64,000 nucleotides of DNA from Fimbriosthenelais zetlandica (lineage: Eukaryota): the NCBI GenBank assembly GCA_977030845.1, contig OZ365114.1, positions 20,460,001-20,524,000 of the forward strand. The letters are read 5' to 3'. The position numbers were made by a program, and so were the translations under genes. Below, piece after piece: positions 1 through 64,000 of this stretch; positions within the stretch are counted from its first letter, which is position 1; every line of letters begins with the position of its first letter. The notes below the pieces were generated by a model. The model was not told the origin of the DNA. It did not search any database and was given only the letters and a program-made list of their open reading frames with translations.

Positions 1-547
1 TCACTTTCCTTCTTCAAAGGTTTTTAAATTCATTTATCACTTATCATTAGAAGGAAGAAAGCTTTGATGCCATGGATGCATCTAAGTGGATTTAAGTTCT
101 GACCTTTGGCTAATATAGCCATACTTTGTGGGCTTTGAACCTTTGTACAATCAGCCCTGATGGTTTATATTCTGACCAGTCCGTACTGACGGCGGAAAAA
201 ACCGTGCATGGTCTTGTATGAGACAGCCGTTTGTCTGTGGTCAAAGCCCTCGCCCAGACACTTAGAATGCATTACTCAGTCCACTATACAGACCCACAAG
301 CCAACTCTGTTTACAGTAGTCCCCAGAGACGACGCGTCGACTGATTGGTGATGGTTTGTGAGGAAAGAAATGGTTTGTGACATGGCCATCCTTCATGAGG
401 AGGTTACATATACACTAACATACACAAATATAGGACAAGATGAATCATGCTGACCAAGAGATTATTGCGAGATCTTTCAGTCAAAAAAGATTATAGAGTG
501 TTTCGTATGAATAAGTAAAATAGTAAAATAAGGAAAATTCTAATTAC

Positions 548-1478
548 ATTTTCCGGGAATGAGGTCTATATTAATTTCTTCTTCAGGTGGCTTCTCCTTC
601 TCTTTGGGCTTCTCTCTCTGGACGGTAGTCGTGGTGTTTTGTGTATCATTTTTTGCAGTTTTCACAGTGGTGCTTTTCTGACTGGCAGTGCTAGAACTAG
701 CCACTACTGTCTTCTCAACAATCTTGTCGGAAACGGTGGAAGTGGTTGTGGTGGAGGTGGTGGAAGAACTAGTGGGAGGTTTGGTTGGGGAAACTTTGTC
801 TTGGTGTTCAGTTTTGGAGGTGGTTGAGGAGGCCTGTTTCTTCCCAGATGTTTCACTGTCCATCTCAGGATTACCAACATCAGTCGTGTGACCATTGCAT
901 TCTTGATTCTCAATACTTTTCTTATCTGTTATAGCAGTGGTTTTCTCTTCTGGGGCGGGAGATGTTTTGGACCCGTCAGTTTGGGCCTCTTCACCATTCT
1001 GATCTTCCTTATCTCTTTCGTCATCTCCTCCTTCCACCTCCTCCTCCTCAGTCTTAGCTTCCTCCTCCGGCTCCAACTTCTGGTGGAGATCAGAAGGTGG
1101 TCCATCTTCACCATTAGTCTCCCCAGCGTCTTCTTTATTGGTCACTGGAGGCTGGGAAGCAGGCATCTTGGACGTGTCATCTGTTGGATTCTCATCGCTC
1201 AGTTCTTGAGCATGATCCTCCTCCTCCTCTGGACAATCCACTGACTTCCTATCGCTTTCAGGATTGACCTTTTCCTCACTGCCACCATTGGATCTGTGCG
1301 ATCCACCACCACCCTCCTGATGACCACTGGTCTCTTGACCACTGGGGTCAGACTGCCTATTGTTGTGTGAATTAGGTGTGGTGTCTACAGCCTCAGCTGA
1401 ACTGGCCGAGTCTGACTCACCCACCGCCTCTGTCTGTCTGGCTTCCTCGCTACAACTGGGGGTTGTATCTAGTACCAT
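548..1478 (-). CDS. Large acidic/Thr-rich low-complexity exon (~310 aa); probable alternative N-terminal or cassette exon of the CLK gene
   Basis: Long open frame with E/D/S/T/K bias. ATG 1478 is in good context (AACATGG). There is an alternative phase-1 acceptor at 1469-70 and a weak phase-1 donor (AAAT|gtaatt) at 547; without splicing the frame stops at 540-542. Confidence 0.6.
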
Positions 1479-4400
1479 GTTGATCAGGATGGGGGAGGTG
1501 GGGGAGGTGGGCGGGGATATAAACCCACTGATCAACCACTCAGTTCTTCTTATACTCCTTCAATGCCTCCCCCTTCCTCTCCTCCGATCACAACCTCCAC
1601 CAACTTTGGGCATGTTAAATGATTTTGGCCATGCTCTGGGTGTTTGTTGTAATGGTGGTGGAAGTGATATACATTATCACAGGACCTAATCATCACAATA
1701 TGCCGCATCACATCTAGCAATATCACACACAAACTTCAAGTCAGATAGTGGAGGGAAGAGGGAGCCGGTGCGGGCTGGGTTGTACCAGCATTCTGCCGTC
1801 TCTCTTGGTTTGGTCGTAGTATTAAGATTACAGCTTACCACAGTCAAAGTGACTGGGGGCTTATTGACCCAGTGCTAGAAATGCTGGTGGCTACAGCAGC
1901 ATTATGTCTATAACGATCCTCCTTGATGAGCCGCTGTGCCTGGTTAACTTCCATTTTGGTAATACACATGTCCACCTAAAGCATCTTGATCATGATGAAG
2001 TGACTATAAGAAACCGACCCTGTATATTCAACAGTGTAAAATAGCTACAAGTCAATTGGTAATCCATGCTGGTGAATATCTGCATAGATGCGTAGCGTGG
2101 GTGAGAATGGAAGCCATCTGCCCTATGAGATGCTCCAGACATTCACCTATTTCATAGTACTGCTCACAAGCCACACTTGGTTGAGGAGTAAACCCTTGTG
2201 TCCGTGTTACCAGGCTGTGTTGCTAACGTAAGCATGTCATCTCATGCCGGCGCCTGTCTGTGCTCGGGGACAGATGTGGCTCAGAAATAACATTGATAAT
2301 CCAATGAGAGGTGATGGGGTGAGTGAGGGTGGAGATCATCCTGAGCACCAGACGGACGGAACCGGAGCTGGCCTGCCCCGCTCACTCAGGTTGCCGGTTG
2401 ACTGGTTGCAGTGTTCTGTGGATCAGTGAGGTATGCTCCTCAGCAGCTGGGGTTCAGCTTGTAACATCCAGCAGACGTGGATACAGCATCAGCAGCAGTA
2501 GCAGCTGCCTTGCTCTACTGCACCCTGTCTACAGCAGCTGGCAACCAGCAACTGAGTCAGCCGGTGTGAAGCATACAGATATAATGAAGTAGTGTCAGAC
2601 TCAGGATCTATCACCCACCACCCATCACAACCATGGATCACCACAACAAAGCTGACTGAAAAACACAGTGTCACACAGAGAGTACACCAGTCAGTGGATG
2701 GACCAGAGACAGGTATACTGCCTGCCCTGACTCAGTGCCAGCTGTCTCCACTAGAACCATGGTCACCCTCTCACCCACACAAGTAAAAGGACTCAGTGCT
2801 GCTGGCAGTGCTGGGGCCAGGACATTGGTCCCTTATGCTTCAAAAGCCAACAGATTCAATAATTGCTTGCAATCCTTCTTATGCAAAACCCTGTTTTGCA
2901 TAAATATGCAATGGGGATCCAGAGAGGGAGATATTATTTTGAAAGGCACGTTTCTGCTTTGATAAAGTGTTATTTTCCCCCAGGCAAATGGAGCAGATGT
3001 GACGGTCCTCAGTCACTTTCACCCACCATTAATCAGGGCCTTTCATGAGTAGCTCACTATTGGCAGTCACTCCCATCTGCAGAACTCAATATGAATTTAT
3101 TAGCAATAGCCTCGCATCAGCTTCCTACCTCCTCTCACTGCAGTAGCACGATTCTCTTCTATTTTTAGATATTCTTCACTACCAAAGGGCAGACTTCCAT
3201 AACATCCCCATCCAATCTCACACCAGACAACTGTAAAATGGCACGACCATGAAGAGCCTTAGCTCATATAATGAGATGAAATACCTCGTCACTTGGTTTA
3301 ATTTTCACCATCTATTTCATGTTATGGATCTAGATTAGGATGCTTGTAGGGGGATCCATCGACAGGATCCAGGGGTGCAATACCTTCTACCACCCTCACC
3401 CCTCATGTAGTCGATGGGTACCCATCCTGCTTGTACCAGTCTATCCCTACAGCAAATTCCTCCAGCAAGAGTTAAATCGATAAACCGCCATACATAAACC
3501 TGGTTGTACAACCGATACAACAAAGGAATATGATGTTTCCTTTCAATACAGAATCGACTGAATTCATAATAACTAATGATCCAGACAAAAAATCTATGAA
3601 ATCAATGCTATATTGACAGACTTACCCATTAACTCAAAGTCATTAGTGTCTGAAACATGAGGCAAATTGTTACACATGCCACAAGCTAACAGGACATATA
3701 TAATCATGGATATTGGTTCCTCTGTGAACGTTACTGTTAAATAAAGGATTCAAACATACGGTACCTTTTTTGCAGAAGGATAAAAAGAAATTCATTAAAC
3801 AATACGAAAGAAAATACAAGTTGAATGGAAAGGATGCAAAAAGATGAATGTCGACAAAGGTGATTGTACCAGTAAATAAGTCTCTCGACAGTTTGTTGGT
3901 TTGTTCATTCATTCACTCATTCATTTATCCATTATATCAGTCAGCAATACACATCATAAGCAAACATTTTACATTCATACACTCTCAAACCGATGTCAGA
4001 ATCATTCAGGACGAGGCACACTAACAGCAAATGCGCACCTACCCTATCCTATAGGCACACCTAAAAGGCAAATTTTACAAAAATAGTCAAAATGATACAT
4101 ATACACATACAAACATTCATCCACGATTCACTCATCCACTTCCCCTATCTGTCAATCACTCATCACTTATACCTTATCAAGCACTCATTATCATCATTCA
4201 GGATGATTTAGGTGAACCCTCCCCTCCCCAACCCGTCCCCACCTATAAAACATGCAGTACTACCACCCGGACCACCACCTCTATACATGATGGTACTGGT
4301 AAGAAGGCTTTCTCCTTCTCGCTCAACTAAGTGTTATTGATTTGGCTAGGTACCAACCAGCTCCAACAAAGAATCATTAACTTAGAGTCAGCAGTAGGAA

Positions 4401-7400
4401 GCTTTCAACTTAATGCTAGATGTATGAGAAAACAAGCTTATCTTATGCTTATATGTATGGAGAGGTTAGTGTGCTTGTGCTGAACGGGTGAGGTATTAGA
4501 GAGGGATGGGTAAATAACTTGAGACTTGGCTTTAAAACTTAAATAACACATACAATTCATTAAACACGATTTGAAATTTAAAATCTGGGATATCATGTAT
4601 ATATTTTTTGGAGTTACATAAGAAAAAACAGGGGAATTTTATCAAAATTAAAATCTGAAATGGTCAGGTGAAGCGATGGGCAATATAGAACTGTTGGGTG
4701 ATGGGGTAGTGATGCCACTGCTGCCCTCTAATGGGAAACCAACACACTAACGAGTTTTGAATGAATCAATGGTCATCTTTTGACAAACGAGTCTTGATGG
4801 GCAAGTATTTGTTATAAATTCATATGATTCTTTTAAAAATGTTTGCCTAAAATTTTCCCCATTCAATGCATCCGAAGACTGCCATTTGGCACCTAGATAA
4901 GCACCTCAAGCAGGATGTTTAATTCACGACTCTCTGATGCCTTAATTGCCGAGTCGTGTTCCCAGCACGGCGCTACTGATCATATCTTGTACTTTATTTT
5001 TAGACTACAATGATTAAAATGCAATGCCTGGCTCAGATCGGCCATTCTTCTTGCATATGTGATGCAAGGCCTACGGGTTGACAAATTAATTTCTCTTGGA
5101 AATTAATCCAATCACTTTGGTTAATAGGCATAAAAGGTGGCATAAAAATCTGACTTTCAGATCAGGTTTTCCAAATGGTTTTAGGAGTCCATGTTAAGAC
5201 TGAAACGCCAGTAATTTTTCATGAACTGGGAAAGAGGAAGCCCATGTAACAATCCCCGCCTTAAGAGGAAATGAGGGCTTTTCTTTAAGGTTCAGAGTTA
5301 CAATTATCAGGCGCTGAAACTTAATTTCACCAGGCATAATTCGCCCAGCACTTAGTTTTCTTTATATTTAATTTGATGGTACAAAATTATCCAGGTTCTT
5401 CAAAGATTGCACCTAATAACCGAAAGCCAGGGAAGATTTCAATTTGATGTTCCATTAAATAAAAATTTAAATCTTCAAAGACAAATTTTCAAAACAAGTT
5501 ATTTGCAGTAGTGGATCTTTGAAGTGCTAAAACAAAAGGTCTTTCTGGGGATTGCACTTTTATTGTCCGCGACTACCAATTGTAGTGTGAGGGTTTCACA
5601 CTAGGTGGAAGTAGTGACGTCAGAGCCATAAGAAAGGCCAAGTGGCAGCGAGTGCACTTTGCAGATGAAAGAGAGGGAACAATTTTAAACTTCAATGGTT
5701 GCTTCAATAATTTGCCATTTCCCAATCCCTCGGACCCCAAAATATTAAATTAATTAAATTTCACAAATTTTAAATCCGGAGAATATGAACAAATGGGTGG
5801 TAAGTATCATGGGAGTTAATGTTCAACACAAGGAAAAAATTATCTTTAAGATTCTGTGGGTAATTCAATGGAAGCTCTGCAGAAGGAAACTGCCCAGGAT
5901 AATATATGAAGGGTATTCAATAGAGGCACCAAGATAGAGGGCGAAATTCAAGGTGAATAAAGTTGATAAAACAACATACCTACATCATCACTGTGACACT
6001 GAAATACAAAAAAGCCTGAAGGGAAAGAGGGAGAAAGAGGGCACCTGGGAGAGACCAGGCAGGTCAGTAGTAGTACAAGCACCCCACCTCACAGGTGGTA
6101 TGTATAGGTTTTTGTGTTAGAGTGGCCACACTTGATTGGCTACCAAGAAGAGTAGCGAGTAAGTAGGAGTTAGGTGATGTTGGAGCTGATTGGTGGGTGA
6201 ACCTATATCATTCCTTCCCTGCTGAGGCAGCTACCAGCATCAGAGGTTACCAGAACACTCTCTTATCCAGAGTTAGTGGACATTAGACTCACCCAAGTAG
6301 AGCACGTAGAGCTGGAGCGGTGTCGGGATCGGTCGCGGTCGCGCCTGTGTCGGTGTCGTTTATTGTGTCGCCTGCCCCGTCGCCGATGGTGGCTCTGTTC
6401 GCGGGAGTATCGGTTGCTATGGTCGGAATCATAGTATCGGTCTCGGTGTGAGATGTAGAGGTCCCTGTCTGGAGTGTAGGCCCGCTGGTAGTTATCACCG
6501 TACGTGTAGTAGTCCCTGTGGTCCCTGTCATAACTGAAAAAACAAAAAAAAAACGTTTTGTTTAATAATACCTTCAGATAGATAGCAGACATTTCAATAG
6601 GTATACTGAAAATGAGAATATTAAACGAGGGTAAAGTATGCAAACAGATTATAGAATACCATCTTAATTGAATGACTATGCACATCATTTTTAATTAAGA
6701 TTTTCAGTGTATGGGAACAGGGGAGCAAGAGGGAGCTAGATTTTGCCATTAAGACAAGAAATGGTCCATGCTTTCTAGAGCCTTTGACAAGAAATACATT
6801 CACACCGTGAGCTAATTGGACCAGGTGCCCAGTAATCGATGTTCACGCCCCGACATGAAGGCACATTTTCAGAACCCTCAGAGGATCTCTGAAAAACAAG
6901 CTCCTTTCATTCTAGCAGCACTTCCATCAAGTGAGCAACTCAAACTGATATGGATGCCAGCAGCTGTCCACGGCGAAATACAAGGAAATGCTTTGATATA
7001 TATAAATAGAACAGAAGAAAAGTGGAAGAGCAAACAAACACGGCTGAACAAAGACGATGTATTAGTTTTTTAATCAACGAGGATTCTTTGTTTTTCCCAT
7101 CTGTCTTCATGAAAAGCAAGGCAGTGGATTTCTTCCAAGCGGCATAATTTACGAGACAAGAAATTCATTATAATTTAACTTTAGACAACTTTCTTTGTCC
7201 CTCTTGCTCCCATATTTCACAACCAAATAGCAATAGATAAATTAATGAGGCTCTTTTTGCTCAGTGATGGGAAACCACAAACGACAGTGTAGGTCAAGGA
7301 GAGGGGCGAACCTTGGAATAGCTTACACAGCCTTTAAAAACAAACAAAGCCCTGTAAGTAGAAATAAAAGCTGGCTTTGTTATCTGCCCCCTGTGTACTG

Positions 7401-10400
7401 AGTGTTGAGCAGCTCACCGTGCAGGCATTGTCAGTGAGCAGCAGACACCAGCTCCCATACTGCTGAGGGAAAGCGTTGTCCTGGAGACGGCAGGAACTCC
7501 TGGTACCTCCCCCTCCACCTCCTCCCGACCAAGGCACTCTCCAGCCACCATGTCTTCCCGGGGCGACACCGCTTTCTTCCTCTTGACGATAAAATTTCCT
7601 ATTTTAAGCGCTCTTTGGTTTCACGAAGGCAGAAATATCACAAACATGGGCAATCCCCATGCCATGTTGGACGCGGAGAGAAGTAGGTAAAAATAAAGTC
7701 CGTTCTATGCGCAGATGATGCAGTCAAGTTTATCACAGTGTCTGAGATCAATTTTTGTGCAGTATGTGATGAAGATGAATGGGGCCCCAAGCCCGTAGAC
7801 AGCCTAATATATTGAACCATTCTCGACAGGCAAACACAATGCTTAAGGTTAGATGGATATGAAGGCTCTGTGGGGGAGAGAGAGGAGGTCATCCACATAC
7901 ACTCATCAATCCTACAGTCACCTATTTGTTATATCTATCACGCATAAAAGTTCTGCCTATCAAAAGATTACTTATGATAAAAGCTTGGACGTAAAATGTA
8001 TGATAACCATTATGTCAAAACAGGAGTATAATATCCATGTATGTAGTTTAGATTTGGCAAACAGCGAGACAACTATCTGCGAAGTGGAAAGTGACAAGAC
8101 AATTTTAATTAAATTTTGAAGTAAAATGTATCCAACATAAAATCAGGTCAAATTTCAATGGACAGCATTGAATTATTTTTCAAATAAATCTTCTTTTCGG
8201 GGAATTTTGCCATAAAAGAGAAAAATATGGAGGAGCGAAGGGTATCAAGTTACATTGCACAGAATTTTAAGGGAAAGCAGAATGAGGCGCTCCTCGGTGT
8301 AGGCTGCTGCAGGCAGAGTATTTATGGCCTGGTTTCTACATGGCCCTTTTCTCAGCCACTGTATTATCACCCCATCCCTCACCTCCTCCCACCACATCCC
8401 CCCATTGTCCACCTGAGCTGGCCGGGGTCAAGGGTCGGGGTCACTCACATAAGGTCAGGTAATGGCCACTCCGGCCAGGTGAAGGTCAGAATTTCATTAG
8501 GCAGGAGAGAGAGGAGGCCAGAGGAAACGTGATTCAATATACATCTCACGGCTTGGGAACTGTTAGAGGTGCTCAAGGCAAAAAATGGTCACGTCCCGGG
8601 CAACGAGCGAGAGCGAGAGAGAAGGAACTCTGCATGTCCTCCCGTATTTTAACTGGGAGCTGGATTTGACATTTTTCACTTGGTAAAGTTTGTAGCAGAC
8701 TTTTTGGACCTCAAAGAAACTTCTCTATGATGCAGTTTACCATCATAACTACTAGGCTAACTGAGAACATTCTTGCATCTTTTACTTCCCTTTGTCCAGC
8801 CATGCTATAAAAGCTTCTTTAAAGTAATAGACATGAGATGGACCATGAAGCCAACCTCTCATGTTAAAGCTGGGCAGGTACTAGGTAGGCTGAAACCTTT
8901 TATCCCTTACTATTGAGCGAGCTTTTAAAGCCTAAGTGCACTAAACCCTGGTAGGGTGCAGTAAATCAAGGTGATGATCGCTAATATAGAAGACATGACC
9001 AATTCACCATACACGCAGCAAGGACCCATCTATTTCATACCCAACTGTTATCAGGTAAGATCCAGTGGGCAGAGGGTAAAAGCTAGAAGTAAGGAAAAGC
9101 TGATGGAAATAATGCAACAACGTAAGGCTTTATCTGGCCAACACATGTATGGTATTGTGCGTAGCAAATGTAAAGCGATGATCCATGATATAGGCGGGGT
9201 GACCCCATCCACTATAGGTGGACACCCTTATCATGTGTGATGCTGCCAGCTGAGGGGAAAATGAGGAGTGGGTTTTTGATGGATGGAGAGGCTCGCGGGT
9301 AGGCCTGCCATGCTACCTAATGAAGCTATAGACTGCATCCCTCATAGCTACATCATAAAGGTGGGCCAAGACGCAGGAGGAAGGCAAGAATCATGGGAGG
9401 GAAGACGGGAAGGTGGGGGAAGGAGAGATGGGGAGAAGAGTGATGGGAAGAGGGGCGGGATAAGATAGAGAGAGGGGACAGGAAGAGAGAATTGACAATG
9501 AGAAAAGGACATGGGGATTGCAGAATTCTGATCGATCAATGGATGCCATCATGGACCAAACAAGCTGGACCCACACAAATAAGAAATCAATCAGAAATGA
9601 TATAGGCGTAATAGGGAATCATTTAGCAGAATGTGAGATGGGAATGGGGTGTATTGAGCTATCATAGAAGGCCAGGAATCAAGAGTAAATGTTGCAAAAT
9701 GCCAATGGAGGGGTCCATCTATTGCTCCCACATGCACCAATGAATTGTCTTCCAACTGGGGCCGGTATTGAACTTGGTTCAGGCGAGTGGTACGGAACCA
9801 ATGATCTGATTGTATTGCTATTACTCGCTGTATACTTCAACCAAACACCACACTATACGGTTATATGCTTGATTTGTTAGATTATAGCCTCAATGTGACC
9901 GGGCCATCAGTGGTTTAGTCCTGCATATATAGGATAGCTAGCTGAGATCCATGTGCAGTGATTGGAAATTTCACAGAAACTTAGCATCACTGAATCGTAC
10001 TGATATGAATCAAACTAAAAGGGTCATTAAATGGACGGAAGGGGAATTGGGTTTTCAAGTATGAATACTGTCTATGAATGTGTATCGATGGTATGGAAAT
10101 GGAGATGGTATATCCCATGAACAGTAGCTGTATGAGGCATCATCCACCCTCACCCCCACCCGGCGTTATTTCCACCCCCATCCCCATTCCAACCCCCATG
10201 AGTACTCAAGTACTCTACAGGGGTACAGCTGGCACAAACCTATAATTGGTTCCAGTTCTCCATAGACCAAAACAATGATTGTTCCTACCACAATCATTCA
10301 GAGCGACCTACCAGATTGTAGGCCTATACTATAGCAGTAGTAGGAATCATGTACGGACTAACTTACCCTCTAGCCCTCCCTCCCCCATCCCCTGCCAAAT

Positions 10401-13400
10401 CCAATCACCCCACAAGATCCATCAGTCATTTGTCCATTAACTGACCTGAACTCTTCCAAGGAGGGCATTCACTCAGGTACATGCATGTAGCATACGCTAT
10501 TCTGAAATGATCAACATCTTGCTTTCAAAAAATCTTACCTTACTTTAAGATGGTAATATAATTCTATAAGGGGGAAGTATTTCCACAAAGAACCACCAGA
10601 AAACTGATATTTAATTTGGTAGGTTCACTTCACCCCGTTTAGTTTAGGTAAGTAAAGCATGCGTTCTAAGTGAGTCTGGGTAGCAGACCCTATATAGGGA
10701 AGAGTAATCAAGTAGTATATGAAAAGTGGCAACAACAAAGGCAGCAATCTTGGCCAGGCCCTCAAAGCCAGATCGTCCTTACGCTTTGTGTACCAGAAAA
10801 GAATTAAGAGGCACCGATCCTTGGAGATTTAAGATCAAAGAACTATCTCAGCTTTCCTTTCATACACCAACTCCCTGAGTCGTAATTATGAGTTAAAATA
10901 TCACAGTCTCATATACACATAGATGATTGATGGCATGAAATATCCAAAGGCTGGTAATTCACAATTTACTGGGTCCAGGGTAAAAATGTCCTGATTTTTA
11001 TCTGATCTTAAAGAAATTGTTTTTCTTGACTAGTAGGAACCCTGAATGTTAGATCATTTATATGGATAATCACCATATATGCATTGCCAAGTTTCTTAGG
11101 TGAAGCAATTAAAATGAATGATAGCCTACACGATTGACAATATGTACAATAAATAGAAACTGAGCAATGTCATGTTTTTTTTATCGTCAAATGATTTAAA
11201 CGTAAGGGAAAACACCCAAGGGTATCTCTCTCTGTTTGTTTTTTGCTCTCTTCAAGTTGACTTCAATATGAGTAGATATACTGGTACATGACAAAGCAGG
11301 CCTTAATTGGGTATAATCATTAATGGTAGTCATGGCAACATGTGACTATGGAAAGCCATCAATCATGAGCCTCGGCACTGGCTGGCTGTGTTATCCGCTG
11401 GCATAGTTTAGACAGAATGCATTATAGATGATGGTCGTACGATAGACTGCCCGTACCCGAGCCCCCTACACAGATAATATTGTAGCCTGGATCAGTTGCC
11501 ATGGAAGGCTAAATGTTGACAGTTTGAGTCAGGCCACTACTGCTCCCTAATGGTTTGCAATTACAGGAGCATTAAATTCACGAGGGGAGCAACAGGGGCG
11601 TTCTAAAAAAGGAGAGGGATCTGAGAGGAAAAAATGCCAACATCATGCATTTTAAAGGCCTTGAATTTCTGGTAGGAAATCATCAAACGGTAACTCAATT
11701 CTCCCGAGTAAAATGACCTTAAGAGCGACCTTCAAAACTCGCGACTTGGGGCATTTGATTTATAAAAAAAATGCAGGCCTTAAAACAGGCAATGACATTG
11801 GCAATTGGCAAAGACACACAATGCTGCCACTTGTTGCTTAGTTCATTTGTCAGCAGGGATATTTTTGATTATGACATAGGTACCACTCAGACAGAAGGAA
11901 GGCTGACATTTTTGGGGCCGAAATGAGACTTTGGCCTTTTCTCCCCGAACATTCAAACAGCAGACGACATTTCCTCAATGTCTGTGATGATAGAAGAAGA
12001 AAAGATGTCACTGTGCAATCAGTTTGTGATTAGAGCATCCAGACGTCCCCTCAGCCTCATACGACGGGAAGGTTAGCAAGACATGCCAAGCACCATCAAT
12101 TGCCATTTTTAACAATCTATTTAATTAAAATAGACTTTCTTCTAAGCTTTATCTGTGCACACACAGGTATCTTTTTCAGAGTTATTTCTGTTAATGAATG
12201 TGATTTTTGGGAGCAATATTACTCAGGGTAATCTAGAGTATACTCTGTACCATCATGTGAATTCAGAAGGCTCTTCTTACTAAAAACATGGGTAATTTTA
12301 ATGCATCATTCTGAAGTGAAGCTGGCATTGAATATACCCGGAGATACTCAGCCCTAACTAACACGTGTACTGGTACCAACCTTGGTCAACTGTATCTAAT
12401 GTGTGCATACGACAAACACAAACCATTTACTCAAGGCATAGAAAACATTTGTAGCAGCACTATAGAGACACTAGATAGAGTACAATGGTTTTGGTCCATG
12501 TGTAAAAAGAGGAAGCAAGCTAAAGGCTTGGAGGGGGTATACTCTAATTGAGTGATCTAAGACCGATGTATTAATACTCTTTTTCTGCTCTCGGTGACAA
12601 GTCTCTTTCATCAAGATTGGAGTTGGCCCCAAGTCGTCCAGAGCATGGTGGGGCTCCGGGTAAAAAGGTTAATATTTACTCACAGGGGAGGATCATAGGA
12701 GCGCGCGGCTGATCAAGGCCAGCGTGTGATCGATGTTTTTACACAGACCCAGGGATCAAAATGCATTTAAGCAACAGAGATGGTGAAACAATCCCTACTG
12801 AACACACAGATCACTCACTAAACACTGATACAAGTAAACACAGTTGCAATGTTTGGCCTTCCACAGTGCTTCTGCTCAGGTTGTATCTACTCGTGTCTTT
12901 GGGAGCAGCTCAGAAAGGGCCTTGTACTTAATGCCCTTTGCCATCACAGCCTAATGCCATAACCCGCTGGAAAAAAACCCAATATGATTAGCAGCCGGCC
13001 GTCAAATCCCGCCCGAGGCCATCTGAAAGCTCTTGATAAATGCCCTTTATAGGGCCTTGATGTGGGTCCCGCACAGGGGGTGCTCTAGTGCTAAGCGTAT
13101 ATAAAGCAAAGAGCAGCTAAAACGTGCTCCGCTGAAATACCCGTTCAACAGAAGTACAGCATCAGCTAGGTATTGCTTATTCAACCATGAGACCGTCCAA
13201 GGGACAAGTCCAGCCAGACATAAAGCCCAACCTCTGAGATAAAAACATCTGATAACAAATTGATAAGGCAGAACTTTATCATACTATTGGATTCAGTGGA
13301 AGCTTCTAGGATTGAATGCCAACCCAATACATGTATAGTGCGCTGTATATGTGGGTTTCTGATATCATTTAGTTCATAGAATTTAAATGAGAAAGAGGGG

Positions 13401-16400
13401 TAATATGTAGCATATCTTGATCATAAAGATAGCAGATTTACTAGGAACCAGATTTTCCAAAGGCATTTTCATATCCTCATAAACAGGGTTCTTATAACGA
13501 CGGCCATTAGCTGCTATAGGCATTGGACAATCCCTGGCTTTACCCTGAATCATTTACAGTGTGGATATGTTGTCATGGGAACACAATTAAAGCGGTAGTA
13601 ACGTTTGCATGTTCTAGGCTATCATGGCTACCAATGACTACCATCAGCCTAACGAGAATACTTATAGACCGTTATTGCAATAAACGATGAAAAACAATTG
13701 GGTTAGTTCATTCCTAACGTCAACATGCAAAAATCCACACTACTCTCAATCGAAAATATCCCAATGAATAGGAAACTTCGCTTTGGGATGATAAGAAGGC
13801 ATGCATAAGACCCATCCAACTCATAATCAAATCAATTACTCATTGCTGTGAAAGAAAACTTCAATTTTCAATGAATTAGTTGTGTGGTGAAGACAGCATT
13901 CATCCATTTCAAATGAATTCTGCCCGCTCCAATTCTTCACCCATTATAACTAAATTAACTGATGTTATGAATACATGAATACCAACAAAGCTCAGAATAA
14001 ATCCTTTCTCTCTGTCAAAAATATATTTAAAAATCCTCGCTGGTGAATTAATGTATGAATTCCTAGTGTATTCCAGGCATGCTATCCAACATGACTTGTT
14101 GGTGTTTCCTTCCAACAATCAGTGATTATATTCCATACTGAGAGGAGGACATCTCCCTCATGCTGAGGGCAATCCAGGTGTGTAAGAGAATACAGTGTCA
14201 TCTACAATGAACCCACACACCACACCAGCGCTCATTATAAATCCATATCACACATCAGAGAGTGGAGGAGGAGGAGGAGGGGCCATCCAGCCCTCTATGG
14301 TGGCTACCTCCTCCAGGGCCTCTGTGTAGTGGTGAGAAGGTCTCCAGTCTCTGTCAGCAACACGTGCTCGTCAAATAAAGCCAGTGCTCCACCAGCCTGG
14401 AGATTACATATCCCATCATGTCCTTCTCCACCACAGTCCCACACCACACTTCACCCTCTCACAGACAAAGCTTTCAAACCAGTGTCAGCCTACAATGGGC
14501 AATGCCATGGTTAGATGATACCAATTTACCACTGTGTACACTGAGAGAGGGTCCTCATGGCATGGGTGGTGGTGGTGGTGGTCATAGGACAGTGAGATTC
14601 TACTGTGGTTGTGTCGGTGGTGGGTAGTTGGGGGTGGTGGTTGTATCGGTACCATCTATCTCTTCATCCAGCCTCCACCAACCTCCTCCACCAGTCTTGT
14701 TTCACATCGGACCTCTACCAGCAGGCATGCACAGCACTGCCCCCTGGCAAGCACATCATACACAAACTGCTGGCATTGGTCCTACATGCTATGGCAATGG
14801 TTCCTCCACATACAGCCAGGCAATTAACACGATTTGTACGTGACTGAACAACCTTCATATATAGAGCCCGACACGGCACCATACTGAGTGAGGGATGAAT
14901 ACATAACCAATCAGCCTAACCACGGCCACTCTACAGACAGAAAGGGGCATCATTACTTAAGCTAAACCTTTAGGCCAGTCCGGCTAACACTTCAATAGGT
15001 TACATCAAGTCAGTGATTAGTCTAGACTAATTAACACATCAGTGACCTGTTGATTAACATGATGGGTCACCACAGTGAAATCCCAGGATTGTTTAGTGAC
15101 AAAACATTATGTATACTTTTTAAACATTAGAGAAAGCAGCAACGGTAAATACCACCTTTGAGTGTTGAACAAAAAAGGCCATGTTTCTAGCTAATTTTCA
15201 GACAAGAACCAGACTTTTGCCCCATACCTGCCAGTGGCATTTTCTCATCAAGCACATGAATACACATAAGGTCGTAAAGATGAAAGATCCTGTCCAGGGC
15301 AGGTCTGGTAAGATCAGATAGTATCGACAGATTAATATGATATTACACACAACAGAGATCTACCAGATGCATAACTTCATATTACAGCTCAAGAGATGGC
15401 AATCTTTGTAGTTCATTTTCCCAATTGTTTTCCTTCTTCGCAAATAAAATTACAGCATTAAAACTAAAAGCACGAGAAATTTGAAGTGGAAAATTGACGA
15501 ATTCATTTAACCCAATTTCGCCACATTTCAATCGAATGAGGCTCCTTGATGGCAGCCCTGGGCCCAGCAACATGAAAATGAAGCACTGGCCCATTTTCAA
15601 CGATGGAAAAAATCGTCAATGCATGCAACAGGCCCGGATTGCTACATGAAATGGCTGCGATATGCAGAGATTGGGTGGCGGGGGAAAGCATGAATCACAA
15701 CTTGCACGCTTTTAAAACTCAGGCTTTGTTCGCTCATGACGGGTTTGTTGTCAACTCCACAAATTTCATGACATCATGGCATTGATTTTCCAATCTCTGG
15801 GACCCCCCAATGACAAAAGTACTGATCAACATTCATGGCCGCCTCTTGTCCCCTCATTACCAACTCAATATTCTGAAATAGTCCACGTGTCAAGCATGGC
15901 ATGGCAGCATATATACACGCACCGAATCAGCAATATTGGTTTGCATGAAGCATCAATTTGAAAAGTCGTAAAATCTCTTACTTTATCCAGAGAATCGCTG
16001 CTGGAAATTTTAGTCGCCATTACCCACAACACTTCAGGCACCACATGTCCAAGGTGGCATACTACTGGTTCACATGAACACTACTATCACATGTAGATAG
16101 TGCTGGGCTCAGACTTCTATATATAATATGAATATATTTGTCCAAACGCCTGAATAATAGAAACTCGGGAGTTATACCATTAGACAAGTCGAAAGCTGTG
16201 ATCCTTTCCATGCATTCCCTACAGAGAATAGTAGGCCTATGAATGTATGTTTTAAATATAGCATTCCTAATACAAATTTAGAATATCAGACCAAAGTAAA
16301 ATGAAATATTACTGCAGGTCTAAATATTACCTTTTAAAGAATATTCAACAAGAACCTCGGTGAGATCTCAAAATATTTCATCCTTTGATCCAGGATGTAA

Positions 16401-18945
16401 AAGGTTTCAACTCAAGGGAGAAAATCTTATCACTTTGATATGAATATTTTCAAGTCTCAAAAAGTGTAAGAGAGCCATGGAGTGGATGTATGGGGAGGTG
16501 GGGGAGCAGAAGGTGAGCATCTCATGGAGGTATTACGTGAGCTGGGGGAATCAGTGGAAGGGTCGTTAAGTGCATGTAAGCACCAGATCTCCTATCTCCC
16601 ACAGCCGTCAGCAATCCGCGAGAAAAACCGCCGAGCAAAAAGTGAAATACACACCAGTGAGAGGGAAAATTTGAATACATGGCAATCATCAAAACTCAAA
16701 TAATTTGTTTATGAGCTGAATTTTATCTACAGGTCTTCTATGCAGCTGAGCACTAGGCTGAGGTAATGGTTTTGGATGATGTACTGTACTCATTTTGACT
16801 GTAAATTATTTCTGCAGAAAATATTGGTGTAACACCAATTCATCAACCCCATCAGATCGGGCCTAGAGTTCAAAGGTTAACCGCGGCACAGCAGTTCTAG
16901 AAGTTCCAACACCCGTGATGCGATTAGGCCTGGAGTGGGCAGATTTGCCACATGTAAGTAATAGGTACAGTGGAACCTTAGAATCAGGCAACTGTGAAGG
17001 GGCCCCTAACCTGGACAAGTAGCGAGATGAGATTTAGAAATAGAATGAGCATCGCTTGATGGCCTGGCTAGCAGGGATCTAACAATACCAAGAAATGATC
17101 CAATCTCTACCTCCCACCTCTCTCCCCTCATCACCACCTTACTCACTTACTCCAGTCACTCGTACAGCAAGACCCCGCTGGAAATCAGAGAATGGGAAGG
17201 CGAGGGAAAACCAAATATTTCTGCTACCAGGTCTGATTGCGTGAGCTATTGATTACCAAGCCAACAGACTGTAAAAGATATAATCTGCTGTAGCTAGACA
17301 CCACCCTGAGACTGAGAGATAATGTTGTTTGCTCGTGCCGGGTCTCAGCCTTAGTGGCATCGATATGCAGGTCTGTCAGAATCACTGGTCCACAATAGCT
17401 GACCGTTAAGCCTGGGTTTGCTTCCCCTCATCTCTGGGGACAGGGATGACGAGAGGGCATGGAGAGAGATGGTCTTGTACACTGTGGTACTAGCGTCTTT
17501 TTGTGTGTATTAGCTGGGGCTTTACGTTCGGGAGAAATCAGTCCAACAATTTATAATTGAACGGGTTCAGAACCTTTTCTTTGATGAAAATTCAATGATG
17601 GACTGAACTTTGAATATTCTAAAGATCCTAGATGTTAAGGCAGTTACTGAGTAAATTCAAGATAAACTGCGAGTGTCTGAATCATAAATAGAATCTCCTT
17701 CCAATGCTAAATGGGATCCATATTAAGACTTGACAGAGAAAATAACTTTAACATTATCTTAAAATCATGTGCATTACGGCATATCTTGCTTTTGACCAGG
17801 TGCCATCTTGTTGTAAATGAGGCATTTGTCAGGCTTGATATTATGGATTACCGGGAGAGCGGCTAATAAAATCAAAGCAAGTGGCTCCATCTTTAAGACG
17901 AGAACTGATGAGGCAATAGCATGTACCCCTCTAACAAATAGATTTTACAAAAAAACTGCTCTGGTTGGAATGGGAATTGTGAGAAAACGACACATGAATC
18001 AAACATGGTCACACGACCAAATACACTAAGAGAAGAGAAACCAAGTTGAATCTCAAAATATAAATTCTCTGAGAAAAGGCAATCCTATAAATAAATCTGA
18101 AAATGAGTCATTGAGATGGAGTAAATCGTCCAGAAACATAGCTGAAAACTTATGGATTTATTCCAGCCCATGGTTGGAATGGCAGAACGGTGCTATCCAT
18201 TCCATGTTCTCTAGTAATGCTTGATCGGCATACAAGGTGGCGACACTCTATGGCAATCAACACAGGGAGTTGGTGCTGCCATAGAGTGGCGTTTGTACGT
18301 TAATTCATAACAGACAAACTGTCGATGTACTCTCCTCACAGCTACAGAAAGCTTGAGGTCAAGCTACATAGCACGGATGCTACAAAAACAAATGACAGCT
18401 TTACACCTAGAATCACACCATTCACACTGCTGGAGGAACAATGTACAGGCGACACAATAGCTAGTATAGACAGCATTTGTGGCCTGTTTTTAAGTTAGAT
18501 GCTTCATATCAAAGACAATATATACAGTTTGTATTAAAAACGAATGGGGAAGTACCAATTATTTAGTTAATTGGAGTGAAGAACAGTTAATATGGAATGA
18601 ATCAGAATAATGATATATCAGAAAAACAAATAATGAATCAATCTTTCATTGTCTGTATACCACGTAGAAGAATAAAAAATTTTCACACAAAAGATTCATT
18701 GATTGCCTGAATTGGTTGAAATTCAAAATGAATTAATGAATTTTCTTCTATTAATCAATTTTTTAGACTTCTCTCCCCAAGAAAAGCACCAAAAAACAAT
18801 TGTATTATAAAAGGTACTCAGCTCACCTTCTGCTTCTCGTTCTCCTCCTCTCTGCAACATAACTGTCAGATCGTCGTCGTTTTCTCTGCCTGTACACATC
18901 ACAGTCGTATGACGACGACCGCCGTCTCCGACGAGAACGAGGCAT
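548..18945 (-). CDS. CLK2: Dual-specificity LAMMER kinase (CLK2/Doa-like), 5' part only; kinase-domain exons lie beyond the left edge of the window
   Basis: Exon 18945..18827 starts with ATG directly after the acceptor (tttacag|ATG) and reads MPRSRRRRRSSSYDCDVYRQRKRRRSDSYVAERRRTRSR with a phase-2 donor (AG|gtgagc). It joins in frame to exon 6533..6293 (S-YDRDHRDYY...RRDRDRSRHRSSSTCSTW|gtgagt). Composition, ATG placement and the phase-2 first coding intron match vertebrate CLK exons 2-3. The kinase domain is not seen, so the call rests on the RS-domain exons. Confidence 0.78.
1839..1975 (-). other. Candidate stop-containing (poison) cassette exon in CLK intron 3
   Basis: Acceptor tgctttag at 1976-77 and donor GTG|gtaagc at 1838; stop codons are reached whether it is entered in phase 0 or phase 1. 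Confidence 0.4.
3626..3649 (-). CDS. Candidate 24-nt microexon of the CLK gene
   Basis: tttgcctcatgtttcag acceptor and TGG|gtaagt donor. Open (D-TNDFELM-G) if entered in phase 1; carries TAA if entered in phase 0. Confidence 0.5.
5980..5998 (-). CDS. Candidate 19-nt microexon of the CLK gene (CHSDDV-G, phase 0 to 1)
   Basis: Branch-like CTGAC, ~45-nt polypyrimidine tract, tatttcag acceptor and TAG|gtatgt donor; 294-nt intron after exon 3. Confidence 0.55.
6293..6533 (-). CDS. CLK2: CLK exon 3 (Arg/Asp/His/Tyr-rich RS-like region)
   Basis: Poly-T tract plus cag acceptor at 6534-36, 241 nt (1 + 80 codons), donor gtgagt at 6292; in frame with exon 2. Confidence 0.85.
7418..7551 (-). CDS. Candidate alternative first coding exon of the CLK gene (MVAGECLGREEVEG...SSMGAGVCCSLTMPA-R)
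   Basis: GC-rich block with ATG 7551 (GACATGG) and a strong phase-2 donor (ACG|gtgagc) that keeps exon 3 in frame. Confidence 0.5.
18827..18945 (-). CDS. CLK2: CLK exon 2 (first coding exon, RS-rich, 39 codons + 2 nt)
   Basis: Acceptor ctttacag at 18946-47, ATG at 18945, donor gtgagc at 18826; Arg/Ser-rich translation. Confidence 0.85.
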
Positions 18946-20992
18946 CTGTAAAGATTTGTAAAGATTACCATACGATTCTCAAATACAATATGAGGGAAAG
19001 AACTAAGGATTGATACATTTAATGATCTAGATAGTAGAATTAAAATCATGAATTCATAAATATTTTACTACCCTGTATGAACAAATTAAATAAATACATC
19101 GGTATTGCTTTCAAATATTATACCCAAATATGGGTCTATATTAGTGTTACCCAATAAATCAATCAAGACGAATAAGTCATTAGTTGGCATAATTCATAGT
19201 TCCTCTAGCTGCATATAATACTGTTATGAAAATTGAATTCATATAGGTATATATTCCGTATATTGTCTTTAGAATGGAAAGGAATGATAGCACCATGGTG
19301 GGTTATGAAAGCAATTATACTAGATACGCCTACAACAATGCACCAACCGATTTCAACCCGATTTATCCTAAGACCTCTAATATCTCTCAATTCTTCTTCC
19401 CAGGAAAATCGAGTACCTTGTCTTGATTTGGGCGGATAATTGAGGAAAGGTTGGGTTGTAATTGATAGGTGCATTTGAAGGCAACAAAGCTTAATTAAGA
19501 AATGGTACCATTCCAAAGACAGAAACCGCAGCAAGAAATAAAGAAGTCTGCATTATTTTACTGTAACTGTTTCCAGCTGTATAGCAGTATTAATTCATTT
19601 TGTACAATTTAACCCACGCTTAATTCAACACGTGCAACTAGAATTATAAGGCACGTGAATCACTTGACAACTCTTTAAATATAAATCTAAGCACTTTACA
19701 TATTTTTTGTTCAGTATTCAAACTAAAACAAAAATATACGAAATCAAATTTCACCAAATAAATAGGAAAAATGTGTTTCTTTTGTTTAATATTAAAATCA
19801 TAAATCCGTGACCATTGAATGATTGTAAAAACGCCCTATGATCAATCTGATAGATAAAACAGATACCATGCTGTTACTCCTATATTAGCACGAGATATTA
19901 GGCTTCCAGTGGTTTTAATTTGTGGGATTTGTAAATAAATTGGTTAGGCAAATCTCGGCATTCTACTCACCTTTACCATAACAATCACTACCCAATGTGT
20001 AAAGCTTTTTAGCTACCTAGATTTATTTTCAAGTCGTTTATTTTGCCTTTTACACTGTGGTGTATTTCTGCAAAATTATAGAAACATGCATTTTACTTGA
20101 GAGTGTTGTCATCAACTCTACACATTTAATTATATTTTTTAACCTTGTCTGGAGGCTTCCTGTATTAGTAAGGTATTTTAGAAGGATTCTATAATGTGTA
20201 TTTAGCTGGTATGATATATAGGTACCACCTATATTTGGTTCAGAAACTTGATTACATAGATTTATCTACTATTATAACATCACACTCTAATTCTAAGAGG
20301 AAAATATCTATTTCGACACCCTATCATAGGGCCTATGACTAATTCTGTACCCGTCATACTTTCTTCATTATGGAATTACATATAATTTTGAAATTATCAG
20401 AGCAAAGCCGTTATTATTGCCTAGGGCCAGGGGTTTCAATATTTTCCCTAAAAACAAAGGTGATAAATTCACTGATATTAAATAGGGACTAGATATATCA
20501 ACAGAGCTGCAGATTTCTAATATTTACACCAGTTAATGACTGATTACTCCAATGAAACCCACGTCAGACATTACACACTGACAGTGATAGTAGTTTACCT
20601 TAGTATTTGTCCTAAATGTTGTTCATAACAATCACAAAATGCTTCCAAGACATTCGGTGTCACGCTGGTGCCACGCGATTCACTCATGTACACACACTAC
20701 ACCTGCCCTTTTCTAGGTCGATCGACCGCCCCAGCAAAAGAATTTCCCGTGAGCATGGAATATAGAGCCCCTAGGGCAACAAAATAAAAGCGAGGGAACA
20801 CAAACGATTGTTAGGAACCCGCCCGTCAACCGTAACACGGTTACATTACCCAACGATAAATTATAACGTCCATATTTGATTTGGGGTCCCAATTCAAACA
20901 GAAGGAGCTCAAATTAGGACGGGAATGTAGCCAATTCTCGATCACAAGATGTTCAAATATGTTATCCACACAAAGACGATTGTAATACTTAC

Positions 20993-21170
20993 ATTTTCCG
21001 CCCGAATTTTGAAGATTTTGTTCAACAAAAAGTCCAGTTTGCTGTACCTTTGTGGCACCAATACACGTTTTCCGCGATTCGCTAGCGCAGCACCTGCGTC
21101 ACGAGGGAGCGGTTTGTTTTCTCTTCGATGCTAGCCCAAGCTATCCCAGCTTCAGTCAACGCTGACCAAA
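20993..21170 (-). other. Probable non-coding first exon of the CLK gene (5' boundary approximate)
   Basis: Strong donor (GAAAAT|gtaagt) at 20992 inside a CpG-containing stretch upstream of exon 2. Vertebrate CLK genes also have a non-coding exon 1. Confidence 0.55.
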
Positions 21171-21747
21171 ATGCTGAACAAACGCGGCTGCTCGGGCTGA
21201 CTTAAATTTGTATTGATTCTAGTTGAACAATTTACAATCTGGAGAAGAACTTATTAGCAAAATTATAACTATATTCCATGAATAATTCATATAAAATCTT
21301 GTTTTTTCTCACTCTCCTGTGACCAACTTTGGTTAGGTCCCTCGCAGGCACTCTGTTATTAATTCTGTCAGGAAAAGACTCAGAAAATGCCGTTTCTTGT
21401 AATTAAAGCGTTCGAGATTTGTGTAAGAGTTGCTCAAATTCCGATCCTATGATTTTGTAATTAAACTACCGCCCAGAATAGTGTAATATTGTCTTTTGTT
21501 TTGGCAAGCTGTCTCCTCAGTTGTCTGGTACCATTTGGTTCATAACCGCTCCCTCTCATTCACTGCGTGACTGGGACAACATTAAAATGTGATAATGAAA
21601 AGCTGAAATTATGAGATTTTATTGCAAATCTAAGTTTTGAAAATTAATATATTGATTTTAATATTGGATAGAATCCCCAACACAAGTGTTTATTTGCTGA
21701 CAGCATTATTTGTTATGATTCACGGTCAAGGTCACTTTACGGGCAAC
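21000..21747. promoter_or_regulatory. Bidirectional promoter region shared by CLK (-) and MRPL53 (+)
   Basis: CpG-containing interval between divergent first exons; YY1-like AACATGGCGGC overlaps the MRPL53 start codon. Confidence 0.55.
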
Positions 21748-22894
21748 ATGGCGGCCGCAACGAGGCTTCAGCGCATTCTCCACCTGTCGAAAAAGCCACA
21801 GAAAAGCATGCTTATGGTAAATCATGAGAAACGAGCCTTCATTCTGAACATAAACCAGGCTACCCTATCTCCAGTCAAATCGTTAAAGGCGATATTCGAT
21901 CCTTTCCATGAGAAATGTGGATCTATAAGGTAAGGAACCGGGAGAGAAGGGAGGGAGTGATCGAGGGACCGGTGATGGTGGGCACGGACTACCGGGCCGT
22001 GAGGCACCGCCTCCCGTCGATAATCCCTAGTCCTAGACCCATAGATCTAATAATATCAAAGTTAGAAAATAAATTGATAAGCTAAGTATTAGCCTGAGAG
22101 AAATGGGAAAGCCTATATGAACGGTATGTCGCTATGAAAATAGCCATTATTTCCATATGCGCCAATAACTAACTACCGGTACCACTAGTAAATTGATCCA
22201 AGTAGCCTAGTAGGCCTACCGGTATAATTTTGTTATATTTCTTACATTTCAAGAACAGGCGCTGAAAATAAGAGAAAATATAAGAGGGCAGTGGCCTAAA
22301 TTTAGGCACATATATGGTAACATGAGTCAAGAGGTACTTAAAGCCTAACTTAAAGTTTTTAAATAATTTAAGACAAAACCACCCAAGATATTTTGTGTTA
22401 ATTCTATCAATTTTCATTTGCAGGGATGTCACCTATTCCCTATCTTCAGAAAAACTTCAACTAACAAACCCAAAATGTACGCTGTCAGTGGACGTAAAAT
22501 CGGATCTTTCTGAACCCAGACTTGAAGTAGAATTTAGTAAGTGAATGACATCTTGAATTATTTCCCTAACAATTAGTTAAGTTTCTATTAAGATCTTTGT
22601 CTTTAAGTTAGTCTTAAGTTATAACGAGAGTGCCATTGTATTCATAATTAATCCCGAGAAAACAATGGTTTTAATTCTCCACTGTGAAACAGTAACGATG
22701 TAACAATAAAACAGCGTCACTGTTTCTTTCCAGATGATGGTGAAAAAATGGTTTTCAAGACAGAAAATCTAAACAGGGTGGAAATCGCACAAATATTTAA
22801 AAATGCATCTTTAGAAAAGGCGCCAGCAGAAACGCAGTCTGTTGGTTTTCAAACGAAGTCGTCAACCACCAAAGTGAAACCGAAAAAAAGATAG
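21748..22894 (+). CDS. MRPL53: Mitochondrial ribosomal protein L53 (mL53), 151 aa, join(21748..21929,22424..22536,22734..22894)
   Basis: Three GT-AG-bounded exons in consistent phase (2, 1). The translation LSPVKSLKAIFDPFHEKCGSIRDVTYSLSSEKLQLTNPKCTLSVDVKSDLSEPRLEVEFNDG matches the mL53 pattern (F[DC]PF, S.K...TN.KC, DV..D.SEP); the N-terminus is a basic presequence-like segment. Confidence 0.9.
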
Positions 22895-23017
22895 AGACTA
22901 CGTATATATCATGTATATCGACTGGTATCGTGATAATGTTCATATTTTACATACCGGTAACATTACGTTCTTATGTAGCTGCTAACTTGCTGCTGTAAGG
23001 TTGACAGAGTGTATTAC

Positions 23018-23023
23018 AATAAA
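23018..23023 (+). terminator. Probable polyadenylation signal of MRPL53
   Basis: AATAAA about 125 nt after the stop codon. Confidence 0.5.
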
Positions 23024-25783
23024 GTACCTGAAAAACATAATTATTATGTCATCAACCTCCCTATTTTTCTTTTCAAATTATATGTCAATCTTTTCAACGA
23101 AAGTGACGCACCAAACAATTTTTATGTAAAACCTATGAGAGAGTAGTCCCAAGGGGCAGAAACAATGGGCAGAGGGAGGCTGGGAACAGAAATCACGTGT
23201 GAAAGGCGTAGTGGGGCCCGGGGGGGATGCAAGCCCTATGGTCGAAAAACCCTTCATGTATCTCAAAATAAGGTAAACTACGAATATGATAATACCGTAT
23301 CTCATACACCGTAAAATGGAGACCATGCTTTACAGTGTACGCCATGCATTAATCCTTCAATAATTCATTTGGGATCGGAGCCACACACGGCTCATGGGTC
23401 GAGGCACCTGGTTACCGTCACAAGTCTGTGGTGTATACATCTTTCAAGTGTATTTTCATCATCAAAGATTCATGAGGGTATGGCCGGGGAGCACCTGCTC
23501 AATGTGTGCAGCCATCATACAACCATGGACTACCATTTTTATAGTTAGCCCACCAGTCTCCAATGTTGGCTCTATACAAGTCATGATACTCGTATATAGT
23601 CTATTAATGTAGTCAACCACAATGGTGGCTCGCTATTTATTGCTATTCTTCTGCTCCATACTCGCATGGTATGGCTCAAGCCAGTGCCAGGCCCCTTTCC
23701 ATTCCCATTCTTGGTGTATGCATGCATGCCTCCACATCCATACATGTACATAGCACTAGCACAAATATGGATCGTTGGTGACATGCATACATGCTGGCAA
23801 ATGATCTCCACATGCATGCCTGCCATTCATGCATTGGTGTACTCAGCAAATGTACAAGCATAATTATATGCGATGTAAATCAATATTATTAAAACAGTAT
23901 TGTCTGCCTAAACGCAAGTGATCTCGCTGATCCTGTATGTTAATTGCTTCCTTTGTGATTTGTACCTGTTAATCATCAACCTGTTGATAATCAATCAAGC
24001 TGGCAGAGATAATGACTCGTGGAATGTCAGGTGTTGTAATTTCCATTTACTGCCTGACCACAATCCACACCTATTGATCCAGTGCTCGGACAATAATAAA
24101 TCAACAGCCTATACCTTTGGCTGGCAGCTGAGTTCAGCTCTATACTTTAGTGAAACAAACCCAGCAAGACCGATAAGTGAACATGTGGATGGGATGAGCG
24201 TACAAGGGCCAGCGAGGCCGTTCGGGCCCCATCACCCCAGGGCAAAGTATAAAAGCTGGGAACACCCCCATTATGAGGGTGCCCGTTGGCCCGTGAGATG
24301 GGTGGTTGGGGGTTTTGCATCTGCCTCCTCGAATAGCGAGAGGTCTGGTCGACAGAAACAGAACACAGGCGGGGTTATGTCATTGCTAATGTAGTTCTAA
24401 GGGCCCACAAGGAACCAGTGGATCAAACCCCAATGGATCCAGCCATTGGACTGTGTGCTATTATCAGTCAATATTTCATTCAGTCTTCTTGTCTCGTCAG
24501 TTCAAGGTGGTATTCAGTTCCTTTTGTTCTGGTTTTAAAAACGGATTCCTTACAACATTCTCCTCATGTGGACTTTTGATTTGGATATATGTAATTCTAC
24601 ACAGTTGCCGGATTGGTGTATTCCTATGTGAAAAACAGATTCAGCCCTGCAGTGTGTTCTTGCTTCTGTATGAAGCATTGGAGGCATTTCTTCAGATATT
24701 TTACTTGGAAAACCTAGACAGATTGAAAGATTGAAATCTGATTCCTCTATAGAAGAAGAGTTTTCACAGATTTGTATCACTGATTGGTATTGTGGGTGTA
24801 AAGTAAGCTCTATTAGCTCTAGTTGAAGATAACGATTCCTACACTCATCAGTAGTATAAAGAAGGACCTCAGGGGCAGGCGTCCATCAATTACCCGCAGA
24901 CAGCCCAATCCTGGCCCCACATAAGGAAAAGTTACTCCCTCTCTCAATCAGTGTACAATAGGACCAACAGCTTATATTTTCCTCGTATATCTTGCATCAG
25001 AATGGATATATTCACATTTTGGTCATAAAGGAGTGAGAATATTCAGAAGGAAATTTAATTAAATTAGGATGAAACAATAAGAGACCACATCGTATTATAC
25101 TTACCATGGATGTATTATAAGGTATAGGTGTGTGCAACCATCATTGTATATACCGTGCATTGTGGCCAGGATTTAAAGCTAATTATTCATTTCCATGTCC
25201 ATTAGTGGACGGGCTATATCATCTGTGGGCTCCAAGCTGTCCCTTGTTGATTACTCAATACACGTATATGCGCGAAGCGCTGCCCAAGGGGGCCTGCTTC
25301 TACAAACTTACACAGGCAGTATAATGTATTAAATAGACACACTTTAATGGAGAGGCGGAGGGAGCAGACAATGGAAGACTATACTGCTGGTTTACAGAGG
25401 CTTTAAATATTTATTTCATTTCGAAAGGGACAACTTAAATAGTATAAGAGAAAGGGAATTATATGGAAAAAATGAGGTAATCATCTGAGAGACAATCGAA
25501 GGAAGAATGCAGAGTCCCTAATGCAGATTCAAGTCAATGGAGTGTGACGGTGATAGAGAGATGTGTTACCCTTGAAAAAGGATTGTATCGTAATGTCCCT
25601 GACAACTAAAAGGTTTGCTGGAATAGAGCCATGTGAATTATCATAGTGTCATCACATGCATTATCATATCACTAAGTTGTCACAGACAGAGTCGAATATA
25701 TCCCATAACGGGATTTAGGCCTTATCAAGGATTGCTTGAAAATAGATTTCATTGATAGTCCTATATAGGATTACCTCAGCAAG

Positions 25784-26818
25784 ATGGTGGATGTTAACCA
25801 GATTACCTCCAGCATTGGACACGCCTATAACAATGACTACCTCATAGACGGGGTTACTTTTGGACCCCCTTTCCCTAAAGAAACAGTAAAGAAAGCAGCG
25901 AGCTTTCCCTTCACATCACAGGACATATTACTGGTTTCCTTCCCACGTTCAGGAGAGGACTTTCTATCAGATATTGTCTGGCTTTTAATGAATGAAGCTG
26001 ACACCTTTGGTGCCCGCAATATTCCGAGCACGGATCGCCTTCCTCTAATGGAACTTGAAGGAATTCACGGCTATGAGAGCCCGGTTGAATGTTTAATGGG
26101 TCGAGGCAGTCCCAGGCTGATGCGAACCCATCTTCCCTATAGCCTTATAGGGGGCGCCATTGAGAAAGGTCATCCTAAGGTCATCTGTGTGCTTCGTGAT
26201 CCAAGAGAAGTTGTCGTATCGCAGTATCGGTCCTATATGCAGTGGCCTGGACGAAATGTTCCATCATTTGATTATTTTTTCAACCAGTTTTTCAAAATGA
26301 GAAATGTTCTCTTCGGTTGTTATTTCCAGCACGTTCTTGGTTATTGGAAGAAGAGAAAGGACCCCAACTTTCTTGTAATTAAATACGAAGACCTCAGGAC
26401 GGATATTGAAGATAGTATCTTGAAAATTGCCCATTTTCTTATGATGGATCTGAAGCCTAAGCCAATGCATACGATAGTGAAGTATATGTTGAAGCACGAG
26501 GATGCACGACCAAATGGCAATGCTAGAATCCCCATGTATGTCAATGCCATCACTAAAGTGGAGACTTACAAAAGCGACTGTTACGAGACTGCCTCTGATT
26601 ATGAAAATACCTCAAAAGATGAAAACAAACCGTCGGATTCTTCAGAATCTCAAGAAGAAATGATGAAGAAAAAGAACATCATGGATTCCAATCCAGCAGC
26701 GCCCTTAGAGGTGGTGATAGTTTGTGAACCGAAACTGGTGGAAATGTCTGAAACACAGGCACGTATTGTGGATAAACTCTGCCAGTACCATCTGAAAGCC
26801 ACTGGCCTCAACTACTGA
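25784..26818 (+). CDS. Cytosolic sulfotransferase (SULT) family homologue, 344 aa, single coding exon, degenerate cofactor-binding motifs
   Basis: DILLVSFPRSG (5'-PSB-like), RLMRTHLPY (catalytic His), KVICVLRDPREVVVS (3'-PB), FGCYFQHVLGYW and FLVIKYEDL...ILKIAHFL are typical SULT segments. Confidence 0.85.
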   Translation: MVDVNQITSSIGHAYNNDYLIDGVTFGPPFPKETVKKAASFPFTSQDILLVSFPRSGEDFLSDIVWLLMNEADTFGARNIPSTDRLPLMELEGIHGYESPVECLMGRGSPRLMRTHLPYSLIGGAIEKGHPKVICVLRDPREVVVSQYRSYMQWPGRNVPSFDYFFNQFFKMRNVLFGCYFQHVLGYWKKRKDPNFLVIKYEDLRTDIEDSILKIAHFLMMDLKPKPMHTIVKYMLKHEDARPNGNARIPMYVNAITKVETYKSDCYETASDYENTSKDENKPSDSSESQEEMMKKKNIMDSNPAAPLEVVIVCEPKLVEMSETQARIVDKLCQYHLKATGLNY

Positions 26819-28542
26819 CTCCATTTACTATCTCTTTTCTTCTTCCTTAATCTACTATTCTCTTATTCTCTTAGCTTAAGTCGACTTTTCTCTAGCCTTA
26901 AAGATTTTATTGATATGAGAACATATCAAATGAATTGCTTTCCATCGACTTTTATCAGAAGGCATCTTGTTCATTCACGGAAATATATCCTGACATATCA
27001 CTTAAGCTTCCATATTGTACTAATTTTTCATTAATTGATATTCTCTTCACTGGCTATTGCATGTTTTGAACTAATGTCATTATGAATTTAGTCTTGATTG
27101 GCTTTATGAAGTAGGACTATGGAGAGCCTCTTTAAGAGAGGTACCTAGGCCTGCCAATGATGCCATCCATGGCACATATCATGTATGTCATATTATTCTT
27201 ATTACCATCTAATCCAATTTTCCTACTTATTTATCGCAGCAATTAGCTTAATACTACATGTCATATACGGTTATATTCCAATTGCTTCAGCGTGACATGA
27301 AGCTGCCTGAGACATTGTACTTGAAGTAGTATACACAAGGTGGCGAGACTGTGCCAGAGACCTATATGCAAAGTTTTCTGTTGGCATGATGTTTCAAATG
27401 TCAGAGTATATATCTCGAATGCATATAATATTATTATATGAATGCTTTCACCTTTTCCATTACCCATTTATTGTTGGGATTTTCATCAATAAAGAATATT
27501 GATAAAAATGATTGAATTTATCAATATTATATCTATTATTTGACGAAATGGAAAGTGGCTCTAAGTTTTGTTTTACACAAAGAAACAGTGTAAAATGTTA
27601 CAGAGTAATCTTCAAATACGAGCAGATCTCACATTTAATGTTAATGTACATGTTTTGTACATGGAGTAATATGCAGGCCCTTGTTGTTGGATGAAGAACA
27701 AACAGGTGTCCATCAACGTGTTGTATAGGCTTCAAGGCCTGGAACATGTCCAGGGACCGTTTGGCATTGAGTAGTGCTTTAGACCTAATAGTAAACCGAC
27801 ACATATCGAACTCCCATTCATTTTCTGTCCACGTAAGTAGACATAGAGCCATTTTGTTTGCTTTCACACGCATTAATCTCCAGTGAAAACTCGATGGCAA
27901 AAAAAGTGATCTCAATCACTGCCATGGAGTCGGGGGGGGGGGAAATATAAAAAAAAATATGCATAATTATGCATACCGGAACATCAAGTTTACAGGGACA
28001 CTAGATAGGACTTCTGTATTAATACATGTGTCCTTCGGGTTATATAATATTTAATCGAGTATTAAACGGAACCCCAACAGATACCCTATAAGCTTCAATA
28101 TTGACCGTATGAAATAAGGCCCTTTCATGTACTGTATTAGGTCTGTCACGATGCCTCTGTAATAATATCATACATATTTTTGTAATAGACTTTGTGAAAA
28201 GATGATGTTGGGAGAATCAGAGCAGAGAATGGCTCCATCAAATTGATGTCTGCTTCCTGTCATATATCAGTGAGATAAGTCCAAAGACTGACTCGGAGAT
28301 AAATCCTGCATGGAGGTCCTACAGTCAAACGAGGAATCCTGGATCCTAGTACTGACCTAGTTGAATGAAAAAAATACATCAACTATGGCTCAATGCCAAT
28401 AATATGGAATACTGAGACAAGACCTGACTACCAACTATCTTTTTATACCATTTATCACATCTATATTTTGTTGGTTATGCCTGAGCAAATATGATTCCTA
28501 ATTAGGACTTAAAAGGTCTTGTTTCCATGGAAATTCTGTTAC

Positions 28543-31500
28543 CTTGCCAGCAGCTGGGTGTGTTGATTTGATCAGTCACAACGTGGGTAATCCTTTCCTT
28601 TTTTGCCTCGGCAAATGCCAAGACAAACTTGTACCCTGCTGAACAAATGCTTTTTTACAGAGAAACAGGGGGTCTGGTTTGCTTCAAACCTCGTCATGCA
28701 CCCATTTACCTGGGCCTAATTACTGAGGGCAAACATTAATCCTTTCCAGGGTTGGAAATGTTTTAAAATAGGAAGAAAAAGAAGGGTGAATTAAGACAAG
28801 TACTGGCTGGATAATTAATTATATAAGACCATATATAAATGGATAGGGTGGCATAGGCAAGTCTATGCTGAGAGAGACTGAGAATTCATCCACTGGAACC
28901 ACTGTTTGGCTCTTTTAAAAGGCCCTCATACAAGAGGGGAGGGCCACTCCCACCACCACTCCACATCATATAGGGCCTACATACCAGCACCTCCCCAGTG
29001 CAGCTCCTCCAGGCCCCGCCCCCTCATCCTCCAGTAGGCTAACTACAGTTTCCCTATTGTTATATGTCTTGCTTCTGCAACGATTCCACCAAGAAGATAA
29101 TGCCCCAGGAGGATAAGGGGAATGTGAACCCTTCTCCCATGGAGTGATGCAGTGCACAAAGTCAGTGGAATACAGTCAGGGGTCAGTCACTTGTTGTCTG
29201 GAGCTGGATCAAAATATTTTATTAGGCAAAAAACTTCAAGAGGATCAGATTCATATCACAGTGTGCAGGCCAGAAAAGATCATACATGAGGGAACGCTGA
29301 GAAACCCCTGTGAGGACAGTGACCTGAGATCAGGGTTCTACAATCCTAAACATCATTCATTGAGTGTTCAAGACGAGAGCTGGGAGGTTTCAGCTGATCT
29401 CTCGTCTGTGTCCATCTCCCTACCCCGTACAGAATCAGATATCACTTCTTCAAGTAATACATGTCCCTCCTCCTCCACCTCCTCCTGCTCAGCTCTAGTA
29501 CACAGTACCATAGAGTGTGAGAGGGACAATAACTCAGGTGAGAGTGATAGCCCTCAGGTGACTACTCAGAGGTTTGGTAACTATTTATTTACAGTGCTCC
29601 AACCCTCCACAACCAGGATCAAGTTCACAATTAGACGGGGAGAGTAGCAGGTCCATGGTCAAGGTGAGTACACTGTATTCTCCACATTCTACTCTTGTAC
29701 ATTATATATGTGAATCATTTGTAAATGGTGCATTGGACCAGGATGTGAACTTTGAATTAAGAGGTTTTCGTACGCTTCATAAAATAGTATCCAATGAATT
29801 AATTTGTTTTATTAGCACTGTAGTTTTGACACAAGTGCAACAAGAATTTATTTAGGCTACAACTTCTCTCAGTATACATGTGCATTGGTATCCTGCTACC
29901 TGAGGGCTGAATGCATGCATCAATGTATTGGACATCTATTTTGGCAGACCATATTCGGCCAGTCCATGTTTTATTATGCTGTGGGCCATAATTTATCATA
30001 ATGGGTTCATGCGTCTCTGTAGTGGAATATTTGTTCTAGTCCCCATGGCGCATCTTCTATGTGTTTAACTGTGCTCAAAGAGATGTATATCTGTTTAATC
30101 ATTGTCAAGACAAGATTTGTGAAAGATTACTGCATCTGAAGAAAGCAGGGGGCTAGAATTATACAGACGCCGGAGGTGATTAAGTCATTAGCAGGCAGAT
30201 ATATACCACCCCCATGATACTGGAGGACATTAGACTGTGTCAATGTGTTAGTATAATTATAAAATGAACCTGTGGGTATAATAATAGGCCTGCTTCTACC
30301 TGAATACCCTACGGCGGATGATATTAAACACTCTAAAGGGCCCGTAGAGGCCCGTGTTTGGCAGACTTCCCTGTTTCTGGCTTGTAATAGGCCCTGGTGG
30401 TTGTGGAATCTAGGATAGATTTGGAGTTGGAGACATTGGATGTTGGCACAAGTTATGATGCCAAGAGATACTTCTTACGCAGAGTTGCCATATATATAGA
30501 TATCTCACCATCCTACTGCACATAGTATGAAGAAAGAGTTATTTCTTTGACGTTCAAATGATACTAGTGCTATGAAATTCTAATTTATGTTTTGTAAATC
30601 ATTGAATTTCAGAATAATTTGAATGCATGCTCTGGTAAAGTCATCTGAGGTCAATTTTCATGTTTCTATAGAAAAGGGAAAGTGTCACCTAAGAATAAGG
30701 ATATAAAATCAGCCCTGTTGCATGTGACACAAATTGTTACAAGTAGCTTTCTTCTTTGGTGCATGAAGAGTTGTGTGGACTTTGGGCTATATGAGAATCA
30801 CAATGGCTTTATACGGAGAGATATGGCTGTGAGCCATTCACCATCAGTCTATTGTGTGTTCATAGCTCAGCTTTGATCCCCTTCAGGTTGAAGGCTTTAT
30901 TACATGAACATCTGCGAATAGATATTCCCCTAGACGATGTTAATAATTTAACACATGTGATAATGAGTTAAATTATCTCATCTCATTTGTATAATCTATT
31001 AATTTTCTAAGATAGTTTGGGTGGGAATGATTGTTTTCTTCCGTGAGAAGTCAGGTGAGGCTAGTATGGATGAAGTATAGAAAAGCCATGAAGAGGACAC
31101 GTGGTAGAGTTACACGCCTGGCACATGTCAAAATCTTAGTCAAATTTATTATTACCCACAAGGTAAACATGTCATAGATCATAACATCTAGTCTGATATT
31201 TGTTTGTGATACAAATGAGTGTTTGATCTGTAAATGGGAACTAAATAGACATAGCAGTAGTGAAGTAGGGCGTATAGGGGGGAAGGTTTGACACTGATGA
31301 AATATGATATATACTATAGTGATATATGGACCCAGGCTTAATAAAAAAAAATAAAAAGAAGAAATTTCACCCAGGCGTGTACATACATTGGCAAACCTGA
31401 GAAATCGGGGGAGGGGGTTGGGGGTAGGGGCTAAATTTCCGAATAATGTCTTCTTGCAACCATGATAATTAACCAGTATAGGACAATTAAGTTATTTTTA

Positions 31501-32507
31501 CCCAGATTTCATTGACCTAAATCATTATGTGGGGTCTTGTAAGCCTGGGTAATCTGTGCTCACATCTCTTTAACTATTTCCACTTAATAGATCACATGAT
31601 AATGCTAGACAAAAATTGCACTTAGGTTCTACGAGTCAACAATCACAACGACCGCCCATAAATGTGTCGTATATGTACTATACCTTCATAATATCGGAAC
31701 TAGGCTTTATAGATATTATACCTTCCAGTTTGATCTCGAATGCCAAGGGTTATAATATATATGTATTGCTCTAAATGTCGTGATTTTTTAGACAAATTAC
31801 AAGATAATTGGTCGAATCATGTGCCTTATGAACTTAAGTAACAGAAAGCATTTCGTTGCTGCCTCTATTAGCAAGGTGTCCATTCCTCTGGTTGCTGGAC
31901 TGGTGACTTGTGCCTGTGGTCCATGTGAGAAGTGGAACCTAATACAGACAGCCACAGTAATACACCATTCACTGGGCAAGTCTGTGGATCTAACTCGATC
32001 AGGTGAACTGTCAGTCACACAGATCATGTTACCATGCCAACCTCAAAGAGAGAAAGTCCAGAGCTTCCTAAATGCAGTCAACATATACATGTATAGACCC
32101 CTACAACAACATTCATCTCAAATAAACCCCACCTCCCACGACGTCATGCTCAGCCAACGTTTACCAAACAAATATTTAGGATCGCTGATGGTATTTAAAG
32201 TTAGGAGCAAAGTAAATTAAAAGTGGAGTGGCAAATTTATAAGGCATATCACTGATATTACATGCAGAGACGCCTATAGGTAAATGTAGCTTACTCATTT
32301 TTCGGATGTGTTTTGGAATTTTAGCAGGATGGGAATTTTCCCTAGTGACAAATTCCCTCAAAATGCCTCCATGTGAGTACTTACCCACCTGGGTACAATA
32401 ACTAGATAGTGAGTGGAGGCCTGCCTTAAGATCTTTTTCCTGACCACTATATTCCGTACTTCTTCTTGATTTTCCACGTCTCCGCTTCCGATTTCACGCT
32501 CGGTCAT
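28543..32507 (-). other. Possible unidentified minus-strand spliced gene or lncRNA, divergent from ENDOU
   Basis: Exon-like block ending 32385 (ATG 32507, MTEREIGSGD...HYLVIVPRW|gtaagt) and a block near 28543-28636 (YKFVLAFAEAKKERITHVVTDQINTPSCWQ, donor AAG|gtaaca). I could not join the phases convincingly. Confidence 0.25.
29144..29647 (+). other. Unassigned Ser-rich open frame (167 codons)
   Basis: Long open frame in a GC-elevated block with nearby + strand splice signals (acceptor ~29593, donor ~29663); no family recognised. Confidence 0.25.
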
Positions 32508-33508
32508 TTTGAAAGCCTGCCATTTTCTCTCTCCCTGATATTATGTCACTCTATACTGTAATCATGACAGAGACCGAGTCAAAATCTGACAAAGAAAGTG
32601 GAAATAACGAGACATGAAAATGTCTGAAACTCTAATCTCGACCTTTTTTATATGAAAAGAGTTTTTCCTACCCCATGCATACCAATAGAAGGACTTGCAT
32701 GTTGTTTGAATAGGTAACCTGAAATGATTAATGGATGCGCTCATTTGGAAGAAGCAATGTAAATATATCAGGGAATTAAGTACAGAAAAAAAATAATAGG
32801 AAAAAGGTGTATGAAAGGGCGGGTTGGTTGATTGAATGGATGAATGGCTGTAGATGTCTGTGCACATAAAGAGCTGGTCAGTAACCCTTTGATTTATGGA
32901 GAATGGATGAGAACTACTTAGGTAGATCCATATAAAACGGCTTATTAAATTAATATAAAAATGTATTTTGGCTTAATGATTGACTCTATAACTATTTTAT
33001 TCCAGGTCACTTTCTCCAACAAGATCGACTAGGAGCCCATACCCAACAAAAAAGGATCACCATTCAGCTCTAAACAGTTTACTCACCCACTCAATTCATC
33101 GTCCAACCACAACAGAGATTGATATCAGCTTTGATAAGAAGTACAAGCTGATGTCCCATGTATACGTACATACAGATAAAGCTCTTCCAGTACACTAACC
33201 ACAACTCGTTTGACCTGAGGATCTTCTGTCTCCATACATAAATTACATCTCCTTGGTGGAGCACCTGGGAGAAGAGCCAACCTTTGTGTTAGAGAACCAT
33301 CAGAAGTGTTAGAGGACCACAGAAGGTGGACAAAACTATCACCAGTTCTCTGTGAGAACCAATAGGGAAAAGGACTATATCAACCCCAAGCAACCCCCTG
33401 GCTTAACGTTGTGACTTGAGGAATCATCTTTGACAGTATAATTCTTTTCCCGACCCATTGGGACAGTTTCTTGAGTGGTATATCATTTGGATGTACTGGT
33501 CTCCAAGT

Positions 33509-36500
33509 ATGGGTCACGGGGGTGCCAGGAACAGGGATCAATACGAACCCGTCAGTGAGGGTGGCAAGAAAAGACCCCGATGTAACTGTTTCTATGGTTT
33601 CCTGGTCTTCCTGACCGTTGTCATCATCTTAGGTGAGATATCCATTCACATATATTTGCTTAAATTTGGAAAAGGTGCCGGAAGTAAAAAAGAAGAGAAA
33701 AAGCTTTTAAACGTAGAAACATAGATTCCCTTCAGAAAGGAATGATCATAACATATTAGTGTTGCCTATAGCTCTCCGGTTATGCATTAATATTATCTAA
33801 TAAGGCCATTTGTAATCACAAGGGACTGTTTGAGTTGATATTCTCAGACTTCTTATCGTTCCAATATATCAACAAGGCCAAAAGTTATACTATCTCTATG
33901 CATGCATTCAGGTGGGACCATATCAGGGCAGATTCTTTATTTTCCTAGACTACTTCATCCCAGTGAATAATTCTATCCAAAGTTATACAAATTATACACC
34001 TGTCCAGATTTTCCCTAGATACTTATACCAGTAGACTAATCTGCCAATGACATCCAGTTCAAAGGTCATCCACTATGTAGGGTGAATGAGAACAATGTTT
34101 GGACTTCTGACACCTAAATCCCAACCTTATTATACCCCAGTACTTGCCTCCAAAATAGAAATTCTTATTTTCTCATCAGTCCTTTCTGAGCTTTGCCTGC
34201 TGTATAATCGCCTTTTCAGTGTATGGAAATATGGGCCGTATATATTTATTTATGAAATCTATGGGGATCTCACTTTAATCATTTATTATTCAATGTAGAT
34301 ATTCTTTGAATACACTCCTGTACATTATTCTATAATTTAGAATAGGATATTACGGACTAAAATTACTTTCCCTGCAAGTGGGATCTATTGTTAATTCTGT
34401 TTATATTACCATTTCAGCTGTGGCTGGAGGGGCAGGATATGCAGGCTGGCTGATTTACAGCATGAGACCCGAGACTGACGGTATAGGAGATTATAACGTT
34501 ACAGATATATCAGATGGAGAAGAAGGAGACATCCAGTATGCAAAGGTTAATCCAGAAGAGGAGAAAGGTAATACAGTACTTCACTATCTACTCATTTCTG
34601 ATTTGAAACGTTATCAGATTCTGTTCTCTCATAAATGGGGAAATACTTGATTTGGTCATTTGCATTTCATACACTGAGTGTATACTGTGACACATTGACA
34701 ATACAATGCACCTAGCTCGTTTACTTTTAGTTTTGAAGTTTTCTTATGCCGAGGATGGACACGTTCCCCTGGCTTTGGTACTTTGGTCCCTTGTCTGTAA
34801 CCTCTGTCTTGTCAAGTCACGCGCTCAGTTTCTTTTCCCAGAGTACTGCTTAAACCACCAGTATACCATTATAGACCAAAACGTGCCTACAAGTCTCTAT
34901 ACTGTGACTCTACAATTAGAGTAATGACCCATGTTTGTATGAACAAAAATATTGAAGCTTATTACAGCGCAATTCCAGTTATTTTTGACATATGATGCTG
35001 GAATACCGAAGGGACATACAAGTAGGTAAAATGGGAGAGGACATATAGTTCGATATGAAGCATGGGAAGGCATACTGTATTGAAACATGTATTCATAGTG
35101 ACATTGGCAGCCATCAAAATACAGAGAAGTGACCTCTAAGGACATTACAGGGTTAGGTCAGCAAACTCATTAACCCCCTCCCCCTGTACCCTCATGCATG
35201 AGAGACATACACGGAGAGGGGGATAAGTGAATTGCATGCGAGGTGTGTATCAATCCATATACTTCCATGCCAGCTGTCTGTTCCCCTCTACAAACACACA
35301 CCTGTCAGTGATGACAATCATAACTAGAGATGAGGACATAGTAAGCAAATAATGATTTGGATTGATGTTCAATCGATTAAGACTAAAAATATGATGATCA
35401 TATGTTGAAAACCAAAGCAAAACTTTTTTGTTCAAGAACTTTAGACTTCCCGTCTGTCCCCATTGAATAAATTGAGTTTAATGCATCGTTGAGATGGGCA
35501 TTTTCCAGTTCACTGGAGCACGGAGAATGCACGCCAAGAACAGGATTATCATGCCTGATGTTGATGGATCTCTGTTTATTGACAGATCAGGAAATCAAAA
35601 GCATTATGGCCGGCAGATCATATTCTTCCTGAAAGCTGTTCACAGGCCATTGGAGAATCAATCTACTGTCCCTCTCTCTGGTCACAGTACATTGAACATG
35701 GAGGTTATCATAATATTTTATGATGAGATCATGTCAGGTGACTGTAACAATATCATGCTTAGTGGTCTATTGTTGTCTTGGCAGGAGTTTGGAAGTTAAT
35801 GCCCAGAAAGACCCTCTGGTGATAAGGGGTCATGAGAAGGGTGTTGTTTGCTTGGCAGATCCATGTATACATGAGAATGACTTTGTGTGGGAATGTAATG
35901 ACTTAATGTATTGACTAGACTCAAGGAGTGAGTCAAGAGGTGTTGACAGTGTTGGTTACCTTTAAGCTATGTGTACCAAAGTAAATATCTGAATTAATTA
36001 TTAAAGTCATGCTTTGTGTAGCACAGAATTGTATTATATTCCCACTGGTCCCTTTTGACATAACAGGAGAGAATACAATGAGCCCCTCGCCAGCCACATT
36101 ACGAGCAACTCAGATAGGAACGACTCCAGGCACAGCTGCTCGAATCCTAGAAAAGGATGAAAGTCAGGAAGACATGGGCCTCTTTGCTGAGAACCAGCTT
36201 AAAGCAAATGTCACAGGTATGCATGTTTTTAATAGTATATAAATTGCTTAATTCTTCCATACATTCTTTCATGGTCAGTTTCATACATATTCTTATAATG
36301 AGCATGTACAGTTTCAGATAGTGAACTGAAGGAAATCAGCCGCCTCCTGTGGCAGATTGCCCAGCCTAACATGTTAGAGATAGAGAAAGCCTACCGGATC
36401 GACCTGGGTGCACGCATAAACTCATCAGTCAAATCAGACGAATCTCCAGAAAGGTTAGCACAGACTTTCTGATCATTTATAAAGCTTTTAAATTTACCAC

Positions 36501-39500
36501 AAATCGCTGTCTAAAAGTTTTACTTGACAGCAGAGCCATGACACCCACAACAGTGAGGTGGCACGCAATGTTTACGTCCTAACCGCTACAGTTTCTTTCA
36601 ATTGTCTATAAGATTAACTTAGTGAGAATCTTCATACTTGGACATGGAATTACTAGAGGCTGATCTTGCAGACTCTCTCATAATACCAGAACACATTCCT
36701 ATGGGAGTCAATCTATGTAAATGTCTCCACAGCCGGATCTGCCTGATTACACTGTATAAATGGGTCAATGACACATCCATTCCATTGTTTTAACCAGTAC
36801 TGATAATTACTAATTAACACTAATAGCCCGCAGTCTATACCAGTGTCAGTGGGTGTGTGTAAGAGGGCAGAAACTTCCGCTGGTGCCTCTAGGTCATTCT
36901 GATGGGGGAAATTAAACCTTATCATGGAGGAAAAATTGTGATTTATGATTTGTTTGAAGACAATGTGGGGGCAACAGTAATCCATGGATGGAAATCTCAT
37001 ACGATTTAGGGCCGAGTAAGGGACTATGCATTTTACATAGTAGCTTATCCTATAGCAGACCTTGTATTGGAAATTAAACGGAGTTGTTCCCCTGCCGAAT
37101 TAACTTTTTCATCCGCCAGAACAATATGCTTCGGTATGAATGAGTGACGGGGGTAATAGGAAAAGGGGACCCAGGGGAAAATACAAGAAGAAAGAGCATC
37201 AGTAAGTCAAACAATCTCCATCATGCCTCCTGCCCACCGTCCCGTCCTGCTTATCGGACCTCCATCACTGCCAGGCCTCTATAGGTCTGTCTCCTTCTGG
37301 ACAGGGCCGGCGAATGACGGCCAGAAAAGAAAACAGGCCTTTAATTATTGCTTGCGTGTCTGGGAATGAGGTTCCACCCCGTCCCGTCCTTCCTTCTCTT
37401 TATCTAATTTTGATAGCTGGCCCTCGCCTCATCTAAGACCCAGTCGTGGAGAGATAGGGTGACTTTTTAGATCATACACACACCAATTGATTGAATTTTT
37501 CTACCACTCGGGACAAATCTTATTTCAATCCCAATTAGTTTTATCCAGCTTTCTTCTTCCAGTCTGTCTTAAGCCTATTCTTGTCCAATTACAGAACTGA
37601 TTTTTACCATACTCCCCAATGTTAAACACGTTCACAACTCAGGTGCCCTTACATCCAATTCAATTACATCCATACTTATTTCAGGTTATTTGCCAGCGTT
37701 AAGACCGATCTCCGCCAGTTATCACCTACCTTCACCACATTTCTGAGATTATTAGATAATTACAATTACGTCACCAAAGTGGAGGAACGATACACGGACG
37801 TTGATAAGAGAGAAATGGATGACTTTCTTGATGAGGTCATAGCGTCTAACACCATGAAACGACTCCATGACTTTTTAGTGGATAAAGGTGGGTAATATGA
37901 TTATTTGATGATATGAGTATTTTACATGTTAAACCGTGAACATACATCGATTCAACATGTGTCCATTTAACGTCAAATATTAAAATATCATTTGTGGTGA
38001 TCATGGTCAAAACAATGCAACCTTGTGGTCAGGTGCTTTTAGCCATTTGGCTGACATTCAAGGTTGACGTTTGAGCAGCCCTATGACAAAAAATCTTACA
38101 AAGAACTGTGACCGACATATCTATAATATACTCCAATACATAAAGGTTTAGTTATGATATCAGTCCAGGAAATAAACCACAGGTCTATAGATATATCTCC
38201 TGATCAAACTAGTACATCCTTCTTGTAGACATTTTCTTTCAAAAGCACTTAAAATGTATTAAAATATATGTCTATGTTATACATACACTGAATTCCATAT
38301 AAGGTTGTAGTTTACACCAGACCTTGTTTCTTGGCAGTGAGTCAGGTTCTGACATTGATAATGCGATGATTACATGCATGTGTAACATACATTTATTCTC
38401 AGTGATTAATGCCATGCAGCTCTGGAAGGTGGCAGTGTGACCAGGAACATTAATTACTCTGACCTATAATATCAGAGATTTGTTCCACATAATATAATAC
38501 TGACAGTAGCCTAACAATCACGACTATGATCAGAATTAAAATTGATGAACAACCAACTTGAATAATTTGAGAATTTTAATATGACAATATTTGAATATCG
38601 CAGAATACGTTATGTTGCTCTTTTCCTCAAACACTCGTTTCCATTTCAGGTTTAGCCAGTAAAGACATGAAACGCTTCAAGCAACAACTATGGAATATTT
38701 GGTTCGATTTATATAGTAGATCTCCAAAATACAACACGACTGACAGTTCCGGATTTGAACACGTCTTCGTTGGAGAAATCCGGAAAAATAAAGTCATTGG
38801 TTTCCACAACTGGGTCCAGTTTTACTTGCAAGAGCAAGCAGACATGGTGGACTACATTGGATATTTTGAATTTATTCCTGTAAGTAATCAATATAGATTT
38901 ATTTCAATACAATATTAAGAATTGATTGCCTGACTAATATATCAACCCTAACTTTCATTGCTGATGAAGTATCGAAAATAGTTTATGTGTATTGGGGATT
39001 CATATGCATTATAGCTTAAGTGAAATGCGTCACATTCATATGTATAGCAACCAGGAGAGGTGAGGGTGAGCATAATTAATATCCATAATCCCAATCTCAT
39101 AGCATTGTAGAAAATATCCACATGGTTATTCGCATGTAGGCTATAGATTAATTATTTCCCTTTTTATTTAGGCCCAGATTAGGTGCATTTTATTTTCATT
39201 GTTCTCGGCATGTAAACATTGGAGCAGTTTGAAACAGTTGAACATTTGAATGAAATTATAATGAGGTGGTTTTACTGTTACAAAATGATTAATGGATGGC
39301 TGTCCTCATTTTTAGCCACGAATGGTCAACGTTCGAATGAGATGGCATGAGAAGATGAAAAAGATGACGTCATTCTTCCTCGGGACACCTCCTGAGTACG
39401 ATCTGGCAGTGTATACGTTATGTATTTTAACAAGGACAGGTTCATCATGTCCCATATCAGTAGAGGATGCTGTCATTACTGTACAATCATATGAGGTGAA

Positions 39501-39546
39501 ACACATGGAAGGCATTCAAGTAGCTTCTATATTTCTCGCTATCTAA
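33509..39546 (+). CDS. ENDOU: Poly(U)-specific endoribonuclease (EndoU/XendoU family) with N-terminal transmembrane anchor, 407 aa, join(33509..33632,34418..34567,36067..36216,36318..36453,37685..37887,38650..38879,39316..39546)
   Basis: Seven GT-AG exons with matching phases (1,1,1,2,1,0). Hallmark motifs SSGFEHVFVGE and GFHNWVQFYLQE (two catalytic His) and K.MTSFFLGTPPEYDLAVYTLC (catalytic Lys). An alternative in-frame ATG lies at 33491. Confidence 0.92.
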
Positions 39547-41882
39547 GTCAGGAGGGAAAGGTCGTTAATCTCATTTGTAAATACTGTAATGTAAATATGA
39601 AATGTTATTCAAGAAGACATGTCAAACTGTTAGCCAAGAGATGATCCAAAGTCATGCCTGGTCGCCTGGATGTACACAGAGAGGATTAAATAATCTTCTA
39701 CAATAGGATCACAGATACTAATATTTATTCTCTTCAATAGGCGAATGTTAAGTGTCCTATGTAGGTCTAACAGTTAATTATAGGTCCGTTAGATATATGT
39801 ACATGTATTTTTGTAGTCTTCTAAATGCAGACAGGCAAAGGCAGATTCATAAGATGCATACTGCTGATAGAAATGACAATATGTGCCATAAAAATGTCCT
39901 TATTTATGCACAGTCTGATGAAATTTAGTTCCATATAATATTATTTATTAGTTAATTACTATGTACATATTTGTGTAGATAGGCTTTTAACTATCCTAAG
40001 ATTTCAAAATTAACACAATCATCTTATAATATAGGTGCTACTATGGGTGTGTTTTATAGCAAAGAAACATTTGATGTTGATGCTTAAAGTATGGGTAATG
40101 CATTTTTATACTGGAGATCGGAAAGTTGAATCCAATTTACGATAGTTTCTCTCACGTATTATTAAATTATAGTTCTCCGAGGATAATATTTTGCTTTCCT
40201 GAATGCATATCTCCAACAGACTTGTATTAAATCATCTGTAGACTGTAGTTCAGAATCTCAGTCATGTCAATTATTGATAGTACCATGCAGATCAGGAAAA
40301 CTCATGTACAGTACACATCATTTCAAATAACATAAATGTCATTGGTATAGGGCAGGACGATTGTTGTAAAATGAACAGCAGTGTGAGAATTCTGTTAGTC
40401 AGATTAAAATTTAACATGTATCCAATAAATATCTAATATTTTGTATTTCATTGTTGCTAGTTTAATCTTAAAAATTGTATGCTTTTATAAAACAGGTCTG
40501 GGACATCTTTATAGAACTCTTGTAAGTAGTATAGGAAAATGCAAGTGATCATCAGGTGTATAAATGAGGGAAGGAGAGGAGGAGAATGGAATGAGGGAAA
40601 TAAGATGTGAGGCTGACAGAGTCCGGCGTCTTGTCAACCTATATTTTATCATTAACAGTTAGATGGAAATCCCTGTCAGGTTCATGACTTGTTTAACACT
40701 GTATCTAGGTTATTGTCTCATGGAGAGCAGTCTATACTTCTCTGCACTCTTGAGACTATATGGTCATCTCCCTTGACATGATAATGTCAACCAGGTCATT
40801 ATCTAGCAATAAACTGAGGAGTTTTATCACGGATATGACAGCTTCTCTATGGAGATATGGTTTTAATGAAGATGTCAGGATGTGCACCTTCATCAACTGT
40901 CGTACTTTACTTGCCAATAATTGAAATTAACGACATGATTATAGGTCATGCGGGATGTCGTAAAACCACCTCGCTGAGACTTTGAATCGTTTTCTCAGTG
41001 AGATCTGCCCTGATGAATATTAATCAGTGCCTTGGGCAAGGAATGTCTGAACTCACATGTGTTACTGATCAGCCATGTGAATCACTCAAACATCCTGTTT
41101 CTCTTCTCGCCATATTTTGACAGATGTGGGAGCCATGTACGAGCTGAATGTAGACTACTGATTCACCTGTCAGTGGAAAGATCTCCCATGTTTGATTACT
41201 AATTAATGATTCTTGAGTGGATCTGTATTGGGTAGACTGACAATTAGTGACCATTGATCCCTTCCTGAGGCTGTCATAAGTCTCAGTTCGTGATGAATGT
41301 AGAATTAAATTTAAACCTTTTCTGTTTGAATGTCACCCTGTGTATAGTGGAAAATGGATAATCCCTGGATAAAGGAGTATCTTGTCTTTTGTGAAGATTG
41401 ACCAAGTATCATTTTTTTACGGCAAGTTATTAGAATTCTTATATCTATTTCTATAATTCTAAGCTTTCGCTATGATTCTAGATAAAGACTTTTAGGTTAT
41501 ATGTTTATATGATACTGATAATAAACAAGCAAGACATGAATATTATAGGTGAAAAAGGCACTATATACAGACTTTATTTCCCTCAGAAAAACAAACAATG
41601 TGAAGTTTTTGGAGTTCTGGATGGATTGGTCCTCTCTTGTGTGTAATGTAATGCATGAATATCATGTTAAATTCCTTCCTTGATTAGGCTAGTTTTACTG
41701 AGGTCGTCGCTTGATTACACAATCTGTTTGGAGTATAAAAGATTTGTATTAATTTACTGTTAACTATTCGGTGGGTTAGAAATGTATTTTAAGGAGATAA
41801 CTGTTCACAAACATCTGGAGACCAAATGAAATTAGATATTATGCAATGAACATTCGTAATTATCGAAATGAATCCTTACCTT

Positions 41883-42838
41883 TTAATGTGAGCGCTTGTT
41901 TAGTTCATAACTGAAGCCATAGTCATATTTGGGTCCATCTCCTCTGGGCACATTACCATGTGGATCGTAGTGGCTTGGGTGGTTATGACCATGACTACCA
42001 TGACTACCGTGACTACCATGCTGAGAATAGGGCTGGTAGCTTGGTGCGCTGATATAGCTGTTACCAAAACGATTATTATGATGACCACCATATCCAGCAT
42101 TACCATAACCATCATTATGTCCACCATAGGAGGCAGCAGCATGGCCATGGCCGTAGCTGTTCTGATGACCATGGCTACGGACACCAATCACACCGAGTGG
42201 ACTACCGGGAACTCCATCTTTGCGGGCAGTTCCAGTACCTGTTCCATACCATTGAGCATTCTTGTTAACGGCCAATTGGCGACGGGCGTTGTTGGCATGT
42301 ACAGAAGACTCAAATCCACTGAAAAGTTAGGAATATTGAATTATTAAATTGAGTTAAATTACAAAGTAACTACCTGGGAATGTGTGAACTTCCATATGCA
42401 AATATTCCTACAGAAGTTTATGTGACAAGTTTACCGATTTCTCCTCAGGCGCCTACTTAAAATTCAGCAAAATATAATTTGATATGTACTGGATATCAGG
42501 AGCAGATTTCCCTTTCCTTAAAAAGTATATTTCAAATATATTTTTGGTAGCGTATATCGCCCGTGAATCTTAGTGGATTTCAATATGGTATTTCTTCTCC
42601 ATAGACCTTTTGAATTTCAGAGGGGAAGTCGCTATACAATATAGAAAACTAGCCAGTCTTGTTGATCAGAATACCGAAAAGAATCCTGGAAAAAAAATGA
42701 AGTGTAGAATAAAACCTACTCGTGTGGTTCAGCATGTTTCTGTCCATAATATCCACCATGTTGTCCATTCCATCCATGACCGGATGGAGCTGTAAAGCAC
42801 ACAGGCAGAATAGCCAGAAGAACAAGTGTAGTAACCAT
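41883..42838 (-). CDS. Secreted Gly/His/Tyr/Ser-rich low-complexity protein (paralogue A), 184 aa, complement(join(41883..42318,42720..42838))
   Basis: Signal peptide MVTTLVLLAILPVCFTA, phase-2 intron (GA|gtaggt ... ttttcag|T), shared 38-aa motif with paralogue B, (SHG)n repeats. Confidence 0.85.
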
Positions 42839-42979
42839 TGTGTCTGTGATGTGCAGGACTTTAAGTGACGTGATATGTGTAAAAGGTCCAAACGTAAAGG
42901 ATCCTCCAAGTCTTCACTCTCTACAAGTTGAATGTGTGGATGAGGAAGAGATACTGAGGAGTGTGGACATTGACGGGCC

Positions 42980-42986
42980 TTTTATA
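42980..42986 (-). promoter_or_regulatory. TATA box of paralogue A
   Basis: TATAAAA 31 nt upstream of an initiator-like TCAGT (+1 near 42955), followed by an ATG-free leader to the start codon. Confidence 0.7.
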
Positions 42987-45900
42987 GGCAGACACAGGTC
43001 CGACTGTCCAGCCATCCTTCAATAGGAATTTAAGGTGTATGGGCACACCTCCCCCAGGCTTCGTGCACGCAGGCCTACCGTTAATGATTGGGTTGTATAA
43101 CAGATCCGTTGTGCATGTCTCCCATGCTATGCATTATTCATGTCAAATCATGTCAACGGGACTGGAGAGACGAGAGGTCAGTTTGACCAGTAGCATGACA
43201 CTTCATCACCAATACAGGGCAATTGATTTATTGACAAATGTCCTAATGGTCCTCTAAATAGATTGGAATTTCTATTGGCAATATCCCTATCAAAAGTTGA
43301 TATCATTTATTGGAAATTTGTTACTCGTGATCGACATTTACACATGGGTCATGTCATAGGGCCATTATTTGTCATGGCTTCAATTATCGAGGAATTATTA
43401 ATGACAGTCCTCTTGATGTGAACTGGGAAAATAGTCTCGGTTAGTTAGGCTACTCATGAAGTTACGAAAATTAATTATTAGAATAGCATGGCTGCATTAA
43501 CTTTTCATGAATGCCAAGCCTGTATGGCTGTGTATACCAAGCATTTTTCTCACAAGGCAAAACTTGAAATTCTGCCAGATATATTTGTCTTCAATATAAA
43601 TCCTTCGATATATAATCAATATAAAAAAGTAATTAATTCATGCAAGTGTAATTAACCAGGGGAATTATTGCCTGCTGTTCAATTTGATAACATTATAGGT
43701 TATTTATAATCATGGGCCTATTATAAAAACAGACAATGATGTTCAGAGCACGAGGTCGTCACTCTAGATAGAGGAAGTTGCCGGGTCAAGGACAACTTGA
43801 ACTTTGAGATTGCCATAGTAACTAATAAAACATTCTGTTCGAGTTCACTGGTTACCAGGAAGTTAACGAATGGATTTCTTGGAACTCACATATTATGATT
43901 TGTGTCCTTAGAAAGTAGATTTTTAGAGGGCGACCCTTTTACTTTTATTCTTATTTCTCTAATGGACTTGAGAGACGATTTAAGTATGTGAGGAATTCAC
44001 CAGTGATTTTAATCGTCTCTTAAGCAGGCAGACCCATCATGGAAAGTAAATCAGTGCATATAGATTGCCCCCAATCAGTTCATACCGGTACTTACTAATA
44101 ATGTAACAAGGCCTATAGGCCTAAAGATGTATAACACATGCATTATGGTCTACTGTATTTTAATTAAACTGACACGAAGACTCCTGCCAGCTCTAGGCCC
44201 TACGGGGTTTAGGGTGAGGGCCTCAGTCAAATCCCTATATTTCATAGATCATGAAGCTCAAATAACAAGGTGCTTTAATCTCGTTAGTGTAGCCTACACG
44301 AAGCTTTAACAACAAAGAAATCATAGAATGCAGCAACCCCAGAAAAACCATTTTAAGGTACATGTCAAATGTAAACTTTAGGGCCTACTAATTATGAAAA
44401 AATGATCTGGGAGAGCACTATGGGATTTGCTTGCCGTGTAACGTTAGCCTACTAAAGGCCTATGGCCTTCCAAACCTGGGATAAATGTGTTCTTGTACAA
44501 TAGACATTAATTGTCCATCAATCAAATAGGAGTTAAGATAAACAGTAAGCATAATATATATATATAATGTAGCATACTAAAGCTTGAATTCAGAGGTCTA
44601 TATTATATTGATGATTTATTATAAGGGTACATAGGCTAGGTCACATTATGCGGAAGTAGACGTGATGGGACATTCAGAGATGTCAATGACCTTCAACATC
44701 TCGCCCCATGAATCATAGAGGGCGCGTCAATTCAGGTCTCGCCGCAATGAATTACCTAACTCTGTCGATCATAATGTGAAGTCCTGATTTGTTTATGATA
44801 ATCATTAAGATATCTTTTATTTAGATGAATTTTGATGAGACTTATTTATTTAGAGAGGCATTAGAAGAGATTTAATCAAACTATACCCAGGAACATGTCT
44901 TAATTGATAATAATTATCTTTAATTAAAAATTAAAAGTACATTTAAAATAACAGTAGGGCCTAGGCCTATAGTAGTAGATACTAAAGGGTCAGTATAGGT
45001 GCTACCAAGGCAAGAACCGATTAACTTCAGTTTCTTTTTCCAATTAGTCAATAGTGTATTTTAACAAAAGAAAAATTACTAATACAATATTATGGTTATT
45101 GTAGCTAATACAATAGTATGTTTATTGACGTTTCTTTTGAAGGCATGTACAATTATATTGTATATTAAACTATATATATCCTGTTAATTGGATTTTCAAT
45201 GTTATAATTGCTTCGTATATTATGAGAAAGGTCGTGACAGGTGAATATGCCCTCCCATTAAATCAAACGTCTCTCATCAACCTTTAACATGTCATTAGCC
45301 TATGTATGCACTTTGACAGGTATATATTTTTATTTATGATAAAAAGGTTATATAAACAGATCGGCTTTATGTACTTAACAAAGACCAGGAACACACCTTA
45401 GGATGTTGACCTGCTGGTGTTCTGTCTCACGCCCCCGAGTTCTCATGAGTAACACAACAGTATATATTAAAGTGATGAATCGTTTATAGACTTTCATAAG
45501 AATTACATATCAATCTACAAGCAGGCCTATCCTATCCTATGTCATGTTCCTTCATTAATTTTGCTGGCCTATCCCATAATAGCTTCAACAGTGATCAATG
45601 TAGTTGTATGGGTTTACATATTGACTTTATACATTGTATACATGTACATGGGTTTTCATTTCAATTACACTTTAATTTCATTTAATATTAATTTAAGATG
45701 ATTATTATAATTTTAATGTGTCCAAACAAAGCATGATAAACCAGCACATATCTATTTGACATATACGACCAAACCCCATCTCCTGTCTATTTCCGAAACC
45801 CATTAATCACTGACATGACACTGTCAGGGTTTTCTGAGATTGACAATTAATGGGACTGGGCTGTGGAAATAAACATTAAAGTACTCTAAATGACGAAGTT

Positions 45901-47396
45901 CAAAACGAAGGCAATTTAACAAATTATTTTATTGGTTTAGCGGAATTCCTTCACACAACATAGACACATTTTCATCATGCATATTGGCTGTCATATTTGA
46001 CGTATATTGCAAGAATATGACTAAATTTGATAATAAAATGTATTTTGATGTAGAATTAATATTTGATATGCTTTATGGAGAGTCCTGATCGGACCAATAA
46101 GCTAAAAGAATGAATCTACAGCAGACTGCATTTTAAATGGAAATAATTTAGCAGATTCTCAAGCATACACCTTGTTGTTTAATGTCAGTTAGTACATGGA
46201 CATCATTAAACCCATAATACAGTGTGGCATTAATGAATGGGACCTAGTATGGCACAGTAAAGAAAGCAAAAGCTAAAAATATTGGGCTACAGCATCATAA
46301 CATTTTAAATACATCTTTGAATGGAATATAAAAAGCAATATGTGCACGGGGATACAGTTTTGAAGATACTGTCATAAATACCATTTTAGTGTCTGAAGGA
46401 CTACTGGGTTCCATGACCCCTGGATCTGTAGAGTACTGTCTGGGGTCTCCTCCTTTATCTCACAAAAAGTGTTACCAAAATCACAGAATGATTCATAATG
46501 TTTCTCATCTCCATGTAAAGTTTTCAGAGGTTCTGATAATAGTTTAACTTTCGAACAGTTACTGTAGGCCTATAGTACAAAGAACTTGAAAATTCAGAGT
46601 GTAAGAGTGTCCTTATATTTGGTGGATATAATCCTATATGCAGTCTCTATGGAGAATGACTAAATGGCACTTTGTAAGAAAGAACAGATGTCTGACGATG
46701 AACGATCCTTTCACTTGCTTATTGCTGGTATTGAACGAAGATAATACATATCGATATTAATTCTGAAAACATGGCTACATTTGATTTTTTCACTGCTTTT
46801 TCATATGTGATATAGCCATAATAATTGATTTCATTTTTTGGTGATTCATATTTCCACCTGTTTGATTATATAGAAAGAGGTGGATTCCACTTTCTGTGTA
46901 CTGTTGATAACACTTACTGTAAGATTGTCCTATGTGAGACATTCGTCAAATGAATAGACCTACTGTATTTCAAGCTTCATAAATAGATGCACATAATATT
47001 CAACATAGCAGTCACTCTGCCAGCGAGCATGGATTGCAGTGTGTATAATGATCTCTGTATGGTTATCATACTGTCGTCAATGTCCTTTGTTGAACACATC
47101 GGATACTGTTTTCTCATCTGAACTACATAGGCCTAAATATTATTTTCGCAATTTTCATTGTGTAATACTTCATTGGTGATTGAGAGCCTAGACTATAAAG
47201 CAGGAACTCATGTTCTGCAAGAAAAAACCAACAGAATTGGATAATTTAATATTAGAAGTGAGTTTGTAAAACTGATAGGAAATCACACTACTTTTCAAAT
47301 GTAATAACTACTTTTTAATCGTAATTCTTTAAGGGTTTAATAGGGAATTTGCAGATGAATGAAACTCACCTGTCTGAAGGTAAGACCCCTCTCTGT

Positions 47397-49303
47397 TTAA
47401 TAACGGCCATAGCCATGGATGGCAACTGGAACCAAGTATTGCATTTGAAGGAGAGACCCTCTCCTTCCACTCCCATACGACTGCTTATAATTTTGGTAAG
47501 TCTTGTCAGGCACTCGGTAGGACTTTTTGGGAGGCTCTATCCGAGGCTGTGGTAGAGGTCCTTCAGAATGCAGAGGTTCCTCTTTGTAACTAGATTCTTC
47601 ATACTTGGGTTCCTCATACTTGTGTTCGCCATGCTTCGGATCTTCATACCTGGGTTCCTCGTATTTTGGCTCCTCATAGGGTACTTGTTGAGTTTCTTCT
47701 TGTTTAGCATTAGGAGAGTTGAAGGATGCTGGTTTTGGCTCAGCAGGGAAAGGCTTTTCCCCATATGAAGTTGGCTCATTCTTGCCAAGGCGTGACATCA
47801 CCTTCACCTAGAGCAGAATAAAAGGTTTCTAAAACTTAAAATTCTTCAGAGCGTTTGGCAATTGCAATGAAATGTGTTCAAAGAGACCAAAAGCATTTCT
47901 ACAAGTGCCATCACCCCCGCCCCCAACCCCAAAAAGGCAATCAAAAACAGGAAAGACTTACATAGTGCTCATGTACGCTGTTGTCATAACCAAAGAGCTT
48001 TGCCTGGGTATCAAAGAAGTCTGGTTCCGTGTCATAGCCAAATAATTGAAGGTAGTTACTGGCAGATTTAGCATGAGGCCTTCGTGAATGTGGTGCAGGG
48101 GGTGCGTGTGGTGCAGGGGGTGAATGTGGTGCAGGGGCTGCATGAGGTGCAGGGGGTGCTGGACGTGATGCAGGTGCAGGATGTGCAGCTGGGCGATGAT
48201 TCTGGTAGACTCTGAGGAAGGCATTGGTTCCAGGATAGCTTTGCCTATGAGCATGACCCGAGTATGCTGCTCCAGAAGGGTAGACCTGATGGCCATGTGG
48301 TGCCTTGAAGGCAGCATATAGGGCAGGGGCCCGGTAAGGGGTGGCATGATAACGTGTGGCAGGAAAAGCATAACTTGCTCGAGCAGTATACACAGCTGGG
48401 GTGGGATAAACAGGAGTCGGTACAACACCATAGTGAGCTGGTGGGGCAGGTGGTCCATAGCTGGCAGTAGGGACAGGATGGTGGGCAGGGGGTGGTCTGG
48501 CATCATGCGTGGCCCCACCATTGGCATGGATGGCAGTGCCCTGAGGTGGGCCTTTCCTGGGCCGAGAAAAACGTGTCCCAGGTACCCCATCAAAATGGGC
48601 AGTGCCAGTGCCTGTACCTATACTTGCTGCTAATTTGTTCACGGCCATCTGTCTTGCAGCATTTATTTGGTGGATGAGTTGCTCATTGTAACTAAAAAGA
48701 GAGAAAACATGAAAAAACAGACGGATGGTATTCAAAAGATATTCACTGGTCACATACACTATACTTCACAAGTGAAAATGACTTTTACTGTTTCAGATTA
48801 TGATGAAATATGAATGGAATTCAGACTATTTATGGCACTTTTGGACAGCTAGCACTTTTATATTATGGGAGTAACTGCATGCTGCTCTCAGTGTACACCC
48901 ACATGACAACCACTCCTACAGTTTTAAGTGCATTATAAACCTGGCTGTAGAAATGTAAGGATCATTGCAATGCAGTTCCAATGGATAAAAACTATTGAAT
49001 GTATGAGTAATACACAAAATTCTAGCAAATGAATATATCACGCTTTGAGTATTGAGCAACAAAAGGGACCCCATTATAGATTGCTCATGCATGGAGGTGC
49101 TCTTACGTTGGTACATTTTGGTTAATAGGTGGTTGCCAAGATATGTTCTGGATTTCATTTTTCTAGGTTTACAATTGATTTCTATCGACTTCTTAACTAT
49201 TAAACAAGTGGATGACTTACGATGGTGCAAGGGCCACAGCCTGTGAATGTGCCGCTTCAACTGCCAGGACAGGCACCATGGCCAAAAATATGAGGCTCAG
49301 CAT
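47397..49303 (-). CDS. Secreted Pro/Ala/His/Tyr-rich protein with acidic YEEPK-repeat tail (paralogue B), 407 aa, complement(join(47397..47807,47962..48691,49221..49303))
   Basis: Signal peptide MLSLIFLAMVPVLAVEA, phase-2 then phase-0 GT-AG introns, shared 38-aa motif with paralogue A, PAPH and YEEPK repeats. Confidence 0.85.
48086..48157 (-). repeat. Coding minisatellite, 4 x 18 nt (PAPHAA/PAPHSP-type hexapeptides)
   Basis: Four adjacent units of consensus gaatgtggtgcagggggt on the + strand. Confidence 0.85.
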
Positions 49304-49439
49304 TGTGATAGTCCTTCTAGGAATTGAATAAAACGTAAAACGCCCACTAATTCAAGTCTCAATCCCTGTTATATTGGACACTCCCATCCAGCACGTCGTC
49401 CTCCAACTAAAATAATACCACCGGATGTCGAGGATGGCG

Positions 49440-49446
49440 TTTTATA
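49440..49446 (-). promoter_or_regulatory. TATA box of paralogue B
   Basis: TATAAAA about 140 nt upstream of the ATG, at a similar spacing to paralogue A. Confidence 0.6.
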
Positions 49447-51485
49447 AAGGAGTAAAAGTCGTCTGTCACCCTGACGAACATAAACGACACATTTTGACAG
49501 GAGAATAAAGTTTTGGTTCAATTGCTGAAAGTCGTAATTGTCTAACAAAATTGCAGCATGGCGATTGATCTCTGCCTAGTTTCCGGTCACCTTACATTCC
49601 CTCCCGAGTTGTACCAAAGGAGAATAACAGTTAATTTGAACTAGTTAAAAAGTGAAACCATTAAATAAATGAAATTAAAATGTTAGGCTATCGACCATTC
49701 AGGATATGGATGTCAAAGATGTTATCTTTGGCGTTCTTTTTTCTTTAACGAGAGGACAATAGATATCTCTAGTTCGACATAGATTTTCGATTCAGATTTT
49801 TTTTAACATGATGCCATAGATCTATTGATTTAATATCTGCATGCCGGAAAACATGACTGAGATGATGTTCCCCACATTCCCACACAATCAGGGATCTGTA
49901 CCAATTAAAAATGGATTCATTGTATTTTGAATGACAACCATTCCGGATTAGGCCTACTTCTTTCAAAATGACATATCAATAAAAATGATCAGAGGAGAAA
50001 TATGTCCGAGATAAATCATTTTTAAGTGAGTGAACAAACATATGGATCTTTTGAAAACCTACTCATTGTAGAAAATGTCCAGATTAATTCAAATAAAAAA
50101 AATATATATATAATTGAAACTAGTTTAACCAAATTTATGTTCAGATGTAGAACATAAATGATATGGTATACACTAGGCCTCTACAATACATTGTCCACGA
50201 CTTGCAATTAATAGAGAGTAGGGGCCTATACCCATCCATTCCATGCCATTACTAATGTGTTTAATTGCCACGTGTTAAGTTTATTTGACATCCTATACTC
50301 TCTGTTATTGAATTTATGGCCTTTGCCACGCGCGGAAATATCCATTTAAGAGGCTTGATCGATATTAATCTAATCATATATCAAAAGTTATACCTCAGTT
50401 TTCCGAAGTTAATGATAGATTGTTGGTACGTGAGTAGAAGATCTATACGATTGATATACATTTTATCCAATCATATTAGTTAGCTTCATTATCATATTGG
50501 CTGATCACACTCATATGACCATGAATGATTCATGTCTTAAATCCAAGCAGCATCTAAACATTGCTTATCCAAGTCTAAAATATTTGCTATAAAGGATTGA
50601 GATCAGTCTTTCGATAGTCTGAATTAAACATTCTACTTCGAGATAGATGGACATGATCTGGCCTTAATTCTTATCAATTCTCGTTTAACATTCCTCTGAC
50701 AGAATAGGCCTATCAAAATTAATTATCTAATACCTTATGTTCAGTGGTGGTCCAGGAACCCTGCAATTGATGGATTGAGAAGTGTTGTTCAAGAAGAAAT
50801 CATCCCATCTTTTTCCCATAAAAATTTAGCAAATTATTCGTGCCTGCACTTTTGCCATTGATGGGAAGGCCCCCGGCCTACTGCCATCAATTAATACATT
50901 GACAGGCTCAATGGGGAGTATCCTGTACAGTCCACGTGTCCAGTCTGGATCTGATGGTAAAATATCGATGTCCAGGGGTGTAGGATAGCCAGGATTTTTA
51001 GACATCAAGAAAGCCTTTGACATTCTCCATCAGGATAGGCTATATTCTTTTAAGCAAAATGGTGGTGCTATATCTCAAGGTTAAATTTGTTCTAAAATTA
51101 ATGTAGCAGGTATTAGGCCCTATAGCCTATGTTATAGGCCTAGGTCTATATTATACAGACATTCATAATTAATAATCTGAAAATGGTGCATGTGCATGTT
51201 CCATATACATTGTATAGACCTAAGCTTGTTCCATTTCGCCTCAGATCATTGATTTCTGTTTCTATTTTCTATGAACATTCATATTAAGTGAAGGAAGTAG
51301 CATCTACTCCTGCATCCAGCAGCGTTCCCCATGTGTTGCCTAGCGACCGAACCGTCCTTGACCTGCACGGAAGTCAAAAGGAGCAGGTTAGATGATCTGA
51401 CTGATGTTGAGCCTGCCTGAGCAGCGAGTCACTCCCCCAATCACTCTCCTACACGCACCCCAATGTAGGCCTACCTGTAGCTGGG

Positions 51486-51524
51486 ATGAGTGGCAAAATG
51501 GCGACAATCCACAGCTTTGAGAAG
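51486..51524 (+). other. 3' part of a probable upstream exon of the GBP-like gene, carrying upstream ATGs
   Basis: CpG-containing block with YY1-like AAAATGGCG and a strong donor GAAG|gtgagt at 51525; the next good acceptor is tattgcag at 52224-25. Confidence 0.55.
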
Positions 51525-52318
51525 GTGAGTATCATACCAACAACTGACATTACCTGTAAATCATATTATAACATCACCTCTGTCGGGGGAACAGCACTGA
51601 TTGACAGAATGAGCAGCTCTGAACAGCTGCATCTCTACTGTCTGTGCTACAGTGTAACCATAGCGTGCCGAGTTGGTCTATACCGAATGTATGAGTGCAG
51701 TCCATGGCCCACAGTCCGGGCCAAATATACTTGGCATGGGTGTGTTTAGGAAGATCTCCGTTAGGAATGTATATATACCACCTTCATTTACAATGAATAC
51801 CTCAGCCATCTTAGCAATAGGCACTTATATTTATGAACAATTGCCATATGTTTTCATCATTTAAAAAAATTTAAATAATAGACCTAAGCCTACCTAATTA
51901 TTTTCAGGGTTCCAGGGTATTTCTGTATATTGATCAAAAGTCAAAATGCTCTTGTAAAAGTGCAAATTGATTAATTCAATTCTTTCTGTCAAAAATGTTC
52001 GTTATTAGAATTCAGCATCATTCGTCATTGGCCATGAGGTGGTATGCCATCTAGTGTTTAACGATTGAATGTGCTGTTCTGAACGTCTAACAAGTAGTAG
52101 GATGAAGTGGACATTATTACAGGTCTGTCCTATAGGAAACGGTCCCCAAAATGCCTGTTAAAGTGGTATATATGCAGTGTCATTCAATTGCATACATTGA
52201 ACTATTATTTTTAATTATATTGCAGACTTTCAAATGGGAGGATTTTCACCACCATAACTAACTTGGCCTAGGCCTTAGTACTGCGCCCTTTTGGTGCTGG
52301 AATCACTCCACCCACAAA

Positions 52319-53764
52319 ATGGAGAGATGCATTCCTTCCATCTTATTCCTCTTCCTCGTCTATTTTCCAATATCTTCCGTTTCGCGTGGAGACCTGACTG
52401 GCAGGGGATCTGCTGCCAATGGAGAGGCCACATCAAGCCAGCTGCTGGTTTATAATGAAGCTAGACGGCAGGTGGTGCTACACCAGGCCACATTAGATAA
52501 ACTAGCCTCCCTCCCTGGTCCCCTCCATGTCATCACGGCCATCGGTGACGCCAGGATTGGCAAATCAACTGCCTTCAACGTCATGGCCGCCATGCTGATG
52601 AGCAAAGACAAGAAAGGCAAGATCAGTTCAGTCCCTTCACTCTTCAGCGTTTGTCAGAGCCTTGAGACTTGCACGAAAGGAGTATGGGTGCACACTTTGC
52701 CTTTACAGGAGGGAGGGCACTTAGTCATGCTAGATGTGGAGGGGACAGACCTTGGCAGAGACATGATCACAACGCAATTCAGCCTTCTTACTTCTTTGCT
52801 ATCATCTGACGTCCTTGTATTTTTGAAAGAATCCTTTCCAAAGAGGACTGGGATATTCCTCCATGAACTGGCTAGGTTGAAGGACCGACTACAGGCACAT
52901 TCAGACCAGGTGCCTTCTGACCAGGCACTTTATGTGATCATTAGAGATCCATTAAAACCACCCCAGGATGTCTCCCTCAAGACTTATGTCACCCAAGTAC
53001 TGAGTGACCCCACCATCTGTATTGATGTGGTTGATGACTCTGAGTGTAGATTACTGGGGAAACATTACCCACTGAGTCAGGTCAATGTCTACTCCATGCC
53101 TTACGTCAGTCGCAGGCATCAGAAATCTTTCGAGTGGGCCCTGAAGGACAAGACATATTTAAAAACAGTGGCATCTCTAACTTTTGAGATCAAAAACCAC
53201 ATTGATGTATCTGTTGGCACTGAAACTACAGGCATGGTCTTTGCTGGGATTGTTAGAACTTTCATACAGACGTTAGTTCAATCAGAAAGTCAAACCAACG
53301 GCCCAGCAGTGGATACGAGTGAGCAAGAACCCAATAGATGCCAAATGACCACACCTGACCCAGACCAAGAAACAGAACTGTTAGACGTTGAATCCATGTC
53401 CACGGAAGATATGGATGAGTCGTCATCGCGGGTAGATGAACCACTGAAAGTGGGATCTCTAGAAGTAGAAAAAATCATCAAATCTCCATTTGAAACAATG
53501 GGACCTGGAGTGTATAGCTTCGTAATGAACAATGTGCTGAGAATGAAACCCTCACCACAACCAAGTCAAGCTCAGGGGAAGAAGAAGTGGAACAGAGAGG
53601 AGGAGGATGATGATGAAGATTGCAGGGGTGGTGTAGGTAGTGGATGTGATAAATCAGCTAGTGGTCAGACCAGAATGACCAAATGGGGTAAAGCTATACA
53701 CGAGTTCATAGATGATATATCAGATGCTCTGGATGATTTTTTCAGCAGTGTCCTTGCTGAGTGA
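52319..53764 (+). CDS. Guanylate-binding protein/atlastin-family large GTPase domain protein with N-terminal signal peptide-like segment, 481 aa, single coding exon
   Basis: G1 GDARIGKS (with the GBP-type Arg), G2 CTKGVW, G3 LDVEG, G4 IIRD; hydrophobic N-terminus MERCIPSILFLFLVYFPISSVS; acidic C-terminal tail. Confidence 0.87.
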   Translation: MERCIPSILFLFLVYFPISSVSRGDLTGRGSAANGEATSSQLLVYNEARRQVVLHQATLDKLASLPGPLHVITAIGDARIGKSTAFNVMAAMLMSKDKKGKISSVPSLFSVCQSLETCTKGVWVHTLPLQEGGHLVMLDVEGTDLGRDMITTQFSLLTSLLSSDVLVFLKESFPKRTGIFLHELARLKDRLQAHSDQVPSDQALYVIIRDPLKPPQDVSLKTYVTQVLSDPTICIDVVDDSECRLLGKHYPLSQVNVYSMPYVSRRHQKSFEWALKDKTYLKTVASLTFEIKNHIDVSVGTETTGMVFAGIVRTFIQTLVQSESQTNGPAVDTSEQEPNRCQMTTPDPDQETELLDVESMSTEDMDESSSRVDEPLKVGSLEVEKIIKSPFETMGPGVYSFVMNNVLRMKPSPQPSQAQGKKKWNREEEDDDEDCRGGVGSGCDKSASGQTRMTKWGKAIHEFIDDISDALDDFFSSVLAE

Positions 53765-55965
53765 GAACTAGAAACACTGTCTTAGAGACAGCCTATTAAT
53801 GAAATGTATGATCATCTTCTATTATTTTACTTTGAATGGAACTTTTAATTGTCCGTTGGCTTTGCTAATATTTGCAGCCATGCATGATGAACCAAAGAAC
53901 GAATATTTCAGTTCAGAAGGCCATTGTACCGAGATCATGAAAGATAGGTGAATCTGTGAGATCCAAGTGAACGAAATGACATGAACTGCGGATACAATAC
54001 CAGCTCCCATTCTGACATAACGATCTCATTATATAGTTTCTTCGTAAGAGTTGCTTCTTTGAGTTGGAAATTCCATCGACTTTGCTGAATTAATAGTTGG
54101 ATTTTACTTTGGACCAGGATCTTACATACTATCATTATAGTCAAAGTAACACGATCATTTGAATTACTCTTACTCCTTCACCTTCAAAAACCTTTCATCC
54201 TGCTATAAGCTTCTTTTTACCTTCACATAAGCTTCATGGTAATCCCTTTTCACATGATCTTATGAAGTTTTTTTCACATCTTCAAGATTCCACCACATAC
54301 TGAAACTATTTTCAGCTAGCCTCACTTAGCAAGGCCTGATATTTCTATATATATTATACATGGATATCAAGTATTTTCCACACAATTGGTCATATATTGC
54401 TTCCAGCGAACAGTACTGCTTGTGATAGAACTTTGACATTTGTGCTCTGTATTAATTAGTGCCTTTCTGCAGTTACTATTTCAGTGACTCTCAAGTATTT
54501 TCGTGCAAGTGACTAAGGTGTCGAAATATATGTCATTGGTTTGTAATTTTTGAGGTATTCTTTTTGGATATGAACATGCTCTAGATTGACAATGTGGAAA
54601 TTCCTTATATTAATCAACCTTTCTTTTATCACTTGTTAATTTCATGCAACCTACCATTCATCACAAGATTTAAATCATGTCAATGAAGGATTGTATTTAT
54701 TATTAAATCATCATTGTATACATGTACATACGCTCCAACCATTAATAATTTCTGTAATATTGGGAATATCCACACGGTAACAATAAACAAAATGCTCAAA
54801 ATGACCTTGATGATTTCTTCCTAAAGGACTATTTTGCTCGTAATGGTATGAGACATCTTCAGGAATAGTAGGATATCTTCACGGTAGGAAAATTGTTAAC
54901 TATTTACTTAAAATAAAACAGAAAACAAAGAGACAATGATGTTCCAAATCATCAGCTCTGGCACAGCAGAGCTAATTAAACATAATGTGAAGCCCCTAGC
55001 AAACTGCCACTGTATTACATAACAAATACCTGTTACTTTCAAATAGGAGTCTAATAGCAAGTCCCATGAATTAAAAAATAGACACAAATCAAATTTTTCT
55101 TCTAGAGGACATATACAATGTCATCATATAGTTATAAGGATTGTCATGAGAACGATAAACGATGAATAAAAAGTTGGTTGGAATTCTTTCAGGCATGGGA
55201 ATTACTGTTGGGGAATGCGGTTAACAATGCCCTGCCACATAGTGGCTCAAAGAACCAAGAATTGTAATAAAAATAAACCAAAAACCAAATAAATTCTGGC
55301 CCCTAAAATTATGCTTCATTCTTGAAGTGAATGTACACATACTATTACAATATATACAAATCTATAACTATATAACAATAGAATAAAAGCTGCAATGAAA
55401 TGGGACTTTCAAATATGATGTCAAATACATGTATAACTCAATAGACAAGAGAATATATTCATTGAGCGCAATATCTGTAGGAAAAATCACTTAAGTATAT
55501 AATAAGTAAAACCAATTTAAATGAAAAATAGTATTATATATCAGTAAATAATAAATTTTAAGCACTGTTCCCTTTGTCATGATCAGTTGGAGGTATAGGT
55601 TGGAGAGGATTTCATATAAATGGAAGTGACTGCGACTATAATGGTAAATTGTATGCCAAATATGACCGGCTATTTTTGAATGGTATACCATAGTTATAAG
55701 TCTCAGGATACAATGTATTTTATATGGCAAGTTCTGCATGCAAAAAAATAACAAAATATAACCAATTAAACAAATGATCTCAACATAATACATTTGAAGA
55801 AATAGGAAGAATTTAAACCAATATCATACAATACTTATTTCATTTACCCTTTTATATTGCTTCCTATAATTTTGGTGACATTCTTATCCCATTCTAATGT
55901 TTTGACAAGATTTACAAGTCATTGGTTTTTTAAGTTTTTTTATACACTGATGTATTTAATAAGGA

Positions 55966-57956
55966 CTAAGGATTGTTGTTGGTATCGACCAGTAGATGTC
56001 TAGGGAAGCTAAGTGGGGCACTTATAACACAGTGGACATTTTCAGGATAGGGCGGCAGTTCCTCCACCTCCAATGTTACCACATTCTGTCTCTTACATCG
56101 AAAATCCTTCTCATCCTCAACAAAACTGATAAAATAGACCCAGGGTGGGTTGACTGCTGGCCGGGCCACCCCAGCCAGCGAGCCAGCCGGGGCCACTATC
56201 TTAGTCCATTCATTAGTTATTTGATTATAACATTCTATACTTTTATTACAGCGGTCTACAGCATATATATTGCCAGTGACTGATAACATAACATGGCCGG
56301 CATGAGGTAGTAACATGGGTGACTTGTCCTCCCATGTGTCTGATCCAGGATCATAGGACCACACAGTCATCACTGTTTCATCTTCAGTTCTTCCACCTGA
56401 CACATATATCTTCCCTTCATGTTCACAAGCAGATGCTGATTTCCTAGGTTGAGGTAGAGGCGCTATAGACTTCCATTCATTCTGATCTACACTATACACT
56501 TCACACTTGTCTGTGGGGGGATGGTCTATGCTCAGGTCTAAAGGACTGCCTCCTCCAAAGGCGTATAATTTTTGATTGAAGGCCACGAGTGGGAATGATT
56601 GTCTACGGGTTGCCATGCGGGCTATTCTCGTCCAGGTGCCTGTACGAGGATCAAATCTCTGACAGGTGGCCCTGGCATGTGCCGGTCTACCCATCCCACC
56701 ACACACATACAGAAAGTTATCCATCACCACCACGGCTGCGTACAGAAAGTTAGTATCCGCACTGTCCAGTTGTAACCAGCGACCGTCATGTAGAGCGAAC
56801 ACTTTATTACAGTTATGTTTATATCCAATATGAAGCCCGTAGCGGCCACCAAGGGCCACCATACATGGCTCATTCCTCACTTGTGTCCGAGCATTCTGCA
56901 TGACGGGGTGTCTACTGGGTAAGACATGGTAATGTAACGCCTCGTCCAGGAAAGCTCGACACTTGGGATCCGACATCACATAAGTTTGAGAAACCTGATC
57001 TACAAGTTCCTCTGGCTTCATCATGGCAAAACGGATGTGTTCAAAAACTTCAGACACATTAAGACTCCTCTCTGTGCGGTCGTAATCCACCCAGCGTACC
57101 ACATGGTGGAAGAGGTCCAGCTCGCACGACACATTCAACCGACTGCTCTGAAGGATGGCTCGCAGATGCTCTCGATGCATCTTCATAAACTGATCTGAGT
57201 CGACAATCTTGTCAAAGTGTTCTATCACAAAATCCAAGGCCGAGTCCTTCACTCCAACAAGGGCGAAGGTCTCGGCTATATTCAGAATATCAATACAGGT
57301 CTTGTAATGGATTTCACTGATGAGGAATTGACAGCAGAGCTGAATGGCTGAACTCATTTGGAGGTGGCAGGCTCCAGCCAGTGCCTCCATGATGTCTTCT
57401 AGGTTGAGACGGAGCCTCCCTGTGTAGGCAAAGTCCAGTAATATACTCATAGCATTGGCCGTCACACCCTTCAACTCCACATGGTCCTGCCGGGCCTCCA
57501 TCATCGAACCTGAAATTAAGAGTTCAATAGTTAATCAACATGCTGCAGCAGATCCAGACGAAATTCAACACAGATATTAGAGTTTATTTAAAATATATGA
57601 GCTGGTTTCTATCTAAATTAAAACAGAACAGAGAGTCAATGTTAGAGATAGTTTGTGGAAAATATTCATTAAAATAGTGGTCTTTAAACTAAAGTGTCAC
57701 CCTTGAGAGACAGGTACCACTTACCAGTGAGCATGGCTCTGAAGTAATCGCTGACCGCTGCCAGTACAGTCCTGTGAGTGCTGAATGACTGGCCCTCAGC
57801 AATGACTGTGTAATCACACAGTAGTTCTCCATGGTAGAGCTGGCGGAGGGTGCTGAGGATAGCACTACTGTGACCAGGCGAGGTGAGGGTACGGTGAGAT
57901 GGAGGGGTTCCCTCCGGGGTGTGGAGCCGCTTGACTGAGCCATTGTCAGAGGCCAT
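55966..57956 (-). CDS. KLHL26: BTB-BACK-Kelch protein, KLHL26-like, 591 aa, complement(join(55966..57509,57725..57956))
   Basis: BTB (HRTVLAAVSDYFRAMLTG|SMMEARQDHVELKGV), BACK (CELDLFHHVVRWV, HIRFAMM) and Kelch repeats with GG motifs; the phase-1 intron after RAMLTG is at the position I recall for KLHL26. Paralogue assignment is from recall. Confidence 0.85.
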
Positions 57957-59278
57957 ATCCTGACAAATATTAATCATTCATGTAATGATGTATCAATTAG
58001 AAATCCATTATTTATTCCACTCTAACGTGCAACGTTAATTCATGAAGTATTGGAGAGCACAGTAGCAAAGTAATACGATTGTTGCTTTCACATCGTTAAA
58101 TGAAAAATGAACGGACTGCTAGATTATTTAAGTCGATGATTAAAGAAAGTTCTTTCATTTAATTCAGTAAAAAAGGTTATCACGTCTTGGTTATTTTTGA
58201 GCCATTAGACTTATTGCACCTAGTCATTGAGAAGATTTTATCTCAAAGACAAGAAAGAAAAGCCATTAGTCTTAGGTGAATTAAAACCAGAAAGCGGAAC
58301 AAAAAATATGGCAGCCCACATTTCAATGTCAAAGACTCCACTATCACAAAAGTCCCAACCTCTTGTATACTGATGAATGGAACTGGTATAAGAAATACAG
58401 ACTGGAGATAAACACATTTTGAATGTTAGGCTTACTATTGTAGACTGTGTAACATAGTCTTAGGACAAATAAATTATCATATGCATGATATGGTTCTTTG
58501 AAATATAGGCTACGGCAACTTCCTTAATTTTATAACTTATTAAGTTAAGTTAAAACTTTAGTTAATTCTCTATTTTGAACAGGCCTACCTCAATGCCACT
58601 GCCACTGATTCCAGGACCAAAGCTGCGCAGATTAAGACGATTCGACATTTCAACCTGACAGGCCTTAGCCTTAGGTTTAGGGTTAAATGTCCTATTGGTA
58701 TTACTATTAGGCCTACTAGTATTAGGCTTAGTTCTATCAGTATCAGCATGGTAGATATCATGTATATGAAACCTTTGAAGATCACGGTGCAAACTGAAGG
58801 ATTGCCATGTGTAGTGAGGAATTGTTTCTCTGTTTGTCATGATAATATAAGTCTCCACACTCTTACCAACCTCTGGCCGTGAGAATTATGATCCACTACC
58901 CTGGCCCTGGGCCTTGGTAGGCTAAGGGACCAATGCTGCTGGCAGTGGAGCGCAACAAACTATTCGTGAGCTTAGTACCTTAGCTAAGTAGAGTATTAAG
59001 CTTATAAATCCCAACTCGCATAGACTTGAAAGGATCTTAACCTAGCAATGACTGTCCTCAAAAGTGAATACACAATACATGTCATGCTATTCAAGTGACA
59101 GCCGTCCAACTATTTGACCCCATCAGATAACACCTAGTCTACGCCTCCGCCTGTCGCGACGCCCCAACGGTTCTGAGACAGACTGGCGACACCTGAGAAA
59201 TTTACAGTTTCAGACGCCACACCGACAGGGAAATAAAATAAAAACTTCTTGAAACTAAAGGAGGTGATAAAAACTTAC

Positions 59279-59390
59279 CACATGTGCGATGTGGATCTCT
59301 TTGAGGCCCAGATCTAATAGATATTTGCCATAATTATGACGGAAAATAGCTCATCTGCCTTCACAGGTGCCATGACGAAAGTTTCTAATA
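59279..59390 (-). other. Probable non-coding first exon of the KLHL26-like gene (5' boundary approximate)
   Basis: Strong donor GTG|gtaagt at 59278 in a CpG-containing region; acceptor tttgtcag immediately before GATATGG at 57959. Confidence 0.5.
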
Positions 59391-59599
59391 TGGCGGGCGT
59401 GAGTCCCCTACATCATTAAAAATAAAAGTTTGTTCTGTATTATTGAAAGCGAATAGCTAAAGATTTCATATGGAACAATATTGCTAAATTATTTCCAATA
59501 ATTTAAAATGATAGGCATATTAGTTAGATACAACTATAGTTATGAATTCTTTTATTTTTGACATAAGCGGCCCCTTTCAGAAGAAGAGGAACGATGGGG

Positions 59600-59870
59600 T
59601 CACACATCGAAGGTCACATTCCTAAATGCCGCCTTTTGAACCTTCATCACCATGCATTTTCATTATGCATGGGTCAGCAGCAAGCTAAGGCTTCATATAA
59701 TCGCCTCTACAACACAACATGCTGGGATCAAGAGAAATATGTCACAGAAATTGAACTTTTACTGATGTATGGTGTCAGCGATACCGGAAGTAGAATTCTG
59801 ATTGGCTGTTGTAGTTCCTCACCTTGCCACCTGCTTTCCAGGGCGCAGCCTTATGGTCGGACAGTCCCAG
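59600..59870 (-). mobile_element. Decayed non-LTR retrotransposon ORF2 fragment (end of the endonuclease plus linker; Rex1/CR1-like)
   Basis: Frameshifted remnants LGLSDH...KVRNY, KFNFCDIFLLIP and KAAFRN(G)D appear in the order expected for the APE SDH motif and the following linker. Confidence 0.35.
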
Positions 59871-60134
59871 CTGGAAGCAAAGATAGGCCTACTAATATAA
59901 ATAGGATTTTTGCTGGAAAAGGTTAGTAATTCATGCTTTTCTATACGTAGGCCTACCTTATATGCTGTTATAGGCTATTGATCTTTCAAGGTAGGCCTTT
60001 AGAACCCTTTCCATGAATACAAATGTAGGGGGACTAGGCTACAACCACTCACCGGTTTTTAAAATCTATTTGGACCTCCATTGTGTTGTAGACTACGGTA
60101 GGCTGCCTTTAATTGAGTTAGGCCTACTGGTATA

Positions 60135-60299
60135 TAGTTCTCGGTTTGTCCGGTGGATGGATAGTGTCGTAGCCTACTAAATTTGGTCTCTGCGGAGCGT
60201 TCCTACGTCTACAAACACCGTCTGAAAATTCCTAGAGACGCCCCATTCACTTAGCCTTGAGCATTAGTTCTCGGTTTTGTCGGTGGTGGGGTAGTCGTA
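60135..60299 (+). repeat. Imperfect ~35-nt direct repeat pair (60135-60171 and 60265-60299)
   Basis: tagttctcggtttgtccggtggatggatagtgtcgta versus tagttctcggttttgtcggtggtggggtagtcgta. Confidence 0.6.
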
Positions 60300-60661
60300 T
60301 GGGACAGTTAGTTGTTGTCTCAGTTCCTTTGTTTGCCGTATAGGTGGCGAGGGCGCCACCGGACGATGATCGTTCCGACCACGCTTCCCGAGAGTGCCCC
60401 TTCGACACCCTGAAGCGTGAGCCAACTATGGGGGAACGGTCGGATATGGGGCGCCAGATATGGGGGTGAATTTTGACCTACTACGGTGGCCCCAAATTTA
60501 AAAAAATATAATTTGCGGTCCTTTTTCCAGAACCTTTTAATTCCAAAGCATAGGTAATGATCTAAGTCATTTATTATACTCGAAACTGACTTATTCACAG
60601 GAAAAGTAAGGGGTATGGTACTATGGAGAGTCGTGGTCACATCACGCTGCCATCTGTGATT

Positions 60662-61645
60662 CAAGATGGCGGACGAGTGAATGATGGTTGAGGTTGATTA
60701 CCGCTCCATAATACTCATTGCTGTGGAATTATACGGAATACAGACTTTATTATGTACACCATACTTAGTGTATGGTTTAAGGAACCGACCTGTGGAATTA
60801 TTGTGACATTGATTTACTGGAAATGCGAGGAAAAAGCAGTTTAAGTTCCAATATCATCGCCGTTCCTGATAACATGAGCGATAATACAGGTATATTACAC
60901 GACGACTCGCCTGGCTTTGGTAGCCAGACCAAAGTCAACTCTACTCCAGATGAATTACGTGCTATGATGAATGGAGTTCAAGAGTCTATCACAGCAAGTA
61001 TAAACAAAGCCACTGAGGACATGAAAAAGTCTTTATTGGACGTAATAAGTGAGACATTCTCCGCATTGTGTGACTGATAGCTTGAACTTGAAGTGAAGAA
61101 AGATGTGGATGAACTGAACACCCGTGTAGTCACACTGGAAGGCAAGGTAGAACATAAACATAAAGATAGCAGTAAACAGGGATCTGAATCTAATCTTACG
61201 GGACCTACAGGAATCTGCCGACGAGAAAATACACTCTGTGTTAGCCACTATGACTATGTTAAATGAAATAAATAGGGGCTTCATTTCCATATAGTTCAAC
61301 CCATGGAGCTACCAGACTCGGGAAATATCACACTTCACCGGGAGTCCACCTACAGGTAATTAGGAGAGAGTGTAGAGCAAGTAAAGATAAAGACCACAGA
61401 GGAATCGGATCGGATGAAGGACTATTACTTAAAAGAAACTGTCAAAGCCAAATTTCTTCAACATCCCAGTCTTGCTGATAACCTTATCTCATATGGGAAT
61501 TTCTACTGAGCCACGCGTGATACCGGGTATGAACTTTGGCTGTGGATTCGCCCTGACCCAAGCAAATCAGATAAATTCCAAACCAAATGTTAATATAATG
61601 GGTAAGATTCTGCAGGACATTAGTCGTGAATTAGGCTTCTTCTGA
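60662..61645 (+). pseudogene. Disrupted LINE-ORF1-like (coiled coil + RRM) sequence fused to the C-terminal half of a NADAR (YbiA/DUF1768) domain
   Basis: CAAGATGGCGG at 60662 and ATG 60874. Heptad-like LELEVKKDVDELNTRVVTLEGKV, then NL.RDLQES and ATRLGK (ORF1 RRM-like), then LGESV...KAKFLQHPSLADNLISYG, E...FGCG and NIMGKILQDISREL (NADAR-like). Several stops and frameshifts. Confidence 0.55.
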
Positions 61646-61840
61646 TTGATAATATATTTCTGATTATGGTGAATTCTCAAGTTGAAACTGTAGGCCTATA
61701 TGGTAGGCTATTCTGTTGTGATATGTCTTAATTCTGTATCATATAAATTATAAAAAAGATTGTGCACGTCATTAGTCGTATTGAAGGGTAATGCTTTAGG
61801 GCAGTAACGTTACTGATGAGTGAGTGGGAGACGGAATTAA

Positions 61841-62880
61841 TTGGTTGATAGTGTCCTGGCAAAGGACACAAGAAAACCAACTTCTGCCCTTCGTCGCACT
61901 GCAACCGAATACGGACAGCTCATTGCAGACAACCTTACACCTCCTTGCCAAAGTGAGATCCAACAGTTCAGGTGTGACTTAATGGCTGCAACTCGAGATC
62001 TCGGGAAAATAATTCCTGCTGTCAGGGCACTGGATCCAACAAGATTTGGGGAGTGTGAGAAAGGTACTGCACCAGACCATCTTCAAGATGAATATAGTGC
62101 CTTTGATGCTGCCATTGTACCCTCGGCAGACTATGAAGTTAAGACTGGGCCACCACTACCTCTAGCACAACATCCCTACTTCACATCTACGAATGTCGAC
62201 ATTGATGACCCAGTTGCTAGAAAAAACCTGGTTGAATCTTTAAGATTCACTCTAGATAAGTGTCACGTCTGCAGTTTCCAGTGGTAGACTACCTCAAGTG
62301 CACAGGAGATGCATTTGAACTATGCAAAGTAAAGAGAGGCTACTACTGCCAAGTGCAGATGGCTATGGCTTTGACATCTCTCACTGTTTGTGACTTCATT
62401 GTGTGGACCAGGAATGATTTTGTTAAAGTGACTGTCAACCTCGACCTGGAATATTGGTCAAGAATCGAATCCGCACTCGATGAGTTTTACAGGGACTTTG
62501 TCCTCCGCGCCATCATCTTTGGTCCACTCCCTGTTGCCCCCGACGATAAAACATGTGATGAAGGGGTCCATCAGCCCACACCAGATGTGCCATCTATTTT
62601 ACCCAAAGCTGTTACACAGAAGAAGACAAAGAAGCAAAAGACCACAGTTCAAGATGATGAGCAACCCCACAAAAGACGAAGGGTACATCACCAAAATGAC
62701 AGTGCTCTTTGTTTCAACAGAAGATGCAGGAAAGAAATTACCGGTGATGAAGTAGTTAAGTGCAGTTGTCACTGTTCATGCTGGAGGACATCTTGTGTAA
62801 CATGCAGTATTGTCCCAAGCACAAGTAAGGAGCAGGCTATGCCTTGGACATCTGCTGTGTGCCTTAAAAATTGTAACTGA
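61841..62880 (+). mobile_element. Internally deleted YqaJ/lambda-exonuclease-family ORF with C-terminal PHD-like finger, transposon-associated
   Basis: YYCQVQMAMALTSLTVCDFIVWT...DLEYW...LDEFY is the YqaJ C-terminal signature. The catalytic PD...EIK core is missing at the frame change near 62260-62287, and a Cys-rich tail follows. Confidence 0.6.
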
Positions 62881-64000
62881 TGACTTCTCAGAAACAGGTT
62901 ATTATATGTGACGAGTTTTCATGAAATGAGTCTAGAGTCGCACACTTATTTCTCTCAGCATTTTCGCAATAAAAGGAAGGATACAATATTTTTACTATTT
63001 CTGTGAGTGAAATTAAGAAAAGTTCAACTTTGTGCGTGTTGTCCCTTCAAGATTTCTTCCAGTTGGACAGAAAAATTGTCTGAAATGGGTATTTTCTCTA
63101 GTTTCCGCAGTCACTAACTTTATTCCTTGAAATTGTATTAAAAATATGAATATTTTTCAGACCTCCTTGTACTATACATCATTACAGCTCATAATCTGCT
63201 CTATACGAATCTGCAACTAACTCAAAATAAATTTTTGCGACTTTCATTTCATGAAAACACGTCACATATAATTACTGGAACTTGTATTCCCTTTGACGTT
63301 CAATTTCTTCTACACTTGTTGTTGAATTCTAAATGGTACGGTACGAGTAAAGTGGCAACATTGTGGTGTACTGCTACTAATATTATGTGAAACATGTAGT
63401 ACTTGGGTGCTCAATTTTTAGGTGGTACATGAAATCATTTGTAACATGTATACATATTTCACTGCATGTGAAAAAACCCTGAAAAAAGCAAAGGATTCTT
63501 GTCGCGTCTTGTCAAATTCACTGTAAGAATAGATTGTTCCAGGTGAAAATTTAAGAACTTTATCAGGTGTTTGTGTCGCCTTGTCCCCTTTGGTCCATAA
63601 ACTGCTACTGTTCCCTAATAGAAATTTTTCAAAATTCATCCATGACCATGAACTATAGTTCTCATCTGATGCATTATTTTGACGGGACAATGCATCATTT
63701 TACTCTACTCGGACAAGGTTGGACTCGGTTGGACACATTTTTGGGAGAGTACTATTTCTAGGCCTAACTAGAATAAAAAGGTCCGTGGGCCCACCGGTCC
63801 TGATATACAACTAAAAATATACGCTGAGTGTCCAATAGTTCAACTTCACTATTTATGAGTTTAGATACATCCTGTTTCATTCAAGTTTACATGGCAACAT
63901 CCAGTAAGACTTGTTGAATTTTCATGTGCCATTACAGCTCAAAATAATTCATGTTCAATACATGTCAATGTGGATTTTTACAATATCCGTTTCTCATTGG

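What the first reader, a model, noticed from the sequence alone, without database searches (positions are those of the whole stretch)
41883..49303. Tandem pair of secreted structural proteins sharing an unrecognised 38-aa motif (candidate new family)
Seen: two minus-strand genes with the same layout (TATA box, cacaATG start, signal-peptide exon, phase-2 intron). Each second exon opens with an ungapped motif, GFESSVHANNARRQLAVNKNAQWYGTGTGTARKDGVPG (42317..42204) versus YNEQLIHQINAARQMAVNKLAASIGTGTGTAHFDGVPG (48690..48577), with 23 of 38 residues identical by hand count. The tails are completely different low-complexity sequences: Gly/His/Tyr in A, and Pro/Ala/His/Tyr plus acidic YEEPK repeats in B. 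I do not recognise the motif. Established: His/Gly/Tyr-rich secreted proteins build metal- or DOPA-crosslinked invertebrate materials such as jaws, beaks, adhesives and skeletal matrices. Inference: a modular biomaterial system with a conserved assembly or processing module and interchangeable tails.
Basis: partly seen in the sequence, partly recalled or inferred. Interest (0 to 1): 0.72.

Follow-up and report, generated by a model that had tools for sequence, protein, structure and literature searches.

The report
Undescribed annelid secreted structural-protein family
Two neighbouring worm genes share a short, strongly conserved N-terminal motif that defines an undescribed family of secreted glycine/tyrosine/histidine-rich proteins (23 motif copies in this genome, more than 130 sequence clusters in public data, including Capitella), most likely building blocks of an extracellular material, though no function has been tested.

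Summary
Both minus-strand genes have a TATA box, a cacaATG start, a signal-peptide exon and a phase-2 intron. Each second exon opens with a 38-aa motif, 23/38 identical (BLASTP E 2e-11), followed by unrelated low-complexity tails.

The pair is not isolated:
- A motif profile finds 23 copies in this 447-Mb genome, mostly in tandem clusters. Twenty loci were modelled; a signal-peptide exon plus phase-2 intron was found in 19, and no model was found for L024.
- An exhaustive HMMER search finds 135 cluster representatives, of which two are bacterial repeat noise. The only named ones, among 30 looked up, are uncharacterised Capitella teleta proteins.
- A flanking Kelch gene is closest, among named proteins, to the annelid Paralvinella.
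- Pfam, PDB and paper searches give nothing.

Against orthologues in a related species the motif is nearly frozen (dN 0.01-0.06) while the tails diverge (dN about 0.4) and synonymous sites are saturated. Fifteen positions are at least 80% conserved family-wide. AlphaFold2 gives a helix plus a disordered Gly-rich loop.

Best reading: an undescribed annelid family of secreted matrix proteins, with a shared docking or processing motif and variable material tails. This is analogous to arthropod cuticle protein families but not homologous to them. Tissue, expression of these two genes and biochemical role remain untested.

The parts
42981..42986 (-). Gene A TATA box (TATAAA), 148 nt upstream of the ATG
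   Evidence: the orthologous contig L001 also has TATAAAG upstream of its ATG
42720..42838 (-). Gene A exon 1 (CDS part): cacaATG, hydrophobic signal-like N-terminus MVTTLVLLAILPVCFTA, short Gly/His/Tyr spacer, GTAGGT donor in phase 2
   Evidence: the donor phase is conserved in L001
42204..42317 (-). Gene A 38-aa family motif (GFESSVHANNARRQLAVNKNAQWYGTGTGTARKDGVPG)
   Evidence: 37/38 identical in the orthologue, dN 0.012
41883..42318 (-). Gene A exon 2: motif plus Gly/His/Ser/Tyr-rich tail and stop codon. A GTAAGG donor 3 nt after the stop suggests a 3'-UTR intron
   Evidence: orthologue P0001/L001 is 56% identical overall
49441..49446 (-). Gene B TATA box (TATAAA), 143 nt upstream of the ATG
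49221..49303 (-). Gene B exon 1 (CDS part): cacaATG, signal-like MLSLIFLAMVPVLAVEA, GTAAGT donor in phase 2
48577..48690 (-). Gene B 38-aa family motif (YNEQLIHQINAARQMAVNKLAASIGTGTGTAHFDGVPG)
   Evidence: 35/38 identical in orthologue L003, dN 0.06
47962..48691 (-). Gene B exon 2: motif, Pro/Ala/His/Tyr-rich tail, and a conserved block at its end (KSAS..FGYD.EP.FF..AKLFGYDNS.xEHY) before a GTAAGT donor in phase 0
   Evidence: orthologue P0002/L003 is 46% identical, and similarity stops exactly at the donor
47397..47807 (-). Gene B exon 3 (inferred): acidic Tyr/Glu/Pro/Lys repeats (YEEPK type), ending ...HGYGRY plus stop
   Evidence: ctctag acceptor and a 136-codon in-frame ORF. A C-terminal Tyr or His is usual among the family loci inspected. 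No RNA or orthologue support

Best explanation
A and B are real, tandemly duplicated genes of an undescribed family of secreted, Cys-free, low-complexity proteins. The family is found in annelids: this worm, a related species, Capitella teleta, and many unlabelled marine eukaryote contigs and metatranscripts.

The family layout is: signal peptide, short spacer, a conserved motif of about 30-40 aa, then a variable Gly/Tyr/His-rich tail. In B the tail is Pro/Ala/His-rich plus an acidic block.

The motif is a predicted helix whose conserved residues N10, R13, Q14, V17, N18 and A21 fall on one face. It is followed by a Gly-rich loop, G-[AST]-[GS]-x-G-T-A, and then x3-G-V-P-G-[T].

Shown: gene structures, family membership, the size and clustering of the family, selective constraint on the motif, and absence from Pfam and PDB.

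Inferred: the proteins are extracellular matrix components of a non-mineralised annelid material such as chaetae, cuticle, tube lining or a similar sclerotised structure. The invariant motif docks every paralogue to one common partner, either a scaffold such as chitin or a shared sorting or modifying machinery. The tails set the material properties through His-metal coordination, Tyr/DOPA cross-linking and charge. This works like arthropod cuticular protein families, which combine a conserved short motif with low-complexity tails, but there is no homology to them.
For: - Gene models and motif identity.
- Family in this genome: 23 motif copies in five loci. Of 20 loci modelled, 19 gave a signal-peptide exon followed by a phase-2 intron before the motif exon; no model was found for L024. 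The motif-bearing ORFs show Gly/Tyr/His tails. Near-identical tandem arrays of 7 and 9 motif copies suggest a demand for high dosage.
- Public data: 135 representatives at E<=1e-3, 22 at E<=1e-10, two of them bacterial repeat noise. Named members are only Capitella 'hypothetical proteins'.
- In 28 of 133 hits a signal-like N-terminus and the motif lie in one ORF. Their tails are Gly 25, Tyr 21, His 7, Cys 0.1 %. Several hits come from the MERC collection, which I take, from my own knowledge, to be marine metatranscriptomes; if so, family members are transcribed elsewhere.
- Constraint: motif dN 0.012 and 0.06 against tail dN 0.375 and 0.41, with synonymous sites saturated. Fifteen motif positions are at least 80% conserved over 131 sequences.
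- AlphaFold2 predicts a helix over residues 3-23 at pLDDT 64-71, with the rest disordered.
- No Pfam or PDB match.
- Language-model neighbours of the Capitella member are arthropod cuticle protein clusters, all at scores below 0.9, so this is a lead only.
- Host taxon: the flanking Kelch gene is 58% identical to Paralvinella palmiformis, its best named hit.
Against: - No expression, tissue or proteomic evidence exists for A, B or any family member in this species; no sequencing run could be listed.
- The motif is not confidently folded (mean pLDDT 53.7).
- No linkage to chitin synthase or tyrosinase genes was found.
- The conserved helix face is polar (N, R, Q, N), with aromatic positions only about 50% conserved. 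This is not what known chitin-binding motifs look like.
- Small secreted Gly/Tyr/His-rich proteins can also be antimicrobial.
- The taxonomic range is known from only 30 of 135 clusters looked up.
- B exon 3 is unverified.
Confidence: 0.55

Rival explanations
1. The motif is a pro-region or sorting tag rather than part of the final material. It directs packing of glue or tube precursor proteins into regulated secretory granules, or recruits a modifying enzyme such as a tyrosinase, peroxidase or prolyl hydroxylase acting at GVPG. It is then cleaved off or becomes irrelevant after secretion.
For: The motif always sits at the N-terminus of the mature protein, about 33 residues after the Met. The same motif precedes quite different tails. 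Several subfamilies have basic sites just after it: GVPGT-x-VRK in the C21 30.4-Mb cluster and RPRK in B. Many relatives have a [YF]xPGF[KR] mini-motif before it. It is disordered outside one helix.
Against: Basic sites after the motif are not universal; many relatives continue GVPGTG-x-x-FGYGYG. Pro-regions are rarely conserved at 15 positions across more than 130 clusters. There are no data on processing.
Confidence: 0.2
2. The family consists of epidermal defence peptides. These would be Gly/Tyr/His-rich antimicrobial proteins encoded in tandem clusters, like the nematode NLP/CNC peptides or arthropod glycine-rich antimicrobial proteins, not structural components.
For: Most members are small (about 100-190 aa), secreted, cationic and Gly/Tyr/His-rich, and they lie in rapidly duplicating tandem arrays. 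A nematode-specific peptide cluster appears among the distant language-model neighbours. An earlier follow-up on another Gly/His/Tyr locus of this genome also left defence open.
Against: B is 407 aa, with a Pro/Ala-rich block and an acidic block, which is unlike an antimicrobial peptide. The invariant N-terminal motif has no parallel in those peptide families. Near-identical arrays of 7 and 9 motif copies fit bulk production. No induction or activity data exist.
Confidence: 0.15
3. The similarity is chance, or the two ORFs are not genes.
For: None beyond the absence of RNA evidence.
Against: The pairwise E-value is 2e-11. Orthologues of both genes exist in a second species with conserved splice sites and a near-invariant motif despite saturated synonymous change. 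There are 23 motif copies in this genome and more than 130 public clusters.
Confidence: 0.01

Closest known systems
Arthropod cuticular protein families (Rebers-Riddiford CPR / Chitin_bind_4, and the low-complexity CPLC, CPF, Cuticle_3 and Retinin-type families)
   Same: Signal peptide, one short conserved motif, Gly/Tyr/His/Ala-rich low-complexity tails, almost no Cys, and many paralogues in tandem clusters. Language-model neighbours of the Capitella member are such clusters at scores of 0.78-0.89, which is a lead only.
   Different: No sequence homology: Pfam finds no Chitin_bind_4, Cuticle_3 or Retinin_C match in any member scanned. The phylum differs (Annelida). The conserved face of the motif is polar rather than aromatic. 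Chitin binding is untested.
Sabellariid tube-cement proteins (Pc-1/Pc-2/Pc-4/Pc-5, Sa-1/Sa-2/Sa-5)
   Same: Annelid secreted basic proteins rich in Gly, Tyr and His, as described in PMC12621633. Mature A has pI 9.1, Gly 20, His 13 and Tyr 8 %.
   Different: A and B have no decapeptide tandem repeats of the Pc-1/Pc-2 type. None of the 30 public clusters looked up carries a cement-protein name. The cement sequences themselves were not available for alignment. The family also occurs in Capitella.
Nereidid jaw protein Nvjp-1 / Nai11527
   Same: Annelid secreted, disordered, Gly- and His-rich structural proteins whose His residues coordinate Zn (PMC13120676 and PMC11090348).
   Different: Nvjp-1 has about 27 mol% His and is 381 aa. 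The A tail has 15% His, and B has 6%. No 381-aa protein appears among the motif hits.
Elastin-like GVPG / VPGVG repeat proteins
   Same: The tetrapeptide GVPG is invariant in the motif.
   Different: It occurs once per motif, not as a tandem repeat, and there are no elastin-like domains.

Membership tests
The new motif family itself (profiles A2 and A3 built here) | Core signature N-x2-R-Q-x2-V-N-x2-A-x3-G-[AST]-[GS]-x-G-T-A-x3-G-V-P-G | tested here: met
   A and B carry every conserved position. They score 67.6 and 67.5 bits (E about 3e-16) against the 131-sequence profile.
The new motif family itself | Gene layout: signal-peptide exon, phase-2 intron, and the motif at the start of exon 2 | tested here: met
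   Found for A, B and 17 further loci of this genome, 19 of the 20 loci modelled; no model was found for L024. Also seen in the A orthologue L001.
The new motif family itself | Cys-free Gly/Tyr/His-rich tail ending in Tyr or His | tested here: inconclusive
   A meets it (Gly 20, His 15, Tyr 10 %, ends ...RSH). B departs: its tail is Pro/Ala/His/Tyr-rich with an acidic exon 3, though it also ends in ...GRY.
Arthropod CPR cuticle proteins (Pfam PF00379 Chitin_bind_4) | Match to the Rebers-Riddiford chitin-binding consensus | tested here: not met
   No Pfam hit at E<=10 for the A and B exons or at E<=1 for 10 full-length relatives.
Arthropod low-complexity cuticle families (PF11018 Cuticle_3, PF04527 Retinin_C, PF22861) | Match to the family HMM | tested here: not met
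   No Pfam hits. The only link is language-model likeness below 0.9.
Sabellariid cement proteins Pc/Sa-1, -2 | Basic Gly/Tyr-rich tandem peptide repeats, expression in parathoracic cement glands, DOPA | not testable with these tools
   Composition is partly alike and no such tandem repeats are seen. The cement sequences, tissue expression and modifications were not available.
Nvjp-1-type jaw proteins | About 27 mol% His and 36 mol% Gly; presence in jaws; Zn binding | tested here: not met
   The composition criterion fails: mature A has Gly 20 and His 13 %, and B has His 6 %. Tissue and metal binding are not testable.
Elastin-like proteins | Tandem VPGVG / GVPG repeats | tested here: not met
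   There is a single GVPG per motif.

The most novel reading that the evidence does not exclude
The motif is the annelid counterpart of the arthropod Rebers-Riddiford consensus. It would be a previously unknown module that anchors a whole family of variable Gly/Tyr/His-rich proteins to beta-chitin, or to another common scaffold, and would thereby define the protein matrix of chaetae, cuticle or tube. The composition of that matrix is still essentially unknown at the sequence level.
Probability: 0.2. Interest if true: 0.8.

Novelty: new variant of a known kind. Interest (0 to 1): 0.55.

Why it matters
Annelid hard and tough materials such as chaetae, tube linings and jaws are models for bio-inspired materials, yet few of their proteins are known by sequence. 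A family-defining motif with 15 positions at least 80% conserved gives a search handle: profile A3 retrieves the family from any annelid genome or transcriptome. It also gives a concrete module to test for scaffold binding, self-assembly or processing. The family shows how one conserved N-terminal module is combined with freely evolving low-complexity tails. A and B are an extreme case, with Gly/His tails in one and Pro/Ala plus acidic tails in the other.

Tried and rejected
- Pfam scans of all A and B exons and of 10 relatives gave nothing above noise.
- PDB profile searches with A2 and A3 gave only chance GxGxxG-type hits, E >= 0.01.
- The ESM Atlas gave only compositional or cuticle-like neighbours below 0.9, and no structure match above TM 0.4.
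- Sequencing-run look-ups for gene A (kinds any and rna): none was listed, so read laying was not used and there is no expression evidence (one search found the machine busy).
- Complex prediction of the A motif with the B motif gave no verdict, so it is neither support nor evidence against binding.
- Linkage of family clusters to tyrosinase or chitin synthase genes: none. Those genes lie on other contigs, or on C25 far from any cluster.
- Paper searches found no mention of the motif. They covered the Capitella accessions, motif peptide strings, assembly accessions, and polychaete cement, chaetae and jaw proteins.
- The organisms behind the unlabelled ENA, Logan and NCBI contigs could not be established.
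- Fold search was not run, because the model is low-confidence.
Full report
**1. Observation**

Reading 41500-49800 on the minus strand and splicing the pieces gives two genes.

- Gene A has a TATAAA 148 nt upstream of a cacaATG start. Exon 1 is 42838-42720 (MVTTLVLLAILPVCFTA... plus a short Gly/His/Tyr spacer) and ends in a GTAGGT donor in phase 2. A 401-nt intron follows. Exon 2 is 42318-41883. The protein is 184 aa.
- Gene B has a TATAAA 143 nt upstream of a cacaATG start. Exon 1 is 49303-49221 with a GTAAGT donor in phase 2, followed by a 529-nt intron. Exon 2 is 48691-47962 and ends in a phase-0 GTAAGT donor, followed by a 154-nt intron. Exon 3 is 47807-47397. The protein is 407 aa.
- BLASTP gives E = 2e-11 for that stretch, and nothing else in the two proteins aligns.
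Neither mature protein contains Cys.
- Only these two copies lie in the window.

**2. The pair belongs to a large family**

A profile of the motif from A, B and their two orthologues (A1) was run over the window's own 447-Mb assembly. It found 23 significant motif copies, and the deeper profile A3 found the same 23. They lie as follows:

- the two in this window (C21, 20.50 Mb);
- three hits at C21, 19.69 Mb;
- seven at C21, 30.38-30.40 Mb;
- nine at C13, 7.72-7.74 Mb;
- two at C23, 1.05 Mb;
- one at C19, 40.57 Mb.

Twenty loci were modelled. In 19 the motif opens an exon preceded by a phase-2 intron and a signal-peptide exon of the MIKIALLAALLGVAFA type; no model was found for L024. The motif-bearing ORFs show a Gly/Tyr/His-rich tail, for example GYGSHNQGYG repeats, and most end in Tyr or His. 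The C13 and C21 30-Mb arrays hold near-identical copies 2-3 kb apart.

Within this genome A and B are each other's closest relatives. Their motif identity is 56%, against 44-46% to the other members. They share GTGTGTA and DGVPG where the others have GAGTGTA and YGVPG.

**3. Relatives elsewhere**

The word-indexed search found one orthologue for each gene, both from the same two Logan runs. P0001 is 56% identical to A, and P0002 is 46% identical to B.

- The A orthologue contig keeps the TATA box, the phase-2 donor, the acceptor, and a donor 3 nt after the stop codon.
- The B orthologue keeps the acceptor, and its similarity to B ends exactly at the exon-2 donor.

An exhaustive HMMER search of 1.84 billion cluster representatives with a 15-sequence motif profile (A2) gave 135 hits at E<=1e-3 and 22 at E<=1e-10. 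Two of the 135 are bacterial repeat proteins and count as noise.

- Of 30 clusters looked up, the only named ones are Capitella teleta hypothetical proteins: CAPTEDRAFT_223880, _216377, _199363, _203213 and _224505.
- The rest come from Logan, ENA, JGI, NCBI and MERC records without organism names. I take MERC, from my own knowledge, to be marine metatranscriptome data.
- In 28 of 133 hits a signal-like N-terminus and the motif lie in one ORF. The motif starts a median of 33 residues after the Met, often after a [YF]xPGF[KR] mini-motif. The tails are Gly 25, Tyr 21, His 7 and Cys 0.1 %.

The intronless BTB-BACK-Kelch gene in the window has Paralvinella palmiformis (58%) as its best named relative, with molluscs at about 32%. 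The genome is therefore an annelid, possibly near Terebellida. This placement rests on one gene.

**4. Constraint and shape**

Against the orthologues, synonymous sites are saturated (pS 0.70-0.86).

| Region | dN in gene A | dN in gene B |
|---|---|---|
| Motif | 0.012 | 0.06 |
| Tail | 0.375 | 0.41 |

The tails also carry many insertions and deletions.

Over 131 sequences the following positions are at least 80% conserved: N10, R13, Q14, V17, N18, A21, G25, G27, G29, T30, A31 and G35-V-P-G38. Q14, A21 and G29 are invariant.

AlphaFold2 with that alignment predicts a helix over residues 3-23 at pLDDT 64-71. The Gly-rich loop and everything after it are disordered, and mean pLDDT is 53.7. The conserved helix residues have i, i+3, i+4, i+7, i+8, i+11 spacing, so they lie on one mostly polar face. 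That is my reading.

**5. What it is not**

- Pfam gives no hit for the A and B exons or for ten full-length relatives.
- PDB profile searches give only chance glycine-loop hits.
- No paper in the library contains the Capitella accessions or motif peptides.
- Papers on sabellariid cement, Alvinella tubes, chaetogenesis and nereidid jaw proteins give no link.
- None of the 30 clusters looked up carries a cement or jaw protein name, and no 381-aa protein (the length of Nvjp-1) is among the hits. The cement and jaw sequences themselves could not be aligned here.

**6. Mechanism**

Shown:
- two expressed-looking, selectively constrained genes for proteins with signal-like N-termini;
- a family-wide invariant N-terminal module;
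- free evolution of the low-complexity tails;
- tandem amplification of the family.

Inferred, at roughly 0.55:
- The products are extracellular matrix components of a non-mineralised annelid material.
- The motif docks every paralogue to one common partner, either a scaffold or shared sorting or modifying machinery.
- The tails supply His-metal, Tyr/DOPA and charge chemistry.

The best analogy is the arthropod cuticular protein families. This is a resemblance in how the proteins appear to work; the homology tests failed (see the membership table).

Rivals:
- a pro-region or sorting tag that is removed after secretion (0.2);
- Gly/Tyr/His-rich defence peptides (0.15);
- chance or non-genes (about 0.01).

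Which material is involved cannot be decided. Presence in Capitella and in records I take to be plankton metatranscriptomes suggests something common to annelids and their larvae, such as chaetae or cuticle, rather than a specialised glue. That is inference only.

**7. Limits**

- No sequencing run could be listed, so there is no expression or splice evidence for A and B. Read laying was not used.
- B exon 3 rests on splice signals, a 136-codon in-frame ORF and the family-typical C-terminal Tyr.
- The A+B complex job gave no verdict.
- No family cluster is linked to tyrosinase or chitin synthase genes.
- The taxonomic range beyond annelids is unknown.

**8. Verdict**

'New family' is supported and much enlarged. 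The biomaterial reading is plausible but untested.

This is a new, undescribed protein family of a familiar general kind, namely secreted low-complexity structural proteins with a conserved short motif. I score interest at about 0.55.

It may be another cluster of this family and should be rechecked with profile A3. I did not test that.

Noticed in passing
G000:C13:7716714-7738691 and G000:C21:30380394-30397625 (loci L009-L023): Two dense tandem arrays, with 9 and 7 motif copies spaced 2-3 kb apart, of near-identical family members (GYGAGYG and GYGSHNQGYG tails). Some loci show duplicated alternative signal exons upstream (L012, L013). This suggests recent amplification or homogenisation.
   Followed up: partly
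G000:C21:19695268-19695363 (L007:2024-2167) and G000:C23:1045393-1045494 (L008): Short ORFs carry only the second half of the motif (QVNRVAQHLGAGLGTAPVHGVPGTILNTYTASSVY plus stop). They lie a few hundred bases downstream of a full motif exon. The same short form exists in another species (P0083). It may be a conserved terminal exon with a half-motif or a separate mini-gene.
   Followed up: no
window 41876-41885 and L001:3432-3445: In gene A a GTAAGG donor lies 3 nt after the stop codon (TAA AAG|GTAAGG). The orthologue has the same arrangement (TGA AAG|GTAAAC). This suggests a conserved 3'-UTR intron specific to the A lineage. The other family members inspected lack it.
   Followed up: partly
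window 47962-48080 (end of B exon 2): A non-repetitive block, KSASNYLQLFGYDTEPDFFDTQAKLFGYDNSVHEHY, is conserved with the orthologue inside an otherwise fast-evolving tail. It is a possible second functional element of B.
   Followed up: no
window 25784-26818 (+): A single-exon 344-aa ORF with a Sulfotransfer_1 domain (E 1e-40).
   Followed up: no
window 55966-57504 (-): An intronless 512-aa BTB-BACK-Kelch gene. Unnamed relatives are 91%, 81% and 79% identical, Paralvinella palmiformis is 58%, and molluscs are about 32%. I used it to place the genome among annelids.
   Followed up: partly
window 52319-53764 (+): A 481-aa ORF with a marginal GBP N-terminal GTPase match of 20.7 bits, just under the Pfam cut-off of 21.1.
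   Followed up: no
public relatives P0018, P0029, P0045, P0051, P0070, P0085, P0087, P0117: Many relatives have a second small conserved element, [YF]xPGF[KR]x, between the signal peptide and the motif. A and B lack a clear copy of it.
   Followed up: no

What the first reader, a model, noticed from the sequence alone, without database searches (positions are those of the whole stretch)
52319..53764. GBP/atlastin-type GTPase with an apparent secretory signal peptide and no helical stalk
Seen: all four GTPase motifs look intact, including the cis Arg of G1. The protein starts with a short n/h/c-type hydrophobic leader followed by RGDL. It lacks the long GBP helical domain, a CaaX box and atlastin-type C-terminal membrane hairpins, and ends in an acidic linker plus an amphipathic-looking helix (KWGKAIHEFIDDISDALDDFFSSVLAE). 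Established: GBPs and atlastins act on the cytosolic face of membranes in cell-autonomous immunity and ER fusion. Inference: a lumenal or extracellular dynamin-superfamily GTPase, possibly a secreted immune effector attacking microbial membranes. Alternatively the leader is an uncleaved anchor leaving the domain cytosolic.
Basis: partly seen in the sequence, partly recalled or inferred. Interest (0 to 1): 0.75.

Follow-up and report, generated by a model that had tools for sequence, protein, structure and literature searches.

The report
Signal-peptide GBP-like GTPase in a worm
A real, conserved, intron-less gene in what is probably a marine worm encodes a GBP/atlastin-type GTPase that starts with a secretion-type leader, and it belongs to an undescribed invertebrate branch of this otherwise cytosolic enzyme family in which almost every member has such a leader.

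Summary
Window 52319-53764 (+) is one 481-aa ORF with a GBP/atlastin-class large G domain (residues ~38-326). G1 with its internal Arg, the switch-I Thr, G3 (DVEG) and G4 (IIRD) are all intact. It has a short hydrophobic N-terminal leader, no GBP helical domain, no CaaX box and no second hydrophobic segment. The tail is acidic and disordered, with two conserved modules, one a C-terminal acidic amphipathic helix.

The gene is single-copy. Two orthologues (58% and 49% identity) lie beside the same BTB-Kelch neighbour. Purifying selection acts on the G domain and both tail modules.

A profile search places it in a leader-bearing branch of GBP-like proteins. This includes coral and jellyfish "GBP-like" entries, many ending in a coiled coil plus a Peptidase_S74 self-cleaving domain. 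Canonical GBPs in the same hit list have no leader.

Entry into the secretory pathway is therefore the best reading (about 0.6). No signal-peptide predictor, expression data or localisation data were available. An uncleaved anchor with a cytosolic G domain remains a live rival. The "immune effector attacking membranes" idea is untested, and the strongly acidic helix argues against simple binding to anionic membranes. I found no paper describing such GBPs. I class it as a new variant of a known kind, interest 0.6.

The parts
52319..53764 (+). Complete single-exon coding sequence (481 codons plus stop) of the leader-bearing GBP-like GTPase
   Evidence: Orthologues P0001 and P0002 are collinear from leader to last residue.
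52319..52384 (+). N-terminal leader, residues 1-22: short n-region (MER), hydrophobic core of about 14-15 residues with Pro at -6, and polar c-region SSVS with a candidate cleavage site after Ser22
   Evidence: AF2 models helix 5-15 followed by a disordered linker 17-34. Equivalent leaders occur in P0001, P0002 and the subfamily.
52430..53296 (+). GBP/atlastin-class large G domain, residues ~38-326
   Evidence: Pfam GBP E 2.5e-4; PDB profile hits to GBP2/GBP5 at E 1e-5; AF2 plus Foldseek; dN 0.24 against dN of about 0.95 in the disordered parts.
52544..52567 (+). G1/P-loop GDARIGKS, residues 76-83, including the in-cis arginine (Arg79) that aligns with the catalytic Arg of the GBP P-loop
52661..52687 (+). 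Switch I, residues 115-123, with Thr119 (the only invariant column across 74 relatives), flanked by Cys112 and Cys118
52733..52744 (+). G3 DVEG, residues 139-142
52937..52948 (+). G4 IIRD, residues 207-210. The guanine-specificity Asp is kept here but replaced (RG/RS/RE) in most leader-subfamily relatives
53297..53446 (+). Fast-evolving disordered acidic linker, residues 327-376
   Evidence: pLDDT below 50; 22% identity and dN 0.94 against the orthologue.
53447..53551 (+). Conserved tail module 1, residues 377-411 (core PFETMGPGVYS), function unknown
   Evidence: 74% identity, dN 0.20; invariant block in A1; low-confidence helices 380-393 and 396-407.
53552..53674 (+). Second disordered segment rich in Asp/Glu, residues 412-452, with conserved Cys443
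53675..53761 (+). Conserved C-terminal acidic amphipathic helix, residues 453-481 (motif I-x-D-A-L-D-D-F-F)
   Evidence: AF2 helix 455-480; 69% identity, dN 0.20; hydrophobic moment 0.62-0.72, net charge -4 to -5; a similar C-terminal LDD[FI]F motif occurs only in the P0022 cluster among 210 session proteins.

Best explanation
This is a functional, single-copy, intron-less gene of an animal genome, probably a polychaete annelid. Its product enters the secretory pathway through a cleavable N-terminal signal peptide. Cleavage after Ser22 is inferred. The mature protein of about 459 aa is a catalytically competent GBP/atlastin-class large GTPase domain followed by an acidic, mostly disordered tail. 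That tail carries two conserved modules, the last a C-terminal acidic amphipathic helix. By homology (inferred, not shown), the G domain binds guanine nucleotide and hydrolyses it using the P-loop arginine in cis, probably on nucleotide-dependent head-to-head dimerisation as in GBPs and atlastins. The tail modules would dock it to a partner, or to a membrane in a pH- or Ca2+-dependent way. The site of action would be the lumen of the secretory pathway, secretory granules or the extracellular fluid. It is the local representative of an undescribed leader-bearing branch of GBP-like proteins. Other members of that branch (cnidarians and others) continue into a helical region with two invariant cysteines, a coiled coil, a hydrophobic stretch and a Peptidase_S74 self-cleaving trimerisation domain. 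This lineage has replaced all of that with the acidic tail. A humoral defence role is a guess by analogy with GBPs.
For: Real gene:
- The ORF is intact in three species beside the same convergent BTB-Kelch neighbour.
- dS is saturated. dN is 0.20-0.24 in the G domain and both tail modules, against about 0.95 in the disordered parts.
- It is single-copy in its genome.

GTPase:
- All motifs are kept, including G4 RD.
- The fold is confidently GBP-like.

Leader as a signal peptide:
- The hydrophobic cores in the three orthologues are only about 13-15 residues, too short for a bilayer-spanning helix. Each has a basic or neutral n-region and a polar c-region.
- Of the roughly 32 full-length members of the subfamily, nearly all have an n/h/c leader. 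Many end in classical AxG/AxA-type sites such as AQG, TQG, ANA and AAG.
- Canonical GBPs in the same hit list have no leader and have G1 at about residue 40-47, often with a CaaX box.
- A maximum-likelihood tree puts the leader-bearing proteins together (SH-aLRT 94 for a 37-row group), with this clade inside it.
- The relatives have exactly two cysteines conserved in 29 of 30 sequences in otherwise Cys-poor proteins. That is the usual signature of a structural disulfide in an oxidising compartment.
- This clade conserves an even set of cysteines: 112, 118, 234, 243, about 341, and 443.
- No alternative start exists downstream of the leader and before the P-loop.
Against: - No signal-peptide or topology predictor could be run.
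- No RNA or DNA sequencing run was listed, so there is no expression evidence.
- The protein has no N-glycosylation sequon.
- The charges flanking the leader are balanced (+1/+1), so the positive-inside rule does not decide orientation here.
- GTP supply in the ER lumen or outside cells is not an established condition.
- Every characterised GBP, atlastin, Sey1 and RNF112 works on the cytosolic face.
- The tree support that joins this long-branched clade to the core of the leader subfamily is only moderate (SH-aLRT 80-94, quick search).
- The Pfam GBP score (20.7 bits) is just under the gathering cut-off of 21.1.
Confidence: 0.6

Rival explanations
1. The N-terminal hydrophobic segment is an uncleaved membrane anchor of the cytochrome-P450 or HSD17B type, with the N-terminus in the lumen or embedded. 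The G domain and acidic tail are then cytosolic. The protein would be an ER- or lipid-droplet-anchored GBP/atlastin-like GTPase. The C-terminal D-D-F-F-S-S-V stretch (D-F-F-E-S-V in one orthologue) might act as an FFAT-like or other cytosolic partner-binding motif.
For: - All characterised members of the GBP/atlastin class act on the cytosolic face, where GTP is abundant (established knowledge).
- The flanking charges of this protein's leader are balanced.
- Several relatives have basic clusters just after the leader, for example P0005, P0006, P0011 and P0015.
- Many relatives also have a C-terminal hydrophobic segment. Together with an N-terminal anchor this would give an atlastin- or mitofusin-like layout anchored at both ends.
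- There is no sequon.
- The resemblance of the C-terminus to a (phospho-)FFAT core is my own reading of the sequence, not a test.
Against: - The hydrophobic cores in the three orthologues are about 13-15 residues and interrupted by Pro, Gln or Ser, which is short for a stable transmembrane anchor.
- P0001 has a basic n-region and an acidic stretch after the core, which predicts N-in/C-out.
- Many relatives have canonical small -3/-1 cleavage motifs.
- The invariant Cys pair in relatives suggests an oxidising compartment.
Confidence: 0.27
2. The protein enters the secretory pathway but no longer works as a GTPase there. The G domain would be a nucleotide-independent or differently liganded scaffold (pseudo-GTPase), used for oligomerisation or ligand binding.
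For: - GTP availability in exoplasmic compartments is doubtful (general knowledge).
- Most leader-subfamily relatives have lost the guanine-specificity Asp of G4, showing RG/RS/RE/IG instead of RD. This suggests relaxed or altered nucleotide use in the branch.
Against: - This clade keeps every catalytic element, including RD, the P-loop Arg, Lys-Ser, the switch-I Thr and DVEG. All are invariant in three species that are only 49-58% identical overall.
- That pattern is what selection for nucleotide binding and hydrolysis would give.
Confidence: 0.1
3. The ORF is not a working gene: either a decaying retrocopy or an ORF whose real start and exon structure differ, so that the leader is an artefact.
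For: - It is intron-less.
- No RNA run was listed.
- It is absent next to the BTB-Kelch orthologue in more distant annelid contigs.
Against: - The ORF is full-length and collinear in three species with conserved synteny.
- The pattern of constraint is strongly domain-specific.
- The leader is conserved in position.
- No other in-frame start precedes the P-loop.
- The whole subfamily is intron-less yet annotated or transcribed elsewhere: RefSeq XP_067040439.1, EukProt models, and mRNA-sized contigs.
Confidence: 0.03

Closest known systems
Interferon-inducible guanylate-binding proteins (human GBP1/2/5 large GTPase domain; Pfam PF02263)
   Same: - Best sequence and structure matches.
- Same P-loop with internal catalytic Arg, same switch-I Thr, D-x-E-G, and RD in G4.
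   Different: - About 17-20% identity only.
- N-terminal hydrophobic leader.
- No GBP_C helical middle/effector domain and no CaaX box.
- Acidic disordered tail instead.
- Intron-less. The same genome also holds ordinary multi-exon GBP-type genes on other chromosomes.
Leader-bearing GBP-like proteins of cnidarians, e.g. 'guanylate-binding protein 5-like' XP_067040439.1 of Acropora muricata (P0009 cluster) and EukProt Seg1023.2/.3 models
   Same: - Nearest sequence relatives outside the three orthologues (E 1e-38 to 1e-10).
- Shared leader, shared QLL-x-Y strand before the G domain, shared GDAR-x-GKST P-loop.
- Intron-less genes.
- Grouped together in the tree.
   Different: - Only 20-25% identity, on a long branch.
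- Relatives carry a helical region with two invariant Cys, a Glu/Lys/Arg-rich coiled coil, a Gly-rich hydrophobic stretch and often a Peptidase_S74 domain. This protein has none of these.
- Most relatives have lost the G4 Asp, which this protein keeps.
Atlastins / Sey1 / RHD3 and RNF112
   Same: Same G-domain class; Foldseek E 1e-13 to 1e-10.
   Different: - No three-helix bundle and no C-terminal transmembrane hairpin.
- No RING domain.
- The only hydrophobic segment is N-terminal.
OPA1/Mgm1 (from my own knowledge, not tested here)
   Same: A precedent for a dynamin-superfamily GTPase whose G domain works outside the cytosol, brought there by an N-terminal targeting signal plus a hydrophobic segment.
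   Different: - Different branch of the superfamily.
- Mitochondrial intermembrane space, not the secretory pathway.
- Long stalk and paddle domains.
C-terminal amphipathic granule-sorting helices of carboxypeptidase E and prohormone convertases, and acidic granins (from my own knowledge; functional analogy only)
   Same: A secretory-pathway protein ending in an acidic disordered stretch and an amphipathic helix rich in Asp/Glu. Such a helix could bind membranes or aggregate at low pH and high Ca2+.
   Different: No sequence relationship was found. A feature search with the tail alone gave only chance-level scores.

Membership tests
GB1/RHD3-type (GBP/atlastin-class) large G domain, dynamin superfamily | P-loop G-x4-G-K-S/T carrying an internal Arg at the GBP catalytic position | tested here: met
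   GDARIGKS, residues 76-83; Arg79 aligns with the Arg of GLYRTGKS in GBP2/GBP5.
GB1/RHD3-type (GBP/atlastin-class) large G domain, dynamin superfamily | Switch-I Thr, and G3 D-x-E-G | tested here: met
   Thr119 is the only invariant column in 74 relatives. DVEG at 139-142.
GB1/RHD3-type (GBP/atlastin-class) large G domain, dynamin superfamily | G4 of the GBP type, (T/V)(L/V)RD | tested here: met
   IIRD at 207-210, aligned with LRD of canonical GBPs in alignment A2.
GB1/RHD3-type (GBP/atlastin-class) large G domain, dynamin superfamily | Fold of the large GTPase domain | tested here: met
   AF2 pLDDT about 85-95 over residues 40-326. Foldseek to the GBP1 LG domain 2b92_B: E 2e-14, TM 0.76 by target.
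GB1/RHD3-type (GBP/atlastin-class) large G domain, dynamin superfamily | Pfam PF02263 gathering threshold | tested here: not met
   20.7 bits against a cut-off of 21.1, E 2.5e-4. This is a marginal miss. Orthologue P0002 and 66 of 74 relatives carry the Pfam hit.
Canonical GBP (GBP1-7 type) | C-terminal helical domain (PF02841 GBP_C) | tested here: not met
   No Pfam hit. Residues 327-453 are modelled as mostly disordered.
Canonical GBP (GBP1-7 type) | Cytosolic protein without an N-terminal leader; CaaX box in the membrane-targeted members | tested here: not met
   Leader at residues 1-22; the protein ends VLAE.
Atlastin/Sey1 | Helical bundle followed by two C-terminal transmembrane segments | tested here: not met
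   No hydrophobic segment outside residues 1-22; no bundle in the model.
Leader-bearing GBP-like subfamily (unnamed; coral/jellyfish 'GBP-like' entries) | N-terminal n/h/c leader, QLL-x-Y strand and GDAR-x-GKST P-loop | tested here: met
Leader-bearing GBP-like subfamily (unnamed; coral/jellyfish 'GBP-like' entries) | Placement inside the group in a tree of G domains | tested here: inconclusive
   The clade sits inside a 37-row leader-dominated group (SH-aLRT 94; 80 for the node joining it to the core). It lies on a branch of length 1.16, and the tree came from a quick search only.
Leader-bearing GBP-like subfamily (unnamed; coral/jellyfish 'GBP-like' entries) | Post-G helical region with two invariant Cys, a coiled coil, and often Peptidase_S74 | tested here: not met
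   These are absent here. Only one Cys (about residue 341) aligns, and the alignment there is doubtful.
Secreted protein with a cleavable signal peptide | Positive prediction by a trained predictor, or experimental cleavage or translocation | not testable with these tools
   Only rule-based inspection was possible: h-core of about 14-15 residues, Pro at -6, Ser at -3 and -1.

The most novel reading that the evidence does not exclude
A whole branch of GBP-type GTPases, including this worm gene, works on the exoplasmic side, in the secretory-pathway lumen, secretory granules or body fluid. These would be the first dynamin-superfamily enzymes known to do so. In that reading this protein is a soluble, nucleotide-driven humoral effector or granule protein, and its acidic C-terminal helix provides pH- or Ca2+-switched docking.
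Probability: 0.45. Interest if true: 0.8.

Novelty: new variant of a known kind. Interest (0 to 1): 0.6.

Why it matters
Every studied GBP, atlastin, Sey1 and RNF112 acts on the cytosolic face of membranes. A conserved branch with secretion-type leaders would mean one of two things. Either a large GTPase operates where GTP supply is not obvious, or a new N-terminally anchored architecture exists for membrane-acting GTPases. Either way this protein is a compact test case. It is soluble apart from its leader and intron-less. All of its catalytic residues are intact. It can be cloned directly from genomic DNA to ask where such proteins go and whether they hydrolyse GTP there. It also draws attention to the unstudied fusion of a GBP domain with a Peptidase_S74 domain in cnidarians.

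Tried and rejected
- Sequencing runs for DNA or RNA of the locus: none was listed. There is therefore no expression or transcript-structure evidence, and read laying was not used.
- Word-indexed homologue search with the subfamily profile: it added nothing.
- Orthologues next to the BTB-Kelch gene in three further annelid-like contigs (L003, L004, L005): tblastn found none. L003 holds only 3.5 kb downstream, so absence there is weak evidence.
- Homodimer prediction of the G domain with GTP: the tool was busy four times, then returned 'no answer', score 0.00. This is no evidence either way.
- Feature search with the tail alone: chance-level scores.
- N-glycosylation sequon counts as a topology indicator: no difference between leader-bearing and canonical GBPs, so dropped.
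- RGD as an integrin motif: not conserved in the orthologues, so rejected.
- Poly(A) signal count downstream: not above chance.
- Literature searches for signal-peptide GBPs, GBP plus Peptidase_S74, coral or annelid GBPs: nothing relevant. A 2022 review says invertebrate GBPs are largely uncharacterised (PMC9005921).
Full report
**What is there.**
Window 52319-53764 (+) is a single open reading frame of 481 codons. The ATG sits in a strong context, with A at -3 and G at +4. Only 19 open codons precede it. The next in-frame Met is residue 89, beyond the P-loop. The leader therefore cannot be skipped without destroying the GTPase. An acceptor-like sequence lies about 95 nt upstream here and about 120 nt upstream in the orthologous locus L001. 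That would fit a 5'-UTR intron with the whole coding region in one exon, but it is only suggestive. The window has about 40% G+C and no N.

**The G domain.**
- Pfam gives a marginal GBP hit: E 2.5e-4, 20.7 bits against a cut-off of 21.1.
- Searches against solved structures find GBP5, GBP2 and GBP1, at E 1e-4 with the single sequence and 1e-5 with the three-orthologue profile.
- AlphaFold2 run on a 37-sequence alignment models residues 40-326 with pLDDT mostly 85-95.
- Foldseek matches this model to GBP5, the GBP1 large GTPase domain (TM 0.76 normalised by the target), RNF112, GBP2 and atlastin-1 at E 1e-15 to 1e-11. The AlphaFold DB and ESM Atlas libraries give concordant hits.
- All nucleotide-binding elements are present and invariant in the three orthologues: GDARIGKS at 76-83, with Arg79 at the position of the GBP catalytic arginine; the switch-I Thr119; DVEG at 139-142; IIRD at 207-210.

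**What is missing.**
There is no GBP_C domain, no CaaX box and no second hydrophobic segment. Residues 327-382 and 392-453 are modelled as disordered.

**It is a real gene under selection.**
- Two orthologues, P0001 (58% identity) and P0002 (49%), exist in other assemblies. Each is followed by a convergent BTB-BACK-Kelch gene, just as here at 55966-57504 (-).
- The Kelch neighbours are 81% and 79% identical to the one in the window, so the GTPase evolves faster than its neighbour.
- Against L001, synonymous sites are saturated.
- dN is 0.24 in the G domain, 0.20 in a tail module (residues 377-411) and 0.20 in the C-terminal helix (453-481). It is about 0.95 in the two disordered stretches and 1.15 in the linker after the leader.
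- The gene is single-copy in its 447-Mb genome.
- That genome also holds ordinary multi-exon GBP-type genes on three other contigs, including a tandem cluster.

**Host.**
The best named relative of the neighbouring Kelch gene is from the polychaete Paralvinella palmiformis (58%). Siboglinid and mollusc proteins follow at about 32%. The host is therefore probably a polychaete annelid. This is an inference.

**The wider family.**
A profile of the three orthologues, scored against 1.84 billion representative proteins, found 162 hits, 45 of them at E 1e-10 or better.
- The strong hits form a coherent group of proteins of about 470-600 aa. In these, G1 sits at residue 60-78 behind a hydrophobic N-terminal leader.
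- The weaker hits are canonical GBPs with G1 at about 40-47, no leader and frequent CaaX ends.
- Thirteen of the strong hits end in Pfam Peptidase_S74, the self-cleaving trimerisation domain of phage tailspikes and MYRF. It is preceded by a Glu/Lys/Arg-rich coiled coil and a Gly-rich hydrophobic stretch.
- Two metagenome contigs show the same architecture. One carries two tandem copies next to a Wnt gene fragment, so it comes from an animal.
- Named members are 'guanylate-binding protein 5-like' of the coral Acropora muricata (XP_067040439.1) and EukProt gene models.
- Full-length proteins called from megabase genomic contigs imply that the branch is generally intron-less.
- In a maximum-likelihood tree of G domains, the three orthologues form a fully supported clade on a long branch. 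That clade lies inside a 37-row group dominated by leader-bearing proteins (SH-aLRT 94; 80 at the joining node; quick search).
- The rows without a detected leader in that group are N-terminally truncated fragments or fell just below my threshold.
- Most members of the branch have replaced the G4 Asp (RG, RS, RE). This clade keeps RD.

**Signal peptide or anchor?**
No trained predictor was available, so this rests on rules and comparison.

In favour of a cleavable signal peptide:
- In the three orthologues the hydrophobic core is about 13-15 residues, interrupted by Pro, Gln or Ser. That is short for a bilayer-spanning helix.
- Here Pro lies at -6 and Ser at -3 and -1 of a candidate site after Ser22.
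- P0001 has a basic n-region and an acidic stretch after the core.
- Across the branch many leaders end in textbook small-residue sites such as AQG, TQG, ANA, AAG and SVA.
- The relatives have exactly two cysteines conserved in 29 of 30 sequences, in otherwise Cys-poor proteins. That is typical of a structural disulfide in an oxidising compartment.
- This clade conserves six cysteines.

Against, or neutral:
- The flanking charges of this leader are balanced.
- There is no glycosylation sequon.
- Some relatives have basic clusters after the leader.
- All characterised relatives of this G domain work in the cytosol.

I put entry into the secretory pathway with a lumenal or extracellular G domain at about 0.6-0.7. 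I put an uncleaved anchor with a cytosolic domain at about 0.25-0.3.

**The tail.**
After the G domain comes an acidic region (34 Asp/Glu against 16 Lys/Arg). It contains two conserved islands.
- The first is residues 377-411, with core PFETMGPGVYS.
- The second is the last 29 residues, a predicted helix with hydrophobic moment 0.62-0.72 and net charge -4 to -5.
- A similar C-terminal LDD[FI]F ending occurs in only one other cluster of the branch (P0022) among the 210 proteins seen.
- Two readings remain, both from my own knowledge and untested. If the protein is lumenal, the helix could be a pH- or Ca2+-switched docking or granule-sorting element like those of carboxypeptidase E and the prohormone convertases. 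If it is cytosolic, it could be a partner-binding, FFAT-like motif.
- Secretory granules are also one exoplasmic compartment known to import nucleotides, which would ease the GTP-supply objection. This too is from my own knowledge.

**Mechanism I commit to.**
- Shown: a constrained GBP-class G domain with a full catalytic set, a conserved leader, and two conserved tail modules.
- Inferred: the leader is cleaved, and the mature protein is soluble in the secretory pathway or outside the cell. It binds and hydrolyses guanine nucleotide using Arg79 in cis, probably on dimerisation. The tail docks it to a partner or membrane.
- A dimer prediction gave no verdict.
- A defence role is only an analogy.

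**Novelty.**
Full-text searches found no paper on GBP-like proteins with signal peptides or with Peptidase_S74 domains. A 2022 review states that invertebrate GBPs are barely characterised (PMC9005921). Work on Nematostella GBPs concerns canonical-type homologues (PMC8713801). The scan's own notes hold nothing else on this. I class the finding as a new variant of a known kind. It is a known G domain in a new targeting context and a new architecture, and it points to an unstudied invertebrate branch.

Noticed in passing
window 55966-57504 (-): Single-ORF BTB-BACK-Kelch gene (512 aa; Pfam BTB_KLHL33, BACK, Kelch repeats), convergent with the GTPase gene. The pairing is conserved in both orthologous loci. 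Its best named relative is from the polychaete Paralvinella palmiformis (58%).
   Followed up: partly
window 25784-26818 (+): 344-aa single ORF with a Sulfotransfer_1 domain (E 1e-40).
   Followed up: no
L006:626-2359 (-) and L006:3380-5104 (+); L008:414-2096 (+): Intron-less genes for leader + GBP-like G domain + coiled coil + Gly-rich hydrophobic stretch + Peptidase_S74. Two copies lie side by side next to a Wnt fragment at L006:7006-7479. This GBP-S74 fusion appears undescribed. Its topology, and whether the S74 domain releases a trimeric GBP head, are open questions.
   Followed up: partly
G000:C19:35337632-35356865, G000:C13:10713874-11088958, G000:C11:28544333-28549376: The same genome carries ordinary multi-exon GBP/atlastin-type genes, including a tandem cluster of about three on C19. 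They match Pfam GBP far better than the window's gene does.
   Followed up: no
alignment A2, G4 column (window residues 207-210): Most leader-bearing relatives have replaced the guanine-specificity Asp of G4 (RG, RS, RE, IG), whereas the window's clade and canonical GBPs keep RD. This may point to altered nucleotide use in that branch.
   Followed up: partly
P0022 C-terminus versus window 53675-53761: A distant leader-bearing relative without S74 also ends in an Asp-rich run followed by I-G-E-M-L-D-D-I-F-D-F, resembling the window protein's I-S-D-A-L-D-D-F-F. This could be shared ancestry or convergence.
   Followed up: partly
L003 (7.7-kb contig whose Kelch gene is 91% identical to the window's): The 3.5 kb downstream of the Kelch gene shows no trace of the GTPase gene, although in the window the two stop codons are only 2.2 kb apart. 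The cause could be a longer spacer, a rearrangement or a loss in that close relative.
   Followed up: no
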